Positions 1 through 64,000 of a DNA stretch of 64,000 nucleotides are shown one piece after another (positions within the stretch are counted from its first letter, which is position 1; each line of letters opens with the position of its first letter). The notes below the pieces were generated by a model. That model made no database searches, was not told where the DNA came from, and saw only the letters and a list, made by a program, of their open reading frames with translations. The translations under genes were made by a program, and so were the position numbers. Source of the stretch: Escherichia phage MLP3; the sequence record OK148440. One strand, written 5' to 3'.

Positions 1-13
1 CCAACTCAGTCAG

Positions 14-853
14 ATGTACACCCCTAGAACTCAACAAGGGTTGGACCAGATGAATGAGTTGGCTCAGAAATATCAAAACCTAGTTAATAAGGGTGGTATC
101 ACTGCTCAGGATGTTAATAACTTTAGCTCTGGATTGAATAACTCTGCATTAGCTAAATCTACAGGTAAAGCTGCTGCTAATGTATCTCTTGGTAATGGTT
201 CTGATTCAGGTTCTCTTAGACGTGCTGCTGCTCAAGGTGCTGCTCTCTCTTCAGCGAATACAAACCTTTCTCGTTCTATTCAAGGTAAGAATATGGGTGT
301 TAACACTCTTCTGAATAACAACTCCTATCATCAAGGTTTGCTCAATGCTCAGTCTGGTTTAGCAAATCAGAACCTGAATCTAGGAGCTGCTGGGGTACAA
401 GCTGGTCAACAGGCAATACATAATCAGCTCACTGCCGGGAATCTTCAACAGCAGCAAGATCAACTCCAAGCTAACAACAATTGGGAGAATGCTATTGGCA
501 ATCAGCAGTATGGTTGGAATCAGCTTAACAATCAGCTTAATGTATTAAACTCAGTAAGCCCAATGGCTGGGTACACTATTACTAATAGAGGTGCTGCCCC
601 TAATGCTTCACAACAAATCCTTGGTGCTGGGGTTACTGGTCTTGGTATTGCTGGTCGTCTAGGTGCTTTTACCCCTAACCAGCAAACTACTAATGCTTGG
701 AATTCGTACAATGCTTCTGGAGGTCAAGCTGGGATGGCTGGTCCTATGATTGGTGGCTCAAACCTGTCTCAACAGAACGGTCAGAGCAACTGGTTATCTA
801 CCGCAGGGAGTAATATCTTAGGTGGTGTTCTAGGAGCCTTTGGAGCAAATTAA
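14..853 (+). CDS. virion-associated protein, Gln/Asn/Gly-rich low complexity (possibly 5'-truncated at window edge)
   Basis: ATG at 14 but frame is open back to window start; low-complexity composition typical of fibre or internal virion proteins; co-oriented with structural block. Confidence 0.45.
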   Translation: MYTPRTQQGLDQMNELAQKYQNLVNKGGITAQDVNNFSSGLNNSALAKSTGKAAANVSLGNGSDSGSLRRAAAQGAALSSANTNLSRSIQGKNMGVNTLLNNNSYHQGLLNAQSGLANQNLNLGAAGVQAGQQAIHNQLTAGNLQQQQDQLQANNNWENAIGNQQYGWNQLNNQLNVLNSVSPMAGYTITNRGAAPNASQQILGAGVTGLGIAGRLGAFTPNQQTTNAWNSYNASGGQAGMAGPMIGGSNLSQQNGQSNWLSTAGSNILGGVLGAFGAN

Positions 854-862
854 GGAGGAGCT

Positions 863-1831
863 ATGGCTTTATTTGGTGGTGGGAGTAGCAAGACTACTTC
901 TAAAATGACAAGACCTGACTACATTCAATCCTATATTGATCAGTTGGTCAATCAGGTTAATAACACTAGTTCAGGCGATTATGTGTATCGAGAAAATGTT
1001 GGACTTAATCAAAACCAGCAAGAGGCTCTGAACAATCTATCACAATCTGGTGCATTAGGTGCACTTTCTTCTCAATACATGGATGCTGCCCAATCTGGTT
1101 TAGGGTATCTAGATAACGCATACTCTGGATACAACAACCTTGCAAACTCTGGTCAAATCACTGGAGAACAGATCGGTGCTCTTGCAGGCCAGCTCTATGA
1201 CGACGAGGCTGTGCAAGCAGCTATTGCAGCGAATAATGAACAAACCCAACAGAGTTTGGCTAGGAATGCACTTCCTCAAATCTCTCAGCAGTTTGCTGGT
1301 CAGCAAGGTTCTGGTGCACGTATGGCTAAATCTTTTGCTCAGGGTGATGCTCTGAACCAGATGCAGAACACAGCAACTAATATTACTAATAGTGCTTATG
1401 ACTCCGCTCTAACTCAAGCACAGAACATTCTTTCTGGTAATAGACAAACACAAGCATCTGCTTTAGGTGGTTTATCTAACATTGGCTCCAATCTTGCTAA
1501 TCTAGGAAACCAAGCTGGTCAGTTATCACAACAGCAAATGATGAATCAGTGGAATGCAGGACTGCAACAGCAGCAACAACAGCAGTCTGATTTGAACAAT
1601 GCTTATGAGAATGCTCAGAATGCTGCTAATTGGGGTTGGCAGGATATTAACAATCAACTAGGTGCTGCCGGGGTTCTTAATGGAGCTTTAGGGACAACCA
1701 CAACTACTAAAACATCTGGTGGTAGTGGAGGCTTCCTAGGTGGTGCTGCGAGTGGTGCTGCTGCTGGTTCAGCTTTTGGCCCTTGGGGTGCTTTAGCTGG
1801 CGGTGTTATCGGTGGATTAGCTAGCTCTTAA
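863..1831 (+). CDS. virion-associated protein with Gly-rich hydrophobic C-terminal tail
   Basis: ATG preceded by AAGGAGG; Q/N/A-rich; C-terminal glycine-zipper-like segment. Confidence 0.55.
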   Translation: MALFGGGSSKTTSKMTRPDYIQSYIDQLVNQVNNTSSGDYVYRENVGLNQNQQEALNNLSQSGALGALSSQYMDAAQSGLGYLDNAYSGYNNLANSGQITGEQIGALAGQLYDDEAVQAAIAANNEQTQQSLARNALPQISQQFAGQQGSGARMAKSFAQGDALNQMQNTATNITNSAYDSALTQAQNILSGNRQTQASALGGLSNIGSNLANLGNQAGQLSQQQMMNQWNAGLQQQQQQQSDLNNAYENAQNAANWGWQDINNQLGAAGVLNGALGTTTTTKTSGGSGGFLGGAASGAAAGSAFGPWGALAGGVIGGLASS

Positions 1832-1845
1832 TTAGGAGAATAATT

Positions 1846-3513
1846 ATGCAACAAACTTCTTATGCGTATCTTCGCAGTCAAGACCCAAGAAATCAGATTT
1901 ATGGTGTTAAACAAGGGGCCGCTTCGGCCTCTCCATACATGGCAAGACCTGCTTATCCAGCTGCTGATGTTTCTATGTATAACCGGAGACCTCCTGCTTC
2001 TCCTGTAGGTTTGTCTTCTCTTGTTGCCAATGCTCAAGAAGACCAAGAAGCTATGTTAAATCCGGGATTTAAACAGCGCCTTATGGAAGCAGAGAATCAA
2101 GGAACTCCTACAAGCCTTCAGGGTATTGATATTGGTGAACCAGCTCCTGCTATGAATAACCCAGATCTATCCTCTGATGAGGGTCTACAAGCTGCTGGGT
2201 TGATGCCTAGTGACCCACTTCCTGTTACTCCTCCTCGTAAACCTCTGGAAGAAACAGATAAAGAGTTCTCTCCAGTTCAGGTGGAACAGGCTCAGAATGT
2301 TATTAACACTTTAGCTAATAGTAATCCAGCTCCTGAAGGTATGGCTGGTGCAACTCGTGCTAAAGACCAAGAACGTATTAATAATGATATTATGGAAGTA
2401 GCTAAAGCTAAAGACCCAGCACAAGCTTGGAATGAGCTTCAGAAGCAACCGTTCTATCAGAAGTCTAGTTTCTACACTGGCTTAATGGGTGTTGGTCTTT
2501 CTATCATGTCAGGTAAATCCCCTATTGAAGCTTTCCAGATTGGTTCTGGCTTAGCTGCTCAGGATGAAACTAAACAACAACTAGAAGCCAATCGCGATGC
2601 TCTGTTAGAACAAGGCTACTCTCAAGATTCAGTTGCTGCTGCAATTGCTTCGGGAGATCCTTCTCTTCTCAAGATGCGTCAGATGAGTCCTCAGGAGAAA
2701 ATGGCTCTTGCTGCTCAGGATGAAGAACGTGCCAATCGTGAGTGGGATAGACGTCAACAGATTCAAGAGAATTCGATGCGGGAACGTGCTGCTGAAACTC
2801 GTCGTGCTGCTGAAGAACGTGCTAATGCTCAGTTCGAGAAACAGAAAGAACTTATTGGATATCGTGATCAAGTTAAAGCAGAGCGTGCAGAGAAAGCTGC
2901 TCAGAGCTTTACTTTCAACCCTAAAGAAGTTCGTCTGGCTCAGAATACAGCAGAAGGTACTGTTGCTAAACAGTGGGCAGAAAAAGCAGGTCTATTTAAT
3001 CAGTCTCACAAAGACTTGGATTTAGCTGACAAAGCTATTAAAGATAAGGATTATCAAACTGCTCGTTCTGCTTACATGCAGGCTATCATGAACTCCGCAA
3101 GGGCAGAAATTGGTGCTAACCGCTCTCTCCAAGCTGATGACTTGGCTCACTTTGCAGAAGACCCGTCAATCTTTGTTAAGGTTGGTAATACTTGGTCCCT
3201 TAAAGCAGGCTATCGTCCTTCCGATGCTGCTCTGTCATATGCTCGTAAGCAGGCAACTGTTGGTGCTACTTCCGCTGAGAAAGGTGTGAAGGATGCTAAG
3301 AAAGCAACAATTGAGGCATATATCGGTTCTGGTATGGATAAGAAACGAGCGACAGCTCTTGTCAACCGTGCTATTCCTTCTGCTGGTTTCTATGACCCAT
3401 TCGGTACGTTTGAGAGTGAAGCTGAAGCAGCTGTTGGTGGAGATGCTACAAATCCTCGATTAACAGGTGCTCTTTCTTCTTCAGCGGCAGATACGAGTTG
3501 GATGTTCCAGTAA
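1846..3513 (+). CDS. virion internal protein, coiled-coil, Ala/Glu-rich
   Basis: ATG with upstream TAGGAG; 555 aa; position between virion genes. Confidence 0.5.
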   Translation: MQQTSYAYLRSQDPRNQIYGVKQGAASASPYMARPAYPAADVSMYNRRPPASPVGLSSLVANAQEDQEAMLNPGFKQRLMEAENQGTPTSLQGIDIGEPAPAMNNPDLSSDEGLQAAGLMPSDPLPVTPPRKPLEETDKEFSPVQVEQAQNVINTLANSNPAPEGMAGATRAKDQERINNDIMEVAKAKDPAQAWNELQKQPFYQKSSFYTGLMGVGLSIMSGKSPIEAFQIGSGLAAQDETKQQLEANRDALLEQGYSQDSVAAAIASGDPSLLKMRQMSPQEKMALAAQDEERANREWDRRQQIQENSMRERAAETRRAAEERANAQFEKQKELIGYRDQVKAERAEKAAQSFTFNPKEVRLAQNTAEGTVAKQWAEKAGLFNQSHKDLDLADKAIKDKDYQTARSAYMQAIMNSARAEIGANRSLQADDLAHFAEDPSIFVKVGNTWSLKAGYRPSDAALSYARKQATVGATSAEKGVKDAKKATIEAYIGSGMDKKRATALVNRAIPSAGFYDPFGTFESEAEAAVGGDATNPRLTGALSSSAADTSWMFQ

Positions 3514-3538
3514 TCTAAGACCTAAGTCCTATCTCTTA

Positions 3539-3549
3539 TAATGTATATA
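3539..3549 (+). promoter_or_regulatory. TAATGTATATA motif about 35 nt upstream of the 1481-aa gene (candidate phage-specific promoter element)
   Basis: exact motif; recurs upstream of other genes on both strands. Confidence 0.35.
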
Positions 3550-3583
3550 GGAGGTAGGACATTTTTATTTATAAGGAGACGTT

Positions 3584-6500
3584 ATGGCTAATTTAAAATC
3601 GTGGGAAGAAGCTTCCAAAGCTCCTGCGTATCTGAACGCCTCTCCAGAGCAACAGGCTCAAATGAGAGAACAATACAAGGCAGCAGGGGGCACTATTCCT
3701 GAGACTCAACCACAAGAGCAACCACAACAAGAAGAACGAGGTGCTATTGGGGAGTTTGCTCAAGGTGTGTCTAACGCTCTTCAATCAGGTGGTGCTAACA
3801 TTGCAGCTAGTGCTGCTAAAGGTTTAGGTGGGCTGGTAGAGATTGGTGAAAACTTAACTGGTTCGGAAACAAGCTATGGTAAGCGCATTCAAGAGAACTC
3901 TAAGCAATTGCTGGAAGAACGCTTATCTAAGATAGAAGATGGTTTTGGTAAAACAGCCGGTCAGTATGCTGGTGTTGCTGCTGATATTGGTTTGACAGTT
4001 GCAAACCCTGCTGTTGCTGCTGCTGTTATCGCAGCTCGTGAAACAGGTCGTGCTTATGCTGATCAAACTCCTAAAGAAGATGAAGATAAGTCAGTCTTAG
4101 ATGCTGCTCTTGTTGGTGGTGCTAACTACGCTGCTCAGAAGATCCTTCCGGGCATGACTGGTACAGCTTCTACTACTCTAGGTCGTGTAGGACAAAGCGT
4201 AGCCTCTAACGCGGTTGCTGGTGCTAAGGGTGGTGCTATTGTTGGTGCTGCTGAAGCTCAGAACAAATATGGAGATGATACTACTCTAGCTAACGTATTA
4301 GAAGGGGCTATTGAAGAGGGTGCACTCGGTGCTGCTTATGGTGGGACGATTGGTGGGGTTCATGGGTTAATAAGCCGTCCTAGCCCTCAAGTGTTTGATC
4401 GTACTCCTGAGCATGTTAAGACTGACATTGCTGCTGAAGATGAGGCTATTCGTAAAGCTGCTAACGCTGATGAACTTCGTGAAGCCTATGCTAAAGCTGA
4501 GAATGCTAATGCTGCCTCTGCTTTAAACCTTCTGGATGAAAATGGTTTCCGAATCACAGATGCAGTTGCTATGGACTCTCCTGCTGTTCAGCGTATATTA
4601 AATACAGACCAAAGTCGTGCAGAGAAGGCTGCTACGGTTCAGAAAGATAGCTCTAACGTTCCCGGTCTTAATCCTTTAGCTTCTCCTAAAAAGACTCAAG
4701 GTAAAGCTTTTGCTGACAATGAGTACAACCAGAAACAAGCTGTGGCAATGAAAGATGCAATGGCTGACTACACTAAAGATAACACCAAAGCCCTTACTGA
4801 TGTTCTAGACAACCTAGACCGAGAGTTAGTAGCTCTGAGAGCAAGTGGTGATTTTACTGGTAGTGCTATTGACATTAAAAACCGTACTCAAGCTGATCGT
4901 GATTTTATTGATGCTTATAAAACTTTTTACAGTGAAGCTAATCGTTTCAAAGCTCGTGATGGTGAAGACCTAAACAACTTCATTGATAAAGCTACTCAGT
5001 TGCAGAAGCTATCTGAAAATGTTTCTCCAGAAATGAAGAAGGCCATTGGTGGATTAAAGAAACTAAAAGGTATGCCTGAAGGTTTTAACCCTATCCAAGA
5101 TGCTTTCACTCTGAATAATACAGCTAAGTTCATGAGTAACCAAGACCGTGGTTGGACCTCTCTGACTGATGACGGTTTTCGTGAAGCTCCGGCTCCTGTG
5201 TTAGTTAAGAATCCTCTCGGTGCAGCCAAGTATGTACTTAACCGCTTTACTTCCGATCGTGCTCGTGCTCAACGTGAGAAGCAACAGTCAGCTAATAGTG
5301 AAGCTATCCGCTCTTTGGCTAGGGCTGATTTAGAAGTACAACGAGCTAGGACTCAGGCTGAAGAAGCAAGAGCAAAAATGGAAGAAGAACCAACCACAGA
5401 AGACATCAAATTCCGTACTCAAAATGATGCACCTTCCGAACCGGTTCGTGAGGAGCCTTCTGCTACTACTGTGACGGAAGAAATTCCTTCCTCTCCAGCT
5501 CCAACTGAAACACCTCTTACTGCGAGAGATTTGGTTGCTCAAAGACGTGCTCTCCAACAAGCAGAGCTTAGACGTCAAGAAGCTGAAGCTGCTCAGGCTC
5601 AAGAAAGTGCTACACCAGAACCTGAACCGCAGCAAGAAGCTCTTACAGCTAGAGAATTAGTAGCTCAGCGTAGGGCTGTAGCAGAGGCTAAGAAGCGTCA
5701 AGAGGCAGAGGAAGCAGAACGTGCTAAAGAAGCTCCTGAGGAGGCCGTAGAAGGGCCTAAAGAGAAACCTGAGCCATTACCTGCTCGTGCTCCTAAAGCT
5801 CCTGAGAAGGCTCCTGAGCCTGTTAAACCGTCACTTGGTGTAGAGCGTCTAGCTTCTATGTCAACTGCTGCTCGTCAAGCAACGAAAGACCGTGCTGATC
5901 GATTTGCTCGTTCTTTATATTCGGCTGCTGCTAAAGCTAAAGCCACTGCGGAAAACTTCCTTTCTTACAAAGGAGACCCTAAAGAGCTTATGCGTCGTAT
6001 CCGTCAGGAAGACCAAGCAAACAACACACAGCGTCATGAAGAGATGGCTAGAAACCAACTAGCTTCACAGCAAGGCATTGCTTCTGCTAAATCTCAACAT
6101 GTTCGTGCTTCTTTTGCTGATTGGGTGAAAGAACGTGGGTTGCCTTCTGATATTGCTACTAAGGCTTTACGGGCTGAAGAGAAAGGTTTAGGTGGGAACG
6201 TCACAAGTCTAGATTCACTGAAGCGAAGAGCTGAGCGTTTATATCAGAAACAAAGAGATGATGAGTTTGACCGTCTCTATCGAGAGGCTCTAGAAGAGAA
6301 TAAAGCTTTTGATAAGAGAGATACTCCTAAACTGGTAGACCAGAAGAAAGAGCTTCAGGATGAAATTGGTGCGTTGCTTGATGCTGAACCGTTACGTCCT
6401 GCTCAGAAAGATGCTATGCGTAGGATTATGGAAGACTTCGTGGAGAGTAAGTTTAAATCTTCAGAGAGAGCTGGAAGGGTTGAGGCTTTGGAAGTTGGTC

Positions 6501-8029
6501 AGATGAAGGATGTGTGGGATGGGTTTATTAATACCTATAACCGAGAAGTTAACATGTTCAACAAGGCTAACAAGAATTCTCAATACGAAGCAGCAGCTAA
6601 ACACTTGCAAGCACGTCAAGAACGTCTTGAGACGCTCCGTAACAGAGCTAAGGCTCGCAGTGATGCTAAGGCAGCCATGGAGGCTGAGAAGCAGTCCTTG
6701 GAGGCTATAGCGGCTCAGAAATCAGAGATAGAGAAGATGTTCAAAGAATTGCCTGAAAGTGTCAGAGAGGCTCAGGAAGGGCGTACTTTGAAACAGCTTG
6801 CTGCTCACCATGATAAGAACTCTCCAGTACCACCAGAGCGTTTCCGTAGTATCATTGAACGTATTCACAACGCTGAGAGTGATTACCTCGATCGCAAACG
6901 TCGTTTGACCGAAGCAGAGGAAGATGCTCGTGAAGCTAAGTGGAATAGGATGTATGAACAGGCTGAGGAAATGAACCGTAAGTTTGATATCGATGCTAGA
7001 GTGAAGAGAGATAAGGCTCTGAAGGAAGCTCAAGAACGAGAAAATGACTTAATGGCAGTTCAACGTCAGCGTGACGACATTCATAAGCGTTTGGTCAATA
7101 CTCTGGAAGAGAAGGGAGTTTCTAGAGAAGATGCTGAAGCATATGCTGGGTCTTACATGGATAATCGGTATGCTTTGTTAGAGAAACCAATGACTCCAGT
7201 GGAACATCAGAATGCTCGTGCTCGTATCGAATCTGACGTAGAGAAGTTTGTTAAGAAATACGAAACAGCTACTCCAATCGAAAGAGAGATTGCTAAAGCA
7301 ACTGGTGATGCAGATGGGAAACCTTCTGACTTAGATGCAGAAACATTAAAAGCTATCGAAGATGCTCGTAAAGTTGATTCCGATTTTAAGAAACTCTTAG
7401 ATGAAGAGAAGGAAATGGAGAAGATTCGTTCAGCTCTACCTGAAGATGAAAGATCTCAGGCGAACTCTGATATTCTGGAAAGTATTAAGAAACAGGAAGA
7501 TGATTTTGCTAGCAAAGCAGAGAAAGCTTTTATTGAAGGGAAGGACTTGCAGGAGTTAGCGAGTGTTGCAGAAGTTCTAGATAGGGTTCATGGTGCAGAC
7601 AAGGCTGGTAACAACCGTCGATTTGTACGTGCTCTACAGACTGCTGCCGAGAACAAGAAACGTTATGGGGATAATCCAGTGGCTTGGTTTAGTGCTGATG
7701 ATTACTCTGCTATTGCGAAACTTGGTGCTGCTTCGGCAGGTGGTAACAAATCTCGAGCACTTGAGAAAATCTTTGGTTCTACAGCAGAACAAGCTAAAGG
7801 GAAACTTTTAGGGCGGGATGATGTAGCTAAGATTAGACGTGTGATTGAAGCGAATCCCAATGTTAAGATTCCTTCTTACAAGACAACTACTCGACAAGAG
7901 TACATGCAGTTCTTGGAGAAGTATAATGACGAGGGAGAGTTGAAAGTCAAACGTGGTTCTCTGTCTGACAAGTTGGAGAGAAGTAAGCGTCAAGCTAAAC
8001 TCCGTGTTAGAGTTCGAGCTAAGGAGTAA
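3584..8029 (+). CDS. large virion protein (1481 aa), candidate internal core / DNA-ejection protein
   Basis: ATG with AAGGAG; long Ala-rich and coiled-coil segments; largest ORF; last plus-strand gene before terminator. Confidence 0.6.
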   Translation: MANLKSWEEASKAPAYLNASPEQQAQMREQYKAAGGTIPETQPQEQPQQEERGAIGEFAQGVSNALQSGGANIAASAAKGLGGLVEIGENLTGSETSYGKRIQENSKQLLEERLSKIEDGFGKTAGQYAGVAADIGLTVANPAVAAAVIAARETGRAYADQTPKEDEDKSVLDAALVGGANYAAQKILPGMTGTASTTLGRVGQSVASNAVAGAKGGAIVGAAEAQNKYGDDTTLANVLEGAIEEGALGAAYGGTIGGVHGLISRPSPQVFDRTPEHVKTDIAAEDEAIRKAANADELREAYAKAENANAASALNLLDENGFRITDAVAMDSPAVQRILNTDQSRAEKAATVQKDSSNVPGLNPLASPKKTQGKAFADNEYNQKQAVAMKDAMADYTKDNTKALTDVLDNLDRELVALRASGDFTGSAIDIKNRTQADRDFIDAYKTFYSEANRFKARDGEDLNNFIDKATQLQKLSENVSPEMKKAIGGLKKLKGMPEGFNPIQDAFTLNNTAKFMSNQDRGWTSLTDDGFREAPAPVLVKNPLGAAKYVLNRFTSDRARAQREKQQSANSEAIRSLARADLEVQRARTQAEEARAKMEEEPTTEDIKFRTQNDAPSEPVREEPSATTVTEEIPSSPAPTETPLTARDLVAQRRALQQAELRRQEAEAAQAQESATPEPEPQQEALTARELVAQRRAVAEAKKRQEAEEAERAKEAPEEAVEGPKEKPEPLPARAPKAPEKAPEPVKPSLGVERLASMSTAARQATKDRADRFARSLYSAAAKAKATAENFLSYKGDPKELMRRIRQEDQANNTQRHEEMARNQLASQQGIASAKSQHVRASFADWVKERGLPSDIATKALRAEEKGLGGNVTSLDSLKRRAERLYQKQRDDEFDRLYREALEENKAFDKRDTPKLVDQKKELQDEIGALLDAEPLRPAQKDAMRRIMEDFVESKFKSSERAGRVEALEVGQMKDVWDGFINTYNREVNMFNKANKNSQYEAAAKHLQARQERLETLRNRAKARSDAKAAMEAEKQSLEAIAAQKSEIEKMFKELPESVREAQEGRTLKQLAAHHDKNSPVPPERFRSIIERIHNAESDYLDRKRRLTEAEEDAREAKWNRMYEQAEEMNRKFDIDARVKRDKALKEAQERENDLMAVQRQRDDIHKRLVNTLEEKGVSREDAEAYAGSYMDNRYALLEKPMTPVEHQNARARIESDVEKFVKKYETATPIEREIAKATGDADGKPSDLDAETLKAIEDARKVDSDFKKLLDEEKEMEKIRSALPEDERSQANSDILESIKKQEDDFASKAEKAFIEGKDLQELASVAEVLDRVHGADKAGNNRRFVRALQTAAENKKRYGDNPVAWFSADDYSAIAKLGAASAGGNKSRALEKIFGSTAEQAKGKLLGRDDVAKIRRVIEANPNVKIPSYKTTTRQEYMQFLEKYNDEGELKVKRGSLSDKLERSKRQAKLRVRVRAKE

Positions 8030-8036
8030 ACAAGAA

Positions 8037-8077
8037 AAGCCCCCAACCTGTAAAAAGGAAGGGGGCTTCTTTATTTC
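8037..8077 (+). terminator. rho-independent terminator after the 1481-aa gene
   Basis: AAGCCCCC / GGGGGCTT 8-bp stem, 16-nt loop, then CTTTATTTC. Confidence 0.6.
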
Positions 8078-8146
8078 TAGATGTTAGAATCCATCAAATT
8101 CATCATACATCCCAATTTTCTTCTTCAAAGTCAATCATAAAACCTC

Positions 8147-8446
8147 CTAGATTAAATCGTAATACTTAATAATATCAGAGAGCTTAAACTCTCTAATGTC
8201 ATTCTTGTCATTATCCCAAGCAGTCATTATCCAACAAGGTTTGCCCCCATTATGATAAGGGGAAGAAGCAACTGAGGTTCGTATAGGAATAACGGAGCGG
8301 TCTGCAATCTCGCCTCTCCAATTACGATAGCTAAAGCGAAGAATTTGTTTCGTAGATACTTGATCATTTGTGCTTTCCTTGTTCATTGATTCAAAGACTT
8401 CTTTTTCTTCAGGAGTCTCTAGATTTTTTAAATTCACGTCTTGCAT
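8147..8446 (-). CDS. hypothetical protein (start placed at internal ATG with AGAGGA RBS)
   Basis: ORF overlaps 3' end of HNH gene; start uncertain. Confidence 0.35.
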   Translation of the reverse strand: MQDVNLKNLETPEEKEVFESMNKESTNDQVSTKQILRFSYRNWRGEIADRSVIPIRTSVASSPYHNGGKPCWIMTAWDNDKNDIREFKLSDIIKYYDLI

Positions 8447-8813
8447 CGTTTTCCTCTTTAGTTTTAATCTTATGGCACGGTTCTTTACATAAGACCTGAA
8501 AGCCATCTTTCTCAACCAAAGCTCTCTCAATAATCTCATCCCAAGTAGCTTCATGGTCCACTGGAACAATAGGCTCGATGTGGTCGACAGCCACCTCTTT
8601 CAGAGGAGAGTCATTACCGCACATGGCACACTTGTAGTGCATTGCCAGCTTGCCAGTCTTAGGGTTGATTTTACGTTCTGTCTGAGCTTCTTTGAGAGCA
8701 TCAAACATAGGCTTCCACTTTCTAGTCAGAGAACGAATCCCTGACTTAATGAAGGAGTTGTAACGTGCTTCAGTCCACTGATTTGAACATCTTGTCTTCT
8801 CAGCCTTCGCCAT
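8409..8813 (-). CDS. HNH endonuclease
   Basis: VDHIEPIVPVDH HNH core flanked by CxxC and C..CH zinc-finger-like pairs. Confidence 0.6.
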   Translation of the reverse strand: MAKAEKTRCSNQWTEARYNSFIKSGIRSLTRKWKPMFDALKEAQTERKINPKTGKLAMHYKCAMCGNDSPLKEVAVDHIEPIVPVDHEATWDEIIERALVEKDGFQVLCKEPCHKIKTKEENDARREFKKSRDS

Positions 8814-8991
8814 AACCTACATCCATATCAGCGTCTTCCCAAATGCGTTTATTGACTCGGTGTGATTCTTTATCAGCACGAGGGATACGACCTGTGCGAC
8901 GATCAAATGCTTGGTGCTTAATCTTTTGATCTTTACGAGATTCACGAGTAGAGAAGTTTTCATCATACGAACGATAGTCAAATTTACCCAT
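8800..8991 (-). CDS. hypothetical basic protein
   Basis: ATG with AAGGA RBS. Confidence 0.45.
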   Translation of the reverse strand: MGKFDYRSYDENFSTRESRKDQKIKHQAFDRRTGRIPRADKESHRVNKRIWEDADMDVGYGEG

Positions 8992-9001
8992 TATAATATC
9001 C

Positions 9002-9823
9002 TTATTCCCAAGTTTTATCTAACCATGACCAATCAAAGAGGTCACCTTCAGCTTGTCCAACGAAGAGCAATCGAGCGTTTTCTAACATCTTATCTTCTGC
9101 TTCTTCCTCGAACCTCTTATAGTATTCCATTCGTATAATATGATAAAGAGTCCACTTATCGAATACCTTCTCAATAAGTTTGATTGCAGCCTTGCTACCA
9201 ATGCCTTTACGGCGCATAACCAAGTTGCCACCCCACATCATTTCAACCTTCTCACCACAACCGGGAATATTATCTGTATTATCCCCAATCAACATTTGGT
9301 AGAAGAAATTCTGCCATGCTACTTCTTCTGATACATAATGAGGAGGTACTTCTTTCTGTCTTTCTCCACAAGCCCAACGATAATGCCATCCGGGAGTGAT
9401 TAACAAATCTTTATCACGAGTACAGATAATCGTATTCTTATCTCGTCTCTGTCTTTCAGCTAGGGCATCATCTGCCTCTCTCCCAAAGACTTCTACATAC
9501 TCGTAATTTTCTTTAATATAATCACTAACGTTCTGCCAGTGGTGGGGTCTTTCTCCCGGTGGGCGATTAGCTTTGTAGCCTTGCTGTTTAGCAATGTTAA
9601 ATCGAAAGTTACCACCTTCACTGAAGTAAAAGATTGTTTTCTCACAACCTGACCTTGCAATGATTACATCAATTTTGTGTTGAAGTCGTTCAATCAAGAA
9701 TCCATAATCAACTGGAACACGACCTGTGTCTAGAAAAGGATGCTCTTGTGTAAGAGCACCGACTTCATATCGCAGAACATCTGCATCCACAATTGCTACT
9801 TCAGGATAGATTACATCAGACAT
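9002..9823 (-). CDS. 5'-3' exonuclease / flap endonuclease (FEN family)
   Basis: GREADDALAE motif typical of 5' nuclease family; table start is TTG at 9850, ATG with GGAGAG RBS at 9823. Confidence 0.7.
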   Translation of the reverse strand: MSDVIYPEVAIVDADVLRYEVGALTQEHPFLDTGRVPVDYGFLIERLQHKIDVIIARSGCEKTIFYFSEGGNFRFNIAKQQGYKANRPPGERPHHWQNVSDYIKENYEYVEVFGREADDALAERQRRDKNTIICTRDKDLLITPGWHYRWACGERQKEVPPHYVSEEVAWQNFFYQMLIGDNTDNIPGCGEKVEMMWGGNLVMRRKGIGSKAAIKLIEKVFDKWTLYHIIRMEYYKRFEEEAEDKMLENARLLFVGQAEGDLFDWSWLDKTWE

Positions 9824-10412
9824 AGAGTTCTCTCCGTGTCCGTACAACAATCCAGTTTAAATAATCTACTGCATCTTCTACAGTAGAATTATTCGCTAGG
9901 TAGTATGTATTTCTCTGACTACCTTCAATGTAGGAACGAGAATCTCCTTTAAAATCACAACCTTCACGAATCACCTGAATTACCTGAACATGGAAATGTT
10001 TCTCTAGTTCTTCAACTTCGGCTTTGAACCCACCATCAGAGAAGACGATAACATCATTCTGTGATGGGATACGTTGTTGAATACTGCTAACAGCAAGTTT
10101 ACCCATGCAGGTCTCACCAAACATAGGCTTCAGGTAATTCTCGCTAGTTGCAATCATCAAGTCTCGAACTGACTTACCGTCCCATTCAGGACGGCTATGT
10201 TCTTTCCACTCACGATCGTTGTACAGCTCCATGAACTCATAAAGAGGTAGACCTAATGCAGCAGCAGCCACTCGATACATAGGCTCCTTAAAAGCCTTTA
10301 CATGAGGCCTAAACTCGGTGTTACCAAGTGTTTTCTCTAACCAAGAATTAGCGATTGTATCTTTACCACAACCCGGTGGTCCATTCAGAATTACTACTAA
10401 TGGTTTACTCAT
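9816..10412 (-). CDS. P-loop nucleotide kinase (dNMP kinase-like)
   Basis: Walker A GPPGCGKDT near N-terminus; about 200 aa. Confidence 0.5.
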   Translation of the reverse strand: MSKPLVVILNGPPGCGKDTIANSWLEKTLGNTEFRPHVKAFKEPMYRVAAAALGLPLYEFMELYNDREWKEHSRPEWDGKSVRDLMIATSENYLKPMFGETCMGKLAVSSIQQRIPSQNDVIVFSDGGFKAEVEELEKHFHVQVIQVIREGCDFKGDSRSYIEGSQRNTYYLANNSTVEDAVDYLNWIVVRTRRELYV

Positions 10413-11062
10413 TATTGAATCATCCCTTGAAGATCTTCTTTATCAAAGTGCTTCTCTACTACCGCTTCATACAGATCACGATTCTCTGAATAACGACGAT
10501 AGAAGGTTCCGTGTGAAATTCCCAACTCTTGCTGGATGTGATCATGTGGGATGCCGAGAAAGAGCATTGAGAACATGCTTGCCATCTTACGGTTTTCCAT
10601 AATGTCACTCAGGTCTTGGAAGAAGAAAAAGATTCTAGATTCCAAGAACGGGTCTCCAGTAGAATCATGCTTATCCATCGCAATCTCTAAAGGACTTTCC
10701 CATGAATTCATCTCAGGAGGTCTAAACATATCAGCCTCTGGAATAGAGTAGATACGTCGGTCTCCAACTGTCTGGCGATTAGAACGAATCGACCAGATGA
10801 TATTCTTGACACGATAAGTCATGTGCTCAATATCTTTTTCATCAGTGAGCAGAAGTTCTTCTTGCTTTGCAAACACAAAACGCCAAGCGTTCAGTAATAC
10901 TTCCTGAGCAACATCCTCTGCCTCGTGATAGTCTTTAATGTCATACATAAAATACTTATGCACAACTTTCCAGTTCTCTCGATAAAATTCATCGAAGGTT
11001 GGATAATATTTAATAGGAATGCCATGAATACGATAGCGTGTGGGTGTTGTCTTTTTCTTCAT
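10412..11062 (-). CDS. sigma-70 family (ECF-like) sigma factor
   Basis: region-2-like [15 protein letters not shown] and region-4-like [13 protein letters not shown] segments. Confidence 0.5.
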
Positions 11063-11086
11063 AAGTCGTCCTTAACTTATTTTATA

Positions 11087-11311
11087 TTAAACTACACAGA
11101 ACAAATACATTGCTGTGTCAGGACAAGGGATGTGATCGCTAGGTTGCCTAATTCTATCCCATTCACCATCTTCTGCTATATAATAAGCCCAATAAGACTC
11201 ACCATCGTTGATGAAGAATTTGAATGTTCGTCCCCAAATCTGATTATTATGTTCCCATACTGCATGAAATTGAGTAACACCTTCTGGTATTGTAAGTTCC
11301 GCTCTGATCAT
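11087..11311 (-). CDS. hypothetical protein
   Basis: ATG; ATGA overlap with upstream gene. Confidence 0.4.
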   Translation of the reverse strand: MIRAELTIPEGVTQFHAVWEHNNQIWGRTFKFFINDGESYWAYYIAEDGEWDRIRQPSDHIPCPDTAMYLFCVV

Positions 11312-11568
11312 TGTATTCCTCTCTCCTTGAGAGCTTTCAGTAAACCATTATGGTTAGCAGCACAGGTTGTGTAGTTGTCCTGATACCACTCTAATGTTGC
11401 TGCAAATGCCACTCCCTGTGCACTCTGAAGCAAAGGGAGATCAACATCACACTCAGCTTTTAGGTTTGTTGGTAAGGGCATTAGCTGCCTGCTGTTGTCG
11501 CTCGTTGAACAAGCTGACATACTCATCACTAGCACACACATTGTAAAAAACTGGCTTAGTCTTTTCAT
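11308..11568 (-). CDS. outer-membrane spanin (o-spanin) lipoprotein
   Basis: signal peptide with lipobox-like SMSAC; Pro-rich; overlaps i-spanin out of frame. Confidence 0.5.
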   Translation of the reverse strand: MKRLSQFFTMCVLVMSMSACSTSDNSRQLMPLPTNLKAECDVDLPLLQSAQGVAFAATLEWYQDNYTTCAANHNGLLKALKERGIQ

Positions 11569-11800
11569 AATGCATCTCTTTGTAAATAGTTTCCGTGTTC
11601 TTCTTCCAGTTAGATAAACCAGTCAGAACTTTCTGAGCCACTTCATCAGCAGCCTTAGCTCTCTCAATCTCAATCTCTTGCTGTTTCTTCTCTTGGTCAA
11701 GAGCATTGCTGTCATTTCGATATTGCTCAAACTTGACACCACCAAAGAAAACCAGAGCTGTGAAGATTAAAAAACCTATATTGTTTTGAAGCTTTTCCAT
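11453..11800 (-). CDS. inner-membrane spanin (i-spanin)
   Basis: N-terminal TM helix then coiled-coil periplasmic domain; start placed at internal ATG (MEKLQNN). Confidence 0.5.
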   Translation of the reverse strand: MEKLQNNIGFLIFTALVFFGGVKFEQYRNDSNALDQEKKQQEIEIERAKAADEVAQKVLTGLSNWKKNTETIYKEMHYEKTKPVFYNVCASDEYVSLFNERQQQAANALTNKPKS

Positions 11801-11813
11801 TTTAACTCCAACG

Positions 11814-11836
11814 AAAAAAGCCACCCGAAGGTGGCT
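11814..11836 (-). terminator. rho-independent terminator downstream of SSB-like gene
   Basis: on minus strand AGCCACC-UUCG-GGUGGCU followed by U6. Confidence 0.55.
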
Positions 11837-11858
11837 AAGCTATTACAAGGAGAGATTC

Positions 11859-12599
11859 TTAGAATGGGCTATCATCTTCTTCAAAGGTTGATTGCGGCTC
11901 TTCATTAATGGTAGGGATGCTTGGAGTAGCATCTTTCTGTTCAGTATCAGAAGCTTTAGTAACTTCACGACCAGCCAGAGGGATATTCTTAGCATCGTTA
12001 GCTTGAGTCAAGAGGTTACGTTGGAATGGGAAGATTGCTTGATAAGCAGCTAAGTTAGCGTCAGTCTCAGCATACGGTTCGAAGAAGATCAACTCACTAC
12101 GAGGAGCACCTACCGCGTCACGATATTTAGTCGGGATTGGAGTGATGCTTTTAATGGAGTTTTTCTTCTCACCAGCTTTATTGGTGTAAGAGTTAACCAG
12201 AATGTTAACAGGCTGACCTAACAGCATATCTTTAAACCAACCCAAATCACCTTTCAGTGCTTGAACACTTGGGTCGATCATTTTAATCAGATTTAGAATA
12301 CCAGAGTTCTTAGCTCGTGGGTTTACATCGAAAGATTTAAACTGGCAAGCAGGACGAGGGTCCAGAGGTTTGCCTTCATTATCAGTCCCTGTTGCATCCA
12401 CGCCAATCAGTTCAAAAGCCAAGTCCATACGGAAAGCTGGGTTCTTAGGAGTAACTGCTTTAGTCTTAGGGTCAATCCAAGGGTCACGATTGTGAACACC
12501 TAAACCTACAACACGAACAATACGTGCTTCGTACTCACCATCAGGGATTACATCGTAGTTGGATTTACGGGATACAGACAGTTCAGGGATCATAGACAT
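11859..12599 (-). CDS. ssDNA-binding protein-like, acidic C-terminal tail
   Basis: C-terminus FEEDDSPF resembles the SSB acidic tip ending in Phe; sits in replication block. Confidence 0.45.
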   Translation of the reverse strand: MSMIPELSVSRKSNYDVIPDGEYEARIVRVVGLGVHNRDPWIDPKTKAVTPKNPAFRMDLAFELIGVDATGTDNEGKPLDPRPACQFKSFDVNPRAKNSGILNLIKMIDPSVQALKGDLGWFKDMLLGQPVNILVNSYTNKAGEKKNSIKSITPIPTKYRDAVGAPRSELIFFEPYAETDANLAAYQAIFPFQRNLLTQANDAKNIPLAGREVTKASDTEQKDATPSIPTINEEPQSTFEEDDSPF

Positions 12600-12656
12600 A
12601 TTAATATTTCCTTATATAAATTTAAGATTGTTGCTCTCTTTGAGCGGTTTGTATAC

Positions 12657-12667
12657 TATATACATTA
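12657..12667 (-). promoter_or_regulatory. TAATGTATATA motif about 58 nt upstream of SSB-like gene
   Basis: exact motif on minus strand. Confidence 0.35.
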
Positions 12668-12729
12668 CACTTATACAGATAAGGTTCTATTATACTATAA
12701 CCTTTTTGGTAGTAGATAATGACAAGTAG

Positions 12730-12740
12730 TAATGTATATA
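12730..12740 (+). promoter_or_regulatory. TAATGTATATA motif, plus orientation, no downstream plus-strand ORF
   Basis: exact motif, divergent to the copy at 12657-12667. Confidence 0.3.
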
Positions 12741-13145
12741 TGGTATAGCTAGTAAAGCTATTGCAGGCTTGTATATTGGGCAATTCATAGAATCCCTTGC
12801 AAGTACCGAAGGGCAGGAGCCACCTGCGAGATAAAAATAGAGAATTAAGGAAATCCTTGATTTAGGTTGTAGGGACTCCTAGGGACTTTGATTCTCTATT
12901 TAAAAGAATATTAATTACTTACTACCTAAATAATTAACTAACTTACTTAAACCAAACTCAAGAATAATAGATAAAAAGATTATTCCTAAGAAAGCTAAAA
13001 AGTAAAGGATATAAGTTACCATTCAAGTAAACCTTTAAAGTTAGTTTGTTCTACTATCCTCTGATAATGAAGATTAGAATCAGCTTGTTTCTTTAACATC
13101 TCATTATATTTATCTCTGATAGAGTCTTTATAAACTACAGGTTCT

Positions 13146-13667
13146 TTAAATAATGAGATCTTGTTCTTTTCTTCTTTCATCGAAAACCTTCCTAATCTCT
13201 TGCAGAGAAACAGCTTTATAATTAATTTGCTCCATTGATGTACAGAAATATCTCCAATCATCAATTACATGATTATGGGTATGAGCATAAATATTAAACT
13301 TCCCTCTCATTTCATCAGTGTGAATAGGAATATGAGTTACCCAAAACTCTTTATATTTATAATCACCAGAGATTCTACGGAAGACTTTCATCATATCAGG
13401 GAGAAGTTCTAACCTGTCATGGTTTCCTAAGACTAGATGCTTCTCTCCTTTTACTTCAGCGATGATATCAAGGGCATACTTTTCAAACACCCAATCACCG
13501 GTAAAGAAAGTTTTATCACGTTTAGTAACATGGTCAAACGCTGCTAAGATAGCTTTGTCGTGTTCTTCAATACTACTAAACCTCTTCCTAAAGCTACAGA
13601 TGTTACGATGGCCTAGGTGACCATCACCTGCAAAATAAACTTCAGCCATTCTCGTATGTGTCCTCAT
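13146..13667 (-). CDS. metallophosphoesterase (calcineurin-like Ser/Thr phosphatase family)
   Basis: GDGHLGH and GNHD motifs. Confidence 0.7.
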   Translation of the reverse strand: MRTHTRMAEVYFAGDGHLGHRNICSFRKRFSSIEEHDKAILAAFDHVTKRDKTFFTGDWVFEKYALDIIAEVKGEKHLVLGNHDRLELLPDMMKVFRRISGDYKYKEFWVTHIPIHTDEMRGKFNIYAHTHNHVIDDWRYFCTSMEQINYKAVSLQEIRKVFDERRKEQDLII

Positions 13668-13792
13668 AATATGAGTAGTTGAAGGATTCAGCTTTCGTTT
13701 CAGCCTCCTCCATATCGTCTGTTTCCAGAATCACTTTCCAGCCAGAACCATCAGGATACTCAGCTCCTTCGTCTAGCCAGACTTTATATCGT

Positions 13793-13996
13793 TTAGATAG
13801 TGCAACCATCGCAGATGTAATCTCCGCTTAGAGACTCTTGCAAGAGCCGGGATTGTTCATCTGATACCAACTTGTCAACCTCTTCTTTCAGAGCCATAAG
13901 GTCAACAAAGGTTAGTAGCTCGTGTCGGTCAGCAATCACTTGGTATTTGTAGTCATTAGTATGTGGTGCGCTTTGTACGACGTAAATATTAGACAT
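13793..13996 (-). CDS. hypothetical small protein
   Basis: ATG with GGGAG RBS. Confidence 0.4.
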   Translation of the reverse strand: MSNIYVVQSAPHTNDYKYQVIADRHELLTFVDLMALKEEVDKLVSDEQSRLLQESLSGDYICDGCTI

Positions 13997-14220
13997 TATA
14001 AGATCTCCCTTTGTTTAGCGTTAATGACTGACATTGCTGTGATTGGGTTGTTTGTTCCAAGATACTCTAGAACAGGTGGACTACTAACTGGTTTACCAGC
14101 CTCCACGTAATTCTTAACCTTTCCACCAAGAACTGCTAGAGAAGCCTGAGCTTCTGCTTCATCAGTATGAACTCGGTCAACTACTTTCTTTCCAATCTTA
14201 TAAGTATGAACCCAAATCAT
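13996..14220 (-). CDS. hypothetical small protein
   Basis: ATG; contiguous with neighbours. Confidence 0.4.
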   Translation of the reverse strand: MIWVHTYKIGKKVVDRVHTDEAEAQASLAVLGGKVKNYVEAGKPVSSPPVLEYLGTNNPITAMSVINAKQREIL

Positions 14221-14423
14221 TTAACTTCCTCAATATCAACTAGTTCAAAACTTCCTATTTCTTCAAGCTGGATAATCTCTTTAACCTTCTCAACAGCTTT
14301 AATAGGGTTTTCTTCTTCTACAACTTTACACCCTGACACTTCAAGACTGCCTGTTCCACGAAGGTATAAATTCAACTTATAAACTACTTTGTAGTATTTC
14401 ATCGTGCTCCCAATTTCTTTCAT
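14217..14423 (-). CDS. hypothetical small protein
   Basis: ATG; ATGA-type overlap. Confidence 0.4.
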   Translation of the reverse strand: MKEIGSTMKYYKVVYKLNLYLRGTGSLEVSGCKVVEEENPIKAVEKVKEIIQLEEIGSFELVDIEEVK

Positions 14424-14556
14424 AATATCCAGAGTTGTAGTTTAGGGCGCATTTCTCGGCCTCTTCTATGTCGTCTGTGTTTAGGATATTAACCCAACCA
14501 CCAACTTCATCAAAACCCTCTTCTACCTCATTGAACCACACGCTGTATTTCTTCAT
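14377..14556 (-). CDS. hypothetical small acidic protein (start at internal ATG)
   Basis: ATG at 14556 overlaps upstream stop as ATGA. Confidence 0.35.
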   Translation of the reverse strand: MKKYSVWFNEVEEGFDEVGGWVNILNTDDIEEAEKCALNYNSGYYERNWEHDEILQSSL

Positions 14557-14732
14557 CTTGATAAGACCCTTCCCCAATCCTTGATGTAACATCGACCATC
14601 AACCCACTTGGTCTCTGATTTAAACTCTTGAGAGATTCTTGTTTCACAGTCTTCTTTACTGTAATCACCAAGAGCATCCATCACCCAAAGAAACAGAGCA
14701 ATTACAATAGACCAGATTAGAAACTTCTTCAT
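14553..14732 (-). CDS. small membrane protein (59 aa), below the ORF-track cutoff
   Basis: my translation MKKFLIWSIVIALFLWVMDALGDY...; hydrophobic N-terminal helix; ATGA overlaps at both ends. Confidence 0.4.
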   Translation of the reverse strand: MKKFLIWSIVIALFLWVMDALGDYSKEDCETRISQEFKSETKWVDGRCYIKDWGRVLSR

Positions 14733-15121
14733 CGTATCACCAGAGGCTCTTCAGAGTACACAGGAGAGGCTATTTCTACCGGAGGTGCTGCTCTAAGGTC
14801 ATTAAGCCTTACGCCCTTCAGCATACCATCTAGGTGGTCCATTTTAGGGATACCTACAGGGAAGTCATCAATCCAAACATCCACAAAGAAACCCAAGCTC
14901 TGAGTGACGGAATCCTTCTGAACACCATTGCAAAAGATAACAGGAATATCTAGACTTGCTGCATCTGCTAGAAGCTCCTCATTTGAATACCCATTAGGTT
15001 GAGCAAAACGATAGGTGACAATACGAACATCATGTCCACGAGATTTCATAAGACCTACAATGTGGGTCCACATCTCTTTGTCCACTGTAAAAGTATCATC
15101 ATAATCTAAACCAATATTCAT
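14729..15121 (-). CDS. HAD-like phosphatase (possible nucleotidase)
   Basis: N-terminal DYDDT (DxDxT) motif; RBS AAGAGG. Confidence 0.35.
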   Translation of the reverse strand: MNIGLDYDDTFTVDKEMWTHIVGLMKSRGHDVRIVTYRFAQPNGYSNEELLADAASLDIPVIFCNGVQKDSVTQSLGFFVDVWIDDFPVGIPKMDHLDGMLKGVRLNDLRAAPPVEIASPVYSEEPLVIR

Positions 15122-15137
15122 ATTAGCCTCTTAGACA

Positions 15138-15160
15138 AGAAAAGCCACCCGAAGGTAGCT
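15138..15160 (-). terminator. hairpin terminator/attenuator
   Basis: AGCUACC-UUCG-GGUGGCU plus U-rich tail on minus transcript. Confidence 0.45.
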
Positions 15161-15405
15161 TATTTATTCTGTGTTTCCAGTTCGCTGATACGAACTTTCA
15201 AACCGTTAATCTCAGCCTGAGCAGCTTCTAGTTTAATTAGAGCTTCTTCAGCGTCAGCTTCTGTTTGAAGAACCGCAGTGGTTAGTTCGTATAAAGCTTG
15301 GCGGAGAGAATCTTTTCCCATAGCATGAATCTGTGCAACAAAGAATTGCTTACCTTCCGTGGTTTCCAAAGTCTCTTTTAATTCTTTAGATGTTAAAGTC
15401 ATCAT
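15160..15405 (-). CDS. hypothetical coiled-coil protein
   Basis: ATG; 81 aa. Confidence 0.45.
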   Translation of the reverse strand: MMTLTSKELKETLETTEGKQFFVAQIHAMGKDSLRQALYELTTAVLQTEADAEEALIKLEAAQAEINGLKVRISELETQNK

Positions 15406-15572
15406 TACTCCCTTTCATAAATTTTAAGAACTGTACCGCCATCTGCTTCAATCTGAGCAACTACTTCATCGCGCTCTTCATCAGAATAAACCAGTTGGTT
15501 GTGAAATTTGCCTGTACTATCTTGGAAATACACATTCCATTTTGGAGCAGGTTTACGAATCAAATCCATCAT
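15405..15572 (-). CDS. small protein (55 aa), below the ORF-track cutoff
   Basis: my translation MMDLIRKPAPKWNVYFQDSTGKF...; GAGGAG RBS; stop overlaps next ATG. Confidence 0.35.
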   Translation of the reverse strand: MMDLIRKPAPKWNVYFQDSTGKFHNQLVYSDEERDEVVAQIEADGGTVLKIYERE

Positions 15573-15784
15573 TGATCTTTCTCCTCTCGTTCAACCCATG
15601 TATGGAAAAGCTCCCCATACACTTTGGCATCATCAAAACGTCCTTCTTCCTGTGCGAGTTTTTGTTGCTTCAAGCACCATTCAGAACTTTTTACTTCTTC
15701 CACTTCCTTGTCTCCTTAAAAAGAACTAATCAATAAGACTAGTTCATTTCGTAATACGATTCAGCTCTTCCACTGAACTAATCA

Positions 15785-16096
15785 CTACTTCTCCACCACA
15801 AAGAGGTTAACTTCAATGAAAGTTTCGTATTGTGTTGACTCCTGCTTACGGGTGTAGTAGAAATGACGACCTTCTAATGCACCTCCGTACTGAGTGGCAC
15901 ATCTTTTAACCATCTCTTTTATCACATCTACAACTGATTCGCCTTTCCACGGACGTAACCCCTGAGTTGGGACTTTTGCTGTACAGGTTACTTGTGTGTA
16001 ACCTACATCTTGTAGAGATATCTCAAGAATCAGCTTTGCCCAAGCATCAAAATTAAGCTTGGGGTTATATTTAACTTCAGTTTTGATATCAATCAT
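15785..16096 (-). CDS. hypothetical protein
   Basis: ATG overlapping polymerase stop (TAATG). Confidence 0.45.
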   Translation of the reverse strand: MIDIKTEVKYNPKLNFDAWAKLILEISLQDVGYTQVTCTAKVPTQGLRPWKGESVVDVIKEMVKRCATQYGGALEGRHFYYTRKQESTQYETFIEVNLFVVEK

Positions 16097-17940
16097 TAGT
16101 GAGTATGATTCCAGTTTAATCCAATCTTACAATCTGATGCAAGAGGACATTCCATCTTGAGGTATTCCCCTGCTTTACGAACACATTCTTCAGTGAGGAT
16201 ACGAAGTTTGTTAACATCATCACGATGTACAGTGAACTGTCCTTCATCATGCATGTCAATAACCTTCGCACAACGAACACCATCCCGCTCAATCCATTTA
16301 TTGAGGAATAGCATTGCATACTTCATAACAATCGCCCCAGCGCTCTGTAAGAGTGTATTTAAGGCTTTATGGACCATAACCTTTCCAGTTGCATCTCTTC
16401 TCATTGTAATACGACGTCCATCCACACCGTAGATGTATCCACTTTGCGCTTTCTCTGTCATACGTTCAATAAGGATTGCAATACAAGGGTTCTCTGCTAA
16501 GAATCTTGCTCTCATGATAGCCCCTTCGTCAGAGCCACCACCTACAATACTTCCTAATTTAGCGTCACCTGCCCCATAGTTAAAGGCATATATAAACGTC
16601 TTAGCGTTATCACGAGTAGGAAGACCAGCAAGTTTTTGGTTATGTGAGTGAATGTCTCCTTCTAAAAGAATATCTCTGTACATAACAGCAGAAGCTAGAC
16701 CACGTTCAGCTTCTCGTTTCTTAGCCGGGTTGTTTTCTCGCTCTGCTTCAGCGAGCATCTCACGACATTCTTTAATAAGGTAGTGAGCTAGCATCCTCAG
16801 CTCAAGACCAGAGCCATCGTAACCTAAGAAGATTTCACGACCAGCAGGAACATAGAACTTATAGGCACCTACAGGTTTGTCTTTCTTGCCCGGTTTTCCC
16901 ACTTCGTAGATAATGTTAGTACCCTTTCGTACGTAACACCCATCAGGGATATGGTTGGTAATGATGAAAGGATGGTTATGACTATCGTCTGAGGAATAGT
17001 CAGATTGAAAAAGACTGCGGCACTCGTGACCAAACAAACCGCGAGAAGGAATATTAACAACAATGCGATGTTTAAAACGAAATGTCGGAGTAGCGCAGCT
17101 ATTAGCTTCGGCGGACAACTTACCATCTTTACGTTCCTTGTCGATAAGCCCGCTAATCAAACCTAGCCTGTGAGCCGCTACAACGCGTCTCTTAAGCAAA
17201 CTTCCTACACCCCCTAGCTCACCCCCAAGCCCCTCTTCAAGAGTCTCCTCAAGGTTTGTAGGGGCTGTGGGCCACTTGTTTGATGTAGCCAAAGCTTTTT
17301 TGATTTCATCAAAGGTTACAGGTTTCTTCCTATTCGGATTAAGACCTAAACCACTGACGTAGGCTTTCATGTAGTTGACAGTGTGATAACGGAAATGTTT
17401 ATCCAAAAATCTTCGGATATCAGCATCTATCATCTCCGCTGTCTGTTTCTCTTTAGCATTACCTCGAATCCAAGCAGAATACCATGCAGAGTATGTACCA
17501 TACTTCTTCATAGCTCTACGGATTTCAAATGTATTCCAAGGTTTCTTAGAATAATTCCACTCTGGAGGTATGAAGCCCTCATCCATCAAGGCTTCTTTAA
17601 TACGTGCATCTTTCGATGGGTCGAAGTCTACATACTCAACGCAAGTAAACGCCCCACCGATATCTTCTCTTTTAAGACCAACCCTATCGCAATAGAGCTG
17701 AGGCCACTTCTGTAAAGCACCTGATTTCTTAAAAGGCTTAGCATAAGTTGAACCATCCACCCGCATTTTAGGGAGGAGAGGAATCAGTTCTTTATCAATA
17801 TTGACAATAATCTCTTTGAGAAGGTGAACAAACCACCGAGCGTTTCTTCTGTTGAAGTTGACTCCATGCTTCGCTTGTTTTGAGATTATATCAGCGACTG
17901 TCATCTCCGTTATGAAAGGTAACTTATCAGGGTTATCCAT
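16096..17940 (-). CDS. DNA polymerase, family A, polymerase domain only
   Basis: motif A DGSGLELRMLAHY, motif B RDNAKTFIYAFNYGAG, motif C VIDMHDEG; ATG at 17940 with AAGGAG RBS (table start is GTG at 17943); no exonuclease motifs. Confidence 0.85.
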   Translation of the reverse strand: MDNPDKLPFITEMTVADIISKQAKHGVNFNRRNARWFVHLLKEIIVNIDKELIPLLPKMRVDGSTYAKPFKKSGALQKWPQLYCDRVGLKREDIGGAFTCVEYVDFDPSKDARIKEALMDEGFIPPEWNYSKKPWNTFEIRRAMKKYGTYSAWYSAWIRGNAKEKQTAEMIDADIRRFLDKHFRYHTVNYMKAYVSGLGLNPNRKKPVTFDEIKKALATSNKWPTAPTNLEETLEEGLGGELGGVGSLLKRRVVAAHRLGLISGLIDKERKDGKLSAEANSCATPTFRFKHRIVVNIPSRGLFGHECRSLFQSDYSSDDSHNHPFIITNHIPDGCYVRKGTNIIYEVGKPGKKDKPVGAYKFYVPAGREIFLGYDGSGLELRMLAHYLIKECREMLAEAERENNPAKKREAERGLASAVMYRDILLEGDIHSHNQKLAGLPTRDNAKTFIYAFNYGAGDAKLGSIVGGGSDEGAIMRARFLAENPCIAILIERMTEKAQSGYIYGVDGRRITMRRDATGKVMVHKALNTLLQSAGAIVMKYAMLFLNKWIERDGVRCAKVIDMHDEGQFTVHRDDVNKLRILTEECVRKAGEYLKMECPLASDCKIGLNWNHTH

Positions 17941-17956
17941 CACCCACTCCTTATAG

Positions 17957-18310
17957 TTATTGGTATATTAAGTCTGTGAATGCTTGGTTGTCTTCAACAA
18001 TATCTAAAGCTTCATATGAATCAGCCAATTCATCCACATAAAAGACTGCTGGAATATCTTCTGCTCGCTGTCTACGAGATTCCCTTTGTTCATTGATATT
18101 TCTTTGAACCTGTGCAAGTTTCATACCCCACACCTGCTCATACAACTCTGGATATTTGTCACTAACCACTACATAGTTTCGAGCTGGTTGGTTTCTATTA
18201 ATCTTCGCTGTCAACTCAATAAACTGGCGAAACTCTTGAATAGAGAGGTTGTCATGAATATTATCCCATTTGAGAACGCAGTGACGTTCTAGGCGTTGAG
18301 GTACTGGCAT
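17957..18310 (-). CDS. hypothetical protein
   Basis: ATG; 117 aa. Confidence 0.45.
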   Translation of the reverse strand: MPVPQRLERHCVLKWDNIHDNLSIQEFRQFIELTAKINRNQPARNYVVVSDKYPELYEQVWGMKLAQVQRNINEQRESRRQRAEDIPAVFYVDELADSYEALDIVEDNQAFTDLIYQ

Positions 18311-18313
18311 AAC

Positions 18314-18571
18314 TTACTCCACTGTCGGGAATGGTTTTAGGTTGTTCATGGCTGTACGAACATCAGCACAGATTTCAGGATCACGATAAGAGAGGAATTT
18401 ACCATCCTTACCACGAATCATTACATTAGTCCGTGCTGTTTTATTAGGCAATAAAGAAATCCCTCCAATAAGATGGTTGGTAGGGTGTTGTCCTTGATTA
18501 ACCTTGTAGTCATGAGTCTGAGCGTCACCATTAAAGAGATGATCACGAATTTGGATTAAGCTAATCTTCAT
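18314..18571 (-). CDS. small protein, paralog pair member 1
   Basis: shares KTARTNV.IRG.DGKF.S.RD...NLKPFP with 18573-18824. Confidence 0.45.
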   Translation of the reverse strand: MKISLIQIRDHLFNGDAQTHDYKVNQGQHPTNHLIGGISLLPNKTARTNVMIRGKDGKFLSYRDPEICADVRTAMNNLKPFPTVE

Positions 18572-18572
18572 A

Positions 18573-18824
18573 TTATGCACCAAAGTTAGGGAAAGGTTTC
18601 AGATTTTCAATAGACTTAGCAATACGCTTAGGAACAGCCTTATCACGGAAGGAGATGAACTTTCCATCAGGACCACGAAGGGCTACATTAGTACGAGCTG
18701 TTGTTTTGTTAAACTGAATCATCTCAACAGAGCTTGTAACATTTTCTACAGGAAAAGTATAGCTCTCAGTTGTGTTCAGAGAAGGGAGGAAATCAGTTAC
18801 AGTGATGTAAGTTACTTTAGACAT
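18573..18824 (-). CDS. small protein, paralog pair member 2
   Basis: tandem paralog; ATG at 18824 with AAGGT RBS (table start is GTG at 18860). Confidence 0.45.
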   Translation of the reverse strand: MSKVTYITVTDFLPSLNTTESYTFPVENVTSSVEMIQFNKTTARTNVALRGPDGKFISFRDKAVPKRIAKSIENLKPFPNFGA

Positions 18825-18845
18825 ATTTATTACCTTAGGTTCTAT

Positions 18846-18875
18846 AAAAGAAAAGGCCACCCGAAATGGGTAGCC
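18846..18875 (-). terminator. rho-independent terminator
   Basis: GGCUACCC-AUUUC-GGGUGGCC plus U-rich tail on minus transcript. Confidence 0.55.
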
Positions 18876-18880
18876 TTATA

Positions 18881-19198
18881 TCAACTTGAGCTTAAAGCTC
18901 CTTTGCGACCGCCTGCTGATTTTCCAGCACGATCTCCACTTTTGCCGCCGTTCGAGCGATTTCGAGAGACTGATTCAACACGTAAGTTACTTGACGCATT
19001 AGAACCTCCCGACTTGATTGATCGTTTGTGTCCAACATCTTTACCTCGGACAGCAGCTTTTCCATCGCGCTTTTCAACGATGCGACGTGCACGGTGGCGC
19101 TGAGCATCTCCGCTCTTGCTACCAACGCCGGTCTCACCCCTTGCGATTGCAGTTCTTCGTTCTTGTGCATAATCACGTTTCGCCTTATCGGTCATCAT
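18881..19198 (-). CDS. highly basic low-complexity protein (R/K/G/S-rich), possible nucleic-acid-binding
   Basis: ATG ATG with strong AAGGAG RBS; fully overlaps an alternative-frame ORF. Confidence 0.4.
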   Translation of the reverse strand: MMTDKAKRDYAQERRTAIARGETGVGSKSGDAQRHRARRIVEKRDGKAAVRGKDVGHKRSIKSGGSNASSNLRVESVSRNRSNGGKSGDRAGKSAGGRKGALSSS

Positions 19199-19242
19199 AA
19201 CTCCTTAATATATCAGTGTACACTAAGGAGTATACATTATGT

Positions 19243-19980
19243 TTATGATTTTTCAGATTCCATTGCTTTAACAATAGCTTTACAGAAACCTGAACGAACA
19301 ATATCATCTGATTCGCCATCTACTAGAGCGGCAAATTCAAATAACTGGTGACGGTAGATGAAATCAGTAGCCCAATCAAGACCGCTCTCACCACGCATGT
19401 CGTGCTGGTTAGTGTCCCCCATGCAGAACATCTGAGAGGTTTCACCAAGACGTGTCATGATTGAATATGCTTCATCAGGAGTAGTGTTCTGGAACTCATC
19501 AACAATCACGATAGCATCGTTGAACGAGCGACCACGTAGATATTCCAGAGGTACGAACTCAATATTACCATTACCTACTTGACATTCGTAGAAACCTTTA
19601 CCGTAGCGCTGAGTAATAACATCAACGATTGGCATTAGGTATGGTTCAAACTTCTCACGAAGCCCACCGGGAAGTAATCCAAGACTATTACCCATACCAA
19701 CAGCAGGTCGGCTTAGGATAATCTTCTCAATCTTCCCACTCTTCAGAGCATCGATCACTGTAGAAGTGATTACGAAGGTCTTACCACATCCAGCAGGAGC
19801 ATCTGTGAATACAACCTGTTTTGTTTTGATTGCATCAAGCAATTCACTCTGGAATTGGTTCTGAGGTACTACCGGCTTAGCAAGAACTACTTCTTCAAAT
19901 TCCCGCTTTCCTTTCTTGGTGACGAGAGCTTCACGACGTAATTCTCTCCGTGATGCTTTCCGAGATTCTCTACGACTCAT
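19243..19980 (-). CDS. phoH: PhoH-like ATPase
   Basis: Walker A APAGCGKT and PhoH-like central region. Confidence 0.8.
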   Translation of the reverse strand: MSRRESRKASRRELRREALVTKKGKREFEEVVLAKPVVPQNQFQSELLDAIKTKQVVFTDAPAGCGKTFVITSTVIDALKSGKIEKIILSRPAVGMGNSLGLLPGGLREKFEPYLMPIVDVITQRYGKGFYECQVGNGNIEFVPLEYLRGRSFNDAIVIVDEFQNTTPDEAYSIMTRLGETSQMFCMGDTNQHDMRGESGLDWATDFIYRHQLFEFAALVDGESDDIVRSGFCKAIVKAMESEKS

Positions 19981-20158
19981 TTCCTACCTCCGTGTTCTTC
20001 ATATAAGAAGCTACAGGATTTACACTCTGAGCAATGGATACCTATAACCTTAATTTCGACAAACTTCTTATTCTTCCCTTTAGTCGGGGAGCCTTTGGCA
20101 AGCTCCCGTATTACTTTCGAGTCCAAATGGAGAAGAGTTGATTCACATTTAAAACATT

Positions 20159-20479
20159 TCAGATTGATTTGTCCTTATGTAAACGGTATACTTCAGTAGC
20201 CATACAAGCTATACGCTCGTCATGTGGGAGATGCATACCAGTAGAGCCGTTCCATCCTTCGAACTCTGAATCAAAGAATCCAATAGGCTCGGGATACATC
20301 TCTTGCAAGGTGGTTAAGTCATCAGCCACTTGTTGCCATTTATCGTCAGACCAGATTGGGTCATCCAACCAATAATACAAATAGGAGTGGATAAGCATCT
20401 GTGTTCTATGTCGTTTAATCACTTCAGCAGGACTGATTTCATTTCCGTTACCAGTCCTAAATGTATTATTGTTGATCAT
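20159..20479 (-). CDS. hypothetical protein
   Basis: ATG; 106 aa. Confidence 0.45.
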   Translation of the reverse strand: MINNNTFRTGNGNEISPAEVIKRHRTQMLIHSYLYYWLDDPIWSDDKWQQVADDLTTLQEMYPEPIGFFDSEFEGWNGSTGMHLPHDERIACMATEVYRLHKDKSI

Positions 20480-20955
20480 TCCAAAACCCTTTCTTCTAAA
20501 TCATAAAAGATTTGATTTGTCCCATTATTCTCAACAAGCACTGTTCCATTATCTAGCAGGGTAGCAACTTGGGAATAAGGAATGTTCTTTAACATCAGAG
20601 CATTAATGGTCGGCTTGTTTTTGAAGTAAGCGACAGGCTCAACATAGAAGGAAATCCCACGACTTCCTTTAATTGGGGTGCTTGAAGATAGAACCCAAAT
20701 TGTTTCTGGCTTGTCTATTTCCTTTTCAACACCAACCTCAACAAGCGAGTCAGCAGCGAAACCTACAGGACGACTAGAAGAGCCAAGCGCCCGAATAAAT
20801 CCCGGTAATTTTGACATATTAGACCAACTACCAGTGTTTTCATTAAACACAGGTCTTACATCACCATATGCCCAAACCAGATTATCATAGTCACGGGCTA
20901 TGTATTTGGTCCAATCAGGAACATCATACTCTCTTCCTTCAAAAATAGCTTTCAT
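20476..20955 (-). CDS. hypothetical protein
   Basis: ATG; ATGA overlap. Confidence 0.45.
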   Translation of the reverse strand: MKAIFEGREYDVPDWTKYIARDYDNLVWAYGDVRPVFNENTGSWSNMSKLPGFIRALGSSSRPVGFAADSLVEVGVEKEIDKPETIWVLSSSTPIKGSRGISFYVEPVAYFKNKPTINALMLKNIPYSQVATLLDNGTVLVENNGTNQIFYDLEERVLE

Positions 20956-21150
20956 TTAGATAACCTTGTGCTTGTAGATGCTAGGGTTGAAGTAATGCAA
21001 CCAGTTTATGTATTGTTTCTGTTCAAGGTAGTGTCTGCAATCATGACAAAAAGCATGACCCAAACCTGTTTCCTCGTTCAGCTTGAAGTTGATAAGAAGC
21101 TTCTGCTTTTGACAGAAGCTACATGCTTTAGTGGGCTTCACGTAGTGCAT
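20956..21150 (-). CDS. small Cys-rich protein (start uncertain)
   Basis: CSFCQK...CHDCRHY; long table ORF overlaps ThyX-like 3' end, so internal start chosen. Confidence 0.3.
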   Translation of the reverse strand: MHYVKPTKACSFCQKQKLLINFKLNEETGLGHAFCHDCRHYLEQKQYINWLHYFNPSIYKHKVI

Positions 21151-21778
21151 CCCATGAGATTGGGAAAAGTTTACGAAGCTCTTCATCAACAGTTGATGCG
21201 AACACTCGTACTTCATACTGAGCATGGTCGGACAGTCGCTGACGACATAACTCTGACCAGCCATATAAAGAACCTGTCCACACCCACTCAGTGATCATAC
21301 CTTGAGGTAGAACGAATCGGGCTTGCTCTGGAGCAATAAACTTAATCAACTCATCATATGACTCAAGAGCTGTTTCATATGCCCGATTAATCAGAACTAG
21401 TGCAGAGTTTTGCGCTCCTGTGGTGAGGAGATTCCCCGCACCTGCATGGAGGTCCGAAGGTCTTTCAAAAATCTCTTTAGGGATGAAGAGTTCAACTGCT
21501 CCATCTTTATACCGCCGGGACATTTCGTTCCACGAGAATCCAACTTGATGCTTGCCCAGCTGTCTCGCAATTGCGATTGGCGCTTTGCATCGGAAGCTAA
21601 TTGTCGGATGGCGGAATGGTGTGACATGCTTTTCTCTGGCAAGGAACTTGATAAGGCGTTCATCTCGTTCATTTAACTCTCCTTCACGAGTAACCCCAAA
21701 GGAAACTCGAGCTGCATTAACAACAGATTTATCAGAACCCATTGCTTCAATTAGTGTTGCTTGTAATTGTTCGTTCAT
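21128..21778 (-). CDS. thyX: flavin-dependent thymidylate synthase-like (ThyX family)
   Basis: HVTPFRH...KAPIAIARQLGKHQVGFSWNEMSRRY aligns with the ThyX core; canonical RHR appears as KHQ. Confidence 0.65.
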   Translation of the reverse strand: MNEQLQATLIEAMGSDKSVVNAARVSFGVTREGELNERDERLIKFLAREKHVTPFRHPTISFRCKAPIAIARQLGKHQVGFSWNEMSRRYKDGAVELFIPKEIFERPSDLHAGAGNLLTTGAQNSALVLINRAYETALESYDELIKFIAPEQARFVLPQGMITEWVWTGSLYGWSELCRQRLSDHAQYEVRVFASTVDEELRKLFPISWDALREAH

Positions 21779-21792
21779 CCTTGAATTCTTCC

Positions 21793-22008
21793 TTAGTAAT
21801 GAATCTTTTTATAAATCAGGTTGCTTCCACTTTCTGTTTCAATCCCTTTCTGGATTGTAATCTTAGAAGCACCGGTATTAGCAATTTTTAAAGCTCGTTT
21901 AAAGCGGCGAGCCTCTCTCCGTGTTGTGTATGAGGAGAAGCTAGGGATTGTACTATCAAAATTAAACCACTTAACTACCCAAAAAGTAATCCAAGGTTTC
22001 TTTTCCAT
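21793..22008 (-). CDS. small protein, TRQEAR-motif paralog family member
   Basis: shares W..W...TR(Q/R)EAR..K...KI.I.K...SG..(V/I)(H/Y)Y with 23665 and 23880 genes. Confidence 0.45.
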   Translation of the reverse strand: MEKKPWITFWVVKWFNFDSTIPSFSSYTTRREARRFKRALKIANTGASKITIQKGIETESGSNLIYKKIHY

Positions 22009-22009
22009 A

Positions 22010-22285
22010 TTAAATACCTTTCAGAGCTATATCTAAAAACGCACGGAGGTTTGATTCAGTTTGCATACCGGACAAGCTGTAGTGAGCACCACTGTTCATA
22101 TTAGGAACTACAAAGGCTGGGATACTACGAACACCGTATTCAACAGCTCGCTCTCGACCATCACCTTCAGTGATATTCACTTCTTCAACCTCTACGTTGT
22201 AATCAGCTACAACTTTCTTAAACACAGGAGCCATAGCTGCACAGGGTGCACAGGAATTACTATAAAACTTAATAACTTTACTCAT
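22010..22285 (-). CDS. thioredoxin/glutaredoxin-like protein
   Basis: CAPC active-site motif near N-terminus; ATG at 22285 with AAGGA RBS. Confidence 0.7.
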   Translation of the reverse strand: MSKVIKFYSNSCAPCAAMAPVFKKVVADYNVEVEEVNITEGDGRERAVEYGVRSIPAFVVPNMNSGAHYSLSGMQTESNLRAFLDIALKGI

Positions 22286-22462
22286 TCTATTCCTTGTTAA
22301 TAAACAGATTGATATGACGCTGGGTAGCAGGAACAACAATAAAAGACTTATACTGCCCTTTTGCTAAATCATGGGCAATCTTCTTCGTCTGACCAAGACC
22401 CATTACACAGCCACTAACGATAATGGCATGTGCTTGTAGCTCTTCAGGGAGGCTTAATTTCA

Positions 22463-22684
22463 TTATGCAGTCCACAGGTGGAGAAGGAAAGGAATCACAA
22501 CAGAGAAGACTACCAGAGCAATGCTGCCATGTTTAATGGGTTTAGCGTCATTCGGGTTCTCTTTAAGCATCTGTTTCTGAGCTACATAAACGATACCGCC
22601 AACAAAAATTGCCCATACAGACCATACGATTGCTGAAAACATACTCATATCCTTATAAAGAAGTTCGCCCCACCTCTTGAACAA
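22463..22684 (-). CDS. small membrane protein (two predicted TM helices)
   Basis: hydrophobic segments; start not verified. Confidence 0.4.
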   Translation of the reverse strand: MFKRWGELLYKDMSMFSAIVWSVWAIFVGGIVYVAQKQMLKENPNDAKPIKHGSIALVVFSVVIPFLLHLWTA

Positions 22685-22705
22685 AGAGACAGGGCGGAGG
22701 TTTGA

Positions 22706-23281
22706 TTAGTAAGACACGTCACCACTGGAGTGGGACATGTTGCTCTTGACGAAGTAACAGAACTTGCCAAGACCTTCATTAATTTCTTGAAGCATACTCT
22801 GATCAACTGGATAGGTGCACAAGTCTGAATCAAACTCGTCCATCTTCTCAATGATACACATAAGAGTCATGCACATGTCGGAAAGCATACCGTCCATGTC
22901 GAGATCAGCGTTACCTTCTCGGAACCAAGCGTGACCTAAATAGTTACTAGCAGTGGCATCCACCTTAACACAATGGAAGCGCATACGCTCTGCTATTCGG
23001 TCGCCTGCCTCACGGGCATAATCTTCTAGTTCATCGAACATACCATGAACACCTTGGAAACCAGCTCCAGAGACGTTCCAGTGGTAGTTCTTTGCTTTGA
23101 TGTGTAGAAGTTCAAGGTTAGCCTGCACACCACAAAGAATGTGCTCTAGGCTGTTACTGCTAATCAGTTTATTCATTCCCTCAAGACGAGAGATAGAAGA
23201 ATCAGTAGTAGAGAATGGATTACTAGAACCCACTCTTGTTAGTTCTGGTAAGTCGAAGACATTATTATGCATTAGGTGCAT
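22706..23281 (-). CDS. Dps-like ferritin-fold protein
   Basis: YHWNVSGAGFQGVHGMFDELEDYAREAGDRIAER resembles the Dps signature. Confidence 0.65.
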   Translation of the reverse strand: MHLMHNNVFDLPELTRVGSSNPFSTTDSSISRLEGMNKLISSNSLEHILCGVQANLELLHIKAKNYHWNVSGAGFQGVHGMFDELEDYAREAGDRIAERMRFHCVKVDATASNYLGHAWFREGNADLDMDGMLSDMCMTLMCIIEKMDEFDSDLCTYPVDQSMLQEINEGLGKFCYFVKSNMSHSSGDVSY

Positions 23282-23612
23282 CCCCTTCTAAGTTAGTTGA
23301 ATTAGCTACATTACGAGCAATGTTATCCATGACCTGCTGTGTAATAACAATGCAATTCTGAGGGTCTACCGATTTAGAACGCCCCATCTCAGGGTCATAG
23401 ACTTTGACTCGCTTGGCTGTTGAGCCAGTAACTTGCAACACTTTGAGAAGATAACCTTGGTTTCCAATAGACCATGCAACAACATCACGATTCTTGATAT
23501 AACGACCAAGCATATCACGATGATAGAACTGCTGCATAACTTTAGCTTTGCTAATCTCTTCAGATGGCGGGGCCACTTTACTCAAATCTAACATAACTCT
23601 CTCCTGTTTCAT
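23265..23612 (-). CDS. hypothetical protein
   Basis: ATG with GGAGAG RBS. Confidence 0.45.
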   Translation of the reverse strand: MKQERVMLDLSKVAPPSEEISKAKVMQQFYHRDMLGRYIKNRDVVAWSIGNQGYLLKVLQVTGSTAKRVKVYDPEMGRSKSVDPQNCIVITQQVMDNIARNVANSTNLEGDAPNA

Positions 23613-23628
23613 ACAATATTCTTATACT

Positions 23629-23640
23629 GTATATACATTT
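23629..23640 (-). promoter_or_regulatory. AAATGTATATAC motif (TAATGTATATA-like) upstream of 23265-23612 gene
   Basis: near-exact motif about 17 nt before RBS. Confidence 0.3.
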
Positions 23641-23664
23641 GAGAGTTATCATATCTACTACCAA

Positions 23665-23880
23665 CTAGTAATAAACCTTGCTGGATATGAATCCAGCACT
23701 GTTATGGATATTTTCAATCCAACGATGAATCTCCACCTTTTCAGCGATTCCTAAAGCTTTTGTAGCTTTTATAGTTTTCTTAGCAAGACGAGCCTCTTGT
23801 CTTGTGTTGAATAATTGAATACAATCACCACCAAGAGTTTTGTTAGCCCATTTAGTACGAACTGCCCATAATTTATCCAT
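23665..23880 (-). CDS. small protein, TRQEAR-motif paralog family member
   Basis: paralog alignment. Confidence 0.45.
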   Translation of the reverse strand: MDKLWAVRTKWANKTLGGDCIQLFNTRQEARLAKKTIKATKALGIAEKVEIHRWIENIHNSAGFISSKVYY

Positions 23881-24092
23881 TAGTAATGTACCTTTCCGCT
23901 GATATAGAAACGACCTGATTTAAAGTCTTGAGCTTTGTGGATAGTGATCTTATTAATTGTGCTTTCACAACTTAATAAGAACTTCTTATGAGCGCGAGCT
24001 TCTTGACGGGTATTCCTAATACCCATTGACTCTGTACCACTGCTCCAGTGAATACGAACTACCCAACGTCTTTTCATTGTTCCAAACTCCAT
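23880..24092 (-). CDS. small protein, TRQEAR-motif paralog family member
   Basis: paralog alignment. Confidence 0.45.
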   Translation of the reverse strand: MEFGTMKRRWVVRIHWSSGTESMGIRNTRQEARAHKKFLLSCESTINKITIHKAQDFKSGRFYISGKVHY

Positions 24093-24283
24093 TATCTGTC
24101 AACCGATTTAGGGACAAACTGCATTACACAGACCTGACTACGAGGGAGATTTATTTCACAAGCGGCTCTTCTCGTCTCAATCTTAACGCTAGAATCTGGA
24201 CCAACGTTAGATATAAATACTCCCATAGCAAATGCCCCAACTACAAAACCTATAGCTAAGTAAGTAGCTTTTTCTTCTTTCAT
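24092..24283 (-). CDS. small membrane protein
   Basis: ATG; one hydrophobic helix. Confidence 0.4.
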   Translation of the reverse strand: MKEEKATYLAIGFVVGAFAMGVFISNVGPDSSVKIETRRAACEINLPRSQVCVMQFVPKSVDR

Positions 24284-24288
24284 CTTGG

Positions 24289-24822
24289 TTATACACCCTT
24301 AGATGCAACTACACCATTACTGCCGTTGTATCGACCCTTCACTGCATAAGAGTCATCACCAGCGTGAGAGTGTTCGAACATAACCATTTGACCAACACGC
24401 ATCCCAGCACGAACTCGTAAGCTATGATTATGGGTAACGTTATGAAATTCAAAGGTTAGTTTACTGCTGTTAAACCCTGCATCAGCCCAACCAGCATGGA
24501 GGTGGTTTAAACCACAACGAGCCATTGAGGAGCGAAGTACAAACAGGCTTGAGATGTTATCTGGAAGGTTAAACTCTTCCATTGAGTGCGCTAAGAAGAA
24601 TTGCCCCGGAGTGATAACAATACCATCTTCAGGGATTTTTACTTCTTTCCACTTGAGGTTTTCTTTAGCATCAATGTCAACAATTCCGTCAGCCTGTTCT
24701 TCAACAAGGATAGTATCACCAATACGGATATCCACGCTAGCAGCGTTAACATATTTATGCTCCGCATCTAAAAAGCCATTATCAATAACGCTGTGTAATT
24801 CTTGAGAACCTAAAAGACTCAT
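24289..24822 (-). CDS. dCTP deaminase / dUTPase superfamily protein
   Basis: N-terminal NAASVDIRIGD as in dCTP deaminases; about 177 aa. Confidence 0.6.
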   Translation of the reverse strand: MSLLGSQELHSVIDNGFLDAEHKYVNAASVDIRIGDTILVEEQADGIVDIDAKENLKWKEVKIPEDGIVITPGQFFLAHSMEEFNLPDNISSLFVLRSSMARCGLNHLHAGWADAGFNSSKLTFEFHNVTHNHSLRVRAGMRVGQMVMFEHSHAGDDSYAVKGRYNGSNGVVASKGV

Positions 24823-26255
24823 GAGTTTCTGTTTCCTTGTACAGATGATGCCAAATTATTAATCATGTTACGAGCTGTTTCACGAGATAGTGTAACACCT
24901 GCTAAGTTGTTATGAAGCTCACCAGATAGCTCACGAGCAGCAGCTCGAAGTTCTGTACCAAGTGTAGTATCGGAGTGAGCCAAACCATTACGACGACTAT
25001 AAGGTCGAGGAGCTTCGTTAGCGTCATTAGCCAATGATGCAAAACCAATACGAGCAGCTTCACGAGCCGCTATAGTTGACACTCGATCTTCCGTAGGGGT
25101 TGGCAAATCACCAACTTCTACACGTTCTATATCACCAGCACGTAGACCCTGAGCGACTGAGCTTACTGTTTCCCATGAACGACGAGAACGCTGTAAATCA
25201 CCCATTGACGGAGAAGGAATAGGACGAGCAGTTCCTCCTTGGACATGCCATGTACGAGTATCCATTCCAGAAGAGCGTGCACTACCAAAACTGCCAGTGA
25301 AAGTGTCACGAGGTGCCATTGTAGGAGGAACTGCGAATCTTTCCTGTTGCCAAGAATCGCGTCTGTTAGTTCCCGGAGTCCAAGGTTGTTCAATTGCTTC
25401 AGCACCGATAGTAACTAATCCACTAGACCATTCTGTCTGTAGGTTAACTTCTTCATCAAGATAAATACGACCCCTTTCCTGAGGAATATTTAATGCAACC
25501 TCCATCATCTTCAGGGTATAATGACGACGTTGATTCTGGTATAAGTTTACACCAGCCATAGGTCCAACTAACTCACTGATTGGATAAACTTCTGGCTCAC
25601 CAAAAGCACCCATCGCAAGGTGCATGTATTCGGTAGAACTGCTATAAACTGCAACAGTTGCTTCAGGCCACTTTTTGTAGACATACTTCATTTCACGGCC
25701 TGTCACCACAGGGATAGAATCAGTATATGCCATTGCAAACAAACCTTCGTTTGACACATACATATCATTAAGAGTCATAAATCCTTGACAGATCATAGGG
25801 AAACGACGACTCAAAGTATCCATATCCAAAGGTAGATTAATCATCATCTGGATTTTAACTTGATCAATCTCAATTTCCAGAATCTCTTGGAAAGTGAAAA
25901 GTGATTCAGTATAGGTTGTTCCACTGATAGGCTGAACTAAGCGAGATGTGGTTTGAAGTCCTTTACTTTCTGTCCAAGATAAGAAGTTGTCAAGGAAAAG
26001 TGCAGCATTACCTGCGTTAGCAGGGCTGTTTTCCTGACGAGTGTTCCAACGAAACCCTCCTTGAACTAGGAAGATATCAACATCATTCGGAGTTCGATTT
26101 TGGAAGAACGTATCACGGATAGCACCACCTGCAATAACAGGATAGATGCCATCAGGAACTACGTTGTCTCTGATCAGATTGCGAATCAGATCAAGCCCTA
26201 CGCTGAGGGCTTCTCCTTCTTGAAGGTTTAATTCAGACAATGGAATCTTAATCAT
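24819..26255 (-). CDS. nucleotidyltransferase (pol-beta superfamily, CCA-adding / poly(A) polymerase-like head)
   Basis: IAGGAIRD...DVDIFL matches the GGxVRD...DxD head motif; C-terminal Arg/Ser-rich region; table start TTG at 26270, ATG at 26255. Confidence 0.5.
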   Translation of the reverse strand: MIKIPLSELNLQEGEALSVGLDLIRNLIRDNVVPDGIYPVIAGGAIRDTFFQNRTPNDVDIFLVQGGFRWNTRQENSPANAGNAALFLDNFLSWTESKGLQTTSRLVQPISGTTYTESLFTFQEILEIEIDQVKIQMMINLPLDMDTLSRRFPMICQGFMTLNDMYVSNEGLFAMAYTDSIPVVTGREMKYVYKKWPEATVAVYSSSTEYMHLAMGAFGEPEVYPISELVGPMAGVNLYQNQRRHYTLKMMEVALNIPQERGRIYLDEEVNLQTEWSSGLVTIGAEAIEQPWTPGTNRRDSWQQERFAVPPTMAPRDTFTGSFGSARSSGMDTRTWHVQGGTARPIPSPSMGDLQRSRRSWETVSSVAQGLRAGDIERVEVGDLPTPTEDRVSTIAAREAARIGFASLANDANEAPRPYSRRNGLAHSDTTLGTELRAAARELSGELHNNLAGVTLSRETARNMINNLASSVQGNRNS

Positions 26256-26257
26256 TT

Positions 26258-26806
26258 CTACATTTTCCAATTTAGAGATGGGGGATTCTTATAATCAAAT
26301 CCAGCCATTTGACAAAGACACATGTAAACTTTAACTGTCAAGTTAACGTCTTGCTCACAATAGGCGAACATGTCTTCAGTGAATGCGTCCCATGCCTCCT
26401 CCTGTTCTCCATAATCTCCTTTCAGCTCCCCAAGAAACTCGCCCCATTGTTTGAGGCCGTGACCACGAGGGCCATGTCTAGGGTCGCCTTTGGGGTATTC
26501 TGGACTATCACCAATACGGTCAGGCTTGAGATATCTACTCAGGCACAAAGTATCGAAGACGTTAAAGCGAAAAGGTATCACATGAGAATAAAACTTAAAC
26601 AAAGCAGGAAGGTCAAAATCAATAATATTGTGACCTATTACTACATCAGCTTCTTTCAGTTTGTGTAGTGCTTCTTCAATTTGGTGAGGGCGATACCCCC
26701 ACCGCTCTCCAGATAATACATCAAATATCCAGATACACCAGACATTCTGAATACCATCATAGAGATTATCCCCCTCAATATCAAACGCATACAGTTTCTT
26801 TACCAC
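26258..26806 (-). CDS. DnaQ-like 3'-5' exonuclease (stand-alone proofreading domain)
   Basis: Exo I FDIEGDN, Exo [13 protein letters not shown], Exo III YCEQDV; GTG start with GGGAGG RBS overlapping primase-helicase 3' end. Confidence 0.7.
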
Positions 26807-28590
26807 GGACGTGCCTCCCCTTCTTGTGCAAGTAAGGAAGCTGCATCCTCTCCATTGGTAACGGTAAAAGGATGCTCTTCATCAACTTCATGATCTTCTC
26901 GTTCTACAAGACGACCTGTTTCATTGATGTATTTGGTATAGCAAACCCCTGTCTGTCCATAGTTACGCTCTTTGAGCAGTCGTATGATTGACAAGTTTTT
27001 ACCTAACCCATCCGCTTGTTTGTTACGTTCAAAACCAATAATACACTGACACCAGCGCATCAATGAACGTGAACCAGTAAACTGTACTTCTTTAACCTGA
27101 CCACCTTCTTCGTGGGGTGCACCACCTGCCGGAGCGTTCAAGTGAGATAATACAAAAGCAGTGAAGTCTAATTCCTTACACATACCAGCAAGCTCTGAAG
27201 CAATCTTGCTGATTTCTGTGTTTACCTCAGATGGGGTTAAGTGAGATACCAATGCAGTGATGTTATCAAGAATGATAAATTTACACTGATTCTCAACTAC
27301 CCAAAAGCGAATACACTGCTTAATGTCTTCCCACTCGTTCTGCCCAAAGTTGTCATACAAGAAAAACTTATCAGCGTATCGAAGTGCTTCATCTCGTAGC
27401 TGGCTTTCTTCGTACTCAACATCCGGTCGGTGGAATGGAATAGATGCAGATTTACCTGCAATGTTCTTAACAGACATGCCTACCTTCTCTTCCAAGAAGA
27501 AGCCACCACCATTAAAACCATGCTCAAGGCAAAGCCATGCTACTAGTTCGTGTGCGATTAAGGTTTTACCTGAACCAACACCACCGCCGATTGCAACCAT
27601 CTCTCCCCAACGAATACCAAAGGTCATGTCGTTAAGAGTTTTCCACGGATAAGGAATACCCCATTCCGCTTTCTTCAGAGCATCTTCGAGGCAATCAAAA
27701 ACTGTAACAGCGCCGGCAGGAGATTCCCGCTTAGCTGAATACTTCAGATTGTTGAAAAGCTCTTGACCTCTCCCTGCAAGTAACATGTCGTTTGCATCTT
27801 TGATTTCCTTTTCTTGTCCGTTATAAGTGAACGTACCTTTTGGAATCCTTGCAAACTTAACATGCGGGTACAGAGAACGACCCTTAGTTAAAGCAATCTC
27901 ACCTGCATCATCATTGTCCATGCAGAGTACAATCTCCTCGAAACCATTAATAAAATCACGGTTTCTTGATAATACAGAAGAGATTGAACCTGCACCGAAC
28001 GGAAGAGAGACGCAAGCAGGTTTGATGTTAGTTGCGTTTGTAAACGCGGTAAGTACGTGGAACCCAGACATACAAGAGAGAGGATCTTCAAAGATGAAGA
28101 GTTTCTTGTTGTATACGTCACCACGTTGTGCTTGAGCCATACCAAACAAGTCGGCTTCTTTCACATTACCTACATAATAGAACTTCTTGCTGTCTAGAAG
28201 TTTTACTTCATATCCAACAATGTTCCCATCACGTTCACGAGGGAAGAAGTAGCTGTCAGGAGTTTGACCATCTGTTTGGCTTAAACCGATACGGCATCCA
28301 TAACGTTCAGATACAGCTTTAGGAATTAAGCGACGAGTCAACTCTCCCTGAGGAAGCTCTAAGCAATCGTCTAAGACTTCTCGGAGTTCTTCAGGGGACA
28401 GCTCTTTCTTTTCATTAGGAGTGGGCGTCGTTCCTTTCTCGAAGATTTCATACGCACCACATCTGTTACATGAACCCCACTCCTCACCGGACTCTTCATT
28501 TCGGAAGAGAATCATGTGATTGCGGGTCTTATCACGACCATGAGAGATACACTCTTTACAGCCTGTGTCTCCCAAAATGATCTTTGACAT
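26800..28590 (-). CDS. primase-helicase (T7 gp4-like)
   Basis: N-terminal Cys4 zinc motif, TOPRIM-like [10 protein letters not shown], Walker [10 protein letters not shown], Walker B FIILDNI. Confidence 0.85.
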
Positions 28591-28625
28591 GCTCTATCCT
28601 CCTTGGAATTCCTTGAGCAATCTTC

Positions 28626-28832
28626 TTAGTAAAACGATCGTATTTCTTCCCACACATCATCTTGCAAGTTTCTAAAACCCTGCAAGGTTTGCTTTGTTCT
28701 GTGAATAAATTCTTCAGAGTGCTTATCAGGTGTGAGCATACTGACAAACTTTTCATAGCGATTAATCTTCCACCGCATCTTCAAGTAGTCAGATTCCAGC
28801 TTTCTTAACTTCTGCCTGTCAGTTACTGTCAT
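28626..28832 (-). CDS. hypothetical small protein (start uncertain)
   Basis: table ORF overlaps neighbour; internal ATG chosen. Confidence 0.3.
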   Translation of the reverse strand: MTVTDRQKLRKLESDYLKMRWKINRYEKFVSMLTPDKHSEEFIHRTKQTLQGFRNLQDDVWEEIRSFY

Positions 28833-29250
28833 CCTTCTCACCTGCCAGATATGCTGTCCAGTCACCAGATTCAACCAGAACATCTTGTTCTTCGTCGATG
28901 TGATAAATCCATGCTTCCACAGTTTCACCGCTATCCAATAATACTGGAATCAGCGTACGCTTGTAAAAGGTGTATGGGTTATCATTACCACGATGACCTT
29001 CTAGACCGTCATACGGACCTTCCAGACCAGCTTGGGTTGTTTCAAAGACTTCTACACGAACAGGCTTACCATTGCTATCATGCTCCAAAGATACACTTGG
29101 GAAGTATGCTGTGCAATACTGATACAGGTTACAGTTGTTGACTGTCCACCCTTCACCAATAGACACACCACCTGCACGAGCGTTGATAGCGTGGTTGTGT
29201 TGACCTTTACGAAGAGAACCATACGTTGCAACTAATACTTTATCAGACAT
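28819..29250 (-). CDS. gamma-glutamyl cyclotransferase-like (GGCT/AIG2 fold)
   Basis: N-terminal VATYGSLRKG; about 140 aa. Confidence 0.6.
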   Translation of the reverse strand: MSDKVLVATYGSLRKGQHNHAINARAGGVSIGEGWTVNNCNLYQYCTAYFPSVSLEHDSNGKPVRVEVFETTQAGLEGPYDGLEGHRGNDNPYTFYKRTLIPVLLDSGETVEAWIYHIDEEQDVLVESGDWTAYLAGEKDDSN

Positions 29251-29254
29251 TACA

Positions 29255-29452
29255 TTACCTTTTGTTTAAGATTTCTTTTGTACAAGAAGTCCCGTTACAC
29301 ACGAGAATTGTTTGAGTTACAGAATCGACAACCGTTACATGACTGCCACATTGAGTTATGATTTGACCTCTCCCTGAATCTTTAGAGATACACTCATCAG
29401 CGGCAATTGCTGATACGCTGAACAAGGAGAGTAGGAGTAGAATCTTTTTCAT
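29255..29452 (-). CDS. small secreted Cys-rich protein
   Basis: signal peptide MKKILLLLSLFSVSAIAA; 4 Cys in mature part. Confidence 0.4.
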   Translation of the reverse strand: MKKILLLLSLFSVSAIAADECISKDSGRGQIITQCGSHVTVVDSVTQTILVCNGTSCTKEILNKR

Positions 29453-29458
29453 GGCAGC

Positions 29459-29875
29459 TTACCAATCATATTCGAAACCAGAATAGCCGGAGAAGAGGAT
29501 TGATCGGATTGTCTTTTCAGGAAATTCTTCAAAACTTTCCTTAATAGCCCCCTTGGTTTCATCAGACACTGATCCTTTTTCACCAAACCAATATTCTCCA
29601 AAAATGTCAGAGAAGGTATAGGTTCGATATTTTTCCAAGTAGTAACAACCTTCCACCGCATCGGTAACCTCCTCACTGATGACACAAGAAGCTACAGGGA
29701 AAAGTGAGCTGTGCTCCATAAACAAACACCAACGATTAAAGAGAGGAATCTCTTCATCTTTCAGAAGACTTTCTAATTCTTCCTTTGCCTCTTTCTTGTG
29801 CTTCTCAAAGAGGTTTTTGGAATACTCTACATCTAAGATATGGCTTTTAAACATATCCAGTTTATTGTCAACCAT
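29459..29875 (-). CDS. hypothetical protein
   Basis: ATG; 138 aa. Confidence 0.45.
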   Translation of the reverse strand: MVDNKLDMFKSHILDVEYSKNLFEKHKKEAKEELESLLKDEEIPLFNRWCLFMEHSSLFPVASCVISEEVTDAVEGCYYLEKYRTYTFSDIFGEYWFGEKGSVSDETKGAIKESFEEFPEKTIRSILFSGYSGFEYDW

Positions 29876-29932
29876 TTTACAACCTCCAGTTAAATTCGAA
29901 CTAGCCCCCTCTTTCGAAGAGGCTAAAGCAAA

Positions 29933-30118
29933 TTATTCTACTTCGAAGTGTTTGATCACACCAGTCAGTACATCAGATTGGAACGTACCTACTAGCTCTG
30001 TACCTCGGAAAAAGTTAACACTTGTTCCAAGTGATTCAAAGCGATCTGCTTGAATGTCCAGAGATTGAATATTTCCTTCTGCTGACATTGTACGAAACAT
30101 GATTGTGTATTTATTCAC
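29933..30118 (-). CDS. hypothetical small protein
   Basis: ORF only. Confidence 0.35.
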   Translation of the reverse strand: MNKYTIMFRTMSAEGNIQSLDIQADRFESLGTSVNFFRGTELVGTFQSDVLTGVIKHFEVE

Positions 30119-30357
30119 AGACTTGTTACTCCCTTATCTGCTTGTGCAATTGCGATGATACGCTCAGCACATTCCATTGAATATTTATCACCTCGTTTGA
30201 GGAAGGTGATGATTGCAGAGAACTGATTACCAATCATTCTCTTATTTGTGATACCGAACTCTTCACAGAGTTGGTTGATAGCTTTACGAGAGCCTACAAT
30301 CAGAGGCTCTTTTTCTTCGGTCATTCCACGGCTGATCAAATCTTCGATAGACAACAT
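30115..30357 (-). CDS. hypothetical small protein
   Basis: ATG. Confidence 0.4.
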   Translation of the reverse strand: MLSIEDLISRGMTEEKEPLIVGSRKAINQLCEEFGITNKRMIGNQFSAIITFLKRGDKYSMECAERIIAIAQADKGVTSL

Positions 30358-30383
30358 TACAAATTCCTTTTTGTTTAATTTAA

Positions 30384-31619
30384 TTACAGAGTTACTGCTA
30401 CTTCGCTACCCTCAACATTGACAGACTCTAACTTGCGAGGGTTATGAATCTGGACTGGATTGACCGGAACGTTCCAACCACTGCGGTAGAAGTTACGACC
30501 ATCACAGAACAGGATGACATTGGCAGACATTGCATTCGGTTGCAGGTTGTTGTGGACATGACGGATATTTGCAATCCAGTAGCCACGAGACAAAGTGTAG
30601 CCAGTAGGTGCATTACGAATAGTTTGAGTATTCATCTGACCTTCCAGTTGCATTTCTTCAGGAACCACATCAACTGAATCAATCGGCTGTGCTACTTGTC
30701 CTTCCAGTGCAAAGTTTTCATCATCAGCACTTTCAATATCATCCACCAACTCACCGTCTCCATCTTCAATCGGAGTCTGGTAAACCACTTTATACTGAGG
30801 AGTATAGAGAGGGTTTTGAGCTTTAACAAACTCAAGAATGTTATGACGGTAGGTATCCAGAGTTGTACCAGTCAGGCCCGGTGCTGTATTAACTTCCAGT
30901 ACCCACGCTTCTTGACCTTTGGTGATAATATCAACTGCACCGAAATCCAGACCCATTGATTCAACAGCTTTCACTGCATTGATCAGAGAGGCGTCATTCG
31001 GAGCATCTGTGAAGGAGCTTGAGTAAACCCAGCCAGTGTGGTGATTACGAATATCTTCACGATAGTTAGGGTCTTCGCGATAACCATTGCGACGAATCTT
31101 CTTCTGAACATAGGTGATTACACCTTTGAACACATGGACACGCCACTCACGACGTGGGCCTTGAATGCCTTTAGTGTACAGTTCAGCTCGACCAAGACCA
31201 TCACCCGGTTCTACAACAACAATGCCCGAACCAGAGTGACCAGTCAGCTCATGGCGCTCATACACAATATTACCAGTGTTTGACCACTCTTGAGCAGTCT
31301 CTTGAGCATCTGTGTATTCCACAGTTTTAACACCTGCTTGGTCCATCACGCTGAAAGCACGACGTTTGTTCGCTGCCATATGTAAGGCTGCGGTACGGTT
31401 AAGGACGGTTGCAGAACCAAAGAATGATTCAGGATAGCGACGGTTCCCGTAGTTAACAACCACATCACCTTCACGAGAACGCCAGCGGCTATTCTCTGAA
31501 AGAAGACCCATCACGTTAGCATTGATGCGTTCATCACGGATAGTATCACTGATAGCAGATACTAGAGCGTTAACAGAATCAGACGGGCCATACGGAAGAA
31601 CACGGATACGAGTAGTCAT
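30384..31619 (-). CDS. ATP-grasp family ligase with C-terminal extension
   Basis: GAVDIITKGQEAWVLEVNTAPGL matches ATP-grasp C-terminal catalytic motif (RimK-like). Confidence 0.7.
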   Translation of the reverse strand: MTTRIRVLPYGPSDSVNALVSAISDTIRDERINANVMGLLSENSRWRSREGDVVVNYGNRRYPESFFGSATVLNRTAALHMAANKRRAFSVMDQAGVKTVEYTDAQETAQEWSNTGNIVYERHELTGHSGSGIVVVEPGDGLGRAELYTKGIQGPRREWRVHVFKGVITYVQKKIRRNGYREDPNYREDIRNHHTGWVYSSSFTDAPNDASLINAVKAVESMGLDFGAVDIITKGQEAWVLEVNTAPGLTGTTLDTYRHNILEFVKAQNPLYTPQYKVVYQTPIEDGDGELVDDIESADDENFALEGQVAQPIDSVDVVPEEMQLEGQMNTQTIRNAPTGYTLSRGYWIANIRHVHNNLQPNAMSANVILFCDGRNFYRSGWNVPVNPVQIHNPRKLESVNVEGSEVAVTL

Positions 31620-31621
31620 TT

Positions 31622-31852
31622 TTAGATACCTTTTAGTTTAAGAATTTCGTTACGACAGGATTGAATTTTAGCTTCGATTGCCCAATACTCAGCGAACATT
31701 TCGTCTTCTTGGTCATCGCTTGGAGAGTCGATTAAGTTAAAAGCAAACGGATACAGCTTTCGCTGCTCCGTTACCAGTTGTTGAAGTCGGAGTTGTTGAT
31801 ACTCCAGCATTGTCAGGTGAGGCTTAGCTCCCTTGCTTGACATGAGGCTCAA
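31622..31852 (-). CDS. hypothetical small protein (TTG or internal ATG start)
   Basis: ORF only. Confidence 0.35.
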   Translation of the reverse strand: MSLMSSKGAKPHLTMLEYQQLRLQQLVTEQRKLYPFAFNLIDSPSDDQEDEMFAEYWAIEAKIQSCRNEILKLKGI

Positions 31853-32057
31853 CTTTAATCCCCTTCATTTTAACATAGTCAGCCAACACGTTATTGATAA
31901 CGGTTGGAAAAGGGATTTCTACTGGAGAGTCAACCAGCTTCCCAATACCTTCTTGCATCCACTTCTGGATTGCTCGGAGGTTATCACATCCTGTGCTTGT
32001 CATCGGAATACGGCGGGTAGTTACCACGTTATCCAACATCAGTTTACGAACTTCCAT
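31824..32057 (-). CDS. hypothetical small protein
   Basis: ATG. Confidence 0.4.
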   Translation of the reverse strand: MEVRKLMLDNVVTTRRIPMTSTGCDNLRAIQKWMQEGIGKLVDSPVEIPFPTVINNVLADYVKMKGIKVEPHVKQGS

Positions 32058-32068
32058 AACTATACCTC

Positions 32069-34102
32069 TTAGTGTTTACCTTTACAGTAATCTGAATTAC
32101 AGATCACCCTGTTTTCTTTGTTCAGTGAGCAAGTTTCTGCATCACGCCACGGAATTTGTTTATAACAAACTGCACAAAACCCAATTGAAGTCCAGAGGGC
32201 TTTTGTAAACTCAGCTGTTCGTTGTCCATCGTAACTGACAACTGTTTTTCGGAGAGAGGTTGACTTTTCTGGAAATGTCTCCGCTTTCTCAGCGGGTACC
32301 TCCTTTGGGGCATTCTTTGGACCATAAACAGAGATGGCATAAGTATCACCACCACGTTTTTCCAAATACGAATTAGGAACATCTGCAAGTGTGATGTCCC
32401 CTGAACGTTTTGCTGAGCTGACCATTACAATCATACGGCTAAGCATACGTTCATCAACACGAACAGCTACTTCAGGACGACGTGGGTTGGTTGTGTCCAC
32501 TGCTTTAGTCCAAATATAACCCTCAGACAGCGTAACATTCTTTACTTTGTCTTTGATTTCTTTGGAGCAGATATAACAAACATCTTCACCACGAAGTTTA
32601 CTCATTTCGTTGTCAAACTCGAAATCAGTCTTGACTTCACCACAGATAGCACATACACCCAAAGGCACATCTTCTTCCTCTTCAGAGGTTTTAGATAACG
32701 CTTCGAAGCATTCTGGATGCCAGTATGCCTGATAAGCAAACACAGCCTTACGAGCATCTTTCCAGTCAATGTGCTTATCACAACCACCACAGTCACCATG
32801 AGAGTGAGATTCCCAGAACTTACGAGTGACTTCTACACCATTCTTAGTGATGAAGGAGTCCTCTGCATCAAAAGGGATATCATCATCAAAATCAGCAGTA
32901 GTGCTTTGAGGCTCCTTATCTGTAGCATCAACAAACAGCCCTGAAGTTAGTACGAGGCGAATCATACTGTCCACTTCGGAGATACAAGCAATCGTCCCGC
33001 GATATACTACCTTTGGGTTTTCAAGAGCCTTAAGATATTCATCTTTGGCTACGTTGTGAACATCCCCTTCGACATACTCTTGAGCTTTATCATCGTAGAT
33101 GTAACCAACCATCTTACCACGATCTGTGTTGTTATAAGCATGGAACTCGTGAGGAATAATATCCACACGACCATCACGACGATAAGGAAGACCACGATCG
33201 GCAGCCAGTTTGTTCTGGTCTTCAATCGCTTTACGACGACGAATGTCTCCGCTTGTCACGCCGGGCTTGTCGTCTTTGTTTCCGTAAATGTCGCTTGTGC
33301 TGCTGCTTGATTTGTTTGTCTGTTGGTTCTGATAAAGAGAGGAGTTCGAGTAATAGCCGCCCCAGCGACTCGTTACCGTAAAAACCGGAAGCGTGTGCTC
33401 CACCTCTTGAACCAGAGTCATACGACTGTTAGACACATCAAAGATATACTCAGTTCCCACTTTACATTCGAAGTGGTCATTGATACGGTTCTTATGGGAC
33501 TTAGAACGCTCTAAAATCCACATAAGCATAGCTTCTTCAGAAGCTCCAAACCAATCCAAACCACAGCGGGCTAGGTGGAAAGGACGCTCATCATTACGGA
33601 TAATGTGAAGTGTGTTGTCTTTAGCATCATGCCAAATCAAAGTGAATGCACCATCCAGTTTTTGGATAGTCTCTGCTGCTCCAATGGTGTTAATTGAGTG
33701 GCAGATGTTTTCACTATCAACTTCGAAACGCTTACTGTCAGGAAGGAGATCTTGATCTAACAGGGTTCCATTATGAACCAGAGTAATATCCCCGTGAGTA
33801 AATGGGTGAGCATTTCGAGCATTGACAGCCCCACGAGTGGCATGTCGGCTGTGACCAACAATCCACGAAGGAGGAACTACGTAGTTCGTAAGCCCTTTGG
33901 TAATATTTGTATATTCTGTCTGGAGCATAAAAGCATAAGAAGGAAGAGCTTCTTTATAAGAGAAGACTTGCTTTTCACCTTTACGCTGACCAAACACACC
34001 AGTTGAGTGCTGTCCACGGAAAACACCAGCATACAGAAGTTGGTTGAAAATGTCCAAATCTGCTGAGGTCATGTTGCCGCCAGCTAATACGATACCACAA
34101 AT
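32069..34102 (-). CDS. class-II (Ntn) glutamine amidotransferase-like protein with C-terminal Cys-rich zinc-ribbon region; probable non-ATG (AUU) start
   Basis: CGIVLAGG...VFRGQHSTGVFG matches GlmS/PurF N-terminus; the Cys codon lies 9 codons upstream of the first ATG, after an in-frame TAG, with AGGTGG 8 nt before ATT. Confidence 0.6.
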   Translation of the reverse strand: MCGIVLAGGNMTSADLDIFNQLLYAGVFRGQHSTGVFGQRKGEKQVFSYKEALPSYAFMLQTEYTNITKGLTNYVVPPSWIVGHSRHATRGAVNARNAHPFTHGDITLVHNGTLLDQDLLPDSKRFEVDSENICHSINTIGAAETIQKLDGAFTLIWHDAKDNTLHIIRNDERPFHLARCGLDWFGASEEAMLMWILERSKSHKNRINDHFECKVGTEYIFDVSNSRMTLVQEVEHTLPVFTVTSRWGGYYSNSSLYQNQQTNKSSSSTSDIYGNKDDKPGVTSGDIRRRKAIEDQNKLAADRGLPYRRDGRVDIIPHEFHAYNNTDRGKMVGYIYDDKAQEYVEGDVHNVAKDEYLKALENPKVVYRGTIACISEVDSMIRLVLTSGLFVDATDKEPQSTTADFDDDIPFDAEDSFITKNGVEVTRKFWESHSHGDCGGCDKHIDWKDARKAVFAYQAYWHPECFEALSKTSEEEEDVPLGVCAICGEVKTDFEFDNEMSKLRGEDVCYICSKEIKDKVKNVTLSEGYIWTKAVDTTNPRRPEVAVRVDERMLSRMIVMVSSAKRSGDITLADVPNSYLEKRGGDTYAISVYGPKNAPKEVPAEKAETFPEKSTSLRKTVVSYDGQRTAEFTKALWTSIGFCAVCYKQIPWRDAETCSLNKENRVICNSDYCKGKH

Positions 34103-34179
34103 TTTCTAATCCACCTGAAGGGTAAACCCTTTCATCTAATTAACCTTTAAATGCGCCCTGTATAAGAGCGCCCGTTGTG

Positions 34180-35280
34180 TTACAGCAGTCGTTCTAATTG
34201 CATTTCCAGATGGTCTGGAATATAACCAGTGACGTTATCATCACTGCTACCTGATTCACGCATCAATGCAAACATGTGACGAATTTCACGAACCGTTGCG
34301 ATTCGAGTGCTTTCAATCTGAGGGGTGTAGTAGGTCATGATCTCTTCGTAGACACTGTTGGCATTACCGCGCACATATCCCAAGAAACCATAGAAGTCAT
34401 TCATATCACGTAAGTTGATAAGGACTTCACCATCAGGGCCAGTCTGTTGCACACGAACACGACCAACCAAAGTTACAGATTGCTCACGACAGAAGAGAAT
34501 ATCACGAGCAAGACGATACCCTTCAGTGAGATCACTGTCTCTTGGAGTATAGTCTAGGGGTAGATGTTGAATCATAGGAGCGAAGCGCAGCTCATTCAAC
34601 TTCTCAACATAAGCTTCATTGTCTAAATCTGCATATTCAACAGCAAGTTTCTTGAGAACCAAGAAGCGGTTGACCAGATTCAGAAGTTGGCTCTTTTTCC
34701 ACTTCGGCTCTGAGATACGGAACTCAACAGAACCAAATTGAGATAGAGGCAAAAGATTAAGGGAGGTATATTTATCCCAGCTATTAACAAGAGAGTGGAA
34801 GAAAGCTTCCCCGTCTCGGTTGAACGCTGACGAAGCATTCATAACTTGTGCTTGAACGACAGCAAAAGCTGGACAGAAGTTGCTACGATAGCGATGGTAT
34901 CCAGAACATTTGAACATCATCTTTTCATAGAACGTCCATCCAAGAATAACTTTCTTAAGGATATTACTATCAGCGTCACGCATATCCATATGAACGTGAG
35001 TGGAGCAGCGCCAAGTTCCCTCGGCTCCAGAATCCTGTACTGCTTCACTCAGATTGTTAATAGCACGAAGTAATTCTTCACCGTTGTAAGGTCGTGCACA
35101 TACTAATTCACAACCATCACGAAGAGAGCCATCTTCAGTACAAACCCACATATCAGCGTCAATGTCAGTTGTACCTTCGACTTCTAACTCAATACCAACA
35201 CCACACTGAAAAGCAATACTTGGATGCGGTTCAGATAAGCGAGGGTTACGGTATCCAAAAACTTGTGCTACGGTTGTCAT
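34180..35280 (-). CDS. amidoligase (glutamine-synthetase-like COOH-NH2 ligase family)
   Basis: VGIELEVEG and STHVHMD motifs. Confidence 0.55.
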   Translation of the reverse strand: MTTVAQVFGYRNPRLSEPHPSIAFQCGVGIELEVEGTTDIDADMWVCTEDGSLRDGCELVCARPYNGEELLRAINNLSEAVQDSGAEGTWRCSTHVHMDMRDADSNILKKVILGWTFYEKMMFKCSGYHRYRSNFCPAFAVVQAQVMNASSAFNRDGEAFFHSLVNSWDKYTSLNLLPLSQFGSVEFRISEPKWKKSQLLNLVNRFLVLKKLAVEYADLDNEAYVEKLNELRFAPMIQHLPLDYTPRDSDLTEGYRLARDILFCREQSVTLVGRVRVQQTGPDGEVLINLRDMNDFYGFLGYVRGNANSVYEEIMTYYTPQIESTRIATVREIRHMFALMRESGSSDDNVTGYIPDHLEMQLERLL

Positions 35281-35903
35281 AATGATTCCACCAACTCTAC
35301 ATTATATGATGACAGGTCTGAAGAAATATGCTTGAACTTCTCCAGAAGGTTTAAAGATTGACGACCATTGTCGCCATAACCAGCTTCAAGAAGCACGTTT
35401 CCAACGTAAGCCCCTTTGTAATAAACTTTTCCATCGACAGGATTGATATAGATGAAACGAGTAACCAACCCTTCAAACTCTGGATTAAACAGGTTATACA
35501 CCAAATCACCCGGAATCGAACGTCCGAGAGAAGGTGGAGTACCACGAAGTTTATTCCCCATCAAGCCTTTAGCTCGCTGACGAACAGGGTTGATATGGGT
35601 CCAGCTCACCATGTTATTACCATGCTGAAGGTATCCTACATCTGGAGACTCCAGAATGAGGCTGTGATCAAACACTGGGATATTACTAACAATCTGACGT
35701 TCAAACTGACCTTCAGAGTTTTTAGTCCAGCGTTCCGCCTCAAACACTAAAGACATTTCAGCGTCGTGTGAGTAGTCGTCAATATCAAAGTTACCTTGCT
35801 GACGAACATCAAGCACATATAGAGGGAGGTTTTTACCATCAGGTGATCGCTGAGCAATCCATGTTCCACAATAATAGTGTTGAAAATCTCTTAACAAGCT
35901 CAC
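35277..35903 (-). CDS. hypothetical protein in ligase cluster
   Basis: GTG start with AAGGTGA RBS; 208 aa. Confidence 0.45.
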   Translation of the reverse strand: MSLLRDFQHYYCGTWIAQRSPDGKNLPLYVLDVRQQGNFDIDDYSHDAEMSLVFEAERWTKNSEGQFERQIVSNIPVFDHSLILESPDVGYLQHGNNMVSWTHINPVRQRAKGLMGNKLRGTPPSLGRSIPGDLVYNLFNPEFEGLVTRFIYINPVDGKVYYKGAYVGNVLLEAGYGDNGRQSLNLLEKFKHISSDLSSYNVELVESL

Positions 35904-35912
35904 AATATCACC

Positions 35913-36719
35913 TTATACAATCTGGAGTTTAGAGGAGAATTTATCCGCTTCTTTAACATCGTTACTGTTGATGATGTTGTGAAGCTTTTCAATTGGAAGG
36001 CGAGAGTGAAGTGACATCAATACTTCCATATCACAGCCTTGAACAACCTTATCAACTTGCTCATAAACAAACTTGCGGGTTGACTTCTCGCCAATCCAGA
36101 AGTTAGAAAGAGAACGATATTCAATACCGTAATCTTTGTAGCGAATGGCAGAAGCCTTTCCGTATAACTCTTTACGACGAGTATCTTTATCCATGATCAC
36201 AGCTGGCAAGGACAGGAAGTAATCACACAACACACCCAACATCATTTGAGTCTGACGACTAATTTCCAGCGTACCAGTGACGCCAAGGTGAACATGACCG
36301 CCAGCAGTACGCAGACCTTTGTCTGTCGCTACTGGAGATGGGTTTTTCTGACCAGTGAAGGCGTTGAAATCAGGAGTACAACCAAATACAAAGGCTGACG
36401 GATGGAAAGATTCCAGCTCTTCTGAAGTGAACACATGAGAGCTAATCCCAAGTGCTGCCTCCATGCCACGTTCATTGAGAACTTTGTTAGTCAGATCAAT
36501 ACCACGCTGAATGTTATCATTAAACGCTTCAAACCCTTTCTGTGGGTTAATATCGAACTCGGCCAGAACGTTGTCTTCTTGAAGACGAACATCAGGGGCC
36601 AGATCAATTTTGTTGTCTTTAGAGCAGCCCAGCTTACCAGCCACAGAGGTGATAATACCAGAAGCAGTACGAACAAACATTTCAGGGTCAGAACCAATAA
36701 GGAAAGCACGCTTAGTCAT
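35913..36719 (-). CDS. amidoligase-like protein (second copy, divergent)
   Basis: FLIGSDPEMF and AGGHVHLGV motifs; ATG at 36719 with GGAG RBS (table start GTG at 36764). Confidence 0.45.
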   Translation of the reverse strand: MTKRAFLIGSDPEMFVRTASGIITSVAGKLGCSKDNKIDLAPDVRLQEDNVLAEFDINPQKGFEAFNDNIQRGIDLTNKVLNERGMEAALGISSHVFTSEELESFHPSAFVFGCTPDFNAFTGQKNPSPVATDKGLRTAGGHVHLGVTGTLEISRQTQMMLGVLCDYFLSLPAVIMDKDTRRKELYGKASAIRYKDYGIEYRSLSNFWIGEKSTRKFVYEQVDKVVQGCDMEVLMSLHSRLPIEKLHNIINSNDVKEADKFSSKLQIV

Positions 36720-37662
36720 TGTAATACTCCACGAGTTCATCAAAAAGGGAAACAACACGAGCACCAGCTTCTTCTGGTGTCATTGAGGAAGGTACTGCTT
36801 GCATCAGTCGTTCGATAAAACTGCGAACAGTAATTCTGTCCATACGCTGATCTAATACTTCTCTCTTGTGACCTGCACAAGTTGACCAGAGACGCAACCA
36901 CTCACTCATACTCTCGTAATGGTCAGGGTCTTGGTCACGACGACGTGCCATACGACGGAGAACTCCATCATTGTGGTTTCGTACATAACCATCTCGGTTA
37001 TCATCAACACCGAACACATTCTGAACCCATACGTTTTCAGAAAATTCATCAGTGGTGCAAATTAGTGGCAGAAATGCAATTGCACTCATGTCACCATCAA
37101 AATAAGTCGCTGCTGACTCGTCAGTTGAGTCTACGTCATTACTATAACACCAGCGACCAAAGAAGTTACGACTTAAACCAGCTAAGCGTAGAGCTAAACC
37201 GATTCGTTGTCGCTTAAGCAACTCTTCCTTGTCTTGTACGCCTTCCTGAAGGAACTCCATTCCATTAAAATCACCATCCAAATAGCTACGGATGGTCATT
37301 AGTCCAGTAAACACCTTGTCTGCTGGATGGTTTCGAAGGTTCACGGCAATGGAGTTCACCGAAGTGACAGAGAACATATCTTTATAGCAAGACATTGAGT
37401 TAAAAATATCTGTTGCTTCAACTAAAGCTCTTTCGATATCTTTAGCTGGCACGCCATAAAAATTGTGAGGCCAGAAGTTAATAACTTCAATTTCTGAAGT
37501 TCTATCACGAAGGCTTGTTCGGTTACGACTTTCACCGTTAATGTCTGTAACAGAATACATGTGCATACAGTTAAAAGTACCAAAGCAAGCTCTTCCTTTG
37601 AACACTGACTCACCGAAATCCTCTGCCGGTGTTACCGGAGCAATCGATGCGGAGATTGACAT
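36712..37662 (-). CDS. hypothetical protein in ligase cluster
   Basis: ATG; 316 aa. Confidence 0.45.
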   Translation of the reverse strand: MSISASIAPVTPAEDFGESVFKGRACFGTFNCMHMYSVTDINGESRNRTSLRDRTSEIEVINFWPHNFYGVPAKDIERALVEATDIFNSMSCYKDMFSVTSVNSIAVNLRNHPADKVFTGLMTIRSYLDGDFNGMEFLQEGVQDKEELLKRQRIGLALRLAGLSRNFFGRWCYSNDVDSTDESAATYFDGDMSAIAFLPLICTTDEFSENVWVQNVFGVDDNRDGYVRNHNDGVLRRMARRRDQDPDHYESMSEWLRLWSTCAGHKREVLDQRMDRITVRSFIERLMQAVPSSMTPEEAGARVVSLFDELVEYYND

Positions 37663-37670
37663 ATTCGCCT

Positions 37671-38888
37671 CTATTTATTAAAGAATAATTTTTCCATAAT
37701 GGTTTCCCACTCTTCTGAGGGGAGGGTTGAGAACCCGTTTCCGTGAAGCCTGTTTGTCATGCAACTAATAATATTGTACATGTTGTAGCTTCGGGTGGAT
37801 TCTGTTCCATTGTTCCAGTTATAACCGAAAACAATTTTATCGAAGGAGGTTTTATCCGTAGTTACTTCTCGGATGAACTCAACCAAGAGCGATTTCTCTG
37901 TGATGACCGCACGTTCACCATCTGGCAGATTACAATACTGAGGAAGAAGGATTGGTAAGAACATCGAATTGTTCACTCGACAATCACGAACACCTTCACT
38001 GCGATAGATTAGGCTTGAGAAGTCTTCATCACGCAGGTGTCCTTCACCTTCAGTGTATTCACACTGTCGCCATTTGGTCTGGCGAGGTTCAATCATTGTA
38101 CTGCCAACGCCTACTGTATACAGAGACGCTTGGAAGATACACGAGTCGTAATCATTCCCTGTTAAAGCAACTTGCTCATTGCCGAACACATCCACTGAAG
38201 AGTTAATCAGTCGGCTGAATGCAAGAGAGGCTAGTGGAGACCAACCTTTCTTATACATCTTGTTCAGCATTTCATACACAGCAGATTTTTCATCATCTGT
38301 ATAGAATGTACGATTCAGCATCAGATAGAACAGAGCGCGATCAGCAGGACAACCATCAGTACAAACACCCATGAATCCTACTTCATGCCATACCAGACAT
38401 GAGTCAGAATCTTTATCCATGAATGCTTCAAAGGCTTCCATTACAGCCCTGTCAGTAACATCAGGACGGTTGTTTTCTTCTGCCCATGTTTCTACATGAG
38501 AAGGAGGACGAGGGTCTCCATTCTCCACCCCTTCGCGGAAATATTGAGTGGTAATAGGCTTTTTATCACCATAACGTTTTACACCATAAGCGGGAAGGTG
38601 TGTACCAGAGTTCCAGATGTACTTAATTTCGGACATAGGCATCATGTTTTCGAGAACGTTCTCTTCAGCAGTGCCTTGACGAACCATCATATTTTCACTC
38701 CACACCTTAATGCGGATATTCCAGCCGTAGTTGCTGTCATACGTGTTATAATAATCAGGATCACCATCTTCATCTTCATCATAATCACCACCCTGATAGT
38801 AACCTGCTTTCAGGAAACCATAACAAGGAGGCCAGACGGTTACAACATCATCTGATTCTTTCCAGCTTTGAAGTGTTACAGGGAACAT
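37671..38888 (-). CDS. hypothetical protein in ligase cluster, acidic N-terminal segment
   Basis: ATG; 405 aa. Confidence 0.45.
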   Translation of the reverse strand: MFPVTLQSWKESDDVVTVWPPCYGFLKAGYYQGGDYDEDEDGDPDYYNTYDSNYGWNIRIKVWSENMMVRQGTAEENVLENMMPMSEIKYIWNSGTHLPAYGVKRYGDKKPITTQYFREGVENGDPRPPSHVETWAEENNRPDVTDRAVMEAFEAFMDKDSDSCLVWHEVGFMGVCTDGCPADRALFYLMLNRTFYTDDEKSAVYEMLNKMYKKGWSPLASLAFSRLINSSVDVFGNEQVALTGNDYDSCIFQASLYTVGVGSTMIEPRQTKWRQCEYTEGEGHLRDEDFSSLIYRSEGVRDCRVNNSMFLPILLPQYCNLPDGERAVITEKSLLVEFIREVTTDKTSFDKIVFGYNWNNGTESTRSYNMYNIISCMTNRLHGNGFSTLPSEEWETIMEKLFFNK

Positions 38889-38899
38889 CTTTTACCTCT

Positions 38900-39262
38900 T
38901 TACTCTGCTACCAAAAGGCTCAGAGATTTGCGAATGTAGTCAATACTACGGAAGTTTCGATAATTCTCTTGGAAGCGCATCTTTTCAAACTCTGCTTCCT
39001 GAAGCTCTACCTCTGCTGCTTTATATCCTGATAAAGCTAAACTTACCACATCCTGAGGTAAGGTATTACGACGGCGAATAAGATATTTATTCGCTTTTAG
39101 TTTACCTTGTGCACGAGCCATTTTGGCCTTTGCCGCCTTGATACCATGAGAAATCCAAAGCAGTTGCTGTTTCAGATCTTCCTCATCCATACCACCTAAA
39201 TCATTTGCTACTTTATGCAGCGTAGACAGGTTCACATGGCCTTTAATGGGGCGTAGGTTCAT
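38900..39262 (-). CDS. hypothetical protein
   Basis: ATG; 120 aa. Confidence 0.45.
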   Translation of the reverse strand: MNLRPIKGHVNLSTLHKVANDLGGMDEEDLKQQLLWISHGIKAAKAKMARAQGKLKANKYLIRRRNTLPQDVVSLALSGYKAAEVELQEAEFEKMRFQENYRNFRSIDYIRKSLSLLVAE

Positions 39263-39529
39263 AACTTCTCCTGTTTGTCACATTGATTGGTTAGCCAGTT
39301 GTAAGACCCACTGTTGTTCTTGCTTAACTCGCAAGATGCAAAAGAGTACATCCTGACAAACCCCACAGTGGCTAAGCAAATAAAGATTGCTGCCAATAAG
39401 AATTTAGCTTTCAACTTATTATCCATACAACCTCTTCTTTGAGCTTAAAAAAGGACTCTCCTAAGAGAGCCAAGCTTTAAGGCCAATTAAATAGATATCA
39501 CCCAATATCTGTGGATAACCTGCTCTTAA

Positions 39530-39670
39530 AATATTCTATCCGACGGATGTTCGAGGATTATTCCTCTCCCTAGCATCGGCCCCATACGGGAAAGATTAAA
39601 TTAAGTTTAGGTTAGTTGAGCCAGAATAGCTCACATAGCCCTCTGATACTCACAAGGGCTATAGATGTTA
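39530..39670 (-). repeat. conserved structured noncoding element, copy A (candidate regulatory RNA)
   Basis: about 70 percent identical over about 140 nt to copy at 44800-44957; conserved hairpin AUAGCCC-15 nt-GGGCUAU. Confidence 0.4.
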
Positions 39671-39916
39671 CTCTGTGGCTCCGTCGAATCGGAGGATTGC
39701 TGCTGGAACAGGGTATACTTCCAGATCTTCATCCAGTCGGTATAGATGCCCTGTACTTAAATTTACAGCTGTTACTGGCTTAGAGTGGCCTCCAGCCTGT
39801 ATGGAAGGAACTCTGATAAAGAACTCTTCTGGATATTCAACAGAGTGGAACACACTTCCTGAATAAAGATCTTTTATTTTAGAAGTTTGTTTAGGAGTTT
39901 TATCAGCAATTTTCAT
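39668..39916 (-). CDS. small protein, L.DL.PG.VF paralog family
   Basis: shares MKI...L.DL.PG.VF...NL.TG...V.PV with 41037, 41307, 44955, 45180 genes. Confidence 0.45.
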   Translation of the reverse strand: MKIADKTPKQTSKIKDLYSGSVFHSVEYPEEFFIRVPSIQAGGHSKPVTAVNLSTGHLYRLDEDLEVYPVPAAILRFDGATE

Positions 39917-40149
39917 TACAGACCTTTCTTAGCACGATCTTTGGCAGTTTTGCCAGTGCGGATACGATGGGAAACATTAACCAGCTCGCCACCTTCGACG
40001 ATGGTTACGCTTTTGTTTTTCGCAATATCAAACACAGTTTTCTCTGTGCCGCCCAGACGAATCTGTTTAGGCTCACTGTGGGTCTGAGTTGATTTAGACT
40101 GGAACTGGAACGGCTGACGGATGGCATCAATTGCGCTAACTTTAGACAT
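39916..40149 (-). CDS. hypothetical small protein
   Basis: ATG; TAATG overlap. Confidence 0.4.
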   Translation of the reverse strand: MSKVSAIDAIRQPFQFQSKSTQTHSEPKQIRLGGTEKTVFDIAKNKSVTIVEGGELVNVSHRIRTGKTAKDRAKKGL

Positions 40150-40177
40150 GTTTTTATTACCTTACATTAAAGAGAGA

Positions 40178-40591
40178 TTAAACAACGAATTGGAACGCTT
40201 CGTATCCAAACTTATATAAGAAATCGTGTTTGAACTTCGTTACACGACCACGGTCACGGAAAGATTTCAGACGGTTACTGAACCCAGCCATCGGCTCAGG
40301 GTCAATAGGACTACGAATCTTCATAGCTACAGAGTGCAGCTTGAAGCGCTTACCAGTGCTACATGCCATCATCACATACTCCATACGAGTAGTCCAGATG
40401 TTAAGCACCATACTTGTTTTCTCCGCTGACCAACCAGTCTTGCGGGCGATTTCCTTATGGATGTTAAGCTCCAAAGGAAGTGGGAATTGCTTGTTGAATG
40501 AAGCCGGATAGAGTTTGACCAGAAGATCAATGTTTTCTTTATACGTTAAGTAAGCTAATTTCTTGCTTACGTTGGGGAATTTCCCAGACAT
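40178..40591 (-). CDS. ProQ/FinO-domain-like RNA-binding protein
   Basis: LYPASF...PLPLELNIHKEIARKTGWSAEKTSMVLNIWTTRMEY follows the ProQ N-terminal FinO-domain pattern. Confidence 0.4.
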   Translation of the reverse strand: MSGKFPNVSKKLAYLTYKENIDLLVKLYPASFNKQFPLPLELNIHKEIARKTGWSAEKTSMVLNIWTTRMEYVMMACSTGKRFKLHSVAMKIRSPIDPEPMAGFSNRLKSFRDRGRVTKFKHDFLYKFGYEAFQFVV

Positions 40592-40789
40592 TTTTGAAGC
40601 TCCAAAACAGCGCCGAAAAGAGAGGCGTCATAGTAGCTAAAAGGAGGAGAGAAGAGGGCTTATTTACTTGCCTTTTTCTGTCCGTTAATGTACCAGATAA
40701 CTGAACCGTCAGGCTGTCGTTGACCGAAGCCTTTCAAGTTAACCATTTCTTCTTCAGAGTAGGCACGTTTTCTCACTGATTTTCTCCTG

Positions 40790-41047
40790 TCAGTAGAAGG
40801 TGTGTGTAGAGTCGTCGTTCATAGATAACCAAACGAAGAAGACAATCACACAGAAAGCAATAACACCGAGAATTGCAAGGATTATAGTGTTAGCTAATGT
40901 GATATCTAACACGCTTTGCAGATACATAAAGAACTGTACGACACCACATACCATCAGCACAACCCCAACGACAATGAGGAGCCAATATGTGCAGAGAAGG
41001 ACTGCATCTAATAGTGATACATACTTTGGATGATCTTTATGTCTCAC
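40790..41047 (-). CDS. small multi-pass membrane protein
   Basis: hydrophobic helices; start not verified. Confidence 0.4.
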   Translation of the reverse strand: MRHKDHPKYVSLLDAVLLCTYWLLIVVGVVLMVCGVVQFFMYLQSVLDITLANTIILAILGVIAFCVIVFFVWLSMNDDSTHTFY

Positions 41048-41303
41048 TGATCTTTTCCACTAAATCCAGAGTTGCTGATTCAAATACAACACCAACTACC
41101 ATATTAGGTGCCATATTACGAACGTATCCGCTCTGCATAGACACGGCCCGAGAGTATTCAGAACCGTTAGAACTTTTGTTTACCTTCATGTAAAGGGTTT
41201 GCTCTTTATCTTCTTTCAGAGTAAAGAAAGAGCCGGGAAGAAGCCTCTGAACAGTCAGAGGGATATCTGCAACATGAGTCTTATTGATAGTAAGAACTGT
41301 CAT
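41037..41303 (-). CDS. small protein, L.DL.PG.VF paralog family
   Basis: paralog alignment. Confidence 0.4.
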   Translation of the reverse strand: MTVLTINKTHVADIPLTVQRLLPGSFFTLKEDKEQTLYMKVNKSSNGSEYSRAVSMQSGYVRNMAPNMVVGVVFESATLDLVEKISET

Positions 41304-41306
41304 TGC

Positions 41307-41561
41307 TTATTCCTTAATAGTTGCTTCAGCTTTAATAGGAATAACAGCAACATCTTTACGAGGTGCTGTCGCTCGACCTGTGTTAAGGCAGGCTACAAGT
41401 CTATGCTCGTCCGCACCCTTGATGCAGAGTCGAGTTGAGAACTCAGTAGACAGCAAGATGTACAAATCATCATCTTCACTGTTAGGGTACATGAAGCAAT
41501 CCCCAAGTCGTAAAGCACTGAGAGGTATTGCACTCTTACCTGCTGGTTTATTAACTTTCAT
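41307..41561 (-). CDS. small protein, L.DL.PG.VF paralog family
   Basis: paralog alignment. Confidence 0.4.
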   Translation of the reverse strand: MKVNKPAGKSAIPLSALRLGDCFMYPNSEDDDLYILLSTEFSTRLCIKGADEHRLVACLNTGRATAPRKDVAVIPIKAEATIKE

Positions 41562-41837
41562 TTTACCACCTTTAGTTATGGACCAATTTATGAGAGAACT
41601 CTCGGAAGAATGCTTTCATAAATAGGGGGAGGGGACGAATCCTCCCATATCCTATTAATTAATATTGCATGTAAGATCTAACAATTCGATGCTGTAGTGG
41701 ATAGCGTAAAACGCTTACCGGCATTAAACCCAGCCCATGAGGGGCTTATGTGAATAAAATGCTCAACATTGAGCGGTTAGTTGATAGGAGATCTGAAGTC
41801 CTATCTCAAAGGACTCTCGTAAGAATCCTTCACGATA

Positions 41838-42104
41838 TTACTTAGTAATAAAGACTGTCACCTTATCCATTACCCAGCCTATCAGCATAAGGAAAGGTAA
41901 GAAGAGGATAAAGATCAGCATAAAAGGCCAGAAGAATATCACCGTCCAAATAGAGTATTCATCAGGCTTACCACTCCATGAGGAATGGAAGAAGTTGTAG
42001 AGTGTATTGGTTTTGAAGCACCATTTAACTACAATGGCTGCCAACCACCAACCAATAACATAAATCAGGAGGACATACGCTGCTGTAACCATTGACCGTT
42101 CCAT
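41838..42104 (-). CDS. small membrane protein
   Basis: hydrophobic helices; start not verified. Confidence 0.4.
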   Translation of the reverse strand: MERSMVTAAYVLLIYVIGWWLAAIVVKWCFKTNTLYNFFHSSWSGKPDEYSIWTVIFFWPFMLIFILFLPFLMLIGWVMDKVTVFITK

Positions 42105-42319
42105 TGATAGTTGCGAGTTACCACGTTTCCGTGGATAAGAAAGTGCTGGCGGCGAAGGATATCTTTAACGTTGTAATAGGCAGCGTTACCGAGATGGCCT
42201 TCTTTGATAAGCCAACGAAGATTACGAATATCAACCAACAGCATTTTTACTTGCTGTTGGCATGAAGTTTGAGCTGCTGTTTCAAGTAGAGCTTTCGTAT
42301 CAGAATAATGACCGGACAT
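42065..42319 (-). CDS. hypothetical small protein
   Basis: ORF only; overlaps neighbour. Confidence 0.3.
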   Translation of the reverse strand: MSGHYSDTKALLETAAQTSCQQQVKMLLVDIRNLRWLIKEGHLGNAAYYNVKDILRRQHFLIHGNVVTRNYQWNGQWLQQRMSS

Positions 42320-42320
42320 A

Positions 42321-42653
42321 TCACCACTCCTTACCTGTTGTTGTCACAGAGCCACCACACAGCTCACCACGGGAGATGAAGTCATAACGTGACCAATCAC
42401 CTTGGGTAGCCATATCACGATCTGCATAAGCTTTCTCGTCAACAGCACCGCCATTGGAACAAGAAGCACCGGCATAACGTATATCAACCTCACCACTAGG
42501 AATCTTCTCCCCGCTATGCCAACGGGAAACACAGACACCTTCTACAGATAATGCACACCATCCATCAGGACGATGCTGTACACAGCCTGTAAGAGCTACA
42601 CAGGCGATAAAGATACAGGTTAAGGTAATTACACCACCCCAACTCATAAGCAC
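42321..42653 (-). CDS. Cys-rich lipoprotein
   Basis: signal peptide with lipobox-like LTGC; start not verified. Confidence 0.4.
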   Translation of the reverse strand: MLMSWGGVITLTCIFIACVALTGCVQHRPDGWCALSVEGVCVSRWHSGEKIPSGEVDIRYAGASCSNGGAVDEKAYADRDMATQGDWSRYDFISRGELCGGSVTTTGKEW

Positions 42654-42787
42654 CTCCTATTTGATTTGGTGGACTATCTGGAATCGAACCAGAAGCTCAC
42701 TAAGAAAGCAATTCCCACTGTTATAAAAGCACTTGCCTCAACAGGGATACACTAACTCTGGTGCCGTACCCATACTAGCCCTAAATG

Positions 42788-42863
42788 TGGTGCACCCTAC
42801 AGGACTCGAACCTGTAACCAACGACTTAGAAGGTCGCTGCTCTGTCCGTTGAGCTAAGGGTGC
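42788..42863 (-). tRNA. tRNA-Arg, anticodon UCU
   Basis: hand-folded cloverleaf: acceptor GCACCCU/AGGGUGC, D-stem GCUC/GAGC, anticodon loop CUUCUAA, T-arm ACAGG-UUCGAGU-CCUGU, encoded CCA. Confidence 0.85.
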
Positions 42864-42872
42864 TGAATTTGT

Positions 42873-43082
42873 TTAACTGAAGATACGCAAGGCCACATCG
42901 TGACCGATATGACCGGGAACTTTATGCTGTTCTATTTTCAAACAGTGTTTACAGATACGAGATACACGAGATTCTTTTCTCTCTACTGGAGTGTCTTTAG
43001 CGTGAGTGATATGTAAGTTTTCAGTGACCACCCATTCATGTTTACATCCAGAATCTTCGGGCTTTTTCTTACGAAAGAACAT
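42873..43082 (-). CDS. small zinc-ribbon protein, paralog family
   Basis: CKHEW...CKHC pairs; similar to two tandem neighbours. Confidence 0.4.
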   Translation of the reverse strand: MFFRKKKPEDSGCKHEWVVTENLHITHAKDTPVERKESRVSRICKHCLKIEQHKVPGHIGHDVALRIFS

Positions 43083-43090
43083 AACACCCC

Positions 43091-43255
43091 TTAGATCAGA
43101 TCTGTTTTCTTGTGCTTACCACACACTTTACAGCGGGAATAGATACGCAACCCCTGTCGCTCTCCTCCAGCAAGACGATGTGTAACCTTCAATTCATAAG
43201 TAGAAAGATCTTCCCACTCATGGAAATGAAAGAGACGCTTGAACCATTTAATCAT
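43091..43255 (-). CDS. small zinc-ribbon protein (54 aa), below the ORF-track cutoff
   Basis: my translation MIKWFKRLFHFHEWEDL...CKVCGKHKKTDLI; paralogous to both neighbours. Confidence 0.35.
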   Translation of the reverse strand: MIKWFKRLFHFHEWEDLSTYELKVTHRLAGGERQGLRIYSRCKVCGKHKKTDLI

Positions 43256-43264
43256 AATGATTCC

Positions 43265-43426
43265 TTAGATTACATCACGATGACTAACATCACCACACAC
43301 CTTACACTGAATAACGTAACGTGTGCCCTTGTCATTGTTCCCATCTGAATCTGTATAGACCAGAGGACGGGTGTTAATAATCTTCCAATCATGACAATGG
43401 AAGACACGCTTTAGCCATTTAATCAT
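43265..43426 (-). CDS. small zinc-ribbon protein, paralog family
   Basis: MIKWLKRVFHCHDW...CKVCG; internal ATG chosen by paralog alignment. Confidence 0.4.
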   Translation of the reverse strand: MIKWLKRVFHCHDWKIINTRPLVYTDSDGNNDKGTRYVIQCKVCGDVSHRDVI

Positions 43427-43427
43427 A

Positions 43428-43685
43428 CTAAGCACACGCCGGTAATTCAATTAACTGAGGAGTACGACAAGGGCCATCCTCATACACACCTACTAGTGTT
43501 GGCATGTAAGGCCCAGCGCACTGGTATTCATCGAACAGTTCATTGTAAGTAGGCTTCCACTTCCAAGCCCACACATAACCCATTCGATCAATGGCAATGT
43601 AACGAGTGTTCAGAGGAACCTGCATCATCACATCACCAACTGCTATTACTTTCGTAATAACTACTGCTCGGAAGTTTGTCTTCAT
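43428..43685 (-). CDS. hypothetical small protein
   Basis: ORF only. Confidence 0.4.
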   Translation of the reverse strand: MKTNFRAVVITKVIAVGDVMMQVPLNTRYIAIDRMGYVWAWKWKPTYNELFDEYQCAGPYMPTLVGVYEDGPCRTPQLIELPACA

Positions 43686-43990
43686 GACTTTGCAGCCTCC
43701 ATCATTTTATTCATTTTAGCCACACCTTTACGGATAAGAGGCATAAATTCATCAGCCAGTTCAGTGGATAAAAGTTTAAGCCCGCCTGATTTAATACCGT
43801 TCACCGCCTTCTCAACTTCATCCGACAGCAATGTCATTGTTAACCACGGGGATTTTATTACCACAGTAAAGCCTGGTTCATACCGCGAGTGACTGTAGGT
43901 GAACTCTAAATGAGTAACACCGGGCATCTTAGACATTTGAGCACGGATATCTACATTAGGGTTGCAGCGAGTTGAAGATGAAATTGTCAT
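43682..43990 (-). CDS. hypothetical small protein
   Basis: ORF only. Confidence 0.4.
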   Translation of the reverse strand: MTISSSTRCNPNVDIRAQMSKMPGVTHLEFTYSHSRYEPGFTVVIKSPWLTMTLLSDEVEKAVNGIKSGGLKLLSTELADEFMPLIRKGVAKMNKMMEAAKS

Positions 43991-44238
43991 GGCGCTTTAA
44001 TCTCAATCTGAACGTTGACGACGAATACAGTATGGTTTGCACTGTACACTGAAGTGCCTATGATTGGCTTATCATCACTGAGGATTTCAACAGCGTGCTC
44101 AAGGTTAATCTTCAGATGAAGACGCCCTGATTCCATGAAGAAATCACCAGCACGTATCTCACCGAACTTAGCTGGCACACCGATAGAGGGTATCAGTATG
44201 TCAGTGCGACCTTTACGGTCAAATAAACGATTGAACAT
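43987..44238 (-). CDS. hypothetical small protein (internal ATG start)
   Basis: table ORF start would overlap terminator; ATG at 44238 with GAGAGG RBS. Confidence 0.35.
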   Translation of the reverse strand: MFNRLFDRKGRTDILIPSIGVPAKFGEIRAGDFFMESGRLHLKINLEHAVEILSDDKPIIGTSVYSANHTVFVVNVQIEIKAP

Positions 44239-44280
44239 ATCAACCTCTCTTGTTAGTTTAAGTAAGAGTTGTCCCTTAAT

Positions 44281-44312
44281 TAAAACAACAAAGGCCACCC
44301 CTAAGGGCAGCC
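44281..44312 (-). terminator. hairpin terminator
   Basis: GGCUGCCC-UUAG-GGGUGGCC with two G-U pairs, then U-rich tail. Confidence 0.5.
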
Positions 44313-44318
44313 TCTTAT

Positions 44319-44534
44319 TTAAGCGCAAGCACTACGCAGTTTGTTATTCAAGAAGCGATCTTCTGCATTATACAGGAATGCATAGAACAACTCTTTTGCT
44401 ACATCCCGATCGCAATTGAGACATTTAGAGATCTGTAACAACAAACCATCACGACTATTAGGATGATCAATTATCGCAAGACGAATAATCTCACGAATAC
44501 CAATGTCATGCTCAGCCGCCATAGAACCAATCAC
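44319..44534 (-). CDS. hypothetical small protein
   Basis: ORF only. Confidence 0.4.
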   Translation of the reverse strand: MIGSMAAEHDIGIREIIRLAIIDHPNSRDGLLLQISKCLNCDRDVAKELFYAFLYNAEDRFLNNKLRSACA

Positions 44535-44799
44535 CCTGACGTTTACGAATGTTAGTTGTCAGACGAAGCATGGCAGACTCAATCTTCAAAGCACCATTTG
44601 CTACTGCATCCATACGTTCAGGACGGTTCATACGTTTGGTTGTCTTTTTCATAATGTTCTCTCTTTATTGATGGAGGCAGGATTGCCAGTTAATATAAAG
44701 GGAAGCCCTACACGTTAAGGCTTCCGCTTGTACAAACTGTCGAGAACTCTCTACCCCTAGAATGTTCTCTATCCCAAACCGATACATACCCCTACATAT

Positions 44800-44957
44800 C
44801 GGAATGCCATTCGAAAATTAACAGGTTTTAGTCTATCACCGGATGTTTGAGACAAGTCTCTCCCTAGCGGTGAGCCATATGGCGTTGAGATTATAGTTAA
44901 TTGAGGAACACCCTCACATAGCCCTCTGATAAACACAAGAGCTATAAGTCGATGTTA
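44800..44957 (-). repeat. conserved structured noncoding element, copy B
   Basis: homologous to 39530-39670; overlaps stop codon of 44955-45179 gene. Confidence 0.4.
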
Positions 44958-45179
44958 CTTGTTGGTTAGTCGTGCGTTAGGTACAGGTCTGACTACAGTC
45001 GATTTACACTCAGAATCACGCTTACCTGTATAAAGGTTAACAAAATAACTTTTGTTTTCACCATAACACGCAGTACGCATGTAGTATTGAGTTTCATTGT
45101 AGTTAAACTGGAAGACTTCACCCGGATTTAGGTCTCCGAGAGTTACAACCTCTGGCGTACTATCAATGTCAATCTTCAT
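44955..45179 (-). CDS. small protein, L.DL.PG.VF paralog family
   Basis: ATG; paralog alignment. Confidence 0.45.
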   Translation of the reverse strand: MKIDIDSTPEVVTLGDLNPGEVFQFNYNETQYYMRTACYGENKSYFVNLYTGKRDSECKSTVVRPVPNARLTNK

Positions 45180-45410
45180 TTAACCACCAATATTAGTCAC
45201 TTGAACATCAAATACAGGGATAACTTCATGATGTTCCTGTAACTGGAATAGTGTTCCCTGACGAAGACCAACCACACGATGCATATCATTCAGGCAGGTG
45301 TCTGTCTTTAGATAGAGGTGTTCAGAGTTAGTTGGTAGACGGAATACATCACCCGGACGTAGATCGCTGAGTTTTTTAGTAACAACTAAAGATGGGAGAT
45401 TAATTTTCAT
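45180..45410 (-). CDS. small protein, L.DL.PG.VF paralog family
   Basis: paralog alignment. Confidence 0.45.
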   Translation of the reverse strand: MKINLPSLVVTKKLSDLRPGDVFRLPTNSEHLYLKTDTCLNDMHRVVGLRQGTLFQLQEHHEVIPVFDVQVTNIGG

Positions 45411-45598
45411 TTGATTAACACCAAATCAGTACGACGTTCGAAGGAAGGGGAGGATTCACCATTCCACTGAACAAGATAACAGAGAACACCATCAATCGTT
45501 GTTCTCCGACGAATAACACCTGTAACAGTTCCACCAACAAGGCGAACGGTGTCGCCAACGGTAAATTTAACCTTTGATCGCATCTCCTGTTTCCTCAT
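45407..45598 (-). CDS. small beta-rich protein
   Basis: ORF only. Confidence 0.4.
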   Translation of the reverse strand: MRKQEMRSKVKFTVGDTVRLVGGTVTGVIRRRTTIDGVLCYLVQWNGESSPSFERRTDLVLIK

Positions 45599-45872
45599 TC
45601 TGGCGTTTAATTTCTTCAGTGAGTTGTTTGTTTAGATCTTGAATACGCTTAATCTCCCAACCCAAAGAAGCCAAACGATCGTTACGTGCTTCGATTTGTT
45701 CCTGCATTTTGAGTAATTTGGAACGAACATCAGCATTAAAAACTTCTTCTTGCTTAAGAAGGAACTCGTAACGACGCTTCCAGCTTGCTGATTTATTTCT
45801 TAAAATAATAAACCCTAGAGTAGAAACCGTTACAGTGAGTACGAAAAGGAACTTATAAACCTCTAAAGACAT
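45567..45872 (-). CDS. membrane-anchored coiled-coil protein
   Basis: N-terminal TM helix then coiled coil; start not verified. Confidence 0.4.
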   Translation of the reverse strand: MSLEVYKFLFVLTVTVSTLGFIILRNKSASWKRRYEFLLKQEEVFNADVRSKLLKMQEQIEARNDRLASLGWEIKRIQDLNKQLTEEIKRQNEETGDAIKG

Positions 45873-46073
45873 ATCTTTATCCTCTTAAAGTAAGATATTA
45901 TAAGAAATATTATTTAGAATTTATTATTTCTAAACTTAATTTCTATCAATAATTTTCAGAGGTCTATATACAGTCATTACCTCTGGTCCCAAATCACTTC
46001 CACTTTTTACAGAGAAAATCATAAGTGTGTGATTTATAAGGAAATTTAGTTTGTCAATATTGGCACCTACGAA

Positions 46074-46460
46074 TCAGTCACGGGAGCTATTATTGAACAC
46101 TAAATCACCACAATACATCGGATTGGTATACCACTTTGGCACCCCTTCGCTCTTACTCTGAAAGTATGTACCACTGTATAAAGGCACATAATCTTTCTTC
46201 AGTGCACGCCTTGCAAGCCGCTCGCTTTCTCTGATTGATTTCTTTATCAGAGGGTTATCATCACGAATTAGCTTTACATAACGCTTAAAAGGTTTCTCCT
46301 TCTTTAATAGGACGGGTATCCACTCGAACTGGTTTCGTTGATTTATAACCTGCTCGGCAGTCAGTTTTCGTTGTGACATTCTGTTTATTACGGTATCCGC
46401 TACTAATGCTTTGCAAGCGGTTGGCTGATTCCCTGCCTCATAATAAATAGTCAATGTCAA
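46074..46460 (-). CDS. SleB-like cell-wall hydrolase (endolysin candidate), start codon unclear
   Basis: IYYEAGNQPTACKALVADTVINRM resembles the SleB/Hydrolase_2 N-terminal motif; no in-frame ATG or GTG. Confidence 0.4.
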   Translation of the reverse strand: MTLTIYYEAGNQPTACKALVADTVINRMSQRKLTAEQVINQRNQFEWIPVLLKKEKPFKRYVKLIRDDNPLIKKSIRESERLARRALKKDYVPLYSGTYFQSKSEGVPKWYTNPMYCGDLVFNNSSRD

Positions 46461-46513
46461 AAGTAGCTGGGCTGTCGTTATCAGAACTTACTACCCCCTT
46501 GTTTTACGGGCAT

Positions 46514-46539
46514 AAAAAAGCCCCATCCGAAGACGGGGC
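46514..46539 (-). terminator. rho-independent terminator
   Basis: GCCCC...UUCG...GGGGC hairpin followed by U6. Confidence 0.6.
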
Positions 46540-46699
46540 GACCTGAAAGAGTGAACATGACCTCACTCATTTAAGAATCCTCGTAAAGACTCTTAAAAAA
46601 GCGGCCTCGTTAAAGGCCCGGTCAAATGACCATCCAATAGGGATTGAACCATGCCAATGATTCACAAAGGGAGTTCCCTTTAGGTATCACTAGCTACGC

Positions 46700-46720
46700 A
46701 AAAAGCCGCACAAAGGCGGC
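46700..46720 (-). terminator. rho-independent terminator
   Basis: GCCGC-CUUUGU-GCGGC followed by U5. Confidence 0.6.
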
Positions 46721-46777
46721 AGACAAAGACGCTCAAGAAGAGCGTCATAGTAGTTGACCACTGGTACAGAAGAGGGC

Positions 46778-47221
46778 TTACTTAACTCTTGCTGTTTTGA
46801 GTGGGTCAATATATTTTTCAACTCCCCACTTATGTTTACTATCAGCGTAGAAAACATCTGGTGCACATTGGCTAGTAGTAGGAAATGCTTTCGGTGGCTT
46901 AGTGCTACCTTTATTCTTCTGCTTACCTTTAGTGCGACCGTTACAAAAGATTTCTAAACGCTTTTCTTGTTCCGTTTTCGCCGCCCCGTTGATTAACAAG
47001 GAACGCTTGTGATCAGCAAGAAGAAGCGCATCAGCACGATGAACACGACGACCTAGTACCTTTGGTACAGGAGATTCTTTATGTTCTTGAGCGGCCTGTT
47101 TCATAGCCCTGCGTTTAAGGCTACGTTTGCTAATATGGTTAACAGCGGCTGGCTTTTCTTTTTCCAGCTCATTCATAGAGAACACTCGTCCGCCTTTCAT
47201 GCTGATTTTAGATTTAGCCAT
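46778..47221 (-). CDS. basic hypothetical protein
   Basis: ORF only; K/R-rich. Confidence 0.45.
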   Translation of the reverse strand: MAKSKISMKGGRVFSMNELEKEKPAAVNHISKRSLKRRAMKQAAQEHKESPVPKVLGRRVHRADALLLADHKRSLLINGAAKTEQEKRLEIFCNGRTKGKQKNKGSTKPPKAFPTTSQCAPDVFYADSKHKWGVEKYIDPLKTARVK

Positions 47222-47291
47222 TGTTTTATTCCTTTCGCTGATAAATTATATCGTGCAAGCCTTACCACATAGCAAGGCTTAACCAAATAAC

Positions 47292-47501
47292 TTAATCAAT
47301 TAAACTAAACGATTTCCAACTACGTGTAATTGCTACCTTTTCGCCATCAAAGAGAACACTTACAGAGATCAGTTTACCGCGACAACTGGATACCGTGGTA
47401 ATACGTCCGGTTAATGCCTTACCTTTATTCAGGTAGTGATAGCGGACACGACGTCCTAACAAACGAGTAGCTTTCTTCTCTAACGTGCTTAAGCTGGTCA
47501 T
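47292..47501 (-). CDS. hypothetical small protein
   Basis: ORF only. Confidence 0.4.
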   Translation of the reverse strand: MTSLSTLEKKATRLLGRRVRYHYLNKGKALTGRITTVSSCRGKLISVSVLFDGEKVAITRSWKSFSLID

Positions 47502-47722
47502 TAAATAGCCCCTTTATATTGGAGTGATCTTACACGACGATACATAACAGTTGATGCACTAATCGCCGCTTGTTTTCTTTCGTGCTCATGCTGATTCTTT
47601 CGAATCTTATCCATCTCGGCATCATTACGACGACGTTGTAAGATTCTGCTACATTTGCGATGGTTATTATTAGCACGTGCTTTCTTACAGATAGGGCACA
47701 AATGGGATTGAGTTAAGATCAT
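47501..47722 (-). CDS. small basic CxxC protein
   Basis: HLCPICKK...HRKCSR. Confidence 0.4.
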   Translation of the reverse strand: MILTQSHLCPICKKARANNNHRKCSRILQRRRNDAEMDKIRKNQHEHERKQAAISASTVMYRRVRSLQYKGAI

Positions 47723-47943
47723 TTGCGTAACCCCAGCTTACGAAGGAATCGGCCTAACTTAGTTTCTTGCGTGATAGTGTAAGTAACAGAGTTATCAATC
47801 AAGGCTTGTTCTTGAATCGGCGACGGATACCATTCACCGGTAAGAATGCATTTGCATTCGATTCCATATTTATCGGTTTTACGATAGGTCATGTTGTTGA
47901 GAATGTTACGATACATCTTAACTTCTGTTTTCAGTTTTGGCAT
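47719..47943 (-). CDS. hypothetical small protein
   Basis: ORF only. Confidence 0.4.
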   Translation of the reverse strand: MPKLKTEVKMYRNILNNMTYRKTDKYGIECKCILTGEWYPSPIQEQALIDNSVTYTITQETKLGRFLRKLGLRK

Positions 47944-48050
47944 GGTGTTTATCTCTTTTTAGTTTCTTTGATTAGCACACTGAATCAATGCACTAGTAAA
48001 AGAAAAAGGCGCTACCCTTTCGAATAGCGCCTCATGTGTTTTATTGTTGG

Positions 48051-48953
48051 TTATGCTGCCAGTTGACGCGCCGCCATAATCTCGGCAGCTTTGCGTAACA
48101 CTTCCTCTTCTTCCTGCGCAGCTTTCTCATTAGCTTTGACAGTTGAAGCGTTTGAGATACGACCGCGAAGGTTAGACAATTTTTCAGTCATTTCATTGAT
48201 CACCTTTTCCATTTCATCGGCGTACGAGTCCAGAGATTCAAGCTCTTTAGTTGAGGCATTAATCAGGTAGTCATCGCTGATAGAAACAGTTGAAGCGGTT
48301 ACTTTCTTAAGGAGTGAATCGAAAGTTTTCTTAACTTTGCCTACTTCTTCACTCAATGCGATAGTATTGTCAGAAGATGCGCCGTTGCGTTCATCTGCCA
48401 GTAGTGCCGCTTCAATACGGATTGCAGCCAGACGGTCAACCAGTGCATAAATATCCTGATTAAAGTTTTCGTTAACCTTCTGGTTGATCTGGTTTGCTAC
48501 CGGAACATTGTCGTTGCAACCTTTGTAGAATGCTGGGTTATCAACCTGCACGTCTTCACCTTTAGCAAAGCGTTCAAAGGAATTAGACCAGCGGGCGCGG
48601 TTTTGTTCCATTTTGGCCTTAACTTGTTCCGGTTTAGCATCCTCTTTCGCTTTCGCTTCACCTTCCAGATTAATCCATTTCTTTTTACCGTTCGCCCCGT
48701 CGCTGTTGTACTTGATCGGGGTTAAGAAAGAGATGGCAACCGCAATCACGTCTAAGTCACGATAACGCTCAGTTAACAAGAAATCAACCGCCGCCTGCAA
48801 TACATCCAGTTTCTTACCGTTGGTGCGGAAGTGCTGCAAATGGCCTAACAGGAAGTTAGAAACATCTTGTTTGATTGCCGCGTTGTTGCTACGAATGTTG
48901 TTAGCCAGTGCATTAAAGCCGGATTCGTTAACCAGATTAAAAACTTTAGCCAT
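48051..48953 (-). CDS. hypothetical protein, first gene downstream of early promoter region
   Basis: ATG at 48953 with AAGGTG RBS (table start is GTG at 48962); C-terminal coiled coil. Confidence 0.5.
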   Translation of the reverse strand: MAKVFNLVNESGFNALANNIRSNNAAIKQDVSNFLLGHLQHFRTNGKKLDVLQAAVDFLLTERYRDLDVIAVAISFLTPIKYNSDGANGKKKWINLEGEAKAKEDAKPEQVKAKMEQNRARWSNSFERFAKGEDVQVDNPAFYKGCNDNVPVANQINQKVNENFNQDIYALVDRLAAIRIEAALLADERNGASSDNTIALSEEVGKVKKTFDSLLKKVTASTVSISDDYLINASTKELESLDSYADEMEKVINEMTEKLSNLRGRISNASTVKANEKAAQEEEEVLRKAAEIMAARQLAA

Positions 48954-49872
48954 GATATTCACCTTTCAATTGTAAGGGCACTATGCCCCGCTCTCTATGA
49001 GCTTTTTAAGTCACTATTGACTTATCAATAATCACTCAATATCAAGTAATTATTGATAAGCGAGGCGGTCTTATCAGGAGTTAACCTTGCCGCCTCCTTA
49101 TCCGTGATGTTTCATCTGGTATCTTTAATTAGTCGCTATAAATAAAGCCGACCTGATAGCGATGATCAATCATCACAATAAGGCAGTGCGTCCGACTCTA
49201 TTTAATTACTTTATCGTAACCGTCGGCAATATCGTCTACTTTGCTTTCGCTCCCGCCTATCCTTTTGTACTAACTCTCAATCGCTAACCATCGCCCACTA
49301 CGGGAGGTTATTGCGAAAGAGTCATTAGCCGTCTAATACATTGACGTTTTATATCTTTCAGCAGGTTTACTACATAAACTGATTATGTACGCCATCAATA
49401 GTGGCCTCAAATCATTCACATCGTAAACGTTCACACTAAACCTTATTGTTAAATAGCAATTTGCCACTTTTTAACCATTCACCGCCGCCCCCAATTGGGC
49501 GTTAATTCGTCGGATTTGCCTACCCTGATAAACTTCTTTCACTGTAGCACCTTGTTAGCGATGGCCGCCGCTACCCTTTAACCGTGGGCGATTAGTTTAG
49601 GCCGTTGCGTGTACTCAATGAATCCGTTTTATCAGTGGTGACGTTTCCAGTTAAGGGATTGTAAAAACTGTTTACCCTGATAATTTAGGGAGTCTTACGC
49701 CGTTTTATCTGGTATGTTTTCCGATGGTTATTATCATCCAACATATTCAACCGATATAGGAGAATGTTTAAATTGTTAAAGAGCGGTAAATCTATCAGTG
49801 TGCTTTCTCACACTATGCAACTGTTAGCCGTTGTTACGCTTTTCTTAAGCGGTGAATTGCTTAAGTGTGCTC

Positions 49873-49901
49873 ATTATGAATCATGCTGTTTTAGCTGTCA
49901 A
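49873..49901 (-). promoter_or_regulatory. sigma70-like promoter (TTGACA-17 nt-CATAAT)
   Basis: minus-strand -35 and -10 hexamers with 17-nt spacer. Confidence 0.45.
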
Positions 49902-50038
49902 CCGCTTTTTAATCTTTTTCGTCGTTCCCTTTATTGGGAGGATATATCAATCAGCTATATTTGATTGAAGATTAAGCGGTAAGGCTTAACTCGCGATTCA
50001 TATTTTTAAAGAGCGGTGTTTCTTACTGCTTGGTGAAC

Positions 50039-50066
50039 ATTCTATCAGAGTGTTTCACCTTGTCAA
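50039..50066 (-). promoter_or_regulatory. sigma70-like promoter (TTGACA-16 nt-TAGAAT, TG-extended) within repeat unit
   Basis: minus-strand hexamers; CCGCTCTTTAA about 22 nt downstream. Confidence 0.4.
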
Positions 50067-50197
50067 CTCTTTTTATCATCTTCTTTTATTCTATTCCCTT
50101 ATCTCGCTTGAATCTATGCGAAAGGGCAAGATGATAAATTGTTAAAGAGCGGGGCACTAAGTGCCGGATGTTTCAAGTCATCGCTGACCGTGTGAAC

Positions 50198-50225
50198 ATC
50201 TTATCATAGTGATTCGATGTGTCAA
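50198..50225 (-). promoter_or_regulatory. sigma70-like promoter (TTGACA-16 nt-TAAGAT, TG-extended) within repeat unit
   Basis: minus-strand hexamers; CCGCTCTTTAA about 46 nt downstream. Confidence 0.4.
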
Positions 50226-50286
50226 CAACTATTTTTCGATTAATGCATCTTGATAAACTAGCGACCATTAAGGCCGCTAACCTACC

Positions 50287-50487
50287 TCAGTTCATACGTT
50301 TAAAGGTTAAATCTTTATCCGTACTTACCAGCGAAAGCACCGCAATAGCTTTGCCTTTATCGGCATCGGCTACCATCTCTTTAGCTTGCTGTAGCGTACT
50401 ACCGACTATTCTCATAATCATGTTAGTAACGTTAATGCTAGTGCAAGTGATTTGCGTGTCTTTGCTTGAGAAGGTGTAAATATTCAT
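50287..50487 (-). CDS. hypothetical small protein inside early regulatory region
   Basis: internal ATG at 50487 with GAGGA RBS; lies between promoter-like repeats. Confidence 0.35.
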   Translation of the reverse strand: MNIYTFSSKDTQITCTSINVTNMIMRIVGSTLQQAKEMVADADKGKAIAVLSLVSTDKDLTFKRMN

Positions 50488-50836
50488 TGATAAATCCTCA
50501 TTATGGCATGGTTGGGAGTTTATCAAGATACACTAATCAGATTCTTAAAGAGCAAGGCTAAACATCTAGCCTATCAGGAGGTAATTTACTGCGTCACGTC
50601 CTGACAAGATTCAATATACACTATCCTAAAACCGTTGCAAGCCTTTTTCTAAAATAATTTCACTTTCTTTTAGGCATAGAGGAACACGCGCACGAATAGC
50701 ATCAAGGGAGGAAGAAAACAAGCCTTATAATCGAAAATAAGGCATACAGGAGGCGTTCTAACGAGCTAAACAGGGGCAAGATGTGCAATCACCTTAGAAA
50801 TGAAAAAAGCGCCTCAAAAGGGCGCTTAGGGAAGTT

Positions 50837-51208
50837 TTACGGATTGGTGCAAGTGCCGTTACCGGATGATATTTCGTTCATCGACTCATCAAACAACGTC
50901 ATGCTAGACCGCATCATGTGATCTATAGTGATTTGCTTTCCGGTAATTTCGTTAACAAGCATCGCATACTTGCCATCAACGACACGACGATCATAGTCAT
51001 TCAGGTCAATCAATACTACCTTGCTAGACTTCTTTCCAGTGTCGTAGTTTTCCATAAGGTAGGTGCATTGCAGACCATCAAGGCTAGACTCATTGAATAC
51101 GGCAGCATAGGACACGGAAGAAATAGCGAACAAAGCAGAACATACAGCTAATTTAATTTTCATGATCCAACCCTTAAGCGGAACGTGCAACAAAGAAAAA
51201 CAAGTCAT
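50837..51208 (-). CDS. secreted protein with signal peptide
   Basis: MKIKLAVCSALFAISSVSYAA signal-like N-terminus (likely start at internal Met). Confidence 0.45.
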   Translation of the reverse strand: MTCFSLLHVPLKGWIMKIKLAVCSALFAISSVSYAAVFNESSLDGLQCTYLMENYDTGKKSSKVVLIDLNDYDRRVVDGKYAMLVNEITGKQITIDHMMRSSMTLFDESMNEISSGNGTCTNP

Positions 51209-51255
51209 AGATAAATGCTATGATACAGAGAACTAACAGACAATGCAAAAAATAC

Positions 51256-51528
51256 TTATGTAACATTACTCACCACTTTATCTAGATGATCATTGAACGT
51301 TTCACAAATGGATTGCACTTCGTCAATATCTAATAGCAGACCGTGACGGGCAAAGAATTGAGCTAACTCAAGATAATCCGCACCAATAAGCATGACACCA
51401 TTGAAAGGGGCGATCTTAACATCTTGAGATGTTACCAATAATAAATTACCAATATCAGCAATAGCGTCATAATTCAGCGTAACGCCTACACCGTAATTGT
51501 GTGTTTCAATAATGGCAATAGTTTCCAT
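51256..51528 (-). CDS. hypothetical small protein
   Basis: ORF only. Confidence 0.4.
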   Translation of the reverse strand: METIAIIETHNYGVGVTLNYDAIADIGNLLLVTSQDVKIAPFNGVMLIGADYLELAQFFARHGLLLDIDEVQSICETFNDHLDKVVSNVT

Positions 51529-51530
51529 CG

Positions 51531-51779
51531 TTAATTATCCTCGACGGTTAGTAGTTCTTCCAGTGACAAACCGGATTTAACCAGCAAATCACGATATTCG
51601 TTAGCATCCATCGGATCGAGGCCGGATAATCGGGCAACGGTCATGCGTGCATGTGCTGAAGACAAGGAAGCTAAAGCACGGATAGGAATCAATACAAGCC
51701 CATACTTGCCACTAATAACTAAATCACCGTGCTGGATGCACATATGAGCATTTACTACGATTGCAAATGATTCGTTCAC
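51531..51779 (-). CDS. hypothetical small protein
   Basis: ORF only. Confidence 0.4.
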   Translation of the reverse strand: MNESFAIVVNAHMCIQHGDLVISGKYGLVLIPIRALASLSSAHARMTVARLSGLDPMDANEYRDLLVKSGLSLEELLTVEDN

Positions 51780-52639
51780 TTGATAGCCTCACAATTAGCA
51801 AAGTTAATAAAAGTTGTATAGACTGCTATACCGTCATTGTAGGCAGTGGTAGCGAGTACAGTTTCGCTAACATCGCCATAACTAACGAGATTAGTTACAA
51901 ACTGTAATTTCTCTTTCTCAATCTTCTGATATAGAGAATAAGTTACCATGTCATGATCACTATCAGCACGCTTTAAATTAATAACCGATTGAACGCCAGA
52001 CTTATCACCTAAGGGGGTAAGAGTGACACGCACACTACTAACACTGACGTCATTGAAACGAACACGCCAAAAGGCATCATTTCCATCACTTCCAACGTCA
52101 CGGCAAGCCATATCAGGAGCGTTTTTAAACGTGCTAACAAAGGATTGCAGACCAGTAGAAAGAGAGTCTTTTGCCTGAACATTGGTAGAGATAGCACTAA
52201 CACCGATAGCTGCAACCAGTGCATAAGAAGCCAGATTAACAGACTTCATAATCTTACTTGCAATAGAAGGCTTGCTATCTTTCTTCTTCTTGTTCTGAAT
52301 AGCTTCAACCATAGCAGACAAGCGGGATAATACTGCGTTAGCATCGCGGCAAGATTCAGGCCAATCCTTTTGAGTCCAACTATCTAAATTAGCCTGAATG
52401 TAACAGTTGATAGCATCTTGCATATCGGTAAAACCATTCTCTTTCATCGACTCTTTATCTTCACACTGTAAGGCGTTCGCGGTGGAATCAATGATGAGGC
52501 AAGCCAGAATGACAGAGTTTTTGAAGCTGGTACGAGCTTGCTGGTTATCCATCCATTGAGAAGGCACACCAACGGAAAGACCTAACGAAGAAAGTACATC
52601 ATTTGCTTGATTCAAGTATTTAATTGCTAACTTTGACAT
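51776..52639 (-). CDS. hypothetical protein with internal signal-peptide-like segment
   Basis: ATG; MKSVNLASYALVAAIGVSAISTNVQA at residues 131-156 could mark a second start. Confidence 0.45.
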   Translation of the reverse strand: MSKLAIKYLNQANDVLSSLGLSVGVPSQWMDNQQARTSFKNSVILACLIIDSTANALQCEDKESMKENGFTDMQDAINCYIQANLDSWTQKDWPESCRDANAVLSRLSAMVEAIQNKKKKDSKPSIASKIMKSVNLASYALVAAIGVSAISTNVQAKDSLSTGLQSFVSTFKNAPDMACRDVGSDGNDAFWRVRFNDVSVSSVRVTLTPLGDKSGVQSVINLKRADSDHDMVTYSLYQKIEKEKLQFVTNLVSYGDVSETVLATTAYNDGIAVYTTFINFANCEAIK

Positions 52640-52683
52640 TTCCTTATCCTTTCGGTTGATGTGAATTAAAAACTACGATTGCA

Positions 52684-52711
52684 ACTATATATTAAAGGAA
52701 AAACCTGTCAA
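52684..52711 (-). promoter_or_regulatory. sigma70-like promoter (TTGACA-16 nt-TATAGT) upstream of 51776-52639 gene
   Basis: minus-strand hexamers about 45 nt before ATG. Confidence 0.4.
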
Positions 52712-52830
52712 CCACTTATTTTCAAACTATTTCATAACTCACTGAATATAAAAGGAATTTAATTTACTAAACTTTCTTGTTCAGAGATACAGCTTACCAA
52801 ATAGATGTTATTTTATAACACTTACAGAAC

Positions 52831-53919
52831 GGGTAGCAGACCAACGGGATAGATAGATGGGTAAGACGTGCCGCATAGGTTAGCCAATGGGTAAGAAGCC
52901 TAACGAGGAAGGGGAAACGGGTAGGATATAATGTAAGTTAGTTACAGTTAACAGGTCAGACCATGCGGTAATAAATTACCAGTCAATTCGCTACTATCGT
53001 AGCTCATATCAAATTCCTACTCATCAAAGATAAAAGAAAAAGAAAAAAGAAACGCTGAAAAAGAAAAGAATAAAAGAAAGAATAAAAATAATAACTAAAG
53101 TAAACAACTACCAGTCTAAACATACATACATCAATAATCCACTCATGAATAATCACATAAGTTATTACATTCAAACTATGGGGGATGGTCATCAATGGTA
53201 TAGTTTACATAGGTTATCATTAATGTTCTTACTATTAATACCGGTTAGTTATAGTCTTCTATTAGTATGCCTGTACAGTGCTAGCCTTTCATCCCTTCTC
53301 AACATGAGTAAGAGAAATACGGGTAGGAAATCACTGGTTAGATATACATGGGTAAATAATCAATGTGTAATATCAATGGGTAGGTTATTTATGGGTAGGT
53401 ATGCCACTGAACGCAGGTAGGGCAAGGCTTAGAGCTTAAAGGCTGATTGATTTCCTAAAGGCAATTGCATTGGTAATAACCCTTTTTTAAATGAGGACTC
53501 CCCCCTTTTAGGAAACGCGCTCGGAGCGGCTAGGTCCATCCGGTCAAATTGAAATTTTAAACTCTTATATATAAGAATAAGGAACTATTTTATGTGGAAG
53601 ATTAAGTTACTAATTAAGCAATTCAAATGTCAACACGAATACTACCCGATACGGATATCGAGAGGAGATGAACGGTTACACGCTTATTACAAGAGTACAT
53701 GGAGATGTGCAGACTGTGGTAAGGTTAGGAATAGTAAATGGGTGGATAGACCATAGAGAGTATGGGGTGGCCTTAACATGACATGGCCTTAATGGGTAAG
53801 CACTACTTCGTAGTGACGATGCCTTAATGTGGGGTAGCCTTTATGGAGTCCCCTTTACATCAGCGTACACGGGTTAGTACACGGGTGGGCCTTTAGATGA
53901 GTACGCCTTTATGGGTTGA
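52831..53919 (+). repeat. iteron-like array of at least 15 GGGTAGG / ATGGGTARG repeats in divergent intergenic region
   Basis: repeats all in plus orientation; proximal copies extend to GCCTTWATGGGT. Confidence 0.5.
53592..53756 (+). CDS. small zinc-ribbon-like protein (54 aa), below the ORF-track cutoff
   Basis: my translation MWKIKLLIKQFKCQHEYY...CADCGKV; AAGGAA RBS. Confidence 0.35.
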   Translation: MWKIKLLIKQFKCQHEYYPIRISRGDERLHAYYKSTWRCADCGKVRNSKWVDRP

Positions 53920-53948
53920 TCACTCTCGTTTATCAGAGGAGAATAAAT

Positions 53949-54197
53949 ATGTTTCTAGACTTTTTATCAGAGGTACTTCCCTACTTCCGCACTGAGAAAT
54001 GTGCATTTGTATTTGATGAAGGGGAGGAGTCAATGACTTGTTTGGGTAGATTGGTAGACCTAGACGACGATGAAGATTTTGATGCTACGATGGACATTAG
54101 TTCATTGGGCTGGTTGTACATGAGATGCTTTGTAAGTTACAAGGCTGAAACGTTTAAAGATTATCGCTATAGCGCTGAAGGAGAGAATGATGAATAA
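53949..54197 (+). CDS. hypothetical acidic protein
   Basis: ATG at 53949 with AGAGGAG RBS (table start is TTG at 53916). Confidence 0.45.
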   Translation: MFLDFLSEVLPYFRTEKCAFVFDEGEESMTCLGRLVDLDDDEDFDATMDISSLGWLYMRCFVSYKAETFKDYRYSAEGENDE

Positions 54198-54843
54198 CAT
54201 GACAGGAACTAATACACTGAATGCAATCTATGAGAACATGGGATGTAAAGGCGAAGTTACTTACAATGGTTCACTCCGTCCTTTATCAGAGGACACTTTC
54301 TATCTGAATCGTGTTCATGAAACTACTGGAGGTAAATCCCGAGTTGAGATGGTAAAACAACTGGCTCATGGTTCTGTGTACGGTTATGCTCCTTCAACCC
54401 GTGAAATATGGGAAGGTTTGATTCCTCGTACAGAAGCTAAAGATGTGAAAGACTATTTCACTGTGGCAAAAGAAGTTAAACGTAAGTGTCCATCCAATTT
54501 AGAAGTTGTTCCGTATGTAGCTGACAAACATGCACACCTACCGGACTATGCCCGTGAGATGATTGAGATGATTGAAGAAGCCGAGTATGAAGCTCTGAAT
54601 AATTATTTAAATTCAAAAGATCAATGGTCACGTAATGTAGTAATTGATGAAGAAGGTAATGAAGTAGTTACGTGGGTACATGCTAGTGAACAAGCTCTGG
54701 ACCCCGAGCTTGAAGAATACAAAAAATTTTTGGCGTCCTCTTCTTTTGATGTAGAGAATGACAAATCTGTTCCAGTTAGCTGGGAAGGTGAAACTGTAGC
54801 TCTCCAGACTTTGTTCAACCTACACGTAGGTGATGTAGATTAA
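54187..54843 (+). CDS. hypothetical protein
   Basis: ATG with GAAGGAGAG RBS; 218 aa. Confidence 0.5.
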   Translation: MMNNMTGTNTLNAIYENMGCKGEVTYNGSLRPLSEDTFYLNRVHETTGGKSRVEMVKQLAHGSVYGYAPSTREIWEGLIPRTEAKDVKDYFTVAKEVKRKCPSNLEVVPYVADKHAHLPDYAREMIEMIEEAEYEALNNYLNSKDQWSRNVVIDEEGNEVVTWVHASEQALDPELEEYKKFLASSSFDVENDKSVPVSWEGETVALQTLFNLHVGDVD

Positions 54844-54854
54844 TAAAAGGTGTT

Positions 54855-54880
54855 GCCTCCTCTCGTGGGAGGCTTTTTGT
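54855..54880 (+). terminator. rho-independent terminator
   Basis: GCCTCC-TCTCGTG-GGAGGC followed by T5. Confidence 0.5.
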
Positions 54881-54908
54881 TATAACGATAATGTAGAAGG
54901 AGTATAAG

Positions 54909-55376
54909 ATGTTTGGAGAAAAAGGAGAACTCACGCCTGCACAGGTAGCTGAGATTACAGGAAGACTGCCCGGAGTAACGGAAGAACTTGAATCCAAGGG
55001 CATGGAACCAAGCACAGGGAAGTTTACTAAAGGTAATAAATTTGGACGTCCCAAAGGTAGTAGAGGTAAATTGACACAGCTCATGCTCGATCGTGTTGCT
55101 GCTAGTCATCTGTCTCCCGATGAAGTGTTGATTCAGATTTATGAAGATCCAAATATTCCACCCGATCTTAGATTCAAGGCTGCAAGTAAAGTCGCTGATC
55201 TGGTATATCCTAAGGCAGCTTCTGTTGAGGTTAAGATTGAGGAAGAGAATGTAATCAATGAAGAATCACTGAACGCACAGATTCGAGACTTCTTGACTGG
55301 TGCACTGAAAGTGGATGTGCTACCTCCAGAGGACTCTGAGGACGCTGAAAAGGAGGAGGAAGCGGACGAGAGTTAA
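54909..55376 (+). CDS. terminase small subunit candidate
   Basis: 155-aa acidic C-terminal protein immediately upstream of large terminase; positional inference only. Confidence 0.4.
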   Translation: MFGEKGELTPAQVAEITGRLPGVTEELESKGMEPSTGKFTKGNKFGRPKGSRGKLTQLMLDRVAASHLSPDEVLIQIYEDPNIPPDLRFKAASKVADLVYPKAASVEVKIEEENVINEESLNAQIRDFLTGALKVDVLPPEDSEDAEKEEEADES

Positions 55377-55442
55377 TAGGAATAGAGGGGAGGGTTCTTT
55401 TCGCGAGGGATCTCTCCCTTTTTTATTTTATTGGAGGAATAT

Positions 55443-56984
55443 ATGTCGTTAGATAAAGAAATCTATGAAGCTCTAACTGGAGACAAGTTGAGTATAGAGG
55501 AAAAGAAAGCTTTGCTCAATATGTTAAAAGAAAGGGACCAGTGGAGAAAATATAACAAGATGTTGGCTTTTAAAGCTTACGACTTTCAGAAGAAATTCTA
55601 TGCAGCAGGGTTGAAGCATCGCTTTCGATTCCTGTGCGCAGCTAACCGTGTTGGTAAATCTTACAGCGAGGCATACGAGTTTGCTTGTCATGTCACAGGT
55701 CGCTATCCAACTTGGTGGACAGGTTACAGATTTAATCGACCCATATTGGCTTGGGCAGTAGGGATTACAGGGGACTCTACAAGAAAGGTATTGCAAAAGG
55801 AATTGTTTGGAACACCTATCGGAAAGGATATGAATCTAATAGGAACAGGTGTTATTCCTCGTGATGCTATCGTATTGGACACGATAGAACGAGATGGGAA
55901 CAAATTACAGATTGTACAAATTAAGCATCAAAACGCGAGAGGCGAGTTTGACGGTTTAAGTACATTAGAGTTCCGTTCTACCCAACAGGGTGAACATACA
56001 TTGATGGGTGCTACAGTTGATTATATTTGGCTGGACGAAGAAGATCCATATGAATCTATGGCAATCTTCTCTCAGTGCGTAACACGTACACTTACAACTA
56101 AAGGTTTAGTTACTATTACAGCTACACCAGAGAACGGTTTAACAGAGCTGGTGGATAAGTTTATGAAAGGTGAAGGAGATGAGAACACAGGTTCTCTGTA
56201 TTTCCAGAATGCTTCTTGGTGGGATGCTCATGTAGATTTAGGTGGACATATCACTGACCAAGATATTAAAGACATGACTGAAGGTATCCCAACATGGCAG
56301 TTAGAGATGCGTTCAAAAGGTATGCCGTTGCTTGGTTCTGGTTTGATTTATGATGTATCAGATGACATGATTAAGTGTGATCCCTTTGAGATACCTGATA
56401 CGTGGAAACGTGTTTGTGCTATTGATATTGGTATCGATCACCCGACAGCCGCTGTTTGGACAGCATACGATGCTAACACTGATACGATTTATGTTTATGA
56501 CTGCTATAAAGAAGGTGGATTTACTCCGGTGTACCATGCACCAGCTATTAATGGTCGTGGTCAGTGGATTCCAGTTATTCTTCCTCACGATGCCGATAAT
56601 ATTGAGAAGGGAAGTGGTTCGTCTGTTGCTCAATTCTATAAGAATGCAGGGGTTAATGTACAGAGTGAGACCTTCTACAACAAGATTGGAATGGATGGTA
56701 AGAAGAACTTCTTTGTAGAGCCGGGAATTACTGATATTCGTGAACGTATGATGTCAGGTCGTTTTAAAATCTTTAACATTGCTTCGTGTGCTAAACTCTT
56801 TGAAGAGAAAGCTCGCTATCACCGTAAGGTTGGCAAGATTGTTAAGGAACATGATGACTTGATGGATGCTATGCGATATTCAGCTTGTTCTGTAACACAT
56901 CGTGGACGTAGTAAGCATGATGCTAGTTATGGTAGTTCATCGCTTTATCAAGACAATATTAACAGATGGAATTCGAGTTACTAA
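55443..56984 (+). CDS. terminase large subunit
   Basis: Walker A AANRVGKS, Walker B-like IWLDEED, C-terminal nuclease-like region; ATG at 55443 with GGAGG RBS (table start is TTG at 55431). Confidence 0.85.
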   Translation: MSLDKEIYEALTGDKLSIEEKKALLNMLKERDQWRKYNKMLAFKAYDFQKKFYAAGLKHRFRFLCAANRVGKSYSEAYEFACHVTGRYPTWWTGYRFNRPILAWAVGITGDSTRKVLQKELFGTPIGKDMNLIGTGVIPRDAIVLDTIERDGNKLQIVQIKHQNARGEFDGLSTLEFRSTQQGEHTLMGATVDYIWLDEEDPYESMAIFSQCVTRTLTTKGLVTITATPENGLTELVDKFMKGEGDENTGSLYFQNASWWDAHVDLGGHITDQDIKDMTEGIPTWQLEMRSKGMPLLGSGLIYDVSDDMIKCDPFEIPDTWKRVCAIDIGIDHPTAAVWTAYDANTDTIYVYDCYKEGGFTPVYHAPAINGRGQWIPVILPHDADNIEKGSGSSVAQFYKNAGVNVQSETFYNKIGMDGKKNFFVEPGITDIRERMMSGRFKIFNIASCAKLFEEKARYHRKVGKIVKEHDDLMDAMRYSACSVTHRGRSKHDASYGSSSLYQDNINRWNSSY

Positions 56985-57081
56985 AACATGGATGCCGGAG
57001 TCTAAGTTAACCGGATATGTAGGGGAGGCATAGTCCTCCCTTTAGTAATTCCTTCCAAGCTATCACCGAGGGAGAGATTAG

Positions 57082-59325
57082 ATGGCTAAGAAGAAATTTA
57101 GTGAAGATGTTTTGGATGAATTACGCGTTGACCTTCAACGTCGATTCAATTATGCTCAAGGATATGTAGACTTAGCTGTAAAAGGCTATGCTCGTGAGGC
57201 TTGGGAATACTTCTATGGGAACCTTCCTGCTCCAGTTACTGCTGGTAGTTCTAGTTGGGTAGACCGTACAGTATGGGAATCAGTGAACGGTACGCTCCAA
57301 GATATCATTAACGTGTTCTGTTCTGGTGACGAAGCGGTAACTTTCGTAGCCGATAACCAAGAAGATAGTGATGCTGCTGACGTAGCCACTAAACTTGTCA
57401 ACCAAATTTTGTTACGTGATAATCCGGGATACAATATTATCTCTTCAGCGGCACAAGAGTGTCTGGTTACACGTAACTCTTTTATTAAATATTATTGGGA
57501 TGAACAGACTTCTACTCAAACAGAAGAAGCAGAGGGTGTTCCTCCGGAAGCTTTGGCTGCATATGTCCAAGGTTTAGAAGCTGGTGGGCTTCAAGATTTA
57601 GAAATCTTTACCACTGACAATGAAGATGGTACAGTGGACGTTAAAGTAACTTACAAACAAACAGTAAAACGTGTTAAAGTAGAATATGTTCCTTCAGAAC
57701 AGATTTTTGTTGACGAACACGCTACCTCTTTTGCAGATGCTCAGTACTTCTGTCATCGCACACGTAAATCTAAAGAAGATCTGGTTGCTATGGGCTTCCC
57801 TAAAGACGAAATTGAAGCTTTTAACGATTGGACGGATATGATGGACACTACCCAATCGACTGTTGCTTGGTCACGTACTGACTGGCGTCAGGATATAGAT
57901 TCAGATATCGGTGTAGACACTGATGATATCGCTTCTATGGTTTGGGTTTACGAGCATTACATCCGTACTGGTGTACTGGATAAGAATAAAGAAGCAAAAC
58001 TCTATCAAGTTATTCAAGCAGGTGAGCATATTCTCAGTTGTGAAGAAGTAACTAGCATTCCTTTTGTAACATTCTGCCCTTATCCTATTCCGGGTTCATT
58101 CTATGGACAATCTGTTTATGATATCACCAAAGATATTCAGGATTTGCGTACCGCTTTGGTTCGTGGTTATATCGATAACGTAAACAATGCTAACTATGGT
58201 CGATATAAGGCGCTTGTAGGCGCGTATGACCGTCGTTCTTTGCTAGACAACCGTCCGGGCGGTGTAGTAGAAATGGAGCGTCAGGATGCGATTGATCTCT
58301 TCCCATACCATAATCTACCTCAAGGTATCGATGGCTTGCTGGGAATGTCTGATGAGTTGAAAGAAACTCGTACTGGTGTTACTAAGCTTGGTATGGGTAT
58401 TAACCCTGATGTGTTTAAGAATGATAACGCATATGCAACTGTTGGATTGATGATGAATGCTGCTCAGAACCGTCTCCGTATGGTCTGTCGTAACATTGCT
58501 CACAACGGTATGGTTGAATTGATGCGTGGTATTTATAATTTAGTCCGAGAAAATGGTGAGGTTCCTTTACAAGTACAAACCCCTCGTGGTATGGTTCAGG
58601 TTCATCCTAAACAACTGCCTGCTCGTCACAATCTACAAGTTGTTGTAGCTATCTCTCCTAGCGAGAAATCAGAACGTGCACAGAAACTCATTAGTCTGAA
58701 GCAATTAATTGCTGCTGATGCTCAGTTAGCACCTCTGTTTACTCTGGAGCAAGATCGTTACATGACTGCACAGATCTTCGAGTTGATGGGAATTAAAGAC
58801 ACTCACAAATACTTAATGCCTCTGGAACAGTATCAACCGCCAGAACCTTCTCCGATGGAAATCCTCCAGCTTGAGATGACTAAAGCACAGGTTGAGAACG
58901 TACAGGCTTCTTCTCAGAAGATGATTGCTGATGCATTCGACCAGCGTGAACGTACTACGTTTGAACAGCAGAAAGCTGCGGACGAGTTCAGCTTACGTCA
59001 AGAAGAACTGCAATTTAAGCAAGAGAATGCTGCTGATCAGATGACTTTGGAGAATCGTAAAGAAGACAACAGTGCTACACTTGAACAGGCTAAGCACAAG
59101 TTGGCTCTGCTCCAGCAACAGGTCCGTCAGTATGAATCTGTACTTAAAGAATTGCAGATGACTCTTAATCATCAGGTCGATGTTGAGAAAGTTGCAAATC
59201 AGGCTAAAATTCAAGATAAGACTTTGGAACTCCAAAAGAAAGAAGCAAATGAAACTAAGAAAGAACAGCAAAGTTCAATCAAAGATTCACGGATTCCTAA
59301 CCGTCGTCTTGGTAGTAGAAAATAA
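57082..59325 (+). CDS. portal protein
   Basis: 747 aa; follows terminase; C-terminal coiled-coil, charged tail. Confidence 0.7.
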   Translation: MAKKKFSEDVLDELRVDLQRRFNYAQGYVDLAVKGYAREAWEYFYGNLPAPVTAGSSSWVDRTVWESVNGTLQDIINVFCSGDEAVTFVADNQEDSDAADVATKLVNQILLRDNPGYNIISSAAQECLVTRNSFIKYYWDEQTSTQTEEAEGVPPEALAAYVQGLEAGGLQDLEIFTTDNEDGTVDVKVTYKQTVKRVKVEYVPSEQIFVDEHATSFADAQYFCHRTRKSKEDLVAMGFPKDEIEAFNDWTDMMDTTQSTVAWSRTDWRQDIDSDIGVDTDDIASMVWVYEHYIRTGVLDKNKEAKLYQVIQAGEHILSCEEVTSIPFVTFCPYPIPGSFYGQSVYDITKDIQDLRTALVRGYIDNVNNANYGRYKALVGAYDRRSLLDNRPGGVVEMERQDAIDLFPYHNLPQGIDGLLGMSDELKETRTGVTKLGMGINPDVFKNDNAYATVGLMMNAAQNRLRMVCRNIAHNGMVELMRGIYNLVRENGEVPLQVQTPRGMVQVHPKQLPARHNLQVVVAISPSEKSERAQKLISLKQLIAADAQLAPLFTLEQDRYMTAQIFELMGIKDTHKYLMPLEQYQPPEPSPMEILQLEMTKAQVENVQASSQKMIADAFDQRERTTFEQQKAADEFSLRQEELQFKQENAADQMTLENRKEDNSATLEQAKHKLALLQQQVRQYESVLKELQMTLNHQVDVEKVANQAKIQDKTLELQKKEANETKKEQQSSIKDSRIPNRRLGSRK

Positions 59326-59334
59326 GGATACTGA

Positions 59335-59571
59335 ATGAATACAAGACAGCAATTCAATAAAGAGCACGCCGCCGCTTTGGCGGCTCTCAATCACAACGGC
59401 ATTCTTGACGCAGCATTAGAGGCATTAAAAGAAACCCTCATGAGAGATATTGTATTAACCGAGGCTCATGAGAATAAGAAACGCGAAGAGTGTTATCAAA
59501 AGTATAAAATGGTTGGTAGCTTAAAAGAGGTCATAAAAGCTGCTATCAATAATGCAGGAGATATTTCCTAA
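59335..59571 (+). CDS. hypothetical head-module protein
   Basis: ATG; between portal and scaffold. Confidence 0.45.
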   Translation: MNTRQQFNKEHAAALAALNHNGILDAALEALKETLMRDIVLTEAHENKKREECYQKYKMVGSLKEVIKAAINNAGDIS

Positions 59572-60653
59572 TGGCAAATGATTATATTGACCCGAACGAT
59601 TTTAAATCTTTCCTCCAACTAGACGACTTAAAAGGCTCCTTCAAAGAAGAGCTTAGTCAATTAGAATCAGAACGTGAACCAGAAGTGAACATTGATGATG
59701 AATTCCCAGAACAGTCTGAGACTTTTGATCTTGATGCTTCCGACCTTCTCGGTGATGACGATACGTTAGCGTTCGAAGATGAAGATGGTTGGGAAGATCG
59801 TGAAGAGGAAGGCGAAGAAGAAGAGGAAGAGTCTGAGTTCTCTGATGAAGACGGTGAAGAAGATGATTCCGGTGAAGCAGATCACGATGAAGCTGCTAAC
59901 AGCGATGAAGATGGCGAAGAAGGTGAAGTCTTTGACGTAGATTATGAAACTGTTATCACCCTTCCTGATGGTCGTGAGATGACTATTGAAGAGTTGTCTA
60001 ATGGCTATTTGACTGGTGCAGAAATGTCCGAACGTGAGACTACTTTGCAGCGTCATGTTGAAGCTTTTGAAGAACGTGTTGCTGGCTTGGGGGATGTATT
60101 AGAACTAGCTGCCCTAGAAGCAGACCGAGTAATTGAAGATTACAACGGTTTTGATTGGGACAAACTTGCACAAGAAGATCCTCAAGCTTATGTAGAAAAC
60201 AAACGTTTCTTAGAAAAATATACAGCTCGTCGCCAACAGCTTGAACAAGCTCAGCTTAAAATCAAGCAAGAAGCACTAGCAAAAGAACAACAGCTCTTCC
60301 AAGCTAAATGTACTGAGTGTGTAAGCGTACTTAAACGTGAGATTCCTAATTGGGATGACAACTTGTATCAGAACCTGATGCAGTATGCAATCGACTTAGG
60401 TGCTACAGAAGAAGAAGTGCTGAAAGAGAACCGTCCGTCAATCTTCCTAGCTCTACACAAAGCATACCAGTTTGATAAAGGTAAGCAGCAGGTGATGGCT
60501 AAGATTAAACGTCCCGGCTCTCCACGCAAGGTTGTGAAGTCCGATGCTTCTAAGTCTCGTTCTTCCAATACGCCAGACAACGCTAAGGTTGCCAAGGCAT
60601 TCTCAGAGGGTCGTATTCGTCACGAAGACGCATTTAAGTATCTCGTAGATTAA
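59571..60653 (+). CDS. scaffolding protein candidate
   Basis: highly acidic N-terminal half, coiled-coil C-terminal half, immediately upstream of capsid gene. Confidence 0.55.
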   Translation: MANDYIDPNDFKSFLQLDDLKGSFKEELSQLESEREPEVNIDDEFPEQSETFDLDASDLLGDDDTLAFEDEDGWEDREEEGEEEEEESEFSDEDGEEDDSGEADHDEAANSDEDGEEGEVFDVDYETVITLPDGREMTIEELSNGYLTGAEMSERETTLQRHVEAFEERVAGLGDVLELAALEADRVIEDYNGFDWDKLAQEDPQAYVENKRFLEKYTARRQQLEQAQLKIKQEALAKEQQLFQAKCTECVSVLKREIPNWDDNLYQNLMQYAIDLGATEEEVLKENRPSIFLALHKAYQFDKGKQQVMAKIKRPGSPRKVVKSDASKSRSSNTPDNAKVAKAFSEGRIRHEDAFKYLVD

Positions 60654-60693
60654 TCGACAAATTTATTTTTAATAGTATAGGAGCTAATATAAC

Positions 60694-61749
60694 ATGGCAA
60701 ATCCAACTTTATTTGTATCTTACGACCAGAATGGTAAAAAACTTTCTTTTGCTAACTGGATTTCTGTCCTGTCTCCGCAAGACACTCCGTTTGTGTCTAT
60801 GACTGGTAAAGAGTCTATCAATCAGACTATTTTCAGCTGGCAGACCGATGCTCTGGCGAGCGTAGATGCTAACAACGCCCACGTCGAAGGCTCTCGTGCT
60901 GAAGACGGCGAAATGAAACCGACTGTAATCAAGTCCAACGTTACTCAGATCCTGCGTAAAGTTGTTCGTGTTTCTGATACTGCTAACACCACCGCTAACT
61001 ACGGTCGTGGTCGTGAACTGATGTATCAGCTGGAGAAGAAAGGTAAAGAGATTAAACGTGACCTCGAGAAAATCCTGCTGTCCGGTCAGGCTCGTACCGA
61101 TATTCTGGCAGACCAGTATCTGACCAACTCTGCAACTGATCCTGCTGTTGTAGGTCAGAATGATACCTCAGCTGCTCGTAAGACTGGTGCTTTCCAGTTC
61201 CTGTGTGCACACAATGGTGTTGCTGGTGGTGTTGTTAAGAAAGAAGATGGTCCTGCTGACCCGGATACTGGTGCAGTAACTGTTAAAGTTGCACAGAATG
61301 CTTCTAACCCGACTACTAACATCGGTTTTGATGAAGCTGATATCTTTGATATGACTCTGCAATTGTATACCGCTGGTTCTGAAGCAGACATCATCATGAT
61401 TAACCCTGCTCACGCTAGTATCTTTGCTAAGCTTCAGGAAAACTCTGTTGGTTCTCGTCAGCGTATCTTTGAGAACACCAAACAGTTCATCTATGAAGTT
61501 AACAGCATCACTGACCCGCTGGGCCAGAGCTATAAAATCATCGTTAACCGTTGGATGCCTGCTGATGCAGTTTACTTCTTCCGCAGCTCTGACTGGACTC
61601 AGATGGTTCTTCGTGCTCCGAAACGTACTGAACTGGCTAAAGATGGTTCTTACGAGAAGTGGATGATTGAAATGGAAGTTGGTCTGCGTCACCGCAACCC
61701 GTATGCTTCCGGCGTTCTGTTCACTGCTGCGGGAAAGGTGGCGGCGTAA
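60694..61749 (+). CDS. major capsid protein
   Basis: 351 aa after scaffold with strong TAGGAG RBS; position and size typical. Confidence 0.7.
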   Translation: MANPTLFVSYDQNGKKLSFANWISVLSPQDTPFVSMTGKESINQTIFSWQTDALASVDANNAHVEGSRAEDGEMKPTVIKSNVTQILRKVVRVSDTANTTANYGRGRELMYQLEKKGKEIKRDLEKILLSGQARTDILADQYLTNSATDPAVVGQNDTSAARKTGAFQFLCAHNGVAGGVVKKEDGPADPDTGAVTVKVAQNASNPTTNIGFDEADIFDMTLQLYTAGSEADIIMINPAHASIFAKLQENSVGSRQRIFENTKQFIYEVNSITDPLGQSYKIIVNRWMPADAVYFFRSSDWTQMVLRAPKRTELAKDGSYEKWMIEMEVGLRHRNPYASGVLFTAAGKVAA

Positions 61750-61760
61750 CAGTAGACAGT

Positions 61761-62273
61761 GTGACTGTTAGCCCTGCGTCTTTAGCAAGCCTAGAGACAG
61801 GGGCTACTCGGCAGTTCACTGCAAGCGCGGAGAAAAGTGATGGTTCTACCGAAACAACTGGCTTTACTTGGTCAGTGACAGGAGGTGGTTCTATCACTCA
61901 GTCGGGTTTGTATACTGCTCCGAGTGCGTCTCAATCCACTGATGTATCCATTACTGCAACTTTAGAAGGTGTTTCTGGTACAGCAACCATTTCTGAAATT
62001 GTTGCTCCTGCTCCTACTATTGTAGCTAAGGGTCCAATTACGGGTAAAACTGGTGGTTCTTCCACTAACTTCACTACCATGTTTACTGTAACTAATTCTA
62101 CTGCTGCGGATTACACGTTTGTTGTAACCCCTACAGAAGCTGGTACAGTAAGCGCCGCTGGTGCGTTAACCTTAGATGCTGCTGCAAGTGGCGAAGTTAC
62201 TGTTCAAGCAAGTTTGACAGCTGACCCGTCCATCAATGCAACATGCACTTTTACTGGTGTAACACCTGCTTAA
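61761..62273 (+). CDS. Ig-like domain ORF, probably expressed as a -1 frameshift C-terminal extension of the capsid protein
   Basis: Thr/Ser/Gly-rich beta-type sequence; no ATG or RBS (GTG only); frame open from 61671; slippery G_GGA_AAG at 61731-61737. Confidence 0.5.
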   Translation: MTVSPASLASLETGATRQFTASAEKSDGSTETTGFTWSVTGGGSITQSGLYTAPSASQSTDVSITATLEGVSGTATISEIVAPAPTIVAKGPITGKTGGSSTNFTTMFTVTNSTAADYTFVVTPTEAGTVSAAGALTLDAAASGEVTVQASLTADPSINATCTFTGVTPA

Positions 62274-62280
62274 AACTAGA

Positions 62281-62304
62281 CCCTGCCTTCGGGCGGGGTT
62301 TTTT
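62281..62304 (+). terminator. rho-independent terminator after capsid module
   Basis: CCCTGCC-TTCG-GGCGGGG followed by T6. Confidence 0.65.
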
Positions 62305-62332
62305 CGTTTTAAGACCTATACAAGCTAGTGTG

Positions 62333-62343
62333 TAATGTATATT
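62333..62343 (+). promoter_or_regulatory. TAATGTATATT motif upstream of HNH gene
   Basis: motif about 32 nt before ATG, directly after terminator. Confidence 0.35.
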
Positions 62344-62374
62344 CTTTGTCTACATATAACAAGGAGGACAACCT

Positions 62375-62887
62375 ATGGCAATGCCAGATTTCAGAGGAGC
62401 TTTTACATATAACCCAAATACAGGGCATCTTTTCTGGTCTATGAGTAACATATTCAATAAACAGAAAGGTCAACGTGCTGGATGTATTAATAGTAAGGGA
62501 TATCGTGTGTTAACCTTCAAGAAGAAATCTTACCTAGAGCATAGAGTCATAGCTGAACTCTTTCTTCCTAAAGTAGAAGGGAAGGAGTATGTCAACCATA
62601 AGAATGGAATAAAAGATGACAACAGGATTGAGAAGCTAGAGTGGTGTACTCAACAAGAAAACTGTGTACATGCTTATGAAACAAAACTCTCAACACCAAG
62701 GAATCTTGAGGATAATCCTAATTCCAAACTTACTAAAGAACAAGTTCTTTTCTGTTTAGAGAACTATAAACCGAGGGACAGACAGTTCGGAGCTAGAGCT
62801 TTAGCTAGGAAGTTTGGAGTCTCTTCAAGCACAATAAGCCTAATAATCAATGGCACAAACTGGAAGGAGGTATCCTATGTTGCCTGA
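62375..62887 (+). CDS. HNH homing endonuclease
   Basis: VNHKNGIKDDNRIEKLEWCTQQEN HNH core; own terminator and promoter motif. Confidence 0.7.
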   Translation: MAMPDFRGAFTYNPNTGHLFWSMSNIFNKQKGQRAGCINSKGYRVLTFKKKSYLEHRVIAELFLPKVEGKEYVNHKNGIKDDNRIEKLEWCTQQENCVHAYETKLSTPRNLEDNPNSKLTKEQVLFCLENYKPRDRQFGARALARKFGVSSSTISLIINGTNWKEVSYVA

Positions 62888-63626
62888 CGTTCAATACCCC
62901 ATCAATACCTATGGGTGGCTAAAGAAGGCCGTGTCCCTCTGGGCAGATAGGGACGATGACGAATTTGTTAATCAAATTCCAAACTTTATTAACTTTGCAG
63001 AGAAAGAGATTTATCGTAACTTACGTATTCCTCCTCTGGAAAAAGAAGTGTATTTAGATATTAAAGATGGAGTAGCTTATATTCCTCCTGATTACTTAGA
63101 AGCTCAATGGATGATGAGAGCCAAAGATGGCACAATCTTCCAAGTAACCTCTCCTGAAGAGATTAGCTATCGTAGACAGCATGGAACAATTAACCCATCT
63201 CACTGGAATAACCAACCTGTCAACTTTGCTCGTTTCGGTAGTCGTTTCATTTTCTACCCTAGCATCGAAGCAGATACTCCGTACTACCCTGATGATGGAA
63301 GCCCTTTGATTCCAGCAGAAAACTCAGTGATTCTTAGCTATTATGCAGACCCACCGGAATTCCATGAAGATACAGATACTAGTACTATTCTTACTATAGC
63401 ACCAGAACTTCTTCTGTACTTCACCCTACGTCATGCTTGTCTCTTTGTTCAAGATGATAATGGTGTTCAGAAATGGTCAGCATTAGGAAAAGCTATCCTT
63501 GATGAAATAGTAGAGCAGAATAAGAAACAAGAGTACTCAGGTTCACCTATCGCAATTCCGAATAACATGACTCGACTTCAGAGCAGCTTGCCTGATATTT
63601 ATGGTATTCGTACTTCTCGTGTATAA
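62877..63626 (+). CDS. virion structural protein (function unassigned)
   Basis: ATG at 62877 with AAGGAGG RBS, overlapping HNH stop. Confidence 0.5.
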   Translation: MLPDVQYPINTYGWLKKAVSLWADRDDDEFVNQIPNFINFAEKEIYRNLRIPPLEKEVYLDIKDGVAYIPPDYLEAQWMMRAKDGTIFQVTSPEEISYRRQHGTINPSHWNNQPVNFARFGSRFIFYPSIEADTPYYPDDGSPLIPAENSVILSYYADPPEFHEDTDTSTILTIAPELLLYFTLRHACLFVQDDNGVQKWSALGKAILDEIVEQNKKQEYSGSPIAIPNNMTRLQSSLPDIYGIRTSRV

Positions 63627-63635
63627 GGAGATAAT

Positions 63636-64000
63636 ATGATCGTTTATAATAACCAAGCACCCGATGCAGTGAATAATGTTGGGCAGTTTGGTGCTACTGA
63701 AGGCTCTATTGGAGCTTATAAGCAAGCCGCAGAATATGCAGCTGACTCTAAATATTGGGCACTGTTAGCAGAATCTAAGTTTGGTACAATTGATGACTTG
63801 ATCGCTGAAGTAGAACGTCTGTATCAACAGGGTGTTCTTATGAAGCAAGATATTGAAGATCTTAAGCAGGACTTTAAAGATCAAGATGCTCGTCTGATGA
63901 ACTTGATTGCTCAGACTAATGCAGCAGTATCTGATGCAAATAACGCAGTCGCCCTTATTAACCAGAAACTCATTGAGGTTCAGAAACAGCTTGATGTTCT
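63636..64000 (+). CDS. structural protein, 3'-partial (continues beyond window)
   Basis: ATG with AAGGAG RBS; open to window end; coiled-coil-like. Confidence 0.45.
   Translation, partial: MIVYNNQAPDAVNNVGQFGATEGSIGAYKQAAEYAADSKYWALLAESKFGTIDDLIAEVERLYQQGVLMKQDIEDLKQDFKDQDARLMNLIAQTNAAVSDANNAVALINQKLIEVQKQLDV

Follow-up and report, generated by a model that had tools for sequence, protein, structure and literature searches.

The window, by which we mean the whole 64-kb stretch of DNA analysed here, represents a Suseptimavirus-type coliphage (Gordonclarkvirinae). It shares 98.4% identity over 3 kb with vB_EcoP-101114UKE3 and 94% with SU7, and it appears to span the junction of the genome ends. 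The gene under study, referred to below as the FinO gene, lies in a leftward run of small genes encoding, in order, proteins of 84, 88, 85 (a membrane protein) and 38 aa, the 137-aa FinO-domain protein, and proteins of 77 and 82 aa. The run terminates in a non-coding stretch of approximately 240 nt with an intrinsic terminator that was predicted by a terminator scan, is annotated in SU7 and is conserved in alignment A2. All eight ORFs neighbouring the FinO gene are of unknown function by Pfam and PHROG scanning, so the operon provides no functional clue. The ORFs of 84, 88 and 82 aa (41307..41561, 41037..41303 and 39668..39916, all on the minus strand) look like paralogues and share cross-matches to PHROGs 7832, 7431, 6570 and 12612, whose functions are unknown. 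The features of the locus and the residues discussed below are collected in Table 1.

Table 1. Features of the FinO gene, of its product and of the structured RNA, with the share of the 39 aligned relatives that carry each residue type
Feature	Position	Strand	Description
ProQ/FinO-domain protein CDS	40178..40591	-	Exact ATG-to-stop ORF, 137 aa; stop codon 40178..40180
Shine-Dalgarno GGAG	40600..40603	-	8 nt 5' of the FinO-gene ATG; read from the sequence; an RBS is annotated in SU7 at this place
FinO-domain core	40256..40564	-	Residues ~10-112
C-terminal extension	40181..40255	-	Residues 113-137: amphipathic helix 114-128 and G-Y-E-A-F tail
Tyr72 codon	40376..40378	-	Pocket Tyr; equivalent to ProQ Y70 / RocC Y87; invariant, 39/39
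Arg82 codon	40346..40348	-	Base of the 3'-nucleotide pocket; equivalent to ProQ R80 / RocC R97; invariant, 39/39
Thr67			Pocket Thr; equivalent to ProQ T65 / RocC T82; Thr 19/39, Cys 10, Val 9
Ser55			N-cap Ser of the stem-binding helix; equivalent to ProQ S53 / RocC S70; Ser/Thr 28/39
Asn43			Pocket beta-turn Gly position; equivalent to ProQ G37 / RocC G52; Gly 35/39, Asn 3/39
Ala56			Helix H3 basic position; equivalent to ProQ K54 / RocC K71; Lys/Arg 7/39
Ser60			Helix H3 basic position; equivalent to ProQ R58 / RocC R75; Arg/Lys 8/39
Asn64			Helix H3 basic position; equivalent to ProQ R62; Arg/Lys 15/39
Predicted intrinsic terminator	39454..39471	-	GGCTCTCTTAGGAGAGTC then T-run; closes the transcription unit of the FinO gene
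Structured RNA, copy 1	39523..39670 (full unit ~39440..39670)	-	After the 82-aa ORF
Structured RNA, copy 2	44820..44954 (full unit ~44690..44957)	-
Structured RNA, both copies in phiEco32	22932..23069 and 28900..29030 of record L011

The 137-aa product is identical to UEN68474.1 of Escherichia phage MLP3 (exact-sequence look-up) and is described as a "hypothetical protein" in the GenBank and RefSeq records. The 90%-identity cluster to which it belongs is, however, already named "ProQ/FinO domain-containing protein" in UniProt/UniRef; neither the fold and family nor the domain assignment itself is new. This cluster has 62 members, and those listed come from phage-size sequences of approximately 76 kb. 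PHROG 18901 also matches the protein, with an E value of 4.5e-61. Comparison of the gene with its SU7 and UKE3 orthologues gave 19 to 21 synonymous versus 5 to 6 non-synonymous codon differences, and most of the latter fall in the C-terminal third of the ORF. The ORF is a real gene under purifying selection. Its product is a small, strongly basic protein of 16 kDa with a pI of 10.0 and a net charge of approximately +13 (24 Lys/Arg versus 11 Asp/Glu).

The FinO gene is flanked by homologues of phi32_94/SU10_095 and phi32_93/SU10_094. In phage SU10, CDS 69-125 form the early class (PMC4281155), whose transcription is by the host sigma-70 RNA polymerase (PMC8948821). On sequence grounds, the MLP3 gene is placed in this early cluster transcribed by the host enzyme. 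Only one match to the gp36-type middle/late promoter motif TAATGTATA, with one mismatch, was found near the gene; it lies inside the ORF, and the total for the window is at the level expected by chance. A sigma-70 scan of the window returned fewer sites than were found in shuffled sequences and is hence uninformative. A spacer motif, TAAGCCCTCTTCT...CTACTATGACGC, that runs into a short GC hairpin is repeated at 40610..40660 and 46735..46790 (both on the minus strand), 6 kb apart. The former copy immediately precedes the FinO gene, and UGUUUUGG stands between its hairpin and the RBS; the first part of the motif is also conserved in Kuravirus phages without a FinO gene.

The original prediction of a ProQ/FinO-domain protein was made from residue patterns in the N-terminal part of the ORF and did not give its strand. 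Most of these patterns are present as described (Y28-P29..F32, P39-L40-E41-L42-N43-I44 and S55...L63..W66-T67). The remaining one, G..R..L, can be recognised in G80-K81-R82-F83-K84-L85, but the actual spacing is G.R..L, one residue shorter. Taken alone, the 137-aa protein matches PF04352, the Pfam ProQ/FinO family, over residues 18-87 with an E value of 3.7e-6 and a score of 27.3 bits, just 0.3 bits over the gathering cut-off of 27.0. With the single sequence, phmmer against PDB sequences detected no solved FinO protein and gave only chance mannosidase matches (E of ~1); hence, a family profile was required. A word-indexed homologue search with this protein found nothing beyond its own cluster. 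An exhaustive phmmer search of 1.84 billion representatives produced 45 relatives, 39 of which were aligned and used to build the profile. All 39 match PF04352 (best E, 1.7e-20), and P29, F32, L40, R69, Y72 and R82 are invariant in the alignment. When compared with solved FinO-domain proteins, the profile gave E values of 4e-18 to 4e-7 (4.3e-18 for the ProQ N-terminal domain, 1.9e-14 for RocC, 8.7e-12 for Lpp1663, 2.6e-11 for FinO and 3.8e-7 for NMB1681); it recovers every solved FinO-domain protein and essentially nothing besides. An AlphaFold2 model, for which the 39-sequence alignment served as input, has a mean pLDDT of 93.1 and a pTM of 0.86. In a Foldseek search of the PDB with this model, the top 26 matches were all RocC, NMB1681, Lpp1663 or FinO chains, and the next match had an E value above 0.5. 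The model has the mostly alpha-helical FinO fold with its beta-hairpin, the core comprising helices at residues 10-27, 44-52, 56-68 and 70-79, a beta-hairpin at 81-83/93-95 and a helix at 98-110. As both a profile match well above chance and structural similarity were found, the domain assignment of the original prediction stands.

The product is thus a single-domain, or "minimal", ProQ/FinO-fold protein that consists of a FinO core and one extra C-terminal helix. Full-length ProQ is made up of a FinO domain, a linker and a Tudor-like domain, and a length of 137 aa leaves no room for a linker or a second domain. A Pfam match to the ProQ C-terminal domain was found in none of the 39 relatives, and an NCBIfam scan gave no ProQ match for the 137-aa protein, one relative scoring 22.6 versus the NF003434 equivalog cut-off of 127. 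No second FinO-domain ORF was found within the 64-kb window. The C-terminal extension is common to about half of the phage-type relatives and lies outside the canonical FinO domain; ProQ, RocC and FinO have no counterpart of this helix and tail. Some longer relatives of 227 to 250 aa (P0015, P0016, P0018, P0027 and P0031, including the 7-11/SE131 type) have an extra conserved C-terminal domain of approximately 100 aa with the motif GNHPFRDG...T..VV. This domain has no Pfam match at an E value of ≤0.01 and is not detectably the Tudor-like domain of ProQ.

Residues important for RNA binding were located by mapping the RocC-RNA contacts (PMC9674577) and the results of ProQ mutagenesis (PMC10168233) onto the phage protein via ungapped profile alignments. 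The roles of the Tyr, Arg, N-cap Ser and Thr residues are known for both RocC (PMC9674577) and ProQ (PMC10168233). All four are kept in the phage protein, and we consider that recognition of RNA 3' ends has probably been kept with them. The pocket-turn Gly has been described as nearly or universally conserved, and the G37A mutation in ProQ is deleterious (PMC10168233). In the phage protein this position is occupied by Asn43. Asn tolerates turn conformations, and hence the pocket turn may survive this replacement. The stem-contacting face, as judged from the alignments, appears to be non-canonical, all three basic residues of helix H3, the helix with which ProQ and RocC hold the terminator stem, being replaced. 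In ProQ, R58 is essential, as R58A abolished binding to all seven RNAs tested, while K54 and R62 have a moderate effect (PMC10168233); in RocC, R75D reduced affinity by >100-fold (PMC9674577). The Arg of the stem-binding helix is ∼80% conserved across the ProQ/FinO family, and the importance of the basic residues of this helix is documented (PMC9674577, PMC10168233). With these basic residues missing, recognition of a stem, if there is any, must differ from the canonical mode.

The best profile match among solved proteins is the N-terminal domain of E. coli ProQ (PDB 5nb9), the FinO-domain protein of MLP3's own host, whose Y70 and R80 are kept in the phage protein. RocC of Legionella pneumophila (PDB 7rgt and 7rgu) has Gly52, Lys71 and Arg75 where the phage protein has Asn43, Ala56 and Ser60; its C-terminal region is long, and it serves a single dedicated sRNA, RocR. 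NMB1681 of Neisseria meningitidis (PDB 3mw6) is a minimal ProQ and a global RNA binder. It is, however, chromosomal, whereas the MLP3 protein is phage-borne, has a different C-terminal helix and tail, is without the helix H3 basic residues and is only distantly related, as seen from the profile E value given above. FinO of the F plasmid (PDB 1dvo) and FopA of pCol1B9 act with the dedicated antisense RNAs FinP and Inc, respectively, and control conjugation or replication (PMC9977716). MLP3, in contrast, is a lytic phage, and no cognate RNA partner was identified for its protein. Distant homologues with 31 to 41% identity form a phage-type clade and occur in Salmonella 7-11-like phages (7-11 G0X555 and SE131 gp136), Erwinia phiEa21-4-like phages (gp085), Aeromonas LAh phages (LAh_8 gp040) and Shewanella phages (KASIA p031); a few of these are annotated as "proQ: RNA chaperone" or "FinO-like protein". 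The SE131 gene is likewise found among leftward-transcribed non-structural genes, but the 7-11/SE131 gp136 protein has 234 aa and the extra C-terminal domain, unlike the 137-aa MLP3 protein.

The distribution of the gene is narrower than that of its surroundings: orthologues with >90% identity were detected by tblastn in 21 records and approximately 32 Escherichia or Salmonella records match the protein, while the neighbouring DNA is matched by approximately 100 related records. The gene is, from these sequence comparisons, an accessory gene with a patchy distribution, present in Suseptimavirus and 7-11-like phages and not in phiEco32. A profile search of every ORF in the complete phiEco32 genome found no FinO domain (best E, 0.14). 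In phiEco32, SU10, LAMP and Paul the same two flanking genes are separated by approximately 106 nt, and this Kuravirus spacer still aligns to the opening ∼25 nt of the FinO ORF, with the GGGAATTCCC palindrome among the retained positions. This similarity hints that the gene may have been lost from the Kuravirus lineage by deletion. The interval between the 38-aa gene and copy 1 of the structured RNA (39668..40660, compared with records L003, L005, L006 and L007) is a hot spot of gene gain and loss, which contains the FinO gene and genes for 77 and 82 aa in MLP3, genes for 77, 154 and 71 aa in phiEco32, genes for 77 and 154 aa in SU10, and the 77-aa gene only in LAMP.

The most unusual feature of the region is a structured RNA that is present in two copies and is conserved across Gordonclarkvirinae and Grimontviridae, in 101 phage records. 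The stop codon of the upstream ORF marks the start of each copy, and an intrinsic terminator is found 60 to 95 nt further on; the terminators of the two units lie at 39454..39471 and 44701..44725. The RNA has four helices with many compensatory changes, and its shared features are a hairpin, TATAGCyCT/AGGGCTAT, and a stem, with an inner hairpin, around two conserved loops, GCTAGGGAGAG and CrAACATCCG. In an alignment of 12 sequences that had been fitted to the model, pairing is seen in 97.2% of cells, and both sides have changed in 10 of the 30 pairs; sliding the partners by 1 to 3 columns as a control reduced pairing to 37-44%. The second phiEco32 copy, which was not in the seed, was recovered by a nine-sequence covariance model with 69 bits and an E value of 2e-13. 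No Rfam family matched in either the gathering or the E-value mode. It may function as an RNA derived from a 3'UTR, as a processing site or as a put-like antitermination RNA. The nucleotide identity of the non-coding stretch after the 82-aa ORF to Grimontviridae Salmonella phages is 70-76%, whereas their FinO-domain homologue is only ∼30% identical. A weak covariance-model match upstream of the SE131 FinO gene (E of 0.21) was rejected, as it is a plain long hairpin and not the structured RNA. The 3' part of copy 1 contains a perfect DnaA-box sequence, TTATCCACA, within GGTTATCCACA (39510..39518, minus strand), which is invariant in all eight aligned phages. This site overlaps AGGTTA, which is predicted to pair with TAACCT as the 3' arm of a long-range stem, and hence it may be a feature of the RNA and not a site for DnaA.

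Among bacterial sRNA chaperones, FinO-domain proteins make up the third major class; to our knowledge, they have been studied only where they are encoded on chromosomes and plasmids. The existence of phage-encoded FinO-domain genes is mentioned in reviews. However, in the literature that we searched, including the SU7 genome paper, there was no characterised phage FinO/ProQ protein and no report of RNA binding for this protein or for any phage homologue. RNA binding is a property of all characterised FinO domains (PMC9977716). By analogy, the 137-aa protein may bind RNA, may do so through the 3' end and may influence RNA stability, and it could function as an RNA chaperone. Our preferred interpretation, to which we would give a probability of roughly 0.55, is that this protein is expressed early, binds RNA 3' ends via the Tyr/Arg pocket and protects or matches terminated RNAs. 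The Tyr72/Arg82 pocket would receive the last nucleotide at the 3' end of a terminated RNA, together with its U-tail, and docked RNAs would be shielded from 3' decay or polyadenylation, or helped to pair, with this action taking place in the first minutes of infection. A role at RNA 3' ends is favoured by the FinO fold, the invariant Tyr72 and Arg82, the retention of Ser55 and Thr67, the basic charge and the position in the early cluster. It is weakened by the Ala56, Ser60, Asn64 and Asn43 replacements, by the marginal Pfam score and by the lack of any solved FinO protein among the single-sequence phmmer matches.

A narrower role, which we regard as distinctly unlikely, is that of a dedicated matchmaker, comparable to FinO with FinP or FopA with Inc, that stabilises the two-copy structured RNA or promotes its pairing or action. 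The covariation described above indicates that this RNA is real, copy 1 ends the transcription unit of the FinO gene with a canonical terminator, and Suseptimavirus and 7-11-like phages carry both the RNA and a FinO-domain gene. The original prediction had indeed put forward nearby conserved structured elements as possible ligands. This suggestion was correct in that a conserved structured RNA exists, but the distribution of the RNA does not track that of the gene. Most of the 101 records with the RNA give no match to the 137-aa protein; phiEco32 has two copies of the RNA and no FinO ORF in its genome, and tblastn indicates that most Kuravirus records likewise have the RNA without the gene. 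Conversely, Erwinia M7, Aeromonas LAh_8 and Shewanella KASIA have the gene but no structured RNA within 6 kb on either side of it. An RNA that starts at a stop codon and ends in a terminator would, by analogy, be an example of the generic type of structure bound by FinO domains, a requirement that any terminated RNA would satisfy equally well. As the two distributions do not coincide, the structured RNA was rejected as a dedicated ligand and is a possible, rather than a specific, partner; a co-occurring cognate RNA, as in a FinO/FinP-type pair, was not found for the 137-aa protein. We consider it very unlikely that a FinO domain with a re-wired RNA face, its pocket retained and its helix H3 basic residues lost, acts together with the two-copy structured RNA of these C3-morphotype podophages. 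Such a protein could, for example, cap and stabilise the terminator-ended RNAs that lie close to stop codons, or could influence whether transcription terminates or reads through where early units end. If this were true, it would represent a circuit of a phage-encoded RNA chaperone and a non-coding RNA that acts over early gene expression.

It is also possible, though on balance unlikely, that the protein is directed against the host, competing with host ProQ or sequestering the 3' ends of host sRNAs and mRNAs, with the outcome that host post-transcriptional control is rewired or an RNA-dependent defence is neutralised. E. coli has a large ProQ regulon, the FinO gene is found in a variable early cluster, and a patchy accessory distribution is typical of host-interaction genes. 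However, PADLOC and NCBIfam give no match to a defence or counter-defence system, and a protein whose stem-binding face has diverged would not be expected simply to mimic the ligand range of ProQ. The loss of the equivalents of ProQ G37, K54, R58 and R62 may also be read as a sign that the FinO fold has been re-purposed for a non-canonical function, either as a protein adaptor acting via the C-terminal helix and G.PAF tail or as a DNA binder. Such a change of function, which we think quite improbable, would be consistent with the clade-specific and confidently modelled C-terminal extension and with the further domain, itself lacking a Pfam match, in some relatives. The invariance of Tyr72 and Arg82 in all 39 relatives would, however, be difficult to account for if the 3'-end pocket were not conserved, and the strongly basic character of the protein and the RNA-binding activity of every characterised FinO domain (PMC9977716) also argue against this explanation.

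The interest of the locus lies in the combination of lost canonical stem-contact residues with a neighbouring uncharacterised RNA family. A minimal FinO-domain protein encoded by a lytic phage and acting early in infection of E. coli would lend itself well to asking whether phages have their own 3'-end-binding chaperone that guards their transcripts or interferes with the host ProQ regulon, and how a FinO domain binds RNA without stem contacts of the K54/R58/R62 type.

Some minor observations concern the genes and repeats found elsewhere. In SE131 (L004, 1929..6178), in Erwinia M7 (L013, 3200..6462) and in record L012 (205..1518), the FinO gene adjoins a gene for ribose-phosphate pyrophosphokinase (Prs), and in SE131 and Erwinia M7 a gene for nicotinamide phosphoribosyltransferase (NAMPT), an enzyme of NAD salvage, is also adjacent; MLP3 has no such neighbours. 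A gene for a "tail fiber protein" of approximately 215 aa comes after the FinO gene in SE131 and Aeromonas LAh_8, but not in MLP3. Within the MLP3 window, the long non-coding region that separates the divergent early and late clusters contains, at 53030..53091 and 53770..53914 (plus strand), A-rich repeats together with a 26-nt unit, GCCTTAATG...GCCTTTATGG, that is present three times. This non-coding region is probably the genome-end or early-promoter region.

Follow-up and report, generated by a model that had tools for sequence, protein, structure and literature searches.

The spacer between the homologues of phiEco32 genes 124 and 125, in a phiEco32-like podophage (Gordonclarkvirinae), is probably an early transcription unit that is built like a host rRNA operon, is antiterminated through boxA and makes a conserved, folded RNA that is not translated. 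Two elements of this picture are new: the four-copy repeat of the spacer is boxA, and what appeared to be a long leader is a structured RNA. The promoters are not new. According to the SU10 publication (PMC4281155), three sigma70 promoters are present in the gene 124-125 spacer of that phage 'like phiEco32'; they are the same three, and the idea of an early, sigma70-driven regulatory region is thereby borne out. Our literature search, beyond whose reach lay Savalia 2008 and Pavlova 2012, returned no paper containing both 'boxA' and 'phiEco32', and neither the BASEL paper nor the 2025 paper on gp79 mentions boxA or a non-coding RNA.

The original prediction was made from the letters of the window (the whole 64-kb stretch of DNA that was analysed). 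All elements it listed were found at its coordinates, so that the observation is confirmed, and its interpretation is supported in part: the early region and the structured leader or ncRNA are borne out, nothing found points to an origin, and the identity of boxA, the role of the heptamers and a small gene had been missed. The interval it gave, 48963-50610, amounts to 1.65 kb instead of the 1.9 kb mentioned, a length that does fit the whole spacer (48954-50836, 1.88 kb). Moreover, part of the stretch does have coding capacity: a 66-aa ORF is located at 50487-50287 on the minus strand.

Promoters and borders of the transcription unit

The promoters of the spacer and the two terminators described here are on the minus strand. 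Promoter prediction, which had been suggested as a check, was run as a consensus scan and returned the three proposed promoters as its top three matches: P3 at 50198-50225 (TTGACA-16-TAAGAT, 10/12, extended TG), P2 at 50039-50066 (TTGACA-16-TAGAAT, 11/12, extended TG) and P1 at 49873-49901 (TTGACA-17-CATAAT, 11/12). P1 is nearest to the structured RNA and is found in 18 of the 18 aligned phages; P3 is kept in relatives as well. The distance of about 900 nt to the first gene is also correct, with 920 nt between P1 and the ATG of gene 124 (48953). An uncertain, weak candidate is present upstream of boxA copy 4 at 50613-50640 (TTGCAA-16-TATATT, 9/12), with a score no better than that of chance matches in shuffled sequence.

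The upstream border of the spacer is formed by an intrinsic terminator at 50807-50827 (AAGCGCCCTTTTGAGGCGCTT followed by TTTTTCATTTC), which ends the upstream early operon (homologues of genes 128-125). Downstream of gene 124 a second intrinsic terminator is located at 48006-48033, where one is also annotated in SU7; this is the probable end of the transcription unit. A scan of the spacer gave no terminator between the structured RNA and gene 124. A further early promoter at 52711, which serves translated genes behind a short leader, is not accompanied by boxA.

A conserved and highly folded RNA

The untranslated stretch of about 800 nt is a conserved, highly folded RNA and not a spacer. Among 18 distinct phages the leader measures 943-962 nt, with a mean column identity of 89%. 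A coding role was considered and rejected: no ORF is conserved on either strand in these 18 phages, none of 30 aa or more is shared on the transcribed strand, and in two of them the leader is devoid of such ORFs on both strands; ORFs of 10-20 aa are present but not universally retained.

The minimum free energy of the leader has a z-score of -5.6, and RNAalifold returns a structure of 246 pairs, of which 73 carry compensatory changes. In the consensus fold (234 pairs in 38 helices) the paired cells amount to 99.0%, a share that is 34-48% when the controls are slid. Covariation strongly supports the reading as a long structured leader or ncRNA: 73 of the 234 pairs changed on both sides (5-10 in the slid and 40.8 in the shuffled controls), and the covariation score is 0.271 (0.036-0.068 when slid). 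Paired positions contain 468 G-U cells against 20 A-C cells, showing that one RNA strand, and not the duplex DNA, is under selection; the alifold consensus energy is -249.8 kcal/mol for the sense and -160.5 kcal/mol for the antisense strand. The recurrence of the heptamers CTGATAA and TTATCAG finds its explanation here as well. They are enriched (4 of the 24 copies in the window fall in the ~800-nt leader, against about 0.14 expected at chance density) and are strands and loops of the RNA helices, not independent protein sites.

On the minus strand the fold is divided into three parts. Domain I (49470-49772; helices 4-16) is closed by a long-range helix (columns 137-150 with 426-440 of alignment A1), and so is Domain II (49175-49449; helices 19-29; columns 461-470 with 736-745); each of these closing helices spans about 280-300 nt. 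Directly before Domain II, at 49447-49469, hairpin H17 is combined with an invariant boxA-like sequence, GCUAUUUAACA, that has one mismatch to the boxA consensus (position 4) and is kept by distant relatives as GCUUAUUUAA or GCAUUUUAAC. The 3' part (48975-49174; helices 30-38, family I5) is a series of eight hairpins, including one with an invariant 21-nt loop, CAAGGUUAACUCCUGAUAAGA (49096-49062), and an AT-rich one of 16 bp (49060-49021).

A known RNA family was likewise rejected. With Rfam 15 (GOLLD, ROOL, 6S, tmRNA and riboswitches included) the sole match in the window at gathering score is a tRNA-Arg located elsewhere, and within the region the best matches with E up to 10 reach 12-20 bits, the thresholds being 34-167.

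Distribution among relatives

Sequence searches find the RNA in close relatives. An exact 18-mer scan of IMG/VR yielded known genomes and unrelated chance matches only; a metagenome scan with an invariant 20-mer yielded only close relatives (89-95% identity) and chance matches, and a search of IMG/VR with the gene-124 protein close relatives only. Eight distant, uncultured relatives (gene-124 protein 45-70% identical) were reached only through a protein database followed by contig look-up. Aligned with MAFFT their leaders show 43-61% identity (79% for one pair); as this alignment is not trustworthy, covariance models of sub-domains were used. Distant leaders likewise fold unusually well (z-scores of -6.3, -4.1 and -5.6), and models of the domain cores match them at colinear positions. 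The Domain II core model (R2) recovers contigs L176, L182 and L181 at E-values from 8.6e-27 to 1.4e-10 and does not reach the five most distant relatives; the R1 model gives marginal E-values only. In Salmonella phage 7-11, now placed in another family, the early region has no boxA.

Promoter-boxA cassettes also occur in other viral contigs, upstream of tRNA arrays and in a single instance upstream of a GOLLD RNA. For the cassette region of L106, a viral contig of 108 kb, the phage collection contains no match.

Gene 124 and the function of the RNA

The RNA is followed by the gene-124 homologue (48051-48967 on the minus strand, including its ribosome-binding site AAAGGTGA; 300 aa), the first translated gene of the unit. 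An AlphaFold2 model of gp124 (pLDDT 76.8) is mostly helical and matches no fold in the PDB (best E-value 1.1). Seven neighbouring proteins have no Pfam match and fall into PHROGs families of unknown function only, save for a doubtful 'terminase' label on the gene-125 homologue.

We consider the folded part a functional RNA product or an RNA domain of the early transcript. Tentatively, it might be argued that the ~800-nt RNA represents a new class of large, ornate RNAs acting in trans: made in the first minutes of infection by a Nus-antiterminated unit resembling an rRNA operon, it would be released from the gene-124 message and serve as a scaffold, a decoy or a ribonucleoprotein component in host takeover or counter-defence. 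The RNA itself is conserved throughout the subfamily Gordonclarkvirinae and in uncultured relatives too divergent in sequence for BLAST to detect. On this reading, promoter-boxA cassettes would be a general signpost for ncRNA genes still to be discovered in virulent phages.

It is conceivable, though somewhat unlikely, that the RNA instead has no trans function and serves exclusively as the 5' leader of the gene-124 mRNA, controlling in cis its stability, processing or translation. The ribosome-binding site of gene 124 comes directly after the RNA in each of the 18 phages and likewise in the eight distant relatives; as the RNA is always followed by this gene and has no terminator of its own, it may act only in cis. 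A conserved hairpin at 48989-48975, moreover, lies 13 nt before the Shine-Dalgarno sequence. Nonetheless, known leaders need far less than 38 conserved helices in some 800 nt, and the two parts recombine independently: compared to phiEco32 the leader is 92% identical and gene 124 only 74%, whereas for PAS59 and NC-B these values are 78-79% and 94-96%. In addition, the consensus fold leaves the ribosome-binding site free of pairing, so that a switch is not obvious.

The repeat is boxA

The original prediction noted a repeat of four copies, and indeed GCTCTTTAA occurs exactly four times in the window, always on the minus strand (49776, 50006, 50142 and 50545). Against an expectation by chance of 0.9, four copies were reached in 1 of 100 shuffles. 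The fourth copy reads TTAAAGAGCAAGG and not ...CGG. The reverse complement of the repeat TTAAAGAGCGG reads as boxA, an element of rRNA operons that binds NusB/NusE and signals antitermination. The gamma-proteobacterial consensus GYTCTTTAANA (taken from PMC5725501) is matched perfectly by all four copies, each on the transcribed strand: copy 1 at 49774-49784 (GCTCTTTAACA), copy 2 at 50004-50014 (GCTCTTTAAAA), copy 3 at 50140-50150 (again GCTCTTTAACA) and copy 4 at 50543-50553 (GCTCTTTAAGA). The window contains five matches in total (0.62 expected; five reached by 0 of 100 shuffles), four of which are on the transcribed strand within 780 nt.

As anticipated, the repeat falls in the initially transcribed region: counted from the predicted start sites of P2, P3 and P1, copies 2, 3 and 1 follow at about 18, 41 and 81 nt, respectively. 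Copy 1 precedes the first long-range helix by 2 nt. When the promoter columns, which are not transcribed, are taken out of A1, the columns of this copy (124-134) have no partners in the consensus fold; in transcripts that start at P2 or P3, RNAalifold pairs it with the -10 region of P1. The context of copy 3, CCGCTCTTTAACAATTTATCA, is identical in 21 of 21 nt to the E. coli rrnA leader (read from an E. coli genome record matching the 51-nt context of this copy; at least two records matched). The second half of the repeat, a AACATCTATCAGAGTG-like sequence, is real too (families D3 and D8): at P2 and P3 it corresponds to the extended -10 region, at copies 1 and 4 to the 3' side of a hairpin plus spacer. 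Inspection revealed no GU-rich boxC.

Conservation of the repeat units in related phages, on which the prediction depended, is clear as regards boxA: perfect copies are retained in 26 of the 26 genomes inspected, with variable flanks. In the window and 14 related phage genomes there are four to five perfect copies each on the transcribed strand, again with differing flanks, and nearly every strong promoter in these 15 spacers has a boxA downstream. The eight uncultured relatives have two to three perfect copies, none of them on the opposite strand, and the last copy is found 870-971 nt before the ATG.

Given several perfect copies per transcript behind near-consensus promoters, one of them sharing its 21 nt with the rrn leader, the four to five boxA sites might instead be viewed mainly as a sponge on very abundant early transcripts that withdraws NusB, NusE and SuhB from the host rRNA operons and thus contributes to host shut-off. 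Friedman and colleagues reportedly found in 1990 that boxA transcripts from a multicopy plasmid titrate a host factor. We regard a sponge as improbable, however: it leaves unexplained both the canonical, promoter-proximal place of each boxA and the ~800 nt of covarying structure downstream, a single copy is enough for T7, and phiEco32 already stops host transcription by means of gp79.

Hairpins near boxA and the small gene

Three of the four boxA copies (1, 3 and 4) are preceded on their 5' side by a boxB-like hairpin; copy 2 has no obvious one. At copy 4 the hairpin (50555-50572, AGGCTAGATGTTTAGCCT) is immediately 5' of boxA and is kept in SU7, PAS59, TH43 and NC-B; at copy 3 it lies directly 5' as well (50153-50165, GGCACTTAGTGCC, family D10). 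Copy 1 follows two 5' hairpins (49797-49833), H1 at 49833-49818 and H2 at 49814-49797, all on the minus strand. H2 (AGUGUG-AGAAAG-CACACU) is boxB-like: its purine loop is conserved and similar to that of the rrn boxB GCCGCUGAGAAAAAGCGAAGCGGC, and three of its base pairs covary fully.

Such hairpins could suggest phage-specific, lambda-like nut sites, where a small N-like phage protein binds the purine loop and the modified polymerase is effective against intrinsic terminators. A hairpin with covarying stems (loop AGAAAG or GUAGAAA) is conserved at 12-15 nt from the first boxA, also in distant relatives; an arginine-rich early protein of 73 aa is encoded just downstream (47501-47722); and the terminator after gene 124 must be passed to express the early genes further on, unless the downstream promoter annotated in SU7 serves these. 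Still, nut sites of this type seem a poor prospect. All hairpins are on the 5' side of boxA, which is the rrn arrangement, and in lambda nut the hairpin is on the 3' side; copy 2 has none that is obvious, boxA has the full rrn consensus that is functional without N, and none of the seven neighbouring proteins scanned against Pfam and PHROGs matches an N family.

Between boxA copies 4 and 3 lies the missed small gene (50287-50487, minus strand; MNIYTFSSKD...). It has a good ribosome-binding site and is annotated in SU7 and PAS59. Across seven phages its variation is mostly at apparently synonymous positions; the 66-aa protein has no match in Pfam or PHROGs. The gene is flanked by the arms of a 31-nt inverted repeat (I1), the 5' arm at 50508-50538, starting 5 nt after boxA copy 4, and the 3' arm at 50238-50268 (minus strand). 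The arms are 84% complementary and would form a long-range stem enclosing the gene. They are invariant in the seven phages, leaving no covariation to score.

Proposed mechanism and its implications

Taking these observations together, we propose the following course for a boxA-antiterminated unit. Once the DNA enters the cell, the tandem promoters P3, P2 and P1 (and perhaps the weak fourth) would fire. In the nascent RNA, the boxA after each promoter would recruit host NusB/NusE and with these NusA, NusG and SuhB, converting RNA polymerase to the fast form that is resistant to Rho-dependent termination. This polymerase would read about 830 nt of untranslated RNA and then gene 124, up to the predicted end at the terminator (48033-48006), and it may help the long-range helices to form right after boxA, as has been proposed for rRNA. 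Most likely the Nus factors thus ensure full early production of the RNA and of gene 124 behind it.

Published work offers several roles for the element: the rRNA antitermination complex requires boxA for its assembly and needs no other element (PMC10250234), boxA shields CRISPR arrays and other long untranslated RNAs from Rho (PMC7665894), and in some contexts (e.g. suhB) it favours termination or represses translation instead. The phage RNA is mostly G-rich, only its first ~160 nt having a C/G of 1.4-1.6. Being G-rich and heavily folded, it may be a poor substrate for Rho, and protection from Rho may therefore not be the main reason for boxA.

The region is very unlikely to be the phage replication origin, with promoters that provide transcriptional activation or an RNA primer (as in ColE1 RNA II or the T7 primary origin) and repeats that bind a protein: although it is long, gene-poor and near a genome end, with strong promoters, and ColE1 RNA II offers the precedent of a folded replication primer several hundred nt long, the cumulative GC skew has no inflection at the locus, the repeat search found no iterons or DnaA boxes, the repeats are boxA, promoter elements and helix strands (heptamers included), and selection is on one strand.

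Large structured RNAs (GOLLD, ROOL and OLE among them) continue to puzzle, and most of them occur in uncultured phages or organisms that are hard to work with. The present RNA is carried by lytic E. coli phages, among them Bas86-Bas94 of the BASEL collection, which plate on E. coli K-12 with restored O-antigen; deletion, probing, pull-down and cryo-EM are therefore immediately possible. If our reading is correct, a virulent phage copies the control logic of the host rRNA operon (tandem promoters, boxB-like hairpin and consensus boxA) and repeats it per promoter, which provides a natural system to ask what part the Nus complex plays in folding a non-ribosomal RNA. It also suggests a search rule for further phage ncRNAs, namely a promoter plus boxA plus an ORF-free stretch. 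As to annotation, a label can now be given to the 'empty' 1.9-kb spacer in some hundred Kuravirus genomes on deposit.

Comparison with known systems

The closest parallel is the E. coli rRNA operon. In both cases tandem strong sigma70 promoters are followed, soon after the start, by boxA, which at three of the four phage copies has a hairpin before it as in rrn; in rrnA the order is P2, boxB hairpin and the very 21 nt found at phage copy 3. In both, the product is long, untranslated and highly folded, with the 5' strand of a long-range helix right after boxA, and the boxA-like site before Domain II is reminiscent of the second boxB/boxA/boxC set before 23S rRNA (PMC10250234). This internal site differs from rrn by its mismatch, position 4 being one of the two changed in a boxA double mutant that abolishes SuhB association at suhB (PMC5725501). 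Further differences are that the phage RNA is not homologous to rRNA, has no recognisable boxC and is followed by a translated gene, and that the phage has one boxA per promoter (four to five copies).

T7, also a virulent coliphage, similarly has three tandem host-type early promoters (120-170 bp apart) and a perfect boxA before its first early gene, in the order A1, A2 and A3 promoters, boxA, RNase III site R0.3 and gene 0.3. Here, however, a single boxA follows the last promoter, only about 100 nt separate it from the gene, and there is no large conserved RNA structure. At lambda nutL and nutR, a phage boxA and host Nus factors likewise render early transcription resistant to termination, as we predict for the present phage. 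The lambda boxA is sub-consensus (CGCTCTTA), and the boxB that lies 3' of it binds the required N protein, whereas the phage sites have the rrn-type order and consensus.

The boxA elements of CRISPR arrays (Stringer et al. 2020, PMC7665894) and of the suhB leader (Baniulyte et al. 2017, PMC5725501) resemble the phage arrangement in that a consensus boxA precedes a long untranslated RNA and acts against premature termination by Rho. Each of these host loci has only one boxA, and downstream of it comes a repeat array instead of a folded domain RNA. GOLLD and ROOL (RF02032; PMC5737381; bioRxiv 10.1101/2024.12.08.627333) are, like the phage RNA, ncRNAs of about 600-800 nt that are carried by phages and have an elaborate structure supported by covariation; in one jumbo-phage contig a promoter-boxA cassette even precedes tRNAs together with GOLLD. 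They share neither sequence nor covariance-model similarity with the RNA described here, which is located in an early operon of E. coli podophages, away from tRNAs and fused to a protein gene.

Early promoters and boxA elements

A sequence search with the region returned 97 phage records, all of them phiEco32-like podophages of E. coli or Shigella (Gordonclarkvirinae: Kuravirus, Suseptimavirus), with Bas86 as the best match (98.6%). In phiEco32 the counterpart is a gap of ~1.9 kb between genes 124 and 125 without annotated genes. The 951-bp stretch from promoter P1 to gene 124 is present in 97/97 records (76-100% identity), where it is mostly unannotated. Three sigma70-type promoters had been predicted on the minus strand; these turn out to be the top three matches of a consensus scan, at exactly the predicted coordinates (P1, 49901-49873; P2, 50066-50039; P3, 50225-50198). 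Promoters in this spacer were already known, since the paper on phage SU10 reports three that are expected to suit the sigma70 holoenzyme, "like phage phiEco32", and it assigns the spacer region to the early genes (PMC4281155).

The original prediction also described a two-part repeat. Its first part, GCTCTTTAA, indeed occurs four times in the window, always on the minus strand (copies 1-4 at 49776, 50006, 50142 and 50545). On the transcribed strand the repeat reads (C/T)GCTCTTTAA(C/A/G)AA, and 4/4 copies fit GYTCTTTAANA, which was derived as the boxA consensus of gamma-proteobacteria (PMC5725501). Five matches to this consensus occur in the window (0.62 expected), four of them inside a 780-nt stretch of the transcribed strand. 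The second part of the repeat exists: at P2 and P3 it is no more than the extended -10 region, and in copies 1 and 4 it consists of the 3' half of a hairpin and a spacer.

Comparison with the E. coli rrnA leader, as read from the genome sequence, shows the same order of elements: there P2 is followed first by GCCGCUGAGAAAAAGCGAAGCGGC, the boxB hairpin, and next by CCGCTCTTTAACAATTTATCAG, and at phage copy 3 the hairpin GGCACTTAGTGCC is followed by CCGCTCTTTAACAATTTATCA (21/21 nt identical). Hairpins are also found directly 5' of copies 1 and 4. The one before copy 1 (AGUGUG-AGAAAG-CACACU) has three outer base pairs that fully covary among the phages, and its loop resembles the purine loop of rrn boxB. 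The repeat is kept in related phages: 14 related genomes and the window have 4-5 perfect boxA copies each, exclusively on the transcribed strand and downstream of almost all strong spacer promoters, while the flanks of each copy vary widely between phages. No boxA accompanies the early promoter at 52711, which precedes translated genes with a leader of ~40 nt. In rRNA operons boxA is necessary and sufficient for the recruitment of antitermination factors (PMC10250234), and other long untranslated RNAs are also shielded from Rho by boxA (PMC7665894; review PMC12360218). The boxA identity of the repeat is a new instance of this known device.

A structured RNA upstream of gene 124

Measured between the P1 -35 hexamer and the gene 124 ATG, the leaders of 18 distinct phages are 943-962 nt long; their alignment has few indels and a mean column identity of 89%. 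Relative to phiEco32 the leader is 92% identical against 74% for the neighbouring gene 124, whereas PAS59 and NC-B show the reverse, their gene 124 being closer to the window than their leader; given this reversal, leader and gene 124 are separate recombination modules.

A long structured leader or ncRNA was among the predictions, and the fold supports it. The window leader RNA has a folding z of -5.6 compared with shuffles (opposite strand, -4.3), and RNAalifold yields 246 pairs, of which 73 have compensatory double changes. After dropping pairs that touch untranscribed promoter columns, 234 pairs in 38 helices were left for counting. On these, 99.0% of cells are paired (92.6% in shuffled and 34-48% in slid alignments), 73 pairs are changed on both sides (40.8 and 5-10), as are 294 cells (80 and 10-20), and the covariation score is 0.271 (0.139 and 0.036-0.068). 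The structure signal is a property of the minus-strand RNA: G-U cells outnumber A-C cells by 468 to 20, and the sense alignment folds at -249.8 kcal/mol against -160.5 kcal/mol for the independently folded reverse complement. The predicted enrichment of CTGATAA/TTATCAG heptamers is confirmed as well (4 of the 24 window copies fall in the leader); they are parts of the RNA structure, as in helix 10, where CUGAU (49633-49629) pairs with AUCAG (49529-49525).

On the minus strand, P1 is followed by hairpins H1 and H2 (49833-49797), boxA1 (49784-49774) and Domain I (49772-49470), whose closing helix has its 5' strand starting 2 nt after boxA1. A hairpin at 49469-49447 leads over to Domain II (49449-49175), which also has a long-range closing helix, and to eight 3' hairpins (49174-48975), one with an invariant 21-nt loop. 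Then an unpaired ribosome-binding site leads to the gene 124 start codon (ATG, 48953). Gene 124 follows the RNA without an intervening terminator, the first good one being at 48033-48006. The hairpin between the domains overlaps an invariant boxA-like GCUAUUUAACA (49447-49457, minus), which departs from the consensus at position 4 alone and stands directly 5' of Domain II. This position recalls the second boxB/boxA/boxC set before 23S rRNA in rrn operons.

We further observed that, in the minus-strand RNA, 14 nt of the boxA3 region (50156-50143) are complementary (93%) to the 3'-terminal part of the structured RNA (48997-48984). In P3 transcripts this match could let leader and trailer pair over 1.15 kb or serve as an 'anti-boxA'; it has no supporting covariation, and PAS59-type phages alter the 3' partner without compensation.

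No Rfam family matches the leader RNA, neither at gathering score nor at E up to 10; the sole Rfam or ARAGORN match in the whole window is a tRNA-Arg (anticodon TCT, 42788-42863, minus). As far as Rfam and the literature searched go (which covers the primary phiEco32 work through the SU10 paper), the covarying RNA of ~800 nt is undescribed.

Reach of the RNA family

The early region of phage 7-11 is without boxA, and DNA-pattern scans of IMG/VR and metagenomes gave nothing beyond close relatives. Through gene 124 protein homologues (45-70% identity), eight uncultured contigs were fetched (among a set of 3.4-100 kb). Each has ~3-4 kb with little or no called coding sequence 5' of the gene 124 homologue, five being without called genes there. 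Perfect boxA occurs in 8/8 (2-3 copies on the transcribed strand, zero on the other), with a purine-loop hairpin 5' of the last copy, which lies 870-971 nt before the ATG. The leaders share 43-65% identity among themselves and with the window, except for one pair (79%); layout (boxA, hairpin and ~900-nt folded RNA) is kept though sequences have diverged beyond BLAST detection.

Folding z-scores of the three distant leaders tested are -6.3, -4.1 and -5.6. Three distant relatives are hit by a covariance model built on the Domain II core (E 8.6e-27, 7e-20 and 1.4e-10), with compensated stems; one built on the Domain I core hits four, colinear as expected but weakly (E 0.002-0.5). By inspection, common landmarks include AUCGCCCACG...GGG, CGCUCAAUUG.GAGCG, UAUGUAGU(A/G)AA and CCC.UAGUGGG(C/U)GAUG. 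The boxA-like sequence between the domains is another, present in these relatives as GCUUAUUUAA or GCAUUUUAAC.

Neighbouring genes

The predicted absence of long ORFs holds for the leader, neither strand of which has a conserved ORF. A correction applies at 50487-50287 (minus), where a 66-aa ORF with a good ribosome-binding site is annotated in SU7 and PAS59. Because variation among seven phages falls mostly at apparently synonymous positions, it is probably a real gene. It is conserved and is flanked by a 31-nt inverted repeat (arms 50538-50508 and 50268-50238, 84% complementary), whose 5' arm starts 5 nt after boxA4, the same layout as boxA1 and the Domain I closing helix. By its length, this stem is a candidate RNase III site.

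The gene 124 homologue (48051-48953, minus; 300 aa, mostly helical, AlphaFold2 pLDDT 76.8) is always encoded directly 3' of the RNA, and evolves and recombines independently of it. It matches no Pfam family or PDB fold and belongs to one PHROG without assigned function; the neighbouring proteins give no clue to the function of the RNA.

Discussion

The predicted region is real, and of greater interest than first supposed. The best-supported reading is that the unit mimics an rRNA operon. Strong early promoters would fire, boxA on the nascent RNA would load NusB/NusE and other Nus factors, and the modified polymerase would read through the untranslated RNA and gene 124 with no premature termination. 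It may also help to form the long-range helices that start directly after boxA, as proposed for rRNA.

Alternatively, the leader RNA might act purely in cis, or the boxA cluster might be a Nus-factor sponge. An N-like system using the boxA-proximal hairpin is a further rival. A 73-aa early protein (47501-47722, minus) carries a CPIC motif, and its arginine-rich stretch, RILQRRRNDAEMDKIRKNQHEHERKQ, loosely resembles the arginine-rich RNA-binding motifs of N-type antiterminators. The region might also be a replication origin. A simple anti-Rho role of boxA fits poorly with an RNA that is mostly G-rich and tightly folded and of which only the first ~160 nt are C-rich.

The rRNA-operon-like arrangement can be set beside promoter-boxA cassettes elsewhere. 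An IMG/VR scan (consensus -35 hexamer and loose -10 hexamer, with GCTCTTTAA at a distance of 10-40 nt) found at least 120 loci, widespread in viral contigs (e.g. L082 1-1134, L081, L101, L121 and L091). Among the matches listed, 102/127 have the obligatory A at position 11 of boxA (most with CGCTCTTTAACAAT), so that they are largely real boxA rather than chance; the distance to the next ORF has a median of ~200 nt among those listed and exceeds ~400 nt in a quarter. Some cassettes (L106) have a GAGAAA-loop hairpin before boxA. tRNA arrays follow in 8/14 checked loci, all with long ORF-free stretches, and at L082, on a 364-kb contig, tRNAs and then a GOLLD RNA (190.8 bits) come after the cassette. 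Given these matches and the tRNA arrays and GOLLD downstream, such cassettes appear to be a common virulent-phage device for untranslated transcription units. T7 (NC_001604) itself has a perfect boxA, GCTCTTTAACA, at 813-823. This site is located between the tandem A1/A2/A3 promoters and gene 0.3, 63 nt past the A3 start. Of all these examples, the Kuravirus one stands out as the most elaborate.

Follow-up and report, generated by a model that had tools for sequence, protein, structure and literature searches.

One-strand AYGGGKA repeats in and around the inferred terminal repeat of a Kuravirus coliphage: candidate sites for genome-end recognition

Introduction

Short GGGT-containing repeats are clustered between two gene blocks of a phage genome. 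What are these repeats, and what might read them? The window (the whole stretch of DNA analyzed, 64,000 nucleotides of sequence record OK148440) belongs to a Kuravirus (phiEco32-like) coliphage. The original prediction called the repeats iteron-like and regarded them as arrayed protein-binding sites for an origin, a transcriptional switch or packaging recognition. In our literature search, no description of the repeats was found; the primary phiEco32 papers (Savalia 2008, Pavlova 2012) may mention them. Recognition of the concatemer junction and duplication of the repeat are poorly understood in phages with a short direct terminal repeat (DTR), T7 included.

Results

We counted the repeats at positions 52640–53950. 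A[CT]GGGT occurs 13 times on the plus strand and is absent from the minus strand, A[CT]GGG occurs 16 times and 0 times, respectively, and GGGT 15 times and twice. The window-wide density of A[CT]GGGT predicts 0.64 copies per 1311 nt per strand, and the maximum in any other 1311-nt stretch of the window is two copies on the plus strand and three on the minus strand. Across 2000 dinucleotide-preserving shuffles of the region, the copy number averaged 0.89 and never exceeded 5. Thus, 13 copies are present where approximately 0.6–0.9 are expected, and the motif density is clearly above that of shuffled sequence. For the longer pattern [AC][CT]GGGT[AG][AG]G, eight of the nine plus-strand copies in 64 kb fall in this region and the minus strand has none.

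Exact GGGT copies on the plus strand are located at 52831, 52859, 52889, 52919, 53321, 53350, 53378, 53393, 53740, 53765, 53794, 53832, 53871, 53883 and 53913. At least 15 repeats in the same orientation had been claimed; all 15 were found, shifted by no more than 1–2 nt, and the orientation was confirmed by the strand counts. Two further copies that had been placed at 52846 and 53414 are present but degenerate: they read ACGGGAT (52846) and AGGTAGGG (53415–53422). Extended copies had been described near the first rightward gene, and GCCTTWATGGGT is indeed found there, exactly at 53786 and 53905 and with an insertion at 53821.

The conserved unit is 7–9 bp, AYGGGKA[RG]: information is limited to 7–9 positions and the flanks are at background level. 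The main spacing between copies is 28–30 bp (approximately 29 bp), with additional half-period copies. Arrays are carried by 15 relatives, each with 11–16 copies on the plus strand and 0–1 on the minus strand. The motif has two dialects, ATGGGTA in clade A and ACGGGGA in clade B; the positions of the copies are fixed and the spacers cannot be aligned between the clades. A core that shifts dialect at fixed positions between unalignable spacers is the pattern expected from selection on a protein-recognition core. Shorter spacings of 12–15 bp are local (53376/53391, 53869/53881 and the degenerate copy at 52844 in the window; 14 and 13 bp in clade B). Of 49 core columns, only one was variable in eight clade-A genomes, whereas 196 of the 720 remaining non-coding columns varied (Fisher p = 1e-5). 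For the copies within the DTR (cluster 2, see below), the corresponding values in these genomes were 0 of 20 and 32 of 123. The repeats are thus real, uniform in their orientation and conserved. Because they are non-random, confined to one strand and under constraint, it is reasonable to regard them as arrayed protein-binding sites, as the original prediction did; we infer protein binding itself, the identity of the binder and a role of the arrays in packaging.

Several other readings of the repeats were examined. An Rfam scan of positions 50000–56000 gave only a sub-threshold match to Termite-leu at 55381–55470 (E = 0.25), outside the repeat region. The RNA fold of cluster 3 (z = +0.85) and the fold of the DTR as single-stranded DNA (z = +0.23) gave no structure signal. 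As for host motifs, the region 52640–53950 contains neither TTWTNCACA nor WATCAANNNNTTR (the DnaA box and IHF patterns searched for), no Fis-like pattern, and 0 exact copies of either Chi (GCTGGTGG) or KOPS (GGGNAGGG). Some clade-A relatives have 1–3 copies of KOPS, whereas clade B has none.

The repeats were thought to lie in a divergent intergenic region. The flanking genes are as described (the leftward block ends at 52639 and the rightward block starts at 53949), but the region is not merely a spacer: judged by homology, it holds the physical genome ends and is the concatemer junction where the genome is cut for packaging. The records of phiEco32, NC-B and SU7 begin with AGCCTTTC, and those of HC-25922 and SU7 begin at the base that corresponds to 53283. 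Exact repeats were found at the two record ends of NC-B (250 bp) and in phiEco32 (193 bp), and the boundary sequences of both match those at 53283 and 53531 of the window. Blunt terminal repeats have been described in this group (SU10 paper, YF01 paper). By homology to the mapped termini, we placed a DTR of 249 bp at 53283–53531. The region contains only two CTAG sequences, at 53281–53284 and 53530–53533, and these are the left and right DTR boundaries. The genome ends of the group can now be placed: both cuts are inferred to be CT^AG, between 53282 and 53283 and between 53531 and 53532, and the DTR of this clade is, by homology, 249 bp. The most conserved part of the DTR, according to our alignment and the SU10 paper, is a C3T6-N10-C6T4 box at 53480–53511 on the plus strand. 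The SU10 paper describes a CCCTTTTTTA-N10-CCC...TTTTA element 21 nt from the end of the repeat, and the YF01 paper reports conserved DTR positions at approximately 130–170, which match this box. An exact scan of IMG/VR for the box matched phiEco32 and one further contig.

With the DTR at 53283–53531, one repeat cluster would be located at each end of the virion DNA (cluster 1 at the right, cluster 3 at the left) and cluster 2 within the terminal repeat. Cluster 1 (52829–52925, plus strand) is in the unique right end, approximately 360–450 bp left of the DTR. Its strong copies start at 52829, 52857, 52887 and 52917 (spacing 28, 30 and 30 bp), its degenerate half-period copies include that at 52844, and it is kept in the 15 relatives with a spacing of 27–31 bp. 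Approximately 100 bp to the right of cluster 1 there is an A-rich (polypurine) tract on the plus strand (53020–53105; GC approximately 22%, AT skew +0.59), the length of which varies among relatives; clusters 2 and 3 have no adjacent AT-rich element. A solitary conserved copy, ATGGGGGAT, is located at 53178–53186 on the plus strand, approximately 100 bp left of the DTR, and was found in most relatives examined from both clades. Cluster 2 (53319–53399, plus strand) is within the DTR. Its copies start at 53319, 53348, 53376 and 53391 (spacing 29, 28 and 15 bp), followed by the degenerate copy at 53415–53422. In the window, phiEco32 and YF01, the three genomes for which the offset to the DTR was tabulated, the first copy is 37 nt from the left terminus and the next copy is 29 bp further on; the positions in the other relatives are consistent with this. 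Cluster 3 (53738–53919, plus strand) is in the unique left end, with AYGGG starts at 53738, 53762, 53792, 53869, 53881 and 53911 and an additional GGGT at 53832. In all, there are four copies in the DTR, 4–6 to its left and 6–7 to its right, the right-hand copies being approximately 210–380 bp from it. The copy number is not constant among relatives: the DTR of TH42 contains one additional copy, and the size of cluster 3 ranges from 3 to 7 copies.

In cluster 3, the AYGGG copies are interleaved with a second one-strand repeat. This stretch had been listed as GGGT repeats, and GGGT copies do occur there, but it consists largely of the second family, GCCTTWA. Copies of (G/C)CCTTWA are at 53770, 53786, 53821, 53837, 53851, 53889 and 53905 (spacing 14–16 bp and multiples), and a 26-nt composite unit is present in three copies. 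The family has 5–8 copies in 13 of 13 genomes tested. Two inverted copies, TTAAAGGC (53437) and CTAAAGGC (53456), lie within the DTR at 53437–53462 and read GCCTTWA on the minus strand. Nearly every clade-A genome has them, at −94 and −75 relative to the right cut.

We also mapped the promoters around the repeats. A sigma-70 early promoter for the leftward early genes (TTGACA-16-TATAGT, 52684–52711, minus strand) scored 11/12 in the scan; its homologue in SU10 is the promoter that precedes CDS125. A sigma-70-like promoter at 53544–53578 on the plus strand, homologous to the SU10 "upstream region of CDS1", precedes the zinc-ribbon ORF described below and the genes after it. The sigma-70 scan of the region detected these known early promoters only, and no terminators. 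The rightward genes from 53949 had been called late; by homology with SU10 and phiEco32, they instead belong to the early sigma-70-driven unit, and the first phage-sigma late promoter is at 54889. One repeat copy had been described as fused to a perfect TATAAT. The sequence GGGTAGGATATAATG is present at 52919–52933, but its TATAAT is better read as part of TAATGTA (52929–52935), the AATGTA-type phage sigma motif defined in PMC12276001 and the SU10 S2 table. This match, TAATGTAAG at 52929–52937 on the plus strand, overlaps the TATAAT and is a candidate rightward phage-sigma promoter of the gp36 type; it is kept in clade A and deleted in phiEco32.

Could the repeats themselves be promoters? Some copies read TAATGGGTA and share TAATG with the gp36 promoters of phiEco32 (tAATGTAtA), and the repeat at 52917 abuts the true TAATGTA. 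However, the invariant core AYGGG does not contain AATGTA, which is found only in the separate motif at 52929–52935, and neither the sigma-70 nor the phage-sigma promoter scan matches the repeats. Because true TAATGTA(T/G)A promoters, conserved homologues of those of SU10, are present elsewhere in the window (3539, 12730, 54889 and 62333 on the plus strand; 12667 and 19239 on the minus strand), the phage-sigma promoter reading was rejected. The promoter at 23640 (minus strand) has the variant AAATGTATA, and no phage-sigma promoter listed contains GGG.

The ORF predicted to be embedded among the repeats was confirmed. It encodes a 54-aa zinc-ribbon protein (CxH...CxxC) at 53592–53756 on the plus strand, is kept in relatives and belongs to phrog_7696, a family of unknown function. 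Its last codons contain the first cluster-3 copy, and the protein is approximately 70% identical between the two dialects. The terminase genes are 1.4–2.1 kb right of the junction, with a putative small subunit at 54909–55376 and the large subunit at 55431–56984. The putative small subunit is so annotated in YF01 and had no match in Pfam or the PDB. Because this protein shares 91% identity across the dialect clades and its N-terminus hardly differs, co-evolution of the repeats with the small terminase is unsupported. Searches of seven flanking ORFs against Pfam and PHROGs yielded unknown-function families only, a PDB sequence search with three flanking proteins gave no match, and the single-sequence AlphaFold model of the 218-aa gp5-like protein was unusable (pLDDT 36).

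Arrangements of this kind exist in other phages, and we compared them with the window. The closest tested analogue is the set of CCTAAAG heptamers in and beside the terminal repeat of T7. Dunn and Studier reportedly described the short repeats (SRL/SRR) and the heptamers in the 160-bp terminal repeat in 1983; we know of no established function for them. When we re-measured T7, one strand had 13 copies of CCTAAAG and the other had none; three of the copies are within the terminal repeat, and the two flanks share the others. The arrays of the window are architecturally equivalent: the unit is heptamer-sized and confined to one strand (13/0 in T7; 13–16/0 in the window), copies lie within the terminal repeat, here bounded by homology, and in both unique flanks, and promoters are located just inside the repeats. 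Both phages are lytic podophages that package from concatemers with a short exact DTR, which in our case is deduced from relatives. In contrast, the motifs are unrelated (CCTAAAG versus AYGGGKA), the period is 13 bp in T7 and mainly 28–30 bp with half-period copies in the window, and the second family, GCCTTWA, is a feature of the window. The terminase systems also differ, and T7 uses its own polymerase whereas the window phage uses the host polymerase with a phage sigma factor. Thus, a second, unrelated phage lineage possesses the T7-like architecture, with mapped termini in the group, two motif dialects and an adjacent invariant family.

The R-sites of lambda cosB and the hexamers of P1 pac are binding sites for the terminase small subunit or PacA beside the cut. 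Like them, the window has several short repeated sites near the cleavage position, on the terminase-gene side that is packaged first: cluster 2 starts 37 nt right of the left cut, and cluster 3 and the GCCTTWA copies are 207–388 nt right of the right cut. In P1 pac, too, 6-bp units are clustered on either side of the cut. However, the window has two cuts 249 bp apart, which define a DTR rather than a cos or headful pac site, its arrays reach approximately 450 bp from the cuts, and neither an IHF site nor Dam (GATC) is involved.

Discussion

Among the three functions originally proposed, we favor packaging for the arrays in and around the DTR. We tentatively propose, with a probability of roughly 40%, that the repeats are binding sites for the machinery that recognizes and processes the genome ends for packaging. 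The copies would be cis-acting sites that a sequence-specific phage protein binds as monomers, head to tail, and this protein would assemble co-operatively on sites approximately 29 bp apart. Such an assembly might help the maturation and packaging machinery to locate the junction and to set the direction of packaging, rightward from the terminase-gene end. It might also assist cutting at both CT^AG boundaries, so that each packaged genome would receive a full terminal repeat. The invariant GCCTTWA is a better candidate site than AYGGGKA for the highly conserved small terminase. The reader of AYGGGKA may be an early protein that is less conserved, for example the zinc-ribbon protein (54 aa) or the gp5-like protein (218 aa).

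Several observations count against the packaging proposal. The putative small terminase is nearly invariant while the repeats shift dialect; given this near-identity, reading of AYGGGKA by the small terminase would require tolerance of T/G and C/T changes. Since conservation within the DTR is highest in the C/T-rich box and not in the repeats, the terminase might actually recognize this box. Cluster 1 is approximately 360–450 bp from the nearest cut, beside the A-rich tract, which would suit an origin equally. Clusters 1 and 2 are approximately 120–230 bp upstream of sigma-70 early promoters, which would suit transcription control. LUZ24, despite its related large terminase and DTR, has no comparable one-strand heptamer array. 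Finally, the termini of the window phage are placed by homology, and the repeat annotations in the records of two relatives are discordant with them (SU7, 53 bp; PAS59, 275 bp).

A more specific form of the packaging proposal is rather doubtful: the arrays might constitute a directional "end code" whose reader would be a dedicated phage protein, co-evolving and distinct from the conserved small terminase; this protein would define the start of the repeat and the packaging direction. If this were true, the two dialects would represent a specificity swap between otherwise near-identical packaging modules. Kuraviruses would then offer a tractable second system for the role of short repeats at DTR junctions, a question left by SRL/SRR of T7 since 1983. 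Dialect-swapped probes and junction fragments are clear reagents for binding and packaging assays.

An origin of replication, also among the functions originally proposed, is unlikely. On this explanation, cluster 1, possibly with cluster 2, would bind an initiator, and TAATGTAAG (52929) and the A-rich tract would form a transcription-activated unwinding or priming zone. The 4–5 direct repeats are indeed followed within approximately 100 bp by a tract of 22% GC with a strong A skew, and a conserved AATGTA-type promoter motif is directed into this tract. This arrangement resembles T7 origins (a promoter and an AT-rich region) or lambda ori (repeats and an AT-rich region), and secondary origins of T7 are located near end-proximal phage promoters. 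However, the likeness to the iterons of lambda ori, P1 and plasmid Rep systems, namely direct repeats in one orientation beside an AT-rich tract, is limited to cluster 1. The term iteron-like was not borne out: the conserved unit is 7–9 bp with unconserved flanks, as compared with 17–22 bp in iterons, the spacing is 29 bp rather than approximately 22 bp, no DnaA-box or IHF consensus was found in the region, and no Rep-like or initiator domain was detected in the seven flanking ORFs screened against Pfam and PHROG. Moreover, the phiEco32 clade has lost the promoter motif together with part of cluster 1. An origin would also leave unexplained why copies occur at a fixed offset within the terminal repeat and why the opposite genome end carries cluster 3.

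Control of transcription has a similarly low probability. In this view, clusters 1 and 2 would be occupied by a phage or host protein, and the promoters at 52684–52711 and 53544–53578 would thereby be activated, insulated or, at a later stage, silenced. The position of both clusters upstream of a sigma-70-type early promoter is in line with this idea, phiEco32 appears to have the same layout, and the first three copies of the two clusters share their internal spacing. Nevertheless, bacterial operators and activators usually act over shorter distances, the orientation of the motif relative to the two promoters is opposite, and cluster 3 is downstream of the rightward promoter. In this group, gp79 and gp36 already account for the early shut-off, and the fixed offset of the copies runs from the terminus, not from a promoter.

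We consider a role in DNA entry or end protection very unlikely. Here an ejected or host protein would attach to the repeats and hold, protect or position the end that leads, with the right end presumed to enter first. The leading 830 bp of the right end (DTR, A-tract and cluster 1) precede the first inward promoter, and this early promoter is approximately 820–850 bp from the inferred right terminus. The left end of T7 has the same order (terminal repeat, short repeats, promoters) and enters the cell by approximately 850 bp independently of transcription. However, this model does not accommodate cluster 3, which is at the opposite end, Chi is absent, and KOPS is absent from the window and clade B.

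It is equally hard to credit that the repeats have no function of their own and are decaying remnants of tandem duplication or slippage in a recombination-prone end region: the variable copy number (the extra DTR copy of TH42; 3–7 copies in cluster 3) and the different DTR lengths of the clades (193 versus 249 bp) would fit, but the cores are kept while the spacers of the two clades can no longer be aligned, variation in core columns is significantly lower than in neighboring ones, and the strict one-strand orientation and the same offsets recur in 15 genomes.

Beyond these relatives, the junction of Salmonella phage SeKF_80 showed no clear analogue of the arrays. No similarity to the region was found in E. 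coli genomes and plasmids; thus, there is no sign of satellites that copy the signal. PJNS034 has other short repeats on one strand, TGGCATG (five copies) and TCACAC(G) (five copies), in seemingly analogous places. It should be mentioned that several database records of therapeutic-candidate Kuraviruses are permuted or inconsistent in repeat annotation.

Enrichment of a short repeat on one strand

The original prediction listed 17 same-orientation copies of a GGGT-containing repeat. Their positions are correct with an error of 1-2 nt, although two of the 17, GGGA at 52846 and AGGTAGGG at 53414, are degenerate. Within 52640-53950, GGGT occurs 15 times on the plus strand and twice on the minus strand; the corresponding counts are 13 and 0 for A[CT]GGGT, and 16 and 0 for A[CT]GGG. 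The window-wide density gives an expectation of 0.64 A[CT]GGGT per 1311 nt per strand, and no more than 2-3 copies fall in any 1311-nt stretch elsewhere in the window. When the region was shuffled 2000 times with dinucleotides preserved, the mean was 0.89 and the maximum was 5. The array of the original prediction is confirmed. In an unbiased k-mer count of the region, ATGGGT(A) ranked top and had 0 reverse-complement copies. Neither the remainder of the window nor the approximately 12 kb that a close relative has in addition contains a comparable cluster.

The repeats lie at a probable concatemer junction

The phage is a phiEco32-like coliphage (Kuravirus, Gordonclarkvirinae), and its nearest records over this stretch are Bas86, Bas87, BS3, TH34 and NC-B (86-95% identity). 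Short blunt direct terminal repeats (DTRs) are established for the group by published studies of phiEco32, SU10, Paul and YF01, and the record starts or ends of many relatives fall within this region. The exact terminal repeats of phiEco32 (193 bp) and NC-B (250 bp) have AGCCTTTC as their first bases and ...G(C/A)GGCT as their last, and the first base of the SU7 and HC-25922 records is the same left boundary base. Because the window has the same boundary sequences at 53283 and 53531, we infer that its DTR is 53283-53531. Therefore, what was predicted as a divergent intergenic region would be, in this isolate, the concatemer junction, as judged from the terminal repeats of relatives.

Only two CTAG sequences are present in the 1.3-kb region (53281-53284 and 53530-53533), exactly on the inferred DTR boundaries, in the contexts GCT^AGCC (left) and GGCT^AGG (right); this pattern is kept in all relatives examined. 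The coincidence suggests that terminase cuts inside CTAG (CT^AG) at both ends. In published work on the group, a CCCTTTTTTA-N10 repeat lies 21 nt away from the end of the terminal repeat, and the window counterpart is 53480-53511. This C3T6-N10-C6T4 box is the best-conserved part of the DTR, and the SU10 authors reported heterogeneity of T-run length there. Similar C5T4-5 boxes adjoin other one-strand short repeats in the more distant relatives PJNS034 (~3930) and SeKF_80 (~1190).

The repeat annotations of SU7 (53 bp) and PAS59 (275 bp) are at odds with the inferred DTR. The published SU7 repeat starts at the conserved left boundary and is probably truncated, because homology predicts ~250 bp. 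The PAS59 repeat_region spans another interval, roughly window 53083-53336. The termini in databases are inconsistent for this phage group.

Arrangement of the two repeat families

All three clusters are on the plus strand. Cluster 1 (52829-52925) occupies part of the unique right end. The DTR contains cluster 2 (53319-53399), whose first copy starts 37 nt from the left terminus, and the unique left end contains cluster 3 (53738-53919), between a 54-aa zinc-ribbon ORF and the gene that follows it. Only A-Y-G-G-G-T-A-R-G carries information content, and the flanks are at background level. The copy spacings are 28, 30 and 30 in cluster 1 and 29, 28 and 15 in cluster 2; degenerate half-period copies imply a base period of ~14.5 bp. 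In cluster 3, seven plus-strand copies of a second family, (G/C)CCTTWA, are interleaved at 53770-53911, with spacing of 14-16 bp and multiples, and inverted copies (minus strand) are inside the DTR at 53437-53443 and 53456-53462. The DTR itself starts with AGCCTTTC. We propose, with a probability of about 0.4, that the GGGT-containing arrays are protein-binding sites for recognition and processing of the junction in packaging.

Between cluster 1 and the DTR, TAATGTAAG (52929-52937), which matches the phage-sigma (gp36) promoter core, points rightward to the genome end, into an A-rich polypurine tract (53020-53105, 22% GC). The window's clade retains this motif and phiEco32 carries a deletion of it; the motif's position is similar to that of T7 phiOR or A0. 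A replication origin formed by cluster 1, this promoter motif and the A-tract is unlikely. The repeats were originally called iteron-like, but classical iterons were rejected: the unit is too short, no Rep gene was found among seven flanking ORFs, and no DnaA boxes or IHF site were found in the region. An RNA or structured strand, and host-factor, Chi or KOPS sites, were also rejected for the repeat region.

The repeats are not promoters themselves. Phage-sigma promoters of the gp36 type have the motif AATGTA at -11.5 (PMC12276001), and SU10-type promoters are conserved elsewhere in the window: TAATGTA(T/G)A at 3539, 54889 and 62333 (plus) and at 12667 and 19239 (minus), and the variant AAATGTATA at 23640 (minus). 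These correspond to SU10 middle and late promoters; only a further motif of this type at 12730 (plus) is without an SU10 counterpart. The conservation of these motifs shows, at the level of promoter sequence, that the phage retains the phiEco32 transcription scheme. As for sigma-70 promoters, a scan gave only the known early promoter (52684-52711, minus) and a weaker promoter-like site (53549-53578, plus). That the repeats control two early promoters is improbable, to the same degree as an origin.

Conservation among relatives

In each of 15 Kuravirus-like junctions, 11-16 AYGGG copies are on the plus strand and 0-1 on the minus strand, in the same three places. The window's clade (DTR ~249 bp) has ~6 copies of ATGGGTA and 2-3 of ACGGGTA, and the phiEco32 clade (DTR 193 bp) has 6 copies of ACGGGGA and 1-3 of ACGGGTA. 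In contrast to this family, GCCTTWA is the same in both clades; across genomes, 5-8 (G/C)CCTTWA copies lie 220-375 bp right of the DTR and 1-2 inverted copies lie in it. The window, phiEco32 and YF01 share the 37-nt offset of the first DTR copy and the next spacing of 29 bp, even though their spacers are unalignable. An entry or end-protection signal at these termini seems very unlikely. Among eight genomes of the window's clade, which are related and not independent samples, 1 of 49 core columns is variable, and of the remaining non-coding columns 196 of 720 are (p = 1e-5); for the DTR half, the values are 0 of 20 and 32 of 123. Duplication remnants without function are also very unlikely. 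The arrays of this short repeat are one-strand, constrained and position-locked to the genome termini.

Candidate proteins for a packaging role

The terminase genes lie at this end of the genome, so packaging should begin at the left cut and proceed the way the repeats point. Between the two dialects (ATGGGTA and ACGGGGA), the putative small terminase shows 91% identity, and it would be better suited to the invariant GCCTTWA sites. A more divergent protein may recognise AYGGGKA, and the zinc-ribbon and gp5-like proteins are candidates. Between the dialect clades, the zinc-ribbon protein is ~70% identical; in the gp5-like protein (54187-54843), the N-terminal ~90 residues barely align and the C-terminal domain is ~54% identical.

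Through PHROG 12176, the gp5-like protein carries the annotation 'ABC transporter', a probable misnomer. The putative small terminase (54909-55376) carries KFGRPKGSRGK, an AT-hook-like GRP motif, and its clade differences are few residues grouped just before this motif (residues 29-40). The zinc-ribbon ORF (53592-53756) adjoins the DTR and is kept in phiEco32, YF01, MN03 and Bas91; in the phiEco32 reference it is unannotated, and the overlapping ORFs gp1-gp3 are annotated instead.

Comparison with T7 and other phages

We re-measured the CCTAAAG repeats of T7: 13 copies are on one strand and 0 on the other. Of these, 3 fall within the 160-bp terminal repeat and the two flanks hold the others; the period is 13 bp. 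The plan of repeats is the same as in the window phage, whereas motif and period differ. The window arrays belong with T7-type short-repeat arrays; the feature is genuine and conserved, yet features of this kind are expected where a DTR junction lies. Such an array is not universal among DTR podophages, because LUZ24 (large terminase 38% identical) has none. In PJNS034 (large terminase 59% identical), other short repeats occur on one strand upstream of the packaging genes. No description of the Kuravirus repeats was found in the literature searched. The window also contains a tRNA-Arg gene (anticodon TCT) at 42788-42863 (minus), as reported in other Kuraviruses.

Follow-up and report, generated by a model that had tools for sequence, protein, structure and literature searches.

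A probable -1 frameshift cassette extending the major capsid protein of Escherichia phage MLP3 with Ig-like domains

The locus where the major capsid gene of Escherichia phage MLP3 ends is, with little room for doubt, the programmed -1 ribosomal frameshift cassette known from the major capsid gene of phiEco32-like phages (Gordonclarkvirinae), insofar as this can be judged from sequence. Specifically, the slippery heptamer G_GGA_AAG is invariant among relatives, the GTG codon of the downstream ORF is unconserved, the -1-frame peptide encoded upstream of that GTG is conserved, indels keep the frame, the extension is under purifying selection, and a sister lineage carries capsid-Ig fusions in frame, all of which sustains an initial annotation that had proposed a probable -1 frameshift at this heptamer. 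The anatomy of the locus, its conservation, the coding constraint upon it, and the lack of a conserved independent start were observed directly in the present work. The capsid-Ig frameshift signal is already known, having been both published and annotated for close relatives, and for this reason the feature is best regarded as an ordinary one.

The window, i.e., the whole 64,000-nucleotide stretch of sequence record OK148440 that was analysed, belongs to a phiEco32/SU7-like prolate podophage of the Gordonclarkvirinae. Over the 1.6 kb around the capsid/Ig site, Escherichia phage 4E8 is 99.6% identical, SU7 and IME267 are 99.1% identical, and phiEco32 and SU10 share 94%; the 171 nt immediately around the heptamer are 99.4% identical to phiEco32, and approximately 120 deposited relatives match the capsid/Ig region. 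Gene order places the capsid gene in a portal-scaffold-capsid module, with the portal gene at 57082-59325, the scaffold gene at 59571-60653, and a small ORF between the two. The Ig-like ORF is followed by an HNH endonuclease gene (62375-62887), which overlaps the start of the adaptor gene (62850-63626). An intrinsic terminator at 62278..62311 on the plus strand closes the capsid / capsid-Ig transcription unit, and the 4E8 and SU10 records annotate terminators at the same position. Between the capsid stop and the extension, no terminator and no plus-strand promoter-like site was found, and an Rfam scan returned a tRNA as its sole match.

The major capsid protein gene occupies 60694..61749 on the plus strand, ends in TAA at 61747-61749, and encodes a zero-frame product of 351 aa and 38.6 kDa. 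It is preceded by a Shine-Dalgarno (SD) sequence, AGGAG (60679..60683, plus strand), with an anti-SD pairing of -6.5 kcal/mol. The encoded protein matches the Pfam family SU10_MCP (PF17236) at 267 bits and the SU10 capsid chain, 7z45_A, with E = 5e-222. The next ORF, at 61761-62273, encodes 170 aa from a GTG start and is shifted by -1 against the capsid reading frame (60694 mod 3 = 1; 61761 mod 3 = 0), with both frames open across 79 nt of the plus strand at 61671..61749. The capsid end at 61749, the -1 relation, the opening of the second frame from 61671, and the 79-nt overlap had all been given in the initial annotation, and each of them matches the sequence and the list of ORFs.

Within this overlap lies the heptamer G_GGA_AAG (61731..61737, plus strand), and a codon-by-codon reading agrees with its earlier placement in the zero-frame X_XXY_YYZ register. 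Specifically, the zero-frame codons at the site are GCG GGA AAG GTG GCG GCG TAA, with GGA at 61732-34 and AAG at 61735-37. Two details of the earlier description require correction, in that the gap between heptamer and stop is 9 nt rather than 10 nt, and the residues to be replaced number three (V-A-A) rather than four. After a -1 slip, the reading would continue as GGT GGC GGC GTA ACA GTA GAC AGT GTG ACT..., translating to GGGVTVDSVT..., and the predicted frameshift product, join(60694..61737, 61737..62273), would comprise 526 aa and 55.6 kDa, as opposed to 351 aa and 38.6 kDa. The computed addition of 178 aa is in keeping with the approximately 180 aa, beginning GGGVTVDSV, that had been expected.

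GGGAAAG is not enriched in the phage, since four copies are observed on both strands of the 64 kb versus 7.1 expected. The copy at 61731 alone lies in register in a long ORF that is accompanied by a long -1 ORF; none of the copies at 10695 (minus strand), 18589 (plus strand), and 39588 (plus strand) falls in register within a long ORF, and they were set aside. By our own estimate, the chance of finding the exact heptamer in register within the 26 codon positions of the overlap is approximately 0.002, and no second X_XXY_YYZ heptamer occurs in the final 150 nt of the capsid gene. With regard to its description as a classic phage slippery heptamer, G_GGA_AAG is listed with the heptamers that shift most readily in E. 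coli (PMC5009743), and the lambda G/GT site is the identical heptamer (PMC3296357).

A comparison set of 16 Gordonclarkvirinae loci, together with more distant relatives, was used to examine conservation. All 16 Gordonclarkvirinae loci carry the heptamer unchanged and in register, as does the distant Proteus phage Privateer. The zero-frame stop shifts among relatives, leaving a gap of 9, 12, or 15 nt after the heptamer, and the -1 relation is kept; likewise, the linker indels seen among relatives are 3 nt long, thereby preserving the frame. Downstream, a -1 ORF of 178-545 aa is open in 15 of the 16 loci, the exception being SU10. As a separate observation, L020 carries A_AAA_AAG in register 3 nt from its capsid stop, with a -1 ORF of 45 aa and no Ig ORF downstream.

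In MLP3, the -1-frame extension (61737..62273, plus strand) consists of 178 aa and a stop, and its two Ig-like domains, both of the Big_2 type, span about 61752-62003 and 62004-62270 on the plus strand. Pfam Big_2 matches the whole ORF at 24.6 bits, relative to a cut-off of 22.8, and the two halves at 18.8 and 17.9 bits. With a composition of 21% T, 14% A, 13% S, and 11% G, the extension is indeed the Thr/Ser/Gly-rich, Ig-like ORF that was originally described. In the T5 tail tube protein pb6, a profile built from 12 homologues finds the C-terminal domain, which is Ig-like (E = 1e-4), and the same profile matches an Ig domain of teneurin-like proteins (E = 8e-8). A single-sequence AlphaFold model of the 178-aa extension is all-beta, with a mean pLDDT of 52 that is too poor for a fold search. 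The dN/dS ratio of the extension falls between 0.12 and 0.23, even where dS exceeds 1, and by this measure the extension is under purifying selection.

A different reading holds that the Ig-like ORF is a separate gene, expressed as a free 16.6-kDa decoration protein from the GTG at 61761..61763 (plus strand), the codon taken by gene callers to begin an ‘Ig domain protein’. Two CDSs are indeed given by gene calls and by most deposited records, and the SU10 cryo-EM paper assumed the same for gp10, which it sought as a free decoration protein (PMC9509320). Furthermore, the GTG exists, and a weak GGCGG match 17-21 nt upstream of it pairs with the anti-SD at -4.8 kcal/mol, which would be compatible with low-level initiation. 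That pairing, however, is equalled at 15% of random positions, as compared with the -6.0 to -11.4 kcal/mol found for all but one (the adaptor) of the five neighbouring genes that were scored, and the SU7 GenBank record annotates an RBS for neighbouring genes and none for the Ig-like ORF. The first in-frame ATG of the ORF occurs only at 62079 and no convincing SD sequence precedes the GTG, in agreement with the earlier remark that the ORF has no ATG and no RBS. The GTG is also unconserved: ATA or GTA stands in its place in NJ01, Paul, Bas89, EP335, and SGF2, five relatives forming one clade, in which the next NTG lies 105 nt past the heptamer and thus within the Ig domain. In Privateer, there is no NTG for 186 nt after the heptamer, and yet the longer capsid form is present in its virions (PMC7881722). 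Finally, the eight codons that precede the GTG are kept as protein in the -1 frame, as seen in the peptide G(S)GGVTVD(S/T)(V/I)TVSP, which starts upstream of the GTG and is conserved through synonymous changes. Taken together, this conservation, the loss of the GTG, the frame-preserving indels, the low dN/dS, and the weak SD pairing argue that the -1 frame is entered upstream of the GTG, i.e., at the heptamer, and they render a separate gene improbable; the GTG itself most probably specifies a Val inside the longer protein. The two routes would differ in their peptides as well, in that the predicted tryptic peptide GGGVTVDSVTVSPASLASLETGATR of the frameshift product has its first eight residues encoded upstream of the GTG and so could not be derived from GTG initiation.

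It could also be argued that the cassette is intact in appearance and functionally negligible or decaying, with slippage too rare to matter and an extension that is merely a relic, as it is in SU10. In that phage, three changes, including a 1-nt insertion, generate a perfect palindrome and, behind the eleventh -1-frame codon, a TAG that truncates the -1 product after 11 aa, and cryo-EM revealed normal heads with no extra density (PMC9509320). The missing density fits the -1-frame lesion and is not in itself positive evidence, while the normal heads imply that the extension is dispensable for assembly. In the mass spectrometry of SU10, the row ‘9+10’ lists 22 peptides at 50.3% coverage versus 23 peptides at 78.1% for gp9 alone, which by our own arithmetic corresponds to approximately 262 and 275 covered residues, respectively, so that peptides of the extension are not demonstrated. 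The premature stop of SU10, however, is unique within the Kuravirus-like group (PMC9965538), and decay accords poorly with the long -1 ORF kept at the other 15 loci, with dN/dS values that remain low even at high dS, and with the invariance of both heptamer and hairpin core; for MLP3, it is a still less probable reading than a separate gene. A change of frame by RNA polymerase slippage at the A-run, giving mRNAs with an extra base, would lead to nearly the same protein, and sequence by itself cannot separate the two routes. The run in question, however, is of three A (or three G) only. Transcriptional slippage is known at homopolymer runs of about 6-9 or more. The exact X_XXY_YYZ register, at a heptamer where ribosomes are known to slip in E. 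coli (PMC5009743), likewise points to the ribosome, and slippage by the polymerase is scarcely credible here.

For the preferred reading, i.e., ribosomal frameshifting at the heptamer, the RNA downstream of the site is of additional interest. A candidate stimulatory hairpin begins 5 nt after the heptamer, at 61743..61773 on the plus strand, and is formed by GGC.GUAACAGU, a 10-nt loop, and ACUGUUAGCC; it has 10 bp with one bulge and is extendable to 61738-61777. The hairpin core has an MFE of -10.8 kcal/mol with a modest z of -1.95, and the 63 nt at 61738-61800 fold at -24 kcal/mol with a z of -2.6, which is modest as well. Across 14 sequences, the 7-bp core, UAACAGU/ACUGUUA, does not change and the loop is variable; because the core stem never varies, covariation is uninformative in this instance. 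Over the first 88 codons of the extension, codons that are invariant in amino acid were also invariant as codons in 3/3 cases in the stem versus 5/39 elsewhere (Fisher p = 0.005, a post hoc comparison). This constraint suggests that the hairpin at 61743-61773 may act as a frameshift stimulator. With regard to the downstream stimulatory structure contemplated in the initial annotation, a conserved hairpin is present at a 5-nt spacer and is a candidate for that role; in bacteria, such structures at about 5-9 nt from the heptamer are frequent, though frameshifting does not require them. A second, adjacent hairpin at 61778..61798 (plus strand) comprises GUCUUUAG, CAAGC, and CUAGAGAC; among relatives, both partners are substituted in two of its pairs (UA/GC/AU and GC/UG), and 85.7% of the cells are paired.

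A different structure had been put forward in the SU10 paper, namely the stem-loop CTGCTGC-GGGAAAG-GCGGCGG, in which the slippery site is inside the loop (PMC4281155). This stem-loop was considered as the stimulator and rejected. Although 90% of cells are pairable, sliding the partner by -3 or +3 gives 99% or 79% pairing, respectively, there is no covariation, and the structure would be melted with a ribosome on the slippery site. We regard it as a side effect of CUG/GCG triplet repeats.

A plausible course of events can be outlined as follows. All ribosomes would start at the capsid ATG at 60694, with the AGGAG at 60679..60683 serving as the sole entry for both products, and most would stop at the TAA at 61747 to yield the 351-aa, HK97-fold capsid protein. 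A minority would slip by -1, with tRNA-Gly on GGA in the P site and tRNA-Lys on AAG in the A site re-pairing with GGG and AAA, respectively, and the hairpin 5 nt downstream would probably assist in this process. Slipped ribosomes would then read the -1 frame to 62273 and produce the 526-aa capsid protein, the last three residues of the short form being swapped for a Gly-rich linker and two Big_2 domains. These domains are presumably displayed on the head surface, where they may have an adhesive function of some kind. That the longer isoform would be present in MLP3 virions is taken from published work on close relatives.

In MLP3, the body of the capsid gene is EK010/SU7-like, but the frameshift site and extension are phiEco32-like, with a recombination junction just upstream of the heptamer at about 61600-61700. 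It is tempting to suggest, and we do so tentatively, that the invariant hairpin at 61743-61773, rather than the published stem-loop, is the stimulator and that heptamer, hairpin, and Ig array move together as a recombination cassette with its junction at about 61600-61700; this double proposal is possible and somewhat doubtful.

The importance of the locus lies mainly in the annotation of deposited relatives. In 12 of the 13 Gordonclarkvirinae records examined, the Ig-like ORF is entered on its own, as an ‘Ig domain protein’ or a ‘hypothetical protein’, and Paul alone is given a ribosomal-slippage join. The correct annotation for MLP3 would be join(60694..61737,61737..62273) alongside 60694..61749. 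The capsid-Ig cassette opens no new question, and it adds one more case of tailed phages displaying Ig-like domains on a fraction of their structural subunits by recoding. The additions made here are modest ones, i.e., the downstream hairpin with its synonymous constraint, the upstream recombination junction, and the alternative routes taken in sister lineages.

Ig-like domains placed on phage structural proteins via frameshifting are by now review material (PMC5009743), and the closest precedents for MLP3 are phiEco32, with its gp11/gp12, and the Kuravirus-like group (SU10, Paul, and YF01), which have the same feature, with the SU10_MCP capsid and the heptamer in common. The gap of 9 nt to the stop is the same, as is the 178-aa Big_2 extension in phiEco32; the site is unchanged relative to MLP3, the extension varies in length from 178 to 545 aa, and it has been lost in SU10. 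The SU10 paper of 2014 names GGGAAAG ‘as in phage phiEco32’ (PMC4281155), the frameshifted product has been seen in phiEco32 virions according to the Privateer paper (PMC7881722), and the YF01 paper of 2023 describes GGGAAAG slippage for the whole Kuravirus-like group (PMC9965538). In GenBank, the join is annotated in Paul (‘Frameshift at GGGAAAG’, citing the 2008 phiEco32 paper, PMID 18294652) and in Privateer. The 2021 paper on Privateer itself describes the GGGAAAG signal, shows the capsid protein as two bands, and identifies the longer form in virions by mass spectrometry (PMC7881722). Like MLP3, Privateer has GGGAAAG where a homologous capsid gene (58% identity) ends, and the -1-frame extension that follows is 169 aa long and contains Ig and Big_2 domains. 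It differs in that the heptamer adjoins the stop (a gap of 0), the first domain matches I-set and Ig_3, and the phage belongs to the family Grimontviridae.

More distant parallels are offered by the 10A/10B proteins of T3 and T7, where, as would be the case in MLP3, a minority -1 shift close to the 3' end of a podophage's major capsid gene gives rise to two capsid species in the virion. The slippery site of T7 gene 10 is presumably a U-rich heptamer and not G_GGA_AAG. The analogy to T7 10A/10B that had been drawn for MLP3 is apt as a concept, but the T7 extension is not Ig-like and that of T3 is (PMC5009743), which makes T3 the closer parallel. The lambda G/GT frameshift uses the same GGGAAAG, which works in E. 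coli (PMC3296357) with an efficiency quoted as ~3.5% (PMC9965538), and it depends on modification of tRNA-Lys(UUU). Unlike the MLP3 locus, it serves a tail assembly chaperone, provides no virion surface domain, and has an extension that is not Ig-like.

Finally, sister lineages appear to have arrived at a capsid-Ig product by other routes. Lahexavirus-like phages appear to do so by way of a non-canonical G_GTA_AAG followed by a hairpin, and the 7-11-like Salmonella phages by gene duplication. In the latter set of six genomes (SE131, 7-11, SeKF_80, pSal-SNUABM-01, and PKM phages), an SU10_MCP paralogue is fused in frame to C-terminal Big_2 domains and stands beside a short capsid protein; in SE131, for example, the in-frame capsid-Ig protein is 586 aa long. 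The existence of such paralogues indicates that the capsid-Ig fusion is a real protein species in this capsid family. The 7-11-like phages differ from MLP3 in that each of their two species is encoded by its own paralogue and recoding is not involved, and the pairing of a short capsid protein with a capsid-Big_2 paralogue points to the same two-species virion design.

Along the MLP3 stretch, the frameshift site and the Ig cassette appear to have been exchanged as one unit, as suggested by a comparison of nucleotides 60694-62330 with relatives, in which identity was scored in 60-nt windows. The compared region is a mosaic. Over the capsid body, MLP3 shares 97-100% identity with EK010 and 98-100% with SU7, versus only 75-98% with phiEco32. 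From approximately 61650 onward, the frameshift site, hairpin and Ig domains are 98-100% phiEco32-like, with the exception of a single 60-nt window (62194-62253; phiEco32 identity of 0.88). The junction at which the EK010/SU7-like capsid body gives way to phiEco32-like sequence is placed at 61600-61700. Starting at 61774, identity to EK010 is only 32-67%, and dS relative to EK010 is 1.8 for the extension versus 0.08 for the capsid.

Beside the cassette, a homing-type HNH_3 endonuclease gene (62375-62887) follows the capsid-Ig terminator and precedes the adaptor gene; its end overlaps the adaptor start at 62850. The endonuclease gene is missing from 4E8, SU7, phiEco32 and SU10 and is present in only 10 of 85 matching records (e.g., IME267, PAS59 and XT18); its distribution is therefore sporadic. 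Elsewhere on the stretch, a tRNA-Arg gene with anticodon TCT (42788-42863, minus strand) was the sole Rfam or ARAGORN match across 64 kb.

The hairpin loop of phage SU10 differs from that of its relatives by three changes, including a 1-nt insertion (positions 2560-2585 of the SU10 locus, L003). Together, these changes generate the perfect palindrome CAGTAGACA-C-TGTCTACTG and close the -1 frame with a TAG after 11 codons. A mere sequencing error in a homopolymer run was rejected as the source of this lesion.

In the four Lahexavirus-like loci examined (L015, L016, L017 and Aeromonas phage LAh_8, L018/L006), no canonical heptamer was found at the capsid 3' end. Three nucleotides ahead of the capsid stop, these loci conserve G_GTA_AAG, possibly a non-canonical shift site of the A_AAG type. 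A GC-rich, 6-bp hairpin (GCGCCC-CUAC-GGGCGU) follows 6 nt downstream in L015 (site and hairpin region, 3412-3440), L016 and L017 and is missing from LAh_8. Big_2 matches in the Lahexavirus-like -1 ORF (109-190 aa) are strong, scoring 119 bits in L015, and no start codon precedes the Big_2 domain; in LAh_8, the ORF is annotated on its own as a "putative tail protein". Separately, an uncultivated relative with 56% capsid identity (L020) carries A_AAA_AAG in register at 3421-3427, 3 nt 5' of the capsid stop; its -1 ORF spans just 45 aa, and no Ig ORF lies downstream of its capsid gene.

Three capsid paralogues lie in tandem in Aeromonas phage APT65. Salmonella phage SE131 encodes two (1485-4261 of its locus, L005), and the same tandem pair occurs in 7-11, SeKF_80, pSal-SNUABM-01, PKM.Lu.22.1 and PKM.Hi.22.6. 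The second paralogue (586 aa in SE131) carries Big_2 domains by in-frame fusion, and in these phages short and long capsid species arise through gene duplication instead of recoding.
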